DNA from: an uncultured archaeon
Lineage (GTDB): Archaea > Asgardarchaeota > Thorarchaeia > Thorarchaeales > Thorarchaeaceae
Length of the DNA stretch: 24,000 nucleotides
Assembly: GCA_964558645.1 (NCBI GenBank)
Contig: CAZLEV010000023.1
Coordinates: forward strand, 2,609-26,608
Reading direction: 5' to 3'
The position numbers were made by a program, and so were the translations under genes. The stretch's first letter is position 1. Each line of letters begins with the position of its first letter. Positions 1-24,000 of the stretch are shown here, piece after piece. The notes under the pieces were generated by a model. The model was given only the letters and a program-made list of their open reading frames with translations. It was not told where the DNA came from and did no database searches.

Positions 1-2
1 CC

Positions 3-1178
3 TCTCCTTCAGGCACAGGGGCACCTGCTGTTGATCTTTGGTCGGTTACAAACGGCAGAATCAATAGTTGTATCGTTGATGCAAGTCGATCCGGGACTGG
101 TTTCTTTCTCTCCGGTTCGTCCAATATGATCCTGACCAACAACACAGTCATGGGCAATGCCAAGGGATTCTCTATCATCGGGTCATCCGACAACAATACA
201 CTCGTTGGCAACTCTGTTGTCTCCAACTCTGGAACGGGTTTCATTGTCCGCGACTCAAATAACACAGCACTGGTTGACAATACTGCTGTCGGTAACGCCT
301 TGAGTGGTTTCTCAATAACGGCTTGTTTCAATAGTACATTGAAGAGCAATACCGCTACAGACAACTTTCTTCACGGGTTCATTCTAAGGGAGTCGTCTCA
401 AAACATGATGAACGATAACACTGCCTCGTGCAGTGGCTTTGGGAGTGGAATTGTCATCTACCGTTCATCTAATCAGAACACTGTCACAAACAACTCTATC
501 ACGAGCAACTCTGAGAATGGAATCTTCATCTACTCGTCATCTTCTCATAACACCGTGGTCGGTAACATCATATCGGCCAATTCCAAGGAAGGAATCCTGC
601 TATACCCCTCCTGTAGCATGAACCGACTGTTCCTCAATGTAATATACGACAATACGTTCCCCCATGCTCGTGATGAAGGAGCAGATAACATGTGGGACGA
701 CGGAGTCTCAACGGGTAACTACTGGGCAGACTATTCAGGAACTGGTTCTTACTCGATTTCCGGCAGTGCTGCGAGTGTGGATCGTTATCCACGACAATTT
801 GTACATCCGACCCTGGATAGCCCAGAGGATCTCACGTACGAAGAGGGAACGATAGGACATGAAATTACTTGGAATGCCACCGCGAGCTTTCCTCTGTACT
901 ATATGGTGTACAGAAATGGCACGCTCATTGAGTCAAACGAATGGAACGGTTCTCAGATTGTTGTAAGCGTGGATGGCCTGCCTGTGGGGATCTACGAGTA
1001 TGCACTCACGGTGGAAGATGCACTTGGTGGCACGGTCAGCGACACAGTGTTCGTCACCGTGTTCACAGAGTCCAACGGTGCATTTCCCGAAGAAATGGGC
1101 ATTCTGATGATTGCCGGAGTAGTAGGTTTCGTCGTGGCGTTGGCCCTACTGTCATATGTACTGCACTCTCGTAAGTGA
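3..1178 (+). CDS. Surface protein with right-handed parallel beta-helix (PbH1/NosD-like) repeats, an Ig-like C-terminal domain and a C-terminal TM anchor. The 5' end is cut by the window edge.
   Basis: The frame of ORF 126..1178 stays open back to base 3 (SPSGTGAPAVDLWSVTNGRINSCIVDASRSGTGFFLSGSSN-MILTNN...). At least 8 tandem ~23-aa units follow the pattern N-x-[VL]-x-[GD]-N-x4-N-x3-G-[FI]-x-[IL] (e.g. NNTLVGNSVVSNSGTGFIVRDSN, NTALVDNTAVGNALSGFSITACF). A 'GNYWADYSG...VDRYP' cap resembles NosD-like domains. A beta-rich segment follows (EITWNATASFPLYYMVYRNGTL...YEYALTVEDALGGTVSDTVFVTV). The C-terminus GILMIAGVVGFVVALALLSYVLHSRK is a hydrophobic helix with a basic tail. Confidence 0.75.
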   Translation, partial: SPSGTGAPAVDLWSVTNGRINSCIVDASRSGTGFFLSGSSNMILTNNTVMGNAKGFSIIGSSDNNTLVGNSVVSNSGTGFIVRDSNNTALVDNTAVGNALSGFSITACFNSTLKSNTATDNFLHGFILRESSQNMMNDNTASCSGFGSGIVIYRSSNQNTVTNNSITSNSENGIFIYSSSSHNTVVGNIISANSKEGILLYPSCSMNRLFLNVIYDNTFPHARDEGADNMWDDGVSTGNYWADYSGTGSYSISGSAASVDRYPRQFVHPTLDSPEDLTYEEGTIGHEITWNATASFPLYYMVYRNGTLIESNEWNGSQIVVSVDGLPVGIYEYALTVEDALGGTVSDTVFVTVFTESNGAFPEEMGILMIAGVVGFVVALALLSYVLHSRK

Positions 1179-1262
1179 TTCAGAGAGAAGGCTGTTTGCA
1201 CGTGTTCTCACCATATCATCTATGCTGTTCAGCAGGAGTTGACGACGGGAAAAGGGCTAGGC

Positions 1263-1790
1263 CTATTCGATGAGATTCTTCGTCTCCAGCAGGAGGTGAC
1301 AAAGTTCCCTGATTGCACCGTGGCCTCCATTGCACTCGCACACGTAGATGGAGGTTCTCTTCACAACATCCGATGCGTCTGCGGGACATGCCCCGAGGTC
1401 CACCATCTTGATGCATTCAAGATCATCTAGATTGTCACCTACGAACGGGGTTTTAGAGAGGATTAGGTAGTCGACTCGATGGATACGCTTGTACTCCGAA
1501 TAACAGCAATCGGTCAGTTAGTGTTTCAAGGATTTCTATCGTTGCGGTCCAGAACCGATTCTTCTATGATTTGGTCGATGAATCATTGTATGCTAGTCCC
1601 TTCAGCGTTGATGCTGTTTCTCTGGGAACCCTGCATCTAGCACCGCATTGAAGAAAAGGCTATACGTCGCTTTCTTAGACTGGGCACATATCTCTCACTA
1701 TCATGCCTTCTCCCACTTCATATGTGGAGAATGAACCGTTCCGGTTGTTCCATACACGATACACATGCTCTCTCCTGCGGGCACATACCT
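1263..1790 (-). pseudogene. Decayed KdsC-like HAD-superfamily sugar-phosphate phosphatase (8-phosphatase type), broken by in-frame stops and at least one frameshift.
   Basis: My minus-strand translation of 1517..1263 gives TDCCYSEYKRIHRVDYLILSKTPFVGDNLDDLECIKMVDLGACPADASDVVKRTSIYVCECNGGHGAIRELCHLLLETKNLIE*. From VGD onward this aligns with the E. coli KdsC C-terminus (VGDDLIDWPVMEKVGL..VADA....R.DYVT...GGRGAVREVCDLLL). There is no start codon, and TAA lies at 1518-1520 just upstream. In a different frame, 1767..1675 reads HVYRVWNNRNGSFSTYEVGEGMIVRDMCPV*, matching the KdsC 'DVDGVLSDG...NGEELKAFNVRDG' region but with the DxD nucleophile motif replaced by HVY. The total span of about 510 nt equals a KdsC-sized gene. 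Confidence 0.55.
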
Positions 1791-2011
1791 TAGACTACAG
1801 CGGATAGCATTCCATCCAGCATGAAGAGAGAACTCAGGCCTCCCGACTCCAGTAACCCGGCAGCAGTCAGGATGAATGCATCGGAATTATCAGATGAAGA
1901 GGGCAACAGGAAGTCAGAGATACAAAACTCGGAGTAGGATGCCTCGGCCAGCACAGGATACCCCGCCAGAGTGGTCTTGATGTGTCTGGTGCCGCGGTAT
2001 GCTTGAAGGCT
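1790..2011 (-). pseudogene. Start-less open frame of 73 codons. Possibly a remnant of a sugar-phosphate isomerase (SIS-like) gene, or non-coding.
   Basis: Minus-strand translation gives SLQAYRGTRHIKTTLAGYPVLAEASYSEFCISDFLLPSSSDNSDAFILTAAGLLESGGLSSLFMLDGMLSAVV*. There is no ATG/GTG/TTG near the 5' end. Resemblance to the SIS-domain core ('GTS.H...LAGIPV.VE.ASEF') is weak, and the spacing is shorter than in GlmS or KpsF. An upstream piece, DDGVLISV, sits in another frame, suggesting a frameshift. Confidence 0.25.
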
Positions 2012-2182
2012 CTAACCGAGATAAGGACACCGTCATCCGATTAGCCTTTTCTCGGGCTTGGAGTTGTCATTAGTTCCGCGAGAATACCATTTCTTTAAAT
2101 ACCGTTCTTACAGAAGTGCCAGAACAGGAAAGGTCCCCATAAAGAATAGTTTCTCTGTATTCCGTCAGAATCAGAGGTGGAA

Positions 2183-3103
2183 ATGATGAAGCCATTGCGA
2201 GTCCTATATCTCTGGAATACTGCGGGTGCTTTGACGCCTGTGGCCGATTGGTTACTCGATCATGGACATCAAGCTAGGATACTCATGAGTACAGAATATG
2301 ACCTCTTCGGAAGCACATCGTGTTCTGATGCGGCGCTCATGGTGGATTCGGTCATCTCATACTATCTGGAGGTCCTCCGACACCTTCTCGTCTTCCAGCC
2401 AACGCATGTTCATATCAATGCAAACATTCCCTCGCTGATATTGGCTCGACTGCTGAAACCGACCACTCCCATTGTTTTCCAGTACCATGGAATTGAGGTT
2501 CGCTATCGCGATAGGGTCCATCCCGAGATGGCATTGGCAGATAGAGTGATTGTATCCACGCCGGATCTGAGGGATTATGGTAGATGGTACGATCGTCCAG
2601 TTTCTAAGATGTTCTACTATCGTGGAGGTAGAGAGCCAAATACAGCGGTTATGTTCTATGCTGACTACTTCATGGAGGATCTCCGCAGAGAGGCTAAGCA
2701 ATGGTGTGAAGAGCGAAACATTGACCTCAGAATCATCCAGCGGGGCTTAGATCCTATCATCCCTTATGCAGAGATGCCTCAATTCCTATCGAAGTTTGAG
2801 TATTTCATGGACTTCAAAGGATATGGAGACCCCGAGGCGATCAGTCGACTGGCGCTTGAGGCCATTGCCTGTGGGTGCAAGATTGTCAGTGACACCGATC
2901 CGACACATGTAATCGATGACTACGATTTGCCCAAGCCTGAGGTTTACTACGAACTCTACACTGATATGAAACGCCCTCCATTATCTATTAATCGTCAGGT
3001 CATCGCTCTCCGTGGACTCATGAAGTGGGGTCTTGGCTCGCTCGCTCCGATCCCCCGACCTCCGCCCCAGCGTCAGTCATCGAATTTCCAGGAGAGGATT
3101 TGA
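2183..3103 (+). CDS. Divergent GT-B-fold (GT4-like) glycosyltransferase.
   Basis: The ORF is 2177..3103. GAGGTG at 2174-2179 looks like an RBS, so ATG 2183 or 2186 is the likely start rather than GTG 2177. The N-terminus 'LRVLYLWNTAG' is typical of a GT-B first strand. The C-terminal 'ISRLALEAIACGCKIVS' resembles the GT4 'fGl..lEAmAcG.PVV' nucleotide-sugar binding helix. The rest is not recognisable to me. Confidence 0.55.
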   Translation: MMKPLRVLYLWNTAGALTPVADWLLDHGHQARILMSTEYDLFGSTSCSDAALMVDSVISYYLEVLRHLLVFQPTHVHINANIPSLILARLLKPTTPIVFQYHGIEVRYRDRVHPEMALADRVIVSTPDLRDYGRWYDRPVSKMFYYRGGREPNTAVMFYADYFMEDLRREAKQWCEERNIDLRIIQRGLDPIIPYAEMPQFLSKFEYFMDFKGYGDPEAISRLALEAIACGCKIVSDTDPTHVIDDYDLPKPEVYYELYTDMKRPPLSINRQVIALRGLMKWGLGSLAPIPRPPPQRQSSNFQERI

Positions 3104-3151
3104 CATTCAGTTGAGAACCGATACGGCATCCGGCTATGCGGAGGTTTCCCG

Positions 3152-4291
3152 TTGAAACTCCTTGTTCTGGGACCATATGGTGAGACCACCAGTGGGCCCT
3201 CACGTGTTCTAACTGAGGTAGTTGAGCGTCTGCCCTCGGGATTCGAAGTTCTCGTTCTCTCGCCGCGAAGGCGATCTGAATACTGGCGATCGGATGAAGA
3301 TAGAGGGAACGTGAGAATCAGATTTCAGCCCTGTGGCCAAATCCCTGGATTGCCTATGTCACATCAGTGGCTAGAGATTCTTAGAACCAACCTAAAGCTT
3401 GCTGCTCTTGCATTCAACCCTGATTTGGTATGGACTCACAGCACGACACTCTTCACGGCCTATGCTCATAGCAGAATCCGGACCACTCCTGCTGTTGCCA
3501 CAGTGCACGGCGTATTCGGGGACTACTACCGAGCCGAAGCAGAACAGAGGTCAAGTGGGCTCTTGACCAATCTATTCGTCATGCAGAACTACCATTTGCA
3601 GAGATATGAGTTCAAGAATGCCGCCCATCTGACAACATACTCCGAATACTTGAAGAGCCTGATTCAAGAGGTGACCCCATCTGCAGAAGTCACTGTCATT
3701 CCTAATGGTGTCAATGTGGAGCGCTTTAGACCATCGGTAGATGACCGTGAGAGAGTCATCCTGTATGTGGGCCGAATGGCGAGAATCAAAGGAGTACATG
3801 TTCTCATCAGGAGCATGAAATGGGTGACTGAGAAGCATCCTGAGTGGCGATTATGGCTGGTTGGGGGCGCATTCGACCAACCTCGGTCCTTCTTTGAAGA
3901 CCACATGACCCCAACAACACGGAAACAGATTGAATTCCTCGGCCAGATTCCAAACGAGGAGCTTCCCGCCCTTCTCAGTCGCGCAGGCATTTTTGTTATG
4001 CCAACTCTGCGGGATGGCTTTGAGATAGCACTGATGGAGGCGATGGCCAGCGGGATTCCATGCGTCACGACTGGTGCTTACGAGCGCACGGAGCTCTATG
4101 GTGGCTACGCTGAAGCTGTTCCTCCTGGAGATGCACAATCTCTGGGTAGATGTCTGAATGAGGTAATCGGCCACTATGACGAATACACAGCAGACTCCGC
4201 CGTGGCAAGGAGAGTGTCCAGAGCGAGGGAGTTCTCTTGGTCCAAGATCGCAGATAGATATGCAGAGCTATTCAGGAGAGTGATTGAATGA
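3152..4291 (+). CDS. Glycosyltransferase family 4 (GT-B, retaining type).
   Basis: TTG start is preceded by GGAGGT at 3141-3146. The sequence 'VILYVGRMARIKGVHVLI...WRLWLVGGA...IEFLGQIPNEELPALLSRAGIFVMPTLRDGFEIALMEAMASGIPCVTT' is the canonical GT4 C-terminal domain, including the E-x7-E motif. Confidence 0.85.
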   Translation: MKLLVLGPYGETTSGPSRVLTEVVERLPSGFEVLVLSPRRRSEYWRSDEDRGNVRIRFQPCGQIPGLPMSHQWLEILRTNLKLAALAFNPDLVWTHSTTLFTAYAHSRIRTTPAVATVHGVFGDYYRAEAEQRSSGLLTNLFVMQNYHLQRYEFKNAAHLTTYSEYLKSLIQEVTPSAEVTVIPNGVNVERFRPSVDDRERVILYVGRMARIKGVHVLIRSMKWVTEKHPEWRLWLVGGAFDQPRSFFEDHMTPTTRKQIEFLGQIPNEELPALLSRAGIFVMPTLRDGFEIALMEAMASGIPCVTTGAYERTELYGGYAEAVPPGDAQSLGRCLNEVIGHYDEYTADSAVARRVSRAREFSWSKIADRYAELFRRVIE

Positions 4292-5073
4292 CCAATGTGG
4301 CGATTATCATTCCCGTCTTTTACCGTGAACACCTCAAAAAGGCGATCCGCTCGGTCTTGTTAAACGATTGTGATGTTATACTCGTCAACGACTCCGATGT
4401 GCCGTTGACATATGAGCACCCTCGAGTGACCGTCATCGACAATGGAATGAATCTAGGTGTCGGTATTTCCCGCAATCGAGGAGTTAGAGCAGCCCTTGAT
4501 GTCGGATATGATCTTATTGGATTTGTCGATTCTGATAGTGTTCTGTCGCCGACTTGGCGAAGGGAATGCGAAAAGACTCTCCAAGACCCATCTATCATCG
4601 GCGTATCAGGACTCGCACTGAATCCCAATCAACCGTCCACAATCGCCAGAGTGAAGTATGTTCTGAAGGACTATAGCCGACGCAAGTCCATTCCGTTTCA
4701 GATAGACTGCTCACTCTTCAAGCGAGAGGCCTTCGCTCATGCTAGTTTCGGAAAAAGGCGAATTGCTGAAGACGCATTCTTCCTGCGTCAAATAGACAGG
4801 AGTAGGCTGGCGGTCAATGAGGATACAATCTCGTATCATCACGAAGTGGACTCTGTGAGCGATTACTTCAGAAAGGAAATCGTGGGGGCACTGTATTCTC
4901 TCTCAGAGCCATTGAGTGTGGCACGCAGCTTCTTCCTGACTCCTTATACCTGCATGAAGATGGTTCTGCGGAAAGACCGACATCCTGACTATCCGATTGC
5001 GGCCCTTATCTGGCTGATTCGTCAGGTGGCTTGGAATCTTGCATATGTTCTGGGTAGGATGGCTGATATCTGA
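4288..5073 (+). CDS. Glycosyltransferase family 2.
   Basis: The start overlaps the upstream stop in ATGA (4288-4291), suggesting translational coupling. 'VAIIIPVFYREHLKKAIRSVL...VILVNDSD' and 'IGFVDSDSVL' (a DxD-type motif) are GT2 (GT-A fold) signatures. Confidence 0.8.
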   Translation: MTNVAIIIPVFYREHLKKAIRSVLLNDCDVILVNDSDVPLTYEHPRVTVIDNGMNLGVGISRNRGVRAALDVGYDLIGFVDSDSVLSPTWRRECEKTLQDPSIIGVSGLALNPNQPSTIARVKYVLKDYSRRKSIPFQIDCSLFKREAFAHASFGKRRIAEDAFFLRQIDRSRLAVNEDTISYHHEVDSVSDYFRKEIVGALYSLSEPLSVARSFFLTPYTCMKMVLRKDRHPDYPIAALIWLIRQVAWNLAYVLGRMADI

Positions 5074-5088
5074 CTCACATGCTTGAAT

Positions 5089-6309
5089 TCATCTGAAACC
5101 TAGCAGTTGAAGCAGATACTCATAGACCCGTTCGGATGCACCAGGCTTCTGGTACTCATTAATCAGCCGATTCACCTGTCTTCGTTGCTCAGCGTATTCA
5201 TCGGATTCCCACAATGCCTTCTCTATGGCTCTTTGAAATACGGTGAATGTGTACACCTTCTCCCCGGGACACCAGAAATCATAGTCTGGATAGCATAGAC
5301 TCTCTCTCTCAAGGAAGTCGTCCAAGTCATATGGAACGAAGATCATGGGTCGATCCAGTAGCATGAAGTCGCTTTGGATGGAGGAATAGTCATTGATGAG
5401 CAGGTCCACTTCAGGAAGAACTTCGGCTATGTCCGGTTGTAACGCGTAGGGGAGGTTCCGAATATGGTGTGTTTCCTTGACCTCTCCCCCGTCTCCTTCG
5501 TGGGAACGGATGAGCATGAGAATCCTCTTCCCCGCACACCATTCTTCTAGTGCATCTGTCGTGAAATCCTCAAAGGGAAAGAACCTGACAGTGCCTTCAG
5601 TTCTCCAAGTCGTTGCATATAATAGAACCTTGTCATATTCAGGCAGACTAGCATACAATGTGGGTATTTTCTCTTTCCACCTCGACTCATCCAAGAGATA
5701 ATCACACCTAGGATATCCTAAAGATAGGATTTGAGTTGGGTGAAGGGCGTGTGCATACGCTCTCATGTATGAGTCCAGACGTGAACATGTGAGAAAGGCA
5801 GTAGTGTACTGCATCCAATGCTCTGAGTCTTGGAGCATCTCTCTTGTGAACTTCTTCGAGGCATACCCATCTGCTTTGGGCCCGTGCCCATGCCAGAGAT
5901 GTATCACATACTTCCTCTTGGATGGCCGCAGGTTTCCCATGTCCCCCAAGCTGTTTGTCATGAGAATAGTCTTTGCTCTAAGAAAGAGGTGAACTGTACC
6001 CAATGATGGTCGTCGTATACACCTCTCGTACGGACTATCGGTATGATGATTCAAGAAGAAGTAGCACCGAAACGGATGACCTTCTCGATGCGCGATATAT
6101 TCGAATAGTGCCTTCGAGTTTCCGGACGGATACGACCCACCTCGCGAGCCGAAGATTAGAATCGTCGAGTCCTTTGGCCATATATAGTCTAGAAATTGGA
6201 TAATCCGTCGGAACCCTTTGGTGAGTATCTCTCTGAAGCGCATTCTCATTCTCTCCGTTTCTGAGGTGTCCTTTGGTTGGTCAGGCTGACTCGCATCTTG
6301 TTCCAGCAT
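5089..6309 (-). CDS. CDP-glycerol/CDP-polyol phosphotransferase, TagB/TagF family (Glyphos_transf).
   Basis: 'KVLLYATTWR', 'LMLIRSHEG' and 'VDLLINDYSSIQSDFMLLDRPMIFVPYDLDDF...YPDYDFWCPGEKVYTFTVFQRAIEKAL' match the conserved C-terminal core of teichoic-acid glycerophosphotransferases ('lyaPTwR', 'LITDYSSv.fDf..l.kPiif...D...Y', 'pG'). Confidence 0.8.
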   Translation of the reverse strand: MLEQDASQPDQPKDTSETERMRMRFREILTKGFRRIIQFLDYIWPKDSTILIFGSRGGSYPSGNSKALFEYIAHREGHPFRCYFFLNHHTDSPYERCIRRPSLGTVHLFLRAKTILMTNSLGDMGNLRPSKRKYVIHLWHGHGPKADGYASKKFTREMLQDSEHWMQYTTAFLTCSRLDSYMRAYAHALHPTQILSLGYPRCDYLLDESRWKEKIPTLYASLPEYDKVLLYATTWRTEGTVRFFPFEDFTTDALEEWCAGKRILMLIRSHEGDGGEVKETHHIRNLPYALQPDIAEVLPEVDLLINDYSSIQSDFMLLDRPMIFVPYDLDDFLERESLCYPDYDFWCPGEKVYTFTVFQRAIEKALWESDEYAEQRRQVNRLINEYQKPGASERVYEYLLQLLGFR

Positions 6310-6325
6310 TATAAGGTTTCCAAAG

Positions 6326-7081
6326 TCAGGCCCAATAGCCCTCTTCGAGGAGCTCAGCGGCCCAATGCAGATCTGTGGGGGTATCGATGTCCTTCCATAT
6401 AGCCCCCTCGACTGGCTTTACATAGAATCCCCGCTCCCTACTCGACTGCTTGTGGACGTATTCGCTGAGTGATCTCTTGTCTTTTGGGAGGTCAGCTATG
6501 ATTTCAAAAGCATCTTGAGTCAGTTTGAAGATGCCCATGTCAATCATGTTCCACTGCGAGATATTCTTTCCGATTTTGACTAGCCTATGATTCTTCTCAG
6601 AGAGGATCTTGGTTGCATCGGCCAGATCCAGATAGTCCGGAATGCCTTCATTTCGATATTGTGCGCAGACATAGGGCGTGTTGACTGTGTCAGTAACGAC
6701 ACATTTTCGGTAGGTTGCAGGAGAGAAGAGGTGGTCTGACATCTGGAGGATAAACTCCTCATTAGACAGGAGGCCATCGCACGCTAGCAATGTGGCCGCA
6801 TTTCCATCTTGCCAATCCTCTGATTTGACCACTACCACATTATCATAGAGATGGCCTTGGCTCTCAACATAGTCAACCATAGTTTCATAGTGGATGCCTA
6901 CGGATATGAAGAGCCTGAAGTCCCCTCTTAGACAGACATCAATCGTCGAAACAATGTGATCGAGAATGGTCTTGTTCTCCAGCTCCAATAGGGTCTTGGG
7001 AATTTCTTGGTGTATTTCTTCAAGTCTTATTCCCAGACCCCCTGCGACAATAACAATCTCTTCCATCAGCATCGACACCAT
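6326..7081 (-). CDS. Sugar/alcohol-phosphate nucleotidyltransferase of the IPCT/LicC type, probably a CTP:polyol-phosphate cytidylyltransferase.
   Basis: 'IVIVAGGLGIRL....PKTLLEL' is the NTP_transferase G-loop. 'FILQMSDHLFS', 'ATKILSEKNHRLVKIGKNISQWNMIDMGIFKLTQDAFE' and 'IWKDIDTPTDLHWA' parallel the archaeal inositol-1-phosphate cytidylyltransferase domain as I recall it ('FILTMGDHVYS', 'EATKI...V..IGK.L...D..DTGFFVL', 'LWMDVDTKEDV'). The true start could be an internal Met (MLMEE.. or MEE..). Confidence 0.75.
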   Translation of the reverse strand: MVSMLMEEIVIVAGGLGIRLEEIHQEIPKTLLELENKTILDHIVSTIDVCLRGDFRLFISVGIHYETMVDYVESQGHLYDNVVVVKSEDWQDGNAATLLACDGLLSNEEFILQMSDHLFSPATYRKCVVTDTVNTPYVCAQYRNEGIPDYLDLADATKILSEKNHRLVKIGKNISQWNMIDMGIFKLTQDAFEIIADLPKDKRSLSEYVHKQSSRERGFYVKPVEGAIWKDIDTPTDLHWAAELLEEGYWA

Positions 7082-7162
7082 TATTTCTCGTGATGTGCCC
7101 AGTAAGATGCACAGCTTGACTTCAGGATATTAGCTTTCCTTTCTCTGAGAACGAATTCATGG

Positions 7163-7708
7163 TTATTGAAGCCCGTCGCTTCGGTCTGATCGTGTGGTTT
7201 CATCAGACTCACTGTATATGTCAGAAAAGGGATGTTTCGCTACATACTCCTCACGCAGTTCAATCGCCCTGTCGATGTCTTCTCTGATTTCTGGCCGGAA
7301 GCCCTCGAGTTTGTTATAGTACTCTCTAGTCTCTGCAATGGCGGTCTTGTCTAGGTTGAACTCGTCTGCCAACTGCTCACTCACATCGAGCATGGTTGCA
7401 TAGATGGGCAACCAGAGTATTCTATCAATTGGACGTGGAACATATTGGAACGGGTTACGTTCCTGTGTCACTTCATGAGACGGTGCCCACATGACGAATA
7501 CTCTGTCATAGATATAGCCCCCTACTAGAAAGAAGACAAAGAGAGTCACTGAGAACGCAATCGGCCCCCAAGCACCGAGCCCGGCGAATATTGGGATATA
7601 TCCAAAGTACGCATATGCCAACATGAATGTGCTGAAGAATAAACCCCAGATCCCTCTGATTTGTACAAGTCTCCATTGTTGTTTCATCAACCATTTTCTT
7701 AGTCCCAT
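7163..7708 (-). CDS. Uncharacterised membrane protein: a single copy of the 2-TM 'ERNP[YF]xYVP' module.
   Basis: Two hydrophobic helices (IWGLFFSTFMLAYAYFGYIPIF and PIAFSVTLFVFFLVGGYIY) are followed by 'YDRVFVMWAPSHEVTQERNPFQYVP' and an acidic helical tail. ATG at 7708-7706 lies 3 nt after the upstream stop (TGA GAG ATG). It is a clear paralogue of both halves of the adjacent gene. Confidence 0.7.
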   Translation of the reverse strand: MGLRKWLMKQQWRLVQIRGIWGLFFSTFMLAYAYFGYIPIFAGLGAWGPIAFSVTLFVFFLVGGYIYDRVFVMWAPSHEVTQERNPFQYVPRPIDRILWLPIYATMLDVSEQLADEFNLDKTAIAETREYYNKLEGFRPEIREDIDRAIELREEYVAKHPFSDIYSESDETTRSDRSDGLQ

Positions 7709-7711
7709 CTC

Positions 7712-8824
7712 TCATCCTCTCACTGTTTCAAGTCGCTCATCTAAAGGTTCGAAAACTGCTCCCAATTCAGACCTCAACCTCTGTGCCTCGAATAGGTCTT
7801 CATTTCGTGTGACGCTCAGTTGCAGGTACTCGTGAAGATACAATGCGAGCCTATCAATCACTATCGTATCCATATCATGGCTCACAAAAAGCTCTCGTAG
7901 AACCGCGAAGAATGTATGGTAGATAGGCAGCAGTAATGCATAGTTTCTGGGTTCAGGAACATAGCTATAGGGATTACGCTCGATATTCACGATTTGTTCT
8001 GGTGACCAGAGTACTAGCTTTCTGTCATAATACCAGCCCGCAATGGCCATGCCGACGTACATCGGTACAGACAACATCAGTATCCCTCGAAGCAAGTAAT
8101 CCAGCGGAACAAGGTCGCCGTAGGGGGTGGAAACCACGACATTCGGGTAAAGAAGTGTAACGAAGAGTGCTCCAAAGATAAGGACATCCTGGGCCAGCCC
8201 GGAAAAAGACTGGATATAATTGACCCTGAGGACCTCGAGCTGAAATCTCTTCTTTGCCTTGGCGCCTAGGCTTGCCTCTTTATTGGATGCCTTCCTTGGA
8301 CGATTGAACGGGTGTTGTTCAAGGAACTCCTCAGCGAGCTCTTCTGCTGAGAAGAGATCATCCTTATTCTCAGGATTCCTCCGGAAGAAATCATCCAAGT
8401 ACACACTGAGGTCCAGTATGGTCTCAGCCGGTAGGTTCAGCTTCTTGAACAACCTGTGCAGTGTGTCAAAGATAACATAGGCTGCGGGATAGTCGATTGC
8501 TAGCGCTCTGAAATCCGGCACATATGAGTAAGGGTTCCGCTCCAGTCCCACCTGCACCGACTCTTTCCATAGTCGGGCTCTCTCGTCGTACGCCCAGCCA
8601 ATGATAAGAAACACAAAGATCAGAATCACCGCTAATACCAACGCACCGATTAGACCCAGCGAGTCTAGTATTGGGACATATGGTGAGTAGAATCTTCCAA
8701 GTGTCAGCATGCCGAAAGCGAGGGCTAGAAGAGTCCTGATACTGCCAATGCGCCAATATTGTTTCATCAGCCACTTAGATTTCGTCAACCGGCGACCGCC
8801 TCTGTCTTGCTTCGATGAAGTCAT
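7712..8824 (-). CDS. Uncharacterised membrane protein: a tandem fusion of two 2-TM 'ERNPYSYVP' modules.
   Basis: The longest ORF runs to 8953, but I prefer ATG 8824-8822 (MTSSKQDRGGRRLTKSKWLMKQYWRIG). This N-terminus aligns with the paralogue's MGLRKWLMKQQWRLVQIRG, and it removes the overlap with the divergent GT2. It contains 4 predicted TM helices and two copies of G-W-x-YD-x5-W-x9-ERNPYSYVP. Confidence 0.7.
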   Translation of the reverse strand: MTSSKQDRGGRRLTKSKWLMKQYWRIGSIRTLLALAFGMLTLGRFYSPYVPILDSLGLIGALVLAVILIFVFLIIGWAYDERARLWKESVQVGLERNPYSYVPDFRALAIDYPAAYVIFDTLHRLFKKLNLPAETILDLSVYLDDFFRRNPENKDDLFSAEELAEEFLEQHPFNRPRKASNKEASLGAKAKKRFQLEVLRVNYIQSFSGLAQDVLIFGALFVTLLYPNVVVSTPYGDLVPLDYLLRGILMLSVPMYVGMAIAGWYYDRKLVLWSPEQIVNIERNPYSYVPEPRNYALLLPIYHTFFAVLRELFVSHDMDTIVIDRLALYLHEYLQLSVTRNEDLFEAQRLRSELGAVFEPLDERLETVRG

Positions 8825-8870
8825 AATATAACGCTTCCCACGATTCAGCGGTTGTCCCTCCATAGAGAAC

Positions 8871-8880
8871 CGATTATAAG
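8871..8880. promoter_or_regulatory. Near-palindromic TATA-like box (CGATTATAAG) in the divergent intergenic region.
   Basis: It lies about 35 nt upstream of ATG 8912 (+) and about 50 nt upstream of ATG 8824 (-). GGAGGT at 8893-8898 on the plus strand and GGAGGGA on the minus strand are RBS-like. No transcript data are available. Confidence 0.3.
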
Positions 8881-8911
8881 GCACGAGTTCAGGGAGGTAG
8901 ACGAGCACTCT

Positions 8912-9859
8912 ATGACAGGTGACACCCAGAGCGATGCATATGTCCCTTTCCATGAGTACTGCAGATACTGCACTACCCGTTGTACTGCACCCCCATCGAC
9001 TTCATCTCAATACGTGTTGGTCACTAACGTATGGAATGAGGAACCAAGGATAGAGCGGGCCTTCGAGTGGATGATGCACCAATCACGAAAACCCTTGGTC
9101 TGGCTGTGGATTGACGACGGGTCTACAGACGGCACATACGAGGAAATCAAGCACCTGTCAGAAGAACACCCCGAACTCAAGGTTTGGGTTGAGCGTATGC
9201 CCATGAAAGAACAGGGCAATCTCAATACAATCGGAAATGCTTACACAGAACACATGCCCGGTTTCATCAAGAGGCTAAGGGGGCAGAGCGTAGACTATTA
9301 TGCAATCCAAGATGTCGGCACGCAGCCATGTCCCAACTACTATGCCCGTATCATGCATCTGATGGATGAGCATCCAGAGATTGGAGCGTCGTCAGGCTAT
9401 GTCATTGGAGAGGAGCGGGCACGAGAATCCGGCATGCCCATGGGAGACTGTAAGGTGACTCGCTGGGAGATTATTCGTGAGATTGAGGAATATTGGCCTC
9501 TATCCCCTGACACCTTCGTGAATATCAAGACGCTCAAGAGAGGATGCCGCTTGAAGATCTGGGCCATCCCTGTTTTTCAAGATGAGCCCTCCTTCGGCAC
9601 CACTGCACGGGGTATGTTCTATCAGGGTCAACTGAACTACTTCGTGGGCAGACCCTTTCTTGGTGTTCTACTCAGGGCTCTCCGCAGATTATTTCTTCGT
9701 CGACATGGGACTGATATGCTCAGGGGGTATCTCTACGAACGGGAGAAGCAGACATGGCGGTGCGAGGATCCTGATGTGCTTGAGTTCTATGGCCACGGAC
9801 AATCACCTCTGTGGGTAATATGGAACTTGCTCAAAACACGTGGCCGCTATTCTGATTAG
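8912..9859 (+). CDS. Glycosyltransferase family 2 (divergent).
   Basis: 'YVLVTNVWNEEPRIERAFEWMMHQSRKPLVWLWIDDGSTDGTYEEIKHL' matches the GT2 N-terminal 'v.iP.yNEe..i......l.Q......i.vvDDGStD.T' signature. The longest ORF starts at 8852. ATG 8912 is preferred because of the upstream TATA/RBS-like elements. A GTG or TTG start near 9012 is also possible. Confidence 0.7.
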   Translation: MTGDTQSDAYVPFHEYCRYCTTRCTAPPSTSSQYVLVTNVWNEEPRIERAFEWMMHQSRKPLVWLWIDDGSTDGTYEEIKHLSEEHPELKVWVERMPMKEQGNLNTIGNAYTEHMPGFIKRLRGQSVDYYAIQDVGTQPCPNYYARIMHLMDEHPEIGASSGYVIGEERARESGMPMGDCKVTRWEIIREIEEYWPLSPDTFVNIKTLKRGCRLKIWAIPVFQDEPSFGTTARGMFYQGQLNYFVGRPFLGVLLRALRRLFLRRHGTDMLRGYLYEREKQTWRCEDPDVLEFYGHGQSPLWVIWNLLKTRGRYSD

Positions 9860-10166
9860 TGCAAATACCATGTTTCACTTCATCAGGCGGTAGAGCAGGA
9901 CTTGTAGACAAGCAGTACATTCTGTGGGTCCTAGAGACTCCAGTTCAGGATTATCGGTTACCTATAGACTCGTAAGAGCGATACTTTCAATGGAGGTGTT
10001 ATTGCTCCACTCTGGGATACACCCTTCATCTTCTCTTTCTTTTCCTGAGCGCTTCAGCGACCGTTACCCGTGAGCTGGTTGCACAATTGGCACACTACGT
10101 TGTCTGAATGCCCAATTAACGCACTTCTAAATCTCGGGAGAACAAACAAGATGGTGGTTTCGGGCT

Positions 10167-10197
10167 TCTCTGGGAGGGTTTGAAACCTCCCGAGAGA
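10167..10197 (-). terminator. Hairpin 20-50 nt downstream of the nfeD-like stop; candidate terminator.
   Basis: TCTCTGGGAGGGTTT-G-AAACCTCCCGAGAGA forms a stem with one bulged G. On the minus-strand transcript it is followed by a moderately T-rich run (CTTGTTTGTTCT). Confidence 0.35.
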
Positions 10198-10217
10198 GAT
10201 GAAGTCTTAATCGCTGA

Positions 10218-10715
10218 CTAGTTATCAAACGGAACTTCAGGTTCAACGAGGAGAACCAGCCCGCTCTTTCCATGAACTCGAACACGTTGCCCTGCCTCGA
10301 CTATCGGCCCTGTGGTCTTCGCCCGCCAATACTCTCCACGGTACTGCACATACCCCTCTTGCGTCGGTCCCAGCCGATCCATCGTTCGGCCGACGCCGCC
10401 GATGAAGTCAAGGTTCATGGGTGGTTGCTCCTTCACCTGTGAGATCTTGTACAGCAAGAACAACGAGAAACACGAGAAGATTGCTGTCACCGCCACAAGC
10501 ACCAGAGACAGTCCTGGCAGCCATACCGGTGGAGTGGGCCAGACCAAGGGCGTCACCATGAACCATAGAGCGGTTCCTGTGATCAGAAAGAAGACGGCAG
10601 CTGGCCCGAAGCACTCTGCCTCTTCTGACACAAGCTCTGCCACCACCAACGCCAGACCCAGCGCTATGAGTGTGATTGCAGTGAACGCCCACCCGATTCC
10701 AAGCACTTGCATCAT
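10218..10715 (-). CDS. NfeD-family membrane protein (short form with a C-terminal OB-fold domain).
   Basis: Three or four N-terminal TM helices are followed by 'GYVQYRGEYWRAKTTGPIVEAGQRVRVHGKSGLVLLVEP', the NfeD C-terminal beta-barrel signature. It lies 15 nt downstream of a stomatin gene, which is the classical pairing. Confidence 0.85.
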   Translation of the reverse strand: MMQVLGIGWAFTAITLIALGLALVVAELVSEEAECFGPAAVFFLITGTALWFMVTPLVWPTPPVWLPGLSLVLVAVTAIFSCFSLFLLYKISQVKEQPPMNLDFIGGVGRTMDRLGPTQEGYVQYRGEYWRAKTTGPIVEAGQRVRVHGKSGLVLLVEPEVPFDN

Positions 10716-10730
10716 CTTTCTTCCTCCTTT

Positions 10731-11537
10731 CTAGCCCGTGTCCCTTTTCTGTCTCTTTGCCGCCTCGGCTACGGCGAACATGTGTCCAATCTCTTCGGCG
10801 TTCCCGGTGGTAGTGACCACTACCAGGTTCTTCTCTCGCGCAATCTCTTGAAGAGTCTGCAACTCTCGAATCTTTAGAGTGATTGGGCTTGCAGCGTACA
10901 TCTCTGCCGCCTTGACCATCTTCTCTGCCGCCATGTACTCTCCCTCGGCAATGATGATGCGGGCTCGACGTTCTCGTTCAGCCTCAGCCTGCTTTGCTAT
11001 GGCTCGCTGCATCTCTGTAGGCAGAATGACGTCACTGATGGCCACATCGCTCACTTTGATCCCCCAGTGGTCTGTCTTCTCATCGATCTCCTCTTGGATT
11101 CTGAGTGTCAAGTCCTGTGTGCGGGTCAGGAGGTCGTCCAAGTCCACTGTGCCAAGAACGTCTCGTAGAACAGTCTTGGCTAGATTCCGGATTGCGGAGA
11201 TGTAGTTCTCAATCTCCAGTACAGCAAGCTTCGGATCCACAACTCGATAGAAGACGAATGAGTCCACATCACATCTGATGTTGTCTTTCGTGATCACTTT
11301 GATTGTGCGTGCGTCGTATGTCACTGTGCGCAGGTCCACCACCTGTAGTTTGTCAAGTCCGGGGATGATTAGAAACAATCCTGGTCCCTTTATTCCAACA
11401 AATCTACCCATGCGGAATATCACCGCTCGCTCGTATTCCTTAACAATCCGTACGGACATCGCGATGAGCAGGATGACGAGAAATCCGATGAAAAACAGTC
11501 CCATGGTTATGTAGAATGGCAGCGCTTCTATTTGCAT
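10731..11537 (-). CDS. SPFH/Band-7 protein (stomatin/prohibitin homologue).
   Basis: An N-terminal TM helix precedes 'VKEYERAVIFRMGRFVGIKGPGLFLIIPGLDKLQVVDLR...' and 'AEAERERRARIIIAEGE', which are canonical stomatin-family blocks. Confidence 0.9.
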   Translation of the reverse strand: MQIEALPFYITMGLFFIGFLVILLIAMSVRIVKEYERAVIFRMGRFVGIKGPGLFLIIPGLDKLQVVDLRTVTYDARTIKVITKDNIRCDVDSFVFYRVVDPKLAVLEIENYISAIRNLAKTVLRDVLGTVDLDDLLTRTQDLTLRIQEEIDEKTDHWGIKVSDVAISDVILPTEMQRAIAKQAEAERERRARIIIAEGEYMAAEKMVKAAEMYAASPITLKIRELQTLQEIAREKNLVVVTTTGNAEEIGHMFAVAEAAKRQKRDTG

Positions 11538-11707
11538 TTTGATACTCCCGTCTTATCATACACGCGAAATCCTATAAACTATTCTTCGAATTTTCCACGA
11601 ATCGCGCAGCAGTCAAGCATATTTGTTCCCCGGAGATTCCTATAGCTCACTCTCATTTTTGATGTAGCAGAACTCCCCGTTGTGCCGCGGATGTAGTCAG
11701 TATTCAT

Positions 11708-12172
11708 CTATATCGGAAGATTGGGAGTCTCTTTCACTCGTCTGAATACAGAGATGGTCTTTGTCTTTGTTATACCCTCAACGTTTCTCAGCCGTCTTAT
11801 CACGAAGTTGCCGACATCTTCGATGCTCCGAGATCTTATCTTCAGTAACAGGTCCCAGTCCCCAGCGATGATGTAGACTTCAGATATCTCTGGAAACTCG
11901 GACAGTCTCTCAGCCACGACCTCTTGGGAGAACTCAGAGCCGGGAGGATATCCCACAGACACCAGCACGAGAGCTGTAGTTGGCAGCCCCACTTCGGTCT
12001 CGTTCAGTATTGCCGTATAGCCCTTGATTATGCCTCGTTCCTCCATGCGTTTCACCTTATCGTAGGCAGTGGTTGCAGGGATGCCGAGTGTTTTTGCAAT
12101 CTTTGTGATCGGTTGTCTACAGTCCTGTTGCAGCAACCGCAGGAGTTTCAGGTCGGTTTCGCTGAGTTCCAT
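11708..12172 (-). CDS. Lrp/AsnC-family transcriptional regulator.
   Basis: 'MELSETDLKLLRLLQQDCRQPITKIAKTLGIPATTAYDKVKRMEERGIIKGYTAIL' is the HTH_AsnC motif and is followed by a RAM domain. ATG 12172-12170 gives the normal length of 154 aa. The 208-aa ORF-track version adds an implausible N-terminal extension that overlaps the divergent gene. Confidence 0.85.
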   Translation of the reverse strand: MELSETDLKLLRLLQQDCRQPITKIAKTLGIPATTAYDKVKRMEERGIIKGYTAILNETEVGLPTTALVLVSVGYPPGSEFSQEVVAERLSEFPEISEVYIIAGDWDLLLKIRSRSIEDVGNFVIRRLRNVEGITKTKTISVFRRVKETPNLPI

Positions 12173-12183
12173 GACAACCGTAT

Positions 12184-12232
12184 TAATTACGCCATTGCAG
12201 ATAATATTTGTGCTAATTACGGAACCATTACG
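12184..12232. promoter_or_regulatory. Repeated TAATTACG boxes in the divergent Lrp/asparagine-synthetase intergenic region; candidate operator sites.
   Basis: TAATTACG occurs at 12184-12191 and 12214-12221, exactly 30 bp apart. A third partial copy, ATTACG, is at 12227-12232. A TATA-like GTTATAATT is at 12248-12256. GGAG at 12308-12311 precedes ATG 12318. Confidence 0.3.
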
Positions 12233-12317
12233 ATTATCTCGTGGTAAGTTATAATTGCCTTCCGCTCTGCTTGTAGTCAGGTGAACAGAATGACGAAGGC
12301 GAGATACGGAGCGGACT

Positions 12318-13292
12318 ATGAAAACCTTCAGCACTGCTCATATTGAAGACTATCTAGCTGTAAGGTCTGAGCGGGCCAAAGCCATGCTCAAGGTACAGCA
12401 CAGCGTGATGTCAGGCATCAGGTCGTTTCTCGAAGACCGTGGTTTTGTTGAAGTTGCGCCAGTGATACTCAGCCCTGTGACCGACCCGGGAATCCGAGGC
12501 GCAGAAACGGCGTCCGTCGACTTCTATGGTACGAAGTATCGACTCACAACGAGTATGATACTGCAGAAGCAGATGCTTGTTTCGGCTCTCGATAAGATCT
12601 TCATCTTCTCTCCATGCATCCGTCTAGAGAAACATCTCACAAAGCGACATCTTGCTGAGTTTCTGCAGGTTGATGTAGAGGTCGCACACGGTTCCCGCGA
12701 TGAAATTATGACTCTGGCTGAGAACCTTGTTGCCGCCGCAATCAGGAGTGTCAAGAAGACCTCTGCTTCTGAACTCGAAATACTGAACAGAAGAATCAAG
12801 GTACCAAGGACTCCTTTCAAGAGGATCAGACATCAGGAGGCAGTGACTATGGCAAGAGAGCTGAGCTGCCCTAGCGACGTCGAAGGTGAGTTGTCCTTTG
12901 AGGCTGAGACTGCGCTTTCCTTGCAGCACGGAGAACCGCTGTGGATTGTGGACTACCCGGTTGAAGCGAGAGGTTTCTACTACAGGAGCCATCCGGGCAA
13001 TCCGGGAGAACTCAGGGACTTCGACCTCATCTTCCCTGAGGGGTTTGGCGAAGGGATTTCTGGCGGCGAGCGGGAACACCGATATGAAGTCGCTCTTCAG
13101 AGAATCAGACAGAAGGGACTCGCCCCTCGTGACTACGGCTGGTACCTCAATATGCTTCATGAGGGCATACCTCCCTCGGCCGGCTTCGGAATAGGTCTGG
13201 AGAGGTTGACTAGGTATGTCTGCGGGCTGGATGATATTTCGGAGGCTACCGCCTTTCCAAGAAGGCCCGCAGCTATGAACCATCGCGATTGA
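12318..13292 (+). CDS. Archaeal-type asparagine synthetase A: a class II aaRS (AsnRS/AspRS-like) catalytic core without an anticodon-binding domain.
   Basis: Class II motifs are present. Motif 1 region: 'IRSFLEDRGFVEVAPVILSP'. Motif 2: 'FSPCIRLE'. Motif 3: 'GFGIGLERLTRYV'. The protein starts directly at the catalytic domain with no N-terminal OB fold, at 324 aa. This matches the AsnRS-paralogue asparagine synthetases described in Pyrococcus. Confidence 0.75.
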   Translation: MKTFSTAHIEDYLAVRSERAKAMLKVQHSVMSGIRSFLEDRGFVEVAPVILSPVTDPGIRGAETASVDFYGTKYRLTTSMILQKQMLVSALDKIFIFSPCIRLEKHLTKRHLAEFLQVDVEVAHGSRDEIMTLAENLVAAAIRSVKKTSASELEILNRRIKVPRTPFKRIRHQEAVTMARELSCPSDVEGELSFEAETALSLQHGEPLWIVDYPVEARGFYYRSHPGNPGELRDFDLIFPEGFGEGISGGEREHRYEVALQRIRQKGLAPRDYGWYLNMLHEGIPPSAGFGIGLERLTRYVCGLDDISEATAFPRRPAAMNHRD

Positions 13293-13422
13293 AATGAATC
13301 GTCAGATGCTTGGAAGGTTGCTCGGTATTGTGATGATTGAAGGTATCAGCATCGTATCATACATAGTATGAAGGAGTCTCTACTGCTCCCTAGAAGAATA
13401 CTCCGGACCAGACAACACGCCA

Positions 13423-14436
13423 TCAGTATGGCGATCTCATGAGGGACGGAAGAACCTGTGGCACTGACAGGAACAGTCCAATAAGTCGATGTCCGATTTT
13501 GTATGCGAGAGATTCATTGTCGGGGAGAATCAGGTCTGCAATCCTTCCTCCCTTGAAGAAGTAACTCTGCCCTGGAATCAGCCGCCCCTCCAGAATTGGT
13601 GCGGCGAAGATCTCAGTGAGGCGGAGGATGAGCGTTCTGACCACCCGTTGTCTTACCTGTCGTGCAAGGCGTCGTGCCCGCAGCAGCAACGACATGATCT
13701 TCTTTGCCCTGAGCGTTGCGTATCCTGCGTCTAGGATGCGGTCAAGGAAACATCTATCGTCGGGACCGAGCCCGACGCCGAGAGCATCCATCTCCTCCCT
13801 GGTCACATTGATATAGCCCGCATCGTAGTCGTTCTTGATATCCAGCAGGTCATCGAGCATGCCTAGTCCCATGCCAAGTGTGTATGAAAGCTCGTCAATA
13901 CAGCCACCCAAGTCGTAGTCTGACAGGATGAAATAGAGTTTGAAGAACGACCTCGCCTTCTTGTAGAGAAGCCTATCCATATCACTCTGTGACATGAGAA
14001 CTCCCTTTCTCTCTACGTCACCCCACGCACTCTGGTAGAGATCCATGACCACCTCAATTGCCTCGCCACCATAGAATTCTCTCTCGTTCTCGAAGAACTG
14101 AGAGAGCCATCTGTGCCGCAGTGGTGCTGTCCTGTCAAGCTGGAGGTCTCCCGCAAGACCCCTCTCCACCACATTTCTCTCGCCTTCCAGCATCGCGACG
14201 GCTTGCGCCTTGGTCAGTCCGGGGGCATCGAGCATATCATCAAAATTACGGATGTAGCCCCATGCTAGCGACCATGTTTCTGAGCCTAGAGGTTCAGGGA
14301 CAAGCTGTGATGCATAGGTCAAGAAGTCTCGTTGTCGCAGATAGCTTCGTGCCAGATTCACTGTCGACGTGTAAACAGAAGATGCTCGTAAGGCGGGAAT
14401 TTTGTCTTGCATGGGATGTCCATGTAAGGTATTCAC
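13423..14436 (-). CDS. Squalene/phytoene synthase family (head-to-head isoprenyl diphosphate condensing enzyme).
   Basis: Two Asp-rich motifs are correctly spaced: 'YIRNFDDMLDAPG' and 'GMLDDLLDIKNDYDAGYINVTREEM'. Confidence 0.75.
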   Translation of the reverse strand: MNTLHGHPMQDKIPALRASSVYTSTVNLARSYLRQRDFLTYASQLVPEPLGSETWSLAWGYIRNFDDMLDAPGLTKAQAVAMLEGERNVVERGLAGDLQLDRTAPLRHRWLSQFFENEREFYGGEAIEVVMDLYQSAWGDVERKGVLMSQSDMDRLLYKKARSFFKLYFILSDYDLGGCIDELSYTLGMGLGMLDDLLDIKNDYDAGYINVTREEMDALGVGLGPDDRCFLDRILDAGYATLRAKKIMSLLLRARRLARQVRQRVVRTLILRLTEIFAAPILEGRLIPGQSYFFKGGRIADLILPDNESLAYKIGHRLIGLFLSVPQVLPSLMRSPY

Positions 14437-14515
14437 TCAAGGTCATTTGTACCTTCCCCTAGGTATAAGATTCATCGGAACTATCGTGGGAGTGAAGAAA
14501 GGGGCGACAAGCGTT

Positions 14516-15067
14516 CTATTGACCGAGCCTTGCCCGTGCAGTCCGCCGAATCTCTTCAATCGCCTCAATAATGCCTTCGTAGTGCTCTACTAGTTCGTCC
14601 TCTTTGAGTTGGATGGCGTGTGCCTTTGCTTGGTCCAGCAGGGCTATCACTTCAGTGGAGTTTCTCAGAATCTCCTGGTCGAGCTTTCGTTTCTTCTTGT
14701 CAGCAAGATTTTCGTCATATTCTCCTACCGTCTTGGCAAGCTTTGTTCGCTCTTTGGCGATCTTCTTCTCAAGTTTACGGATATGCTTCTTGTCTGCATC
14801 CGCCTCAACCACAGGCACCTCTCTATACTCATCCTTCTTCTCGAGGCCGAGTATTCTCTTCAGGTCACTTCTGAAGAAGCTGACAATCAGGCCAACGAAA
14901 ACCGCGAAGACGCCTGCGATGAAACCCCCGATGCTTGATAATTGATAGGCAATGATGCTAATAACTGTGAGAATGACAATGAGCCCAAGCAGACCTCTCC
15001 AAGGGATGTTCGATGCTTTATCGTTCAACGTTGTTCTCCCACTTGACGAGCGGAGGGCGTATTGCAT
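14516..15067 (-). CDS. Hypothetical membrane protein: 2 TM helices plus a Lys/Glu-rich coiled-coil tail.
   Basis: The TM helices are 'LLGLIVILTVISIIAYQL' and 'GGFIAGVFAVFVGLIVSFF'. A charged helical region follows (KKHIRKLEKKIAKERTKLAKTV...). I do not recognise a family. Confidence 0.55.
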   Translation of the reverse strand: MQYALRSSSGRTTLNDKASNIPWRGLLGLIVILTVISIIAYQLSSIGGFIAGVFAVFVGLIVSFFRSDLKRILGLEKKDEYREVPVVEADADKKHIRKLEKKIAKERTKLAKTVGEYDENLADKKKRKLDQEILRNSTEVIALLDQAKAHAIQLKEDELVEHYEGIIEAIEEIRRTARARLGQ

Positions 15068-15234
15068 TTAAGTTTCTTCTGAAATGCCTTTAGGTATGTG
15101 GGCACTGCGCCCGCTCTCTCTGTATCTCAATAGTTAGGCCATCTGTCAATGTGGAACCATGCAGGCACGATACCGTTCAGTAACGACCATTCAGATAGTT
15201 TCACTGACTCCTTCTCCAATCCATCTCCTATCCC

Positions 15235-15930
15235 TCAGTTTGTTTTCAGGAAGAGGATTTCCACCAGAACGGAGAGGGCTGGTGGAATCAGTCCTGCCGT
15301 CAGAACTACGAAGGAGAAGACTCCCATCCCCATAGCAGCAAGAACAGTGACGACAGGTACTGTTGTCCACATGGCGGTATTCGCGAATCCAGACTGCTGT
15401 CCGAGGACCGGGAACAAGGCTCTCCGTTGGGCCATCGACAGAGCAAAGAATCCCAGGATGAGCATCCCGATGCCCAGACCTAGGGACTGAACACTGCTGA
15501 TCGCATTCAAATCTATGAGAACCGCTATATCTCCGAAAGGATGCAGCCCACCGATGACCAGATATCCTGCGGCATTCATCAGACACCAGAATGCAAGCCA
15601 GACACAGGGCACAGTGAGCCAGCAGTCCGGTCTTCTTGCTAGTAGGTAGACCACTAGAACGAGAGTCAAGGCACCCGTGGCAATGATTCCGCCAGCATAG
15701 AGCCAGGCTCTCTGCCACACCTCCAACGAAGGAATTGCCCACTGTATGTGTGAGAGTTCATACGGCCACAGGACACTGATATACACAGATTTGATTCTTC
15801 CACCAAAGAGCATGACAAAGAGCCCATGGCCTATCACTTCATGTACGAACTCAGACACCAGTTTCATGAAGAATGCCGAGAGTAGGAAGAGCACCACCAG
15901 ACGCTCTCTGACACTTACCTTCTTCTGCAT
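15235..15930 (-). CDS. Polytopic membrane protein with an M50B-like 'HEVIGHG..FGGRI' segment; possibly a variant or inactive intramembrane metalloprotease-like protein.
   Basis: It has 6-7 hydrophobic helices. 'FVHEVIGHGLFVMLFGGRIKSVYI' resembles the Peptidase_M50B 'vHElGHalaallfGGrv' block, but the spacing is HExxxH rather than HExxH. The overlapping ORF 15191..15742 in another frame is Cys/Arg/Ser-rich and looks spurious. Confidence 0.55.
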   Translation of the reverse strand: MQKKVSVRERLVVLFLLSAFFMKLVSEFVHEVIGHGLFVMLFGGRIKSVYISVLWPYELSHIQWAIPSLEVWQRAWLYAGGIIATGALTLVLVVYLLARRPDCWLTVPCVWLAFWCLMNAAGYLVIGGLHPFGDIAVLIDLNAISSVQSLGLGIGMLILGFFALSMAQRRALFPVLGQQSGFANTAMWTTVPVVTVLAAMGMGVFSFVVLTAGLIPPALSVLVEILFLKTN

Positions 15931-16110
15931 CTTCAGCGTCCTCTTGATGGATACTGCATATGGTACTACCTATGATTGAATATCTATGCTGGTTTCTTAG
16001 CAATGATGACACCGTTGATCCAGTTTCATAATCCTCTAAAACGAGAACATGACAGCTGAGTGTTCTGCCGTCTGTCAAAGAGCATGTTGGGACCAGCGAG
16101 TCGGAATATC

Positions 16111-16515
16111 TCATGAGCATTCGCTAGAAGTTCCTGGCATGAGACTGCCTGAGTGACATCTCTGCTGGGCCCATTTCATCATCGTGCAGATATGTCTGTG
16201 CGTTTCCGTCCCTGCATTTGAAAGAGCATATTCTACCTGTGGTGGTGTTTCTGCGATAACATGCCGTTCGATGAGCCCAAGGTCTGTCAGGCTGGAGAGC
16301 CGCTTTGAGAGGGTCGCGTCACTGATTGCCTTTCCCTCTCCCTCTTTCAGTTTCTCACGAATGGCATGATATCTGGTATTGCCGCTGTTACCCAGCAGGA
16401 GAAGAAGCTGGACCGTCCATGGTCGTCCGAGTTGGTCGAAGAGGATCTTGAGTGGTTGAAGACACCGCTGTGTCGAATCTGTCCCTTCATTCATTTCTCT
16501 TTGCTCCAGACACAT
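16111..16515 (-). CDS. HxlR-family winged-helix transcriptional regulator.
   Basis: 'QRCLQPLKILFDQLGRPWTVQLLLLLGNSGNTRYHAIREKL...ISDATLSKRLSSLTDLGLIERHVIAETPPQVEYALSNAG' matches the HxlR pattern (C...l..igGkW...Il..L....RF.eL.....iS...Lt..L+.Le..GlV.R.......VEY.LT..G). The start is uncertain: Met codons at 16578, 16515 and 16494 are all in frame, and the family length favours 16515 or 16494. Confidence 0.75.
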   Translation of the reverse strand: MCLEQREMNEGTDSTQRCLQPLKILFDQLGRPWTVQLLLLLGNSGNTRYHAIREKLKEGEGKAISDATLSKRLSSLTDLGLIERHVIAETPPQVEYALSNAGTETHRHICTMMKWAQQRCHSGSLMPGTSSECS

Positions 16516-16593
16516 AGTGACTGGTAGACACACCTGAGATTGAATATATGCGTCTTGGGGTCTGGGCGCTGTCTGCATCGCCCAACACTTGCA

Positions 16594-16609
16594 CTTCGCA
16601 CCGGCGAAG
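16594..16609. promoter_or_regulatory. Perfect 6-bp inverted repeat CTTCGC-ACCG-GCGAAG between the HxlR gene and the small ORF; candidate operator.
   Basis: The palindrome was read directly. It lies about 25 nt upstream of the TATA-like box of the small ORF and upstream of the likely HxlR starts. Confidence 0.3.
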
Positions 16610-16632
16610 CAACTACTTCTTTCTCTAGCGCG

Positions 16633-16643
16633 GACTTATATTA
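16633..16643 (+). promoter_or_regulatory. TATA-like box (GACTTATATTA) for the small ORF.
   Basis: Its centre is about 37 nt upstream of ATG 16676, consistent with a short-leader or leaderless archaeal transcript. Confidence 0.35.
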
Positions 16644-16675
16644 CTACATCAACGCTTCGAAGCACGTGATAATCA

Positions 16676-16813
16676 ATGGGAAAATGTAAGTGCGGAAGCG
16701 CCGAGGGTCATCATGAGATGTCTGAGGCCGAACGACTCGATCATCTGAAAGAATGTCTTGATGGAGCGCTTGAGCGAATCAAGTGTGTACGGGAGGAGCT
16801 CGACAAGCTATAG
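16676..16813 (+). CDS. Small Cys/His-containing protein of 45 aa, not in the ORF track.
   Basis: My translation is MGKCKCGSAEGHHEMSEAERLDHLKECLDGALERIKCVREELDKL*. It has a TATA-like box upstream. A perfect hairpin plus T-tract begins at the last base of its stop codon. It is divergent from the HxlR regulator. The C-terminal 30 aa has an amphipathic-helix pattern. Confidence 0.45.
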   Translation: MGKCKCGSAEGHHEMSEAERLDHLKECLDGALERIKCVREELDKL

Positions 16814-16850
16814 GACGCCACTGAGCGTCCCTCCAATCTTTCTTTTTCTT
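16813..16850 (+). terminator. Hairpin plus T-tract terminator.
   Basis: GGACGC-CACTGA-GCGTCC is a perfect 6-bp stem (16813-16830). It is followed by CTCCAATCTTTCTTTTTCTT. Confidence 0.5.
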
Positions 16851-16884
16851 GCGAAACGGATTCTTCAATTCTTACGGTTTCATT

Positions 16885-18312
16885 TCAATCCAACAGATCT
16901 CGAACATGGAAGATGCCCAGAATGTTTGTTCTATGCGGAATGTGACGTATTCCTGATGTGAAGACGACATCCATATCCGGGTCTACGAGGCCGGCCTTAT
17001 GAACCGCCTGAACTGCTTCCTTCACCAAGTCGTCAACGCTGCCCACATCTTTCTCAAATCTGACCGGATGCACTCCCCAGAGTAATCTCAGACGTCGCAT
17101 GACCGTCGGGTCTCTCGAGACGGCAAAGATGTTTGCGGGTGGTCTGAATTTCGATATCCATCTTGCTGTGAATCCTGTTCTTGTAGCAGTAACGATTCCA
17201 TCCACCTTGTTCGGGAGTAATGATACTGTACTATATACAAGATTGCCGATGACCTCCACAATCATCTTCTGGGGAGATGTCAAATCAGCCGGGTCCACGC
17301 TAGTGATCCTCTTCTCTGCCTTCTTGATGATACGCTCCATCATCTGTACTGCTCCAACAGGGTCATGACCCATGGCAGTCTCTCCACTCAGCATGACCGC
17401 ATCTGCTCTGTCGAATATGGCATGCGCAACATCGCTGACCTCCGCCCGGGTAGGCAGACGTTCTGATGTCATGGACTCCAACATATGTGTTGCAACAATA
17501 CTCGGCCGTCCCCACAGGTTTGCCTTGCGGATGAGGTCTCGCTGAAGTATCGGTACGTCCTCGATGGGCGCTTCGATTCCAAGGTCGCCTCGTGCAATCA
17601 TGACACCGTGTGACTCCTTGAGAATTTCATCGTAGTTGACGATGGCAAGTGCGTGTTCTATCTTGCTGATGATATCCACATTCTTCGGCCCGTTCTCCTT
17701 GACTATGTCCTCCACCCGAATTACATCAGATGCATCGGTCACGAAAGAGAGCGCAATAAGATCGGGTTCTAGTTCCGCAGCAAGTTCGAGGTCCTCCAAG
17801 TCCTTCTCTGTTGGCAGACGACATGAGAGTTTGATACCCGGGATATTCACGCCCTTCCGGCTGGAGATTGGCCCGCCGTGTGTCACTCTTGCTCGTACCT
17901 CCTCTCCGTCGATGCTCATGACCTCAAGTCTGACTATCCCGTCGTTGATGGCGATGATGTCACCTGGATGGACGTCATGGGGAAGGTCTTCGTGTGACAC
18001 TGAGATTCTGTCTTTCGTGCCAACAATCTCCTTTGTTGTGAGGACTATCTCCTCTCCATTCTCCAGTTCAACAGGTTCTCGCATCTCACCAATCCGTATC
18101 TTTGGCCCCTGAATATCGAAGAGTATGGGAATCGTATCATCCACCGACCGAATCCGGTCGAACACCTCGCGTGCACTGCTATGGTTCTCGTGGGACAGGT
18201 TCAGCCGGGCCACATCCATACCTGCTTCCACCATTCCAGCCAAGGTCTCTCTGTCCTTAGAAGCCGGTCCAATCGTGCATACAATCTTCGAACGGGTTCT
18301 CTCACTACTCAT
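16885..18312 (-). CDS. pyk: Pyruvate kinase.
   Basis: 'RSKIVCTIGPAS', 'MDVARLNLSHE', 'IISKIE', 'GVMIARGDLGIE' and 'MLSGETA' are canonical PK blocks. ATG 18312-18310 (MSSERTRSKIVCTIGP) fits the family N-terminus. The ORF-track start at 18375 adds 21 unlikely residues. Confidence 0.9.
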   Translation of the reverse strand: MSSERTRSKIVCTIGPASKDRETLAGMVEAGMDVARLNLSHENHSSAREVFDRIRSVDDTIPILFDIQGPKIRIGEMREPVELENGEEIVLTTKEIVGTKDRISVSHEDLPHDVHPGDIIAINDGIVRLEVMSIDGEEVRARVTHGGPISSRKGVNIPGIKLSCRLPTEKDLEDLELAAELEPDLIALSFVTDASDVIRVEDIVKENGPKNVDIISKIEHALAIVNYDEILKESHGVMIARGDLGIEAPIEDVPILQRDLIRKANLWGRPSIVATHMLESMTSERLPTRAEVSDVAHAIFDRADAVMLSGETAMGHDPVGAVQMMERIIKKAEKRITSVDPADLTSPQKMIVEVIGNLVYSTVSLLPNKVDGIVTATRTGFTARWISKFRPPANIFAVSRDPTVMRRLRLLWGVHPVRFEKDVGSVDDLVKEAVQAVHKAGLVDPDMDVVFTSGIRHIPHRTNILGIFHVRDLLD

Positions 18313-18506
18313 GATTCGTTCACACTCGTCGCTCATGAAATCCATTTTCAAGATGCATAATAGACCTTCTGTCATGATTCATATGCTCTACTCACCAGAT
18401 ACTCTACTCCAGAAATCGCGCTCGATGGAGGTATGAATTAGTATAAATCCCCTCTCCATCTTTCGTATAGAATGATTACTCACTACTTTGAGGAAGGCTA
18501 GAGACA

Positions 18507-19805
18507 ATGGTGAAGTACAAGACAATCAACGCGATGGAGATTCTGGACTCACGAGGTAATCCAACCCTCATGACGCGTGTGGTTCTCACAGACGGGTCAG
18601 TCGGTGTTGCGAGAGTGCCAAGCGGTGCATCTACAGGCGCCAATGAGGCCCTTGAGCTGAGAGATGGTGACGATAGATACAGGGGGAAGGGAGTTTTACA
18701 GGCGATGCAGAATGTCAACAGCACTATTCTCCAAGGCTTGAAAAACACCAATCCCCTTGCGCAAGAGGTTGTTGACGCGAAACTGCTCGAAATGGATCCC
18801 AGTGATAGAAAGGAGAATCTGGGCGCAAATGCTGTTCTATCTGTTTCTATGGCCTCTGCCGTTGCCGCCGCAAACCATCTGGGCATGCATCTTTTTGAGT
18901 ATCTTCGTACCCAGGTCCTCCGCAAAGAGCCAAGGTATCTCCAGCCAGTTCCCATGTCCAATGTGATCAATGGGGGTGAGCACGCTGGAAACGACCTTGC
19001 CATACAGGAGTTCATGGTCATGCCCGTTGGCGCTCCCACCATCAGAGAGGCTGTGCGCTGCATTGCAGAAGTCTATCACACTCTGGGAAAGAACATGGTC
19101 ACGAAGTACGGGCCTATGGCAAAACATGTGGGTGACGAGGGCGGCTTCTGTGGTTTCAGACTTGAGTCAACCACTGATGCACTTGATGAGATCATGGAAG
19201 CAGCGAGTGAGGCTGGCTATGCCCCAGGGAGCGAGGTGATGCTTGCGGTTGATGCGGCAGCTAGCGAGTTCTACAGGGATGGAAAGTATCACATAGACAG
19301 GAAGCACCTCGACGCCGGAGACCTCCTAGAGTTCTATCTTGAGATCATTGACACCTACCCGATTGCCAGCATTGAAGATCCATTCGACGAGACCGCCTTC
19401 GAGGATTTCGCGGCCCTCGTTGAGAAGACAGATATCCAGATAGTAACAGATGACCTGACGGTTTCAAGTCCCGACATCGTGAGAAAGGCAATTGACATGA
19501 AGGCAGGACGAGGCCTTCTGCTGAAGGTCAATCAGATCGGCACGGTCACAGAGGCCATCGAGGCTTCCCAACTTGCCAATGATGCAGATTGGCCGGTCGT
19601 AGTCAGCCATCGAAGTGGTGAGACTTGTGACACGTTCATTGCAGACCTTGCCGTAGGGCTCTCAACAGGACAGATCAAGACCGGCGCTCCAGCACGGTCT
19701 GACAGGGTAGCCAAATACAACCGTCTGCTCAGAATCCACGAGATTCTTGAGGGACATGATGGTTATCCGGGTACGCAGTTCATGACAGCATGGAGGAATT
19801 TCTAG
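18507..19805 (+). CDS. eno: Enolase (phosphopyruvate hydratase).
   Basis: 'INAMEILDSRGNPT', 'SGASTGANEALELRDG', 'VGDEGGF', 'IEDPFDE', 'LLLKVNQIGTVTEA' and 'SHRSGET.DTFIADLAV' are present. The length of 432 aa is full. Confidence 0.95.
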   Translation: MVKYKTINAMEILDSRGNPTLMTRVVLTDGSVGVARVPSGASTGANEALELRDGDDRYRGKGVLQAMQNVNSTILQGLKNTNPLAQEVVDAKLLEMDPSDRKENLGANAVLSVSMASAVAAANHLGMHLFEYLRTQVLRKEPRYLQPVPMSNVINGGEHAGNDLAIQEFMVMPVGAPTIREAVRCIAEVYHTLGKNMVTKYGPMAKHVGDEGGFCGFRLESTTDALDEIMEAASEAGYAPGSEVMLAVDAAASEFYRDGKYHIDRKHLDAGDLLEFYLEIIDTYPIASIEDPFDETAFEDFAALVEKTDIQIVTDDLTVSSPDIVRKAIDMKAGRGLLLKVNQIGTVTEAIEASQLANDADWPVVVSHRSGETCDTFIADLAVGLSTGQIKTGAPARSDRVAKYNRLLRIHEILEGHDGYPGTQFMTAWRNF

Positions 19806-19808
19806 AAT

Positions 19809-21050
19809 ATGACAGAAAAGCGGGCCACACTTCTCATCGTCTTGGACGGGGCGGGTGATCGTGGAATCAAAGAGCTGGAAGGGAAGACCGCATTCGAAGC
19901 GGCCGAGACCCCACATCTTGACATGCTTGCTGATAAGGGGCAGACCGGTCTGATGAATGTCATCGGACACGGGCAGACACCGGGGAGCGATACTGCGCAT
20001 CTATCCCTCTTCGGGTACAATCCTGAGGAACACTATCCCGGACGCGGTCCGCTGGAGGCTCTAGGTGCCGGTCTTGACTCAAGGCCCGGCGATGTTGCCT
20101 TCCGTTCAAACTTTGCAACGATCAATGAGGACTTCATCGTGCAAGACCGTCGGGCAGGTCGTGAGATCTCTCCTGAGGAGGGTTCAGCCCTAGGAGAGAG
20201 GATTGACGATATGAGAATTGAAGATGTCACCATCAGGTTCGTGCATACAGTGGAACATCGCGGTGCCATTGTCCTTCGAGGCCCTGAACTGTCTGCAGAC
20301 ATCACTGACATAGACCCCCACGAGACCGGAAAGAGAATCTTGACCTGCAACCCTCGTTCTATGGAGGCTGAGAAGACTGCGCGCATAGTCAACGAGTTCG
20401 TCAAGAGGTCGCATGAGATCCTGAAGGATCTTGAAGCGAACAGGAAACGTATGGAACGGGATCTGCCGCCAGCTAACGTCATTCTGTTGCGGGGGGCGGG
20501 CAAGCATGAGGATGTCCCCACAATCAAGAAGCGGTACGGCATCAAGTCCGCCGTGATTGCAGGCGGAGCTCTCTACATAGGCACTGCCAAGTATGTTGGA
20601 ATGGACCACATCCCGGTGGAGGGGCAGACAGGCACAATCGAGACCAATTTCGATGGCATTGCTGAGAAGACCATTGAATGCATTAAGTCTGGGTATGACT
20701 ATGTCTTTGTACACATCAAAGCACCAGACAATGCTGGCCATGATGGAAATGCCAGTGAGAAGGTACTAGCAATCGAGAAGAGCGATGCGATGATTGGTAA
20801 GATTCTCGACGGAATCGGTGATAGAATCATAGTCTTAGTCACTGCGGACCACTGTACGCCTGTTTCAGTAAGTGAACACACTTGCGACCCCGTTCCTGTT
20901 GTACTGTATTCTGACTTCATCCGGCCAGATCGAGTGAAGAGATTCTCTGAGTTTGACATGGCCGATGGCGCTCTACACATGATCAGAGGGTTGGATGTCA
21001 TGCCACTCCTCCTCGGCTATGCCGGCCACATCGAGAAGTACGGTGCCTGA
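19809..21050 (+). CDS. apgM: 2,3-bisphosphoglycerate-independent phosphoglycerate mutase, archaeal type.
   Basis: 'LLIVLDGAGDR', 'TPHLDMLA', 'PGSDTAHLSLFGY', 'VFVHIKAPDNAGHDGN' and 'VTADHCTP' match the archaeal ApgM family. The ATG lies 3 nt after the eno stop (TAG AAT ATG). Confidence 0.9.
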   Translation: MTEKRATLLIVLDGAGDRGIKELEGKTAFEAAETPHLDMLADKGQTGLMNVIGHGQTPGSDTAHLSLFGYNPEEHYPGRGPLEALGAGLDSRPGDVAFRSNFATINEDFIVQDRRAGREISPEEGSALGERIDDMRIEDVTIRFVHTVEHRGAIVLRGPELSADITDIDPHETGKRILTCNPRSMEAEKTARIVNEFVKRSHEILKDLEANRKRMERDLPPANVILLRGAGKHEDVPTIKKRYGIKSAVIAGGALYIGTAKYVGMDHIPVEGQTGTIETNFDGIAEKTIECIKSGYDYVFVHIKAPDNAGHDGNASEKVLAIEKSDAMIGKILDGIGDRIIVLVTADHCTPVSVSEHTCDPVPVVLYSDFIRPDRVKRFSEFDMADGALHMIRGLDVMPLLLGYAGHIEKYGA

Positions 21051-21125
21051 TGGTCTAGAATGTTCTCTTCGACACTTCCAAAACGATATATTGATTCGCG
21101 TAGTAGTAAACTATCGTGAACAACA

Positions 21126-21869
21126 ATGACGCTTGAGAATAAAGTAGCAATCGTAACTGGCGCAGCTCAAGGCATAGGTCTAGGCATTGCCCTGGAGCTA
21201 GCTGAGAGAGGCGCACGAGTAGCCCTCAGCGATATCGCCGACGATGTTGCTGACAAGGCGAAGGATCTTGCTGAGAAAGGACATGAGGTCATGTCTGTTA
21301 TTGGTGATGTCAGTAACACAGAGCAGGTTGAAGATATGGTGCGTAAGGTAGTGGACCGCTGGGGTCAGGTCGACGTTCTTGTGAACAATGCCGGTGTCTA
21401 TCCCTATAAGGCGTTGGATGAGATGAAGCGTGCCGATTGGGATCGAGTCATCGACATCAATCTGGACGGCACGTTCAACTTCACAAAAGCAGTGTTGCCT
21501 CATATGAAGAAGAATGGCGGCAGCATCGTCAACATCGCATCAATTGCAGGAACAACAGTAGGCTACCAGATGTTAGCGCACTATAGCGCCTCGAAGGCTG
21601 GTGTACTCGGCTTCACTAAGGCGGCCGCTCTCGAACTCGCCAAGCACAAGATACGTGTGAATGCGATTGCCCCTGGAGCAATTGAGACCCCAACGGTTGA
21701 GAAGATCATGGATGACGCTACTCGTAAGCAGACCATCGAGTCAATTCCTTGGAAGAGGTTCGGGCGTCCAGATGATATCGGAAAAGCCACTGCATTTCTG
21801 GCGTCAGATGATTCAGACTACGTCACCGGTCAGCTTCTGATTGTGGACGGCGGTTTGACGGTCCAGTAA
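21126..21869 (+). CDS. Short-chain dehydrogenase/reductase (FabG-like).
   Basis: 'VAIVTGAAQGIGLGIA' (the TGxxxGxG motif), 'NNAG', the catalytic 'YSASKAG' and 'PGAIETP' are present. A TATA-like CGATATATTG lies about 35 nt upstream. Confidence 0.9.
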   Translation: MTLENKVAIVTGAAQGIGLGIALELAERGARVALSDIADDVADKAKDLAEKGHEVMSVIGDVSNTEQVEDMVRKVVDRWGQVDVLVNNAGVYPYKALDEMKRADWDRVIDINLDGTFNFTKAVLPHMKKNGGSIVNIASIAGTTVGYQMLAHYSASKAGVLGFTKAAALELAKHKIRVNAIAPGAIETPTVEKIMDDATRKQTIESIPWKRFGRPDDIGKATAFLASDDSDYVTGQLLIVDGGLTVQ

Positions 21870-21915
21870 TAGGATTCACGTGAGTCCTTGGCGATGCATC
21901 GGGTCAGTAGCAGGA

Positions 21916-22587
21916 TCAGCTGCCATTCCATGTTTCGATCTCGCCGTTGAGATATCCAATCATGATGCGGTTCTCAGCTCTCCGCAGTCGTTCCTGCATG
22001 GCCACTCTGCTGATGCCTATCTCAGATGCAAGGTCAGCGGCTGAAACATGTCGCGGGATTGAGTAGTAGCCGTTCTCGATGGCCAACACTATCGCTTCTT
22101 TCTGCTTGGGAGTCAGCGTGATCCCCGTTAGGTCGGGTGGTCCCGCTCTGACTCTCAAGACTCTAACACTGGTGAACCGTTTCCTGAGCAGATCTAGCAG
22201 CTGCCTGAGAACAGGTTTGGATGGAGCCAACACGCTATGTATCTGAGTACCAGAGTCTATGGAGATAGGCAGCAGTGTCATGCAGCCGCTCTCCAAAACA
22301 GTGTCGTATATTGACGGTCCGCTGATACGGTGTATAACGCGCGTCCAGTATGCGTCAGGAGAACTATGTGTCACCTCTACTAGTACGGTGCTGGATGACT
22401 CTCTGAGCCGGCGCACATATCTCTTGATATCCTCTTCTTCTCCTCTCATGGACTCAATGATTCCAAATCCAGTGTCACCATTGATAGTCATGATACGGAC
22501 ACGGACCGGAGTCTCTTGAGTCAGCTGGCATGAGTAGTATTGCTCTGAACCAATCTCCATCAGGCAGTGTACCACCATTATATACAC
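21916..22587 (-). CDS. HTH_10 (bacterio-opsin-activator-type) DNA-binding protein.
   Basis: The C-terminal 'LTPKQKEAIVLAIENGYYSIPRHVSAADLASEIGISRVAMQERLRRAENRIM' is the HTH_10 signature. I do not recognise the N-terminal ~150 aa. The start is uncertain, with several Met residues in the first 10 aa. Confidence 0.75.
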   Translation of the reverse strand: MYIMVVHCLMEIGSEQYYSCQLTQETPVRVRIMTINGDTGFGIIESMRGEEEDIKRYVRRLRESSSTVLVEVTHSSPDAYWTRVIHRISGPSIYDTVLESGCMTLLPISIDSGTQIHSVLAPSKPVLRQLLDLLRKRFTSVRVLRVRAGPPDLTGITLTPKQKEAIVLAIENGYYSIPRHVSAADLASEIGISRVAMQERLRRAENRIMIGYLNGEIETWNGS

Positions 22588-22648
22588 CCGTCACAGGACG
22601 GCATTAGTCCTATCCTTATAGAGGTGTTCTCTTGGATGGTGAAGAGCG

Positions 22649-23638
22649 ATGAAAAGTTCCGGAGTTGACAGTGCATCCACAGTAGATGTCATGTCAGGTG
22701 AGAAGAGATCTCATGCTCTGGCCGTCGTACAGGCCTTCTTCGTCACCATCTTGTGGTCTTCATCATGGGTGATTATCAAGTTCGGCCTTGAGGAGATTCC
22801 ACCACTCACCTTCGCTGGCCTGAGATACTTCATCGCGGCAGTCATACTGCTGGCAGCAATCGCAGTTCGACCGCAGTCGCGTCATGCAGTCAGATCGCTC
22901 AGTGCCAGTCAAGCGTGGCAGCTTGCTGGGTACGGGCTGGTGTACATAACCGTGACCATGGGCACTCAGTTCGTGGGTCTTACCCTTCTTCCTGCAATAA
23001 CGGTCTCCCTTCTGCTAAACATGACCCCTCTTATCGTTCTGATACTGGGTGTCTTGTTGTTGAGAGAGGTGCCGACAGCTCGGCAGATAGGATGGGTGCT
23101 CGTTGGCATCTGTGGAGTTCTGCTGTATTTCACACCCCTTGACTTTTCAGGCTTACAGGTCATCGGCCTGATTGTTGTTCTGGTTGGTGTCCTGTCCAAT
23201 AGTTTTTCATCCATCATCGGTAGAGCAATCAATCGAGAACGACAGATACCCGTGCTTGTTGTCACAGCACTGAGCATGACGATTGGGTCTCTGGTGCTTC
23301 TAGTTCTGGGATATCTCTTTGAACCCTCTTCTTCGATAAGCGCCCTATCTTGGTTCTATGTAGTCTGGCTCAGCGTTGTCAACACTGCCCTTGCGTTCAA
23401 TATCTGGCACCGTGCTATGCAGACCTTGCGTGCTGTCGATATGTCTATTATAAACGGGGCAATGCTACCTCAGATTGTGATACTGGCCGTCCTCTTCTTG
23501 GGCGAGATACCTGACATGTTGGACTGGGTCGGTCTGTTCCTGATTGGACTGAGCGCCTTTTTCGTGCAGTTACTTCAGGCAAGAAGAAAAGCACTGAAAC
23601 CCCCGCCGGCTCATGATACACCAGTTGACGAATCGTAG
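22649..23638 (+). CDS. EamA/DMT-superfamily transporter.
   Basis: It has about 10 TM helices in two repeats. 'TILWSSSWVIIKFGLEEIPPLTFAGLRYFIAAVILL' and 'ALAFNIWHRAMQTL' are EamA-like. The start might instead be the internal Met (MSGEKRS). Confidence 0.85.
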   Translation: MKSSGVDSASTVDVMSGEKRSHALAVVQAFFVTILWSSSWVIIKFGLEEIPPLTFAGLRYFIAAVILLAAIAVRPQSRHAVRSLSASQAWQLAGYGLVYITVTMGTQFVGLTLLPAITVSLLLNMTPLIVLILGVLLLREVPTARQIGWVLVGICGVLLYFTPLDFSGLQVIGLIVVLVGVLSNSFSSIIGRAINRERQIPVLVVTALSMTIGSLVLLVLGYLFEPSSSISALSWFYVVWLSVVNTALAFNIWHRAMQTLRAVDMSIINGAMLPQIVILAVLFLGEIPDMLDWVGLFLIGLSAFFVQLLQARRKALKPPPAHDTPVDES

Positions 23639-23690
23639 TTGGAAAGCCCGCGAGAGTCCTTCCTATCCGAGCATCTGCGACTCTTCTGCC

Positions 23691-23999
23691 TTACTGGCCA
23701 GATCTCTTGATACCCGCCTTGCCAACCGCGCGATACTCGAAGCCTTTCGATTCAAGGACTTCTCGGTCAAAGACATTGCGACCGTCAATGATGACGGGTG
23801 TTCTCATGACCTTCTTCAGTCTGTCAAAGTCCAACGATTCGTAGTCTTTGTGTTTAGTCACAAGCACCAGACAGTCTACTCCCTCAGCAGCCTTGTAGAC
23901 ATCCCTGAGTATCTCATGATTCGTGAACTCCCACTGGTGGACATACGGGTCATGAAGCCTGATTGTCGCACCCCTTGCCTGTAGCGAGCCAATCAGTGG
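23691..23999 (-). CDS. Nucleotide-sugar dehydrogenase (UDP-glucose/GDP-mannose dehydrogenase family), C-terminal part. The 5' end lies beyond the window edge.
   Basis: My minus-strand translation is PLIGSLQARGATIRLHDPYVHQWEFTNHEILRDVYKAAEGVDCLVLVTKHKDYESLDFDRLKKVMRTPVIIDGRNVFDREVLESKGFEYRAVGKAGIKRSGQ*. This is the typical UDPG_MGDP_dh C-terminal domain pattern ('L...GA.v..yDP', 'd.vvi.T.H.ef..ld...l', 'viDgRn....e.....Gf.Y..iG'). It is absent from the ORF track because no start lies in the window. It replaces the listed plus-strand ORF 23613..23984. Confidence 0.8.
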   Translation of the reverse strand, partial: PLIGSLQARGATIRLHDPYVHQWEFTNHEILRDVYKAAEGVDCLVLVTKHKDYESLDFDRLKKVMRTPVIIDGRNVFDREVLESKGFEYRAVGKAGIKRSGQ

Positions 24000-24000
24000 T

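Follow-up and report, generated by a model that had tools for sequence, protein, structure and literature searches.

A paralogous two-helix membrane module of Asgard archaea is a candidate component of cell-surface glycan assembly

Two adjacent genes in a Thorarchaeota MAG encode three paralogous copies of a two-helix membrane module, which we regard as a real candidate for a component of Asgard cell-surface glycan assembly outside the described families. The genes, termed B and A, lie within the window, by which we mean the whole 24,000-nt stretch of DNA that was analysed. No known organisms are more closely related to eukaryotes than Asgard archaea, whose glycosylation machinery serves as a model in studies of how the eukaryotic system arose. 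The module family is conserved, its named members are all Asgard, and its confidently predicted fold is unlike anything solved. It sits in surface-glycan clusters from Thorarchaeota through Heimdallarchaeota, and the fixed layout of its three paralogous modules, two fused plus one, is unusual. Whether it acts as platform, translocase or enzyme, the module would be a candidate archaeal glycan-assembly part absent from current pathway schemes.

The first-pass annotation described adjacent minus-strand genes carrying three copies of the module with a 3-nt spacing, and both the coordinates (Table 1) and protein alignments agree with this. The stop codon of B (TGA, 7712–7714) is separated by 3 nt from the ATG of A at 7708. 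Protein identity is 34% between A and the N-terminal module of B, BN (166 aa, E 8.5e-26), 35% between A and the C-terminal module, BC (107 aa, E 2e-18), and 33% between BN and BC (157 aa, E 5e-20). Judged by these alignments, homology of the three modules is far above chance level. The ERNP motifs start at 7462, 7981 and 8542, matching the ranges given earlier. In aligned codons the DNA of the modules is 40–47% identical, with third positions at 26–38%, and is thus fully diverged; the duplications are therefore old, as had been proposed. The earlier description of the module ends holds in part: A and BN carry the terminal HPF, whereas BC lacks it and ends '...LGAVFEPLDERLETVRG'. The start of B is uncertain. 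Its ORF spans 7712–8953 overall, and the ATG at 8824 was the start chosen at first. B orthologues open with 'MSKxKW', and a TTG at 8788, which would yield 'MTKSKWLMKQYW', is closer to these N-termini than the ATGs at 8824, 8863 or 8953.

Table 1. Features of the B/A gene pair and of its neighbours in the window
Feature	Position	Strand	Description
Gene A	7163–7708	−	ORF of 181 aa; single 2-TM module; highest conservation among the three modules
Gene B	7712–8824	−	Two 2-TM modules fused in tandem; 370 aa if translated from ATG 8824
BN (N-terminal module of B)	8273–8824	−	KWLMKQYWR basic amphipathic helix, two TM, GWAYD...W...ERNPYSYVP, acidic helical domain with terminal HPF
BC (C-terminal module of B)	7715–8272	−	RFQLEVLRV helix with conserved Q..QD patch, two TM, GWYYD...W...ERNPYSYVP, helical domain without HPF
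ERNPYSYVP motif, BN	8516–8542	−	Read from the sequence
ERNPYSYVP motif, BC	7955–7981	−	Read from the sequence
ERNPFQYVP motif, A	7436–7462	−	Read from the sequence
Nucleotidyltransferase (NTP_transferase)	6326–7081	−	Directly downstream of A, co-directional; best NCBIfam likeness, below cut-off, to inositol-1-phosphate cytidylyltransferase domain
TagF/TarL-like polyol-phosphate transferase (Glyphos_transf)	5089–6309	−	E 2e-53; same direction as A/B
GT2-like glycosyltransferase	8852–9859	+	Divergent from B; weak match; gene callers' start near 9074
GT4-like	2177–3103	+	Weak match
GT4/GT1	3152–4291	+	Profile match
GT2	4288–5073	+	Profile match

A has 120 orthologues at 49–80% identity, plus an identical sequence, and B has 59 of ~345 aa each. 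A search of archaeal genomes for the motif had been suggested earlier; our profile search returned 193 clusters, and the module is archaeal, with every named cluster Asgard. Single-module relatives occur in Heimdallarchaeota, and many of the distant relatives consist of one 2-TM gene. The genome scan for loci used close A orthologues as query and yielded a sample biased towards Thorarchaeota, in which 25 loci of representative genomes were found; in all 24 with upstream DNA, a two-module B lies directly 5′ of A on the same strand. The same arrangement is seen at L003–L005, and in both sets B and A either overlap or are separated by a few nucleotides. This invariant B-then-A architecture suggests a complex of fixed stoichiometry. 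Values of dN/dS among orthologues (0.08–0.27) bear out the selection on the module claimed by the first-pass annotation and point to purifying selection. For pN, the medians are 0.26 (A) and 0.39 (B).

At the sensitivity of HMMER or Foldseek, the module is outside every named family. It had been left unassigned in the earlier reading, and profile searches and AlphaFold/Foldseek comparisons likewise place it in none of the families searched. Pfam, NCBIfam, PHROGs and PADLOC gave nothing above threshold for A, B, the separate BN and BC modules or ten distant relatives, and the best profile match among PDB sequences had an E value of 0.42. Foldseek against the PDB returned best E values of 8 (A) and 1.6 (B), with TM-scores ≤0.16, and a search of BFVD with A gave 3.5. 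The sole sub-threshold profile match, to DUF6015 (PF19479), aligns A residues 120–168 with positions 69–117 (E 0.0089, 16.8 bits versus a cut-off of 27). It covers part of the variable cytoplasmic helices, is absent in both B modules, and was treated as noise. No match was seen to anti-phage defence (PADLOC) or phage (PHROGs) profiles, and searches of IMG/VR contigs and of deposited phage genomes yielded no relatives; a virus link for L035 is only a suggestion. Literature searches found nothing on the module family.

Several known classes were considered and rejected. CDP-alcohol phosphotransferases (PF01066), which have six TM helices in a single chain, came into question through the likeness of the neighbouring nucleotidyltransferase to the IPCT domain of IPCT/DIPPS; there is no Pfam match, and the motif DxxDGxxAR...GxxxDxxxD is absent from the A and B sequences. 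Helix number, motifs and the lack of a profile match speak against PglC-like monotopic phosphoglycosyl transferases, GtrA and the ArnE/F small flippases. A flippase of the Wzx/MOP or MurJ type was dismissed on helix number (two per module, six in total), lack of a profile match and lack of conserved intramembrane charges. The Wzz polysaccharide co-polymerases (PF02706) were set aside on account of a short inter-helix loop (~7 aa in A and BN, ~25 aa in BC), a soluble domain predicted to be cytoplasmic, and no Pfam match.

AlphaFold models were made of B and A as single chains (pLDDT 84.4 and pTM 0.70 for B; pLDDT 91.7 for A). Each module is modelled as two long TM helices, in line with the two helices per copy read earlier and six in all, followed by a helical C-terminal domain. 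The outside loops between the TM helices measure 7–25 aa; that of BC is longer and contains a small β-hairpin. Module N-termini are basic (5–9 K/R, pI about 12), and the C-terminal domains, presumed cytoplasmic, are acidic (pI 4.5–5.2). The basic N-termini point to an N-in/C-in topology, which is the one we predict, and the distribution of charge favours placing the C-terminal domains in the cytoplasm. The side faced by the ERNP loop, raised as a question in the first-pass annotation, would then be the cytoplasmic face of the membrane. On this predicted topology, conservation also peaks at the cytoplasmic membrane interface: R13, D68 and W74 are invariant throughout the family and ERNP (E83-R84-N85) almost so. 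By comparison, the distal helices are variable. The TM helices are hydrophobic throughout and carry neither a conserved charged residue nor a polar path.

This pattern could be read as that of a small membrane-embedded enzyme (e.g. a transferase, a phosphatase or a modifying enzyme) that works on a lipid-linked intermediate from the cytoplasmic side of the membrane, with the Asp, Arg and Glu-Arg-Asn residues as its active site. The clustering of R13, D68 and E83-R84-N85 at the interface across ~190 clusters is consistent with catalysis, as are the poor conservation of the distal domain and the tight operon coupling of the pair with enzymes that make activated donors. However, the module bears no similarity to known enzyme families or folds, and keeping three diverged copies per complex would be unusual for an enzyme. 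The motif is also degenerate in some relatives and some BN modules ('YRS-Y' in P0307; 'LRNP', 'DRNP', 'ERHA' and 'EKNP'), which speaks against a strict active site, as such a site would not tolerate these changes. We consider an enzymatic role distinctly improbable.

Genes surrounding the pair are mostly those of glycan metabolism. A census of the 91 proteins encoded within two gene positions of the pair found mostly sugar-nucleotide and glycan enzymes, including UDP-sugar dehydrogenases, sulfotransferases, UDP-GlcNAc 2-epimerase, Glyphos_transf, GT1/GT2, nucleotidyltransferases, NeuB, Polysacc_synt_2 and PIG-L. The nucleotidyltransferase gene that follows A is common to L004, L009 and L010, and the divergent GT2-like gene recurs beside the pair at several loci. 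The immediate partner enzymes vary from genome to genome and no enzyme family is constantly adjacent; therefore no specific partner can be named. One neighbour, a putative 470-aa glycosyltransferase with a weak BFO_1060 glycosyltransferase match, is encoded at most four genes away from the pair in nine loci and adjoins it in eight. It was tried as a TagF-like universal partner and rejected (hhalign probability 1.8%). On the other side of the pair, the window holds SPFH and NfeD membrane-organisation genes. At several loci a conserved flank consists of HD, MoCF_biosynth or TatD genes.

The association extends to distant relatives (~20–30% identity), for which eight of nine contexts adjoin or overlap glycan genes, in varied arrangements; these relatives include Heimdallarchaeota and a mobile-element-like contig. 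Co-localisation of homologues with glycosylation genes, Glyphos_transf among them, had been put forward as a check of the functional link, and it is what we observe. The Heimdallarchaeota locus L033 has the gene order module, TagF-like, NTP_transferase, GT1. Its TagF-like protein is 29% identical to that of the window over the full length (E 6e-49), and its nucleotidyltransferase is homologous to the gene downstream of A. At L034 the order is GT2, module, GT4, and at L035 the module gene and a GT4 gene share a 4-nt overlap. Nucleotide-sugar enzymes adjoin the module at L036, L037, L007 and L006. A 292-aa gene after the L036 module was ruled out as TagF-like; it is CDP-glucose 4,6-dehydratase-like. 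Around the remaining relative, L038, there is no glycan gene.

These contexts bear on whether the pair has to do with glycans at all. It might instead encode a housekeeping Asgard membrane protein (for membrane organisation or stress, for example) placed by chance on the border of a hypervariable glycan island. Such a reading would account for neighbours that change between genomes, for L038, and for the SPFH and NfeD genes in the window; the HD, MoCF_biosynth or TatD flank likewise suggests a syntenic anchor beside a variable region. Yet the glycosyltransferase, TagF-like or nucleotide-sugar genes next to the distant relatives come in differing arrangements, and the trio of module, TagF-like and NTP_transferase genes is common to Thorarchaeota and Heimdallarchaeota, with homologous enzymes. 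Synteny inertia does not explain a glycan association that is kept at ~20–30% identity. We therefore think it unlikely that the pair is unrelated to glycans.

Within glycan assembly, the first-pass annotation had proposed the pair for a missing membrane step. No recognisable Wzx, ABC or Wzy protein is encoded in the island of the window, nor within 10 kb at most Thorarchaeota loci, and the three-module, six-helix complex could be a new flippase or exporter for a polyprenyl-phosphate-linked glycan or a polyol-phosphate polymer. A constant pair amid changing enzymes is what a generic downstream step would show, and the invariant R, D and W together with ERNP at the membrane interface could form an entry point for a lipid-phosphate head group. 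Against this, the helices have no conserved charged or polar residues within the bilayer, the outside loops are short, and many distant relatives have a single 2-TM gene. A few loci (e.g. L016, L021) have 10–12-TM proteins of unknown type nearby. The transporter could also sit elsewhere in the genome, and its absence from 24 kb is weak evidence. A flippase or exporter seems to us rather improbable, and the proposal of a missing membrane step, which was based on that absence, does not stand well beside uniformly hydrophobic helices and partners that differ between genomes. More broadly, B/A might be an unprecedented membrane machine that directly handles polyprenyl-phosphate-linked intermediates, by flipping or exporting them or by catalysis at the interface, with a fold that bears no relation to those of Wzx, ABC, GtrA and DedA. 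If so, it would provide the membrane step in the making of Asgard surface glycans or polyol-phosphate polymers, but we give this a low probability.

In our tentative, preferred reading, which we regard as a serious possibility, B/A serves as a platform at the membrane, positioning either soluble transferases or a lipid-linked acceptor. B and A would be co-translated integral membrane proteins, their three paralogous 2-TM modules contributing six TM helices, and would probably assemble into a single hetero-oligomer in the thorarchaeotal cytoplasmic membrane. In each module, the basic N-terminal amphipathic helix would lie at the cytoplasmic face, and the hydrophobic helical hairpin would span the membrane and return. 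An interfacial helix and the ERNP[YF]xYVP loop would follow at the cytoplasmic membrane surface, and C-terminal to the loop an acidic four-helix domain of about 90 aa would extend into the cytoplasm. The platform would act in those steps of glycan or polyol-phosphate assembly that take place on the cytoplasmic side. It may recruit and orient soluble transferases (TagF-like, GT4, GT2 and others) at the membrane surface; alternatively, it may present a polyprenyl-phosphate-linked acceptor there. The partner enzymes are, by prediction, soluble proteins, and a polytopic membrane protein is absent within 10 kb at most loci. Variable distal helices are expected if changing partners bound there. On the predicted structure, a scaffold fits the anatomy better than the missing membrane step does. 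One caveat here is that the interface is more conserved than the putative partner-binding distal helices, which would also fit a lipid-head-group or catalytic site. In addition, bacterial TagF-type enzymes bind membranes unaided, which counts against the need for a platform. We propose that tethering by B/A is analogous to that of soluble catalytic subunits by DPM3 or Alg14.

Among known systems, Wzz-type polysaccharide co-polymerases (PCPs) and Wzx-type proteins are, like the module, non-catalytic membrane proteins inside polysaccharide gene clusters, and PCPs also have two TM helices. In PCPs, however, a large extracytoplasmic domain separates these helices, where the module has a loop of 7–25 aa and a soluble domain predicted to be cytoplasmic. 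Wzx has 10–14 TM helices with charged cavities, as opposed to two per module and six in total. Alg14, of the Alg13/Alg14 GlcNAc transferase, resembles the proposed module as a membrane-bound recruiter of a soluble glycosyltransferase half to a lipid-linked acceptor. It differs in its fold, a Rossmann-like GT-B half with a single TM helix, whereas the module consists of helices throughout, two of them TM, and gave no match to Alg14 in Pfam. Genes for Alg14 and Alg13-like proteins were found within the same Thorarchaeota islands.

The coiled-coil of DPM3 anchors soluble DPM1 to the membrane (PMC9633384). DPM3, which with DPM2 belongs to the eukaryotic dolichol-phosphate-mannose synthase, has a two-helix N-terminal anchor followed by a cytoplasmic helical domain, as predicted for the module. 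It too would share a role with the module in lipid-linked glycan biosynthesis, DPM1 being the soluble, catalytic GT2 subunit. The likeness is one of architecture: hmmscan against Pfam-A gave no match to DPM3 (PF08285) or DPM2 (PF07297) for A, B, BN and BC at E ≤ 10, or among ten distant relatives at E ≤ 1. Compared with DPM3, the module is double the length and occurs in three paralogous copies. It also has an additional amphipathic, basic helix at the N-terminus, the ERNP loop at the interface and a domain of four helices. Its putative partners are not DPM1 but varied GT-B or TagF-like enzymes.

Two minus-strand ORFs span 7163-8953. Gene A encodes one copy of a two-TM module with an ERNP[YF]xYVP motif, and gene B, directly upstream, encodes two (BN and BC, N- and C-terminal). 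By BLASTP, A matches B twice, separately, at B residues 60-217 (35% identity, E 6e-29) and 290-396 (35% identity, E 7e-18). For the split modules, pairwise protein identities are 33-35% (E 2e-18 to 8.5e-26), and DNA identities over aligned codons are 40-47%, with third positions close to random. Together with the ERNP motif positions, which agree with those in the first-pass annotation, the E-values and diverged DNA show that its observation of three module copies is correct and no chance pattern. The 3-nt spacing it reported between the B stop (TGA, 7712-7714) and the A start (ATG, 7708) was confirmed, while the '...HPF' ending it gave to each module is present in A and BN only, not in BC. 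The true start of B is ambiguous on sequence grounds: gene callers choose ATG 8953, further ATGs lie at 8863 and 8824, and TTG 8788 would reproduce the MSKxKW N-terminus of B orthologues, giving 'MTKSKWLMKQYW'. A TTATAA-like element lies at ~8874-8881, within this ambiguous region (8788-8953).

Features of the window, of the AlphaFold model of A and of loci carrying the pair or module relatives
Feature	Position	Strand	Description
Gene A	7163-7708	minus	181 aa
Gene B	open from 8953	minus	370 aa from ATG 8824 (first-pass start)
Nucleotidyltransferase	6326-7081	minus	co-directional, after gene A
TagF/TarL-like polyol-phosphate transferase		minus	co-directional, follows pair with nucleotidyltransferase
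ORF	13423-14436	minus	337 aa, soluble, no Pfam match
ORF	14516-15067	minus	183 aa, N-terminal hydrophobic helices, charged coiled-coil-like tail, no Pfam match
ORF	15235-15930	minus	231 aa, ~six hydrophobic segments, no Pfam match
A, N-terminus and TM1	residues 3-37		single long helix, N-terminus basic amphipathic
A, inter-helix loop			~7 residues, between TM1 and TM2
A, TM2	residues 45-71		terminates in GGYIYD
A, interfacial helix	residues 74-84		short; bears W74, E83 at its end
A, RNPFQYVP			loop directly after interfacial helix
A, four last helices	residues 93-116, 122-135, 142-158, 163-179		
~470-aa family	L003:10521-11939	minus	
~470-aa family	L018:10529-11932	minus	
~470-aa family	L021:10677-12050	minus	
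~470-aa family	L027:7324-8733	minus	
~470-aa family	L030:10512-11936	minus	
~470-aa family	L019:3494-4939	minus	
~470-aa family	L014:7159-8640	minus	
~470-aa family	L005:3288-4835	plus	
Two neighbouring single-module genes	L007:10001-11157		4-nt overlap, then NAD-dependent sugar epimerase gene
GT4 and single-module genes	L035:6799-8465		4-nt overlap, mobile-element-like contig

Searches with A returned 120 matches, of which 119 represent distinct relatives (49-80% identity); those with B returned 59 (34-61% identity). All are labelled 'hypothetical', none has a precomputed Pfam domain, and those that are named come nearly all from Thorarchaeota MAGs. Scanning species-representative genomes gave 25 loci, which all belong to Thorarchaeota or Promethearchaeota MAGs. 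Wherever upstream DNA is available, a one-module A stands immediately downstream of a two-module B on the same strand. One Thorarchaeota MAG, LCG1B.521, has two such B-A pairs on different contigs (L012, L020); all other genomes showed one. Orthologue dN/dS is 0.08-0.27 for the least saturated pairs, and of the two genes A is the slower-evolving (median pN 0.26, versus 0.39 for B). In a rough neighbour-joining tree, A, BN and BC form separate clades with topology ((A,BN),BC), and hence both duplications occurred before the sampled Thorarchaeota radiated. Heimdall-type single-module proteins form the closest outgroup to the Thorarchaeota triple.

Against 1.84 billion representative proteins, the module profile detected 193 clusters at E<=1e-3, 84 of these at E<=1e-10. 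Every named family member comes from Asgard archaea, the few outside Thorarchaeota being Heimdallarchaeota or 'Asgard group archaeon'. Members other than Thorarchaeota A and B are single-module proteins of 150-220 aa with the pattern [KR]K[WF]xMxxxWRxxQ, two TM helices, G[YW]xYD[RK]xxxxW and then ERNPY; R13, D68 and W74 (numbered as in A) are unchanged throughout the family. L007 represents a two-subunit version, whereas Thorarchaeota have three modules and Heimdall-type loci have single genes. One profile match, P0199 (438 aa), begins like B, with one module and the first part of another, and continues into a polytopic C-terminal half resembling a cation/proton exchanger; it is probably a chimera produced by assembly or gene calling and not a true fusion.

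The first-pass annotation could name no family for the module, and our searches uphold this. Nothing scored above threshold for A, B, the B halves or ten distant relatives in Pfam-A (hmmscan, E<=10), NCBIfam, PHROGs or PADLOC, the sole near match being DUF6015 (16.8 bits versus a cut-off of 27), and the best E of the module profile against all PDB sequences was 0.42. AlphaFold models were confident (A, pLDDT 91.7; B, pLDDT 84.4, pTM 0.70), and Foldseek found no significant match to A in BFVD or to either model in the PDB, where the best E-values were 8 (A) and 1.6 (B) and TM-scores did not exceed 0.16. At the HMMER- and Foldseek-level sensitivity used here, the family is new.

Module N-termini carry 5-9 Lys/Arg and no more than a single acidic residue (pI ~12), the loop between the TM helices lacks charge, and the C-terminal domains are acidic (pI 4.5-5.2). 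By the well-established positive-inside rule, the predicted topology is N-in/C-in, which would place the ERNP loop and helical domain on the cytoplasmic side. The distal helices are variable; conservation centres on the N-helix, the end of TM2, the interfacial helix and the ERNP loop. The invariance of charged residues could suggest a small interface enzyme; however, the motif is degenerate in some members, which together with the three-paralogue design makes this quite unlikely. No conserved charged residues were found in the TM helices. The generic nature of the pair, together with the absence of any flippase in view, makes a translocase appealing, yet we judge it quite unlikely, since the helices offer no polar path and a flippase missing from one window is weak evidence.

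Four glycosyltransferase genes flank the pair in the window. The nucleotidyltransferase best resembles, in NCBIfam, the cytidylyltransferase domain of archaeal inositol-1-phosphate cytidylyltransferase/DIPP synthase (E 2.9e-26, far short of the family cut-off), suggesting that the donor of the TagF-like enzyme may be a CDP-polyol other than CDP-glycerol. Farther along, 12318-13292 (plus strand) encodes a 324-aa class II aminoacyl-tRNA synthetase (D/K/N type) catalytic core alone, too short to be a complete synthetase; its start overlaps the end of a divergent Lrp/AsnC regulator ORF (11708-12334). The three ORFs between 13423 and 15930 are consecutive.

Across Thorarchaeota, the B-A pair is constant and its neighbours vary. 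The nucleotidyltransferase and TagF-like pair recurs at L004, L009, L010 and L032. In nine loci, a soluble ~470-aa protein (457-515 aa) is encoded no more than four genes away from the pair, and in eight it adjoins the pair directly. Its family has invariant ELQHG and KLHP motifs, a weak NCBIfam match to 'BFO_1060 family glycosyltransferase' (E 3e-10) and no match in Pfam or PDB; profile comparison with TagF-like proteins was not significant. A Pfam census of the 91 proteins encoded up to two genes away from the pair counted UDP-sugar dehydrogenases and sulfotransferases (5 each), UDP-GlcNAc 2-epimerase, Glyphos_transf, GT1 and NTP_transferase (4 each), GT2 and GNAT acetyltransferases (3 each), and NeuB, Polysacc_synt_2, CTP_transf_3 and PIG-L (2 each).

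Distant relatives provide a stronger test of context, because synteny inertia cannot persist at ~20-30% identity. At L033 (Heimdall), a TagF-like gene (29% identical to the window's over its full length, E 6e-49) lies 28 nt beyond the module gene; next come a nucleotidyltransferase homologous to the window's (E 2e-15) and a GT1. The module lies between GT2 and GT4 in a long co-directional glycan operon at L034, before a nucleotidyltransferase and a CDP-glucose-dehydratase-like gene at L036, beside NUDIX, GT10, epimerases, DegT and GT11 at L037, and beside DegT and an ATP-grasp gene at L006. The L035 contig, with many small co-directional ORFs, a helicase and a Cas4-like nuclease, has the appearance of a mobile element or virus; no relatives turned up in deposited phage genomes or IMG/VR. 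The first-pass annotation had staked its functional link on homologues elsewhere keeping company with glycosylation genes, and they do so at L033-L037, L007 and L006, the exception being L038, with no glycan gene near the module gene. The association is real, and a functional connection with glycan biosynthesis has the support of comparative genomics. The variable neighbours and a conserved HD and MoCF flank could point to a function without relation to glycans, which these contexts make unlikely.

The island enzymes are soluble by prediction, and most loci have no polytopic membrane protein within 10 kb. A putative B-A complex would provide a hydrophobic anchor of six helices, a strongly conserved surface at the cytoplasmic interface, and three acidic helical domains that vary. 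As the most economical reading, advanced tentatively and at clearly less than even confidence, we propose that B-A is a membrane platform: it would bring soluble transferases to the membrane or orient them there or, alternatively, show them their lipid-linked acceptor. The remaining probability falls to roles other than platform, translocase, enzyme or non-glycan function. The pair is a clean, testable, uncharacterised component, with a candidate role only, in the Asgard archaea, a lineage that matters greatly for evolutionary questions. In its logic, the platform reading is analogous to DPM3 (PMC9633384) and to Alg14, although the module is homologous to neither.
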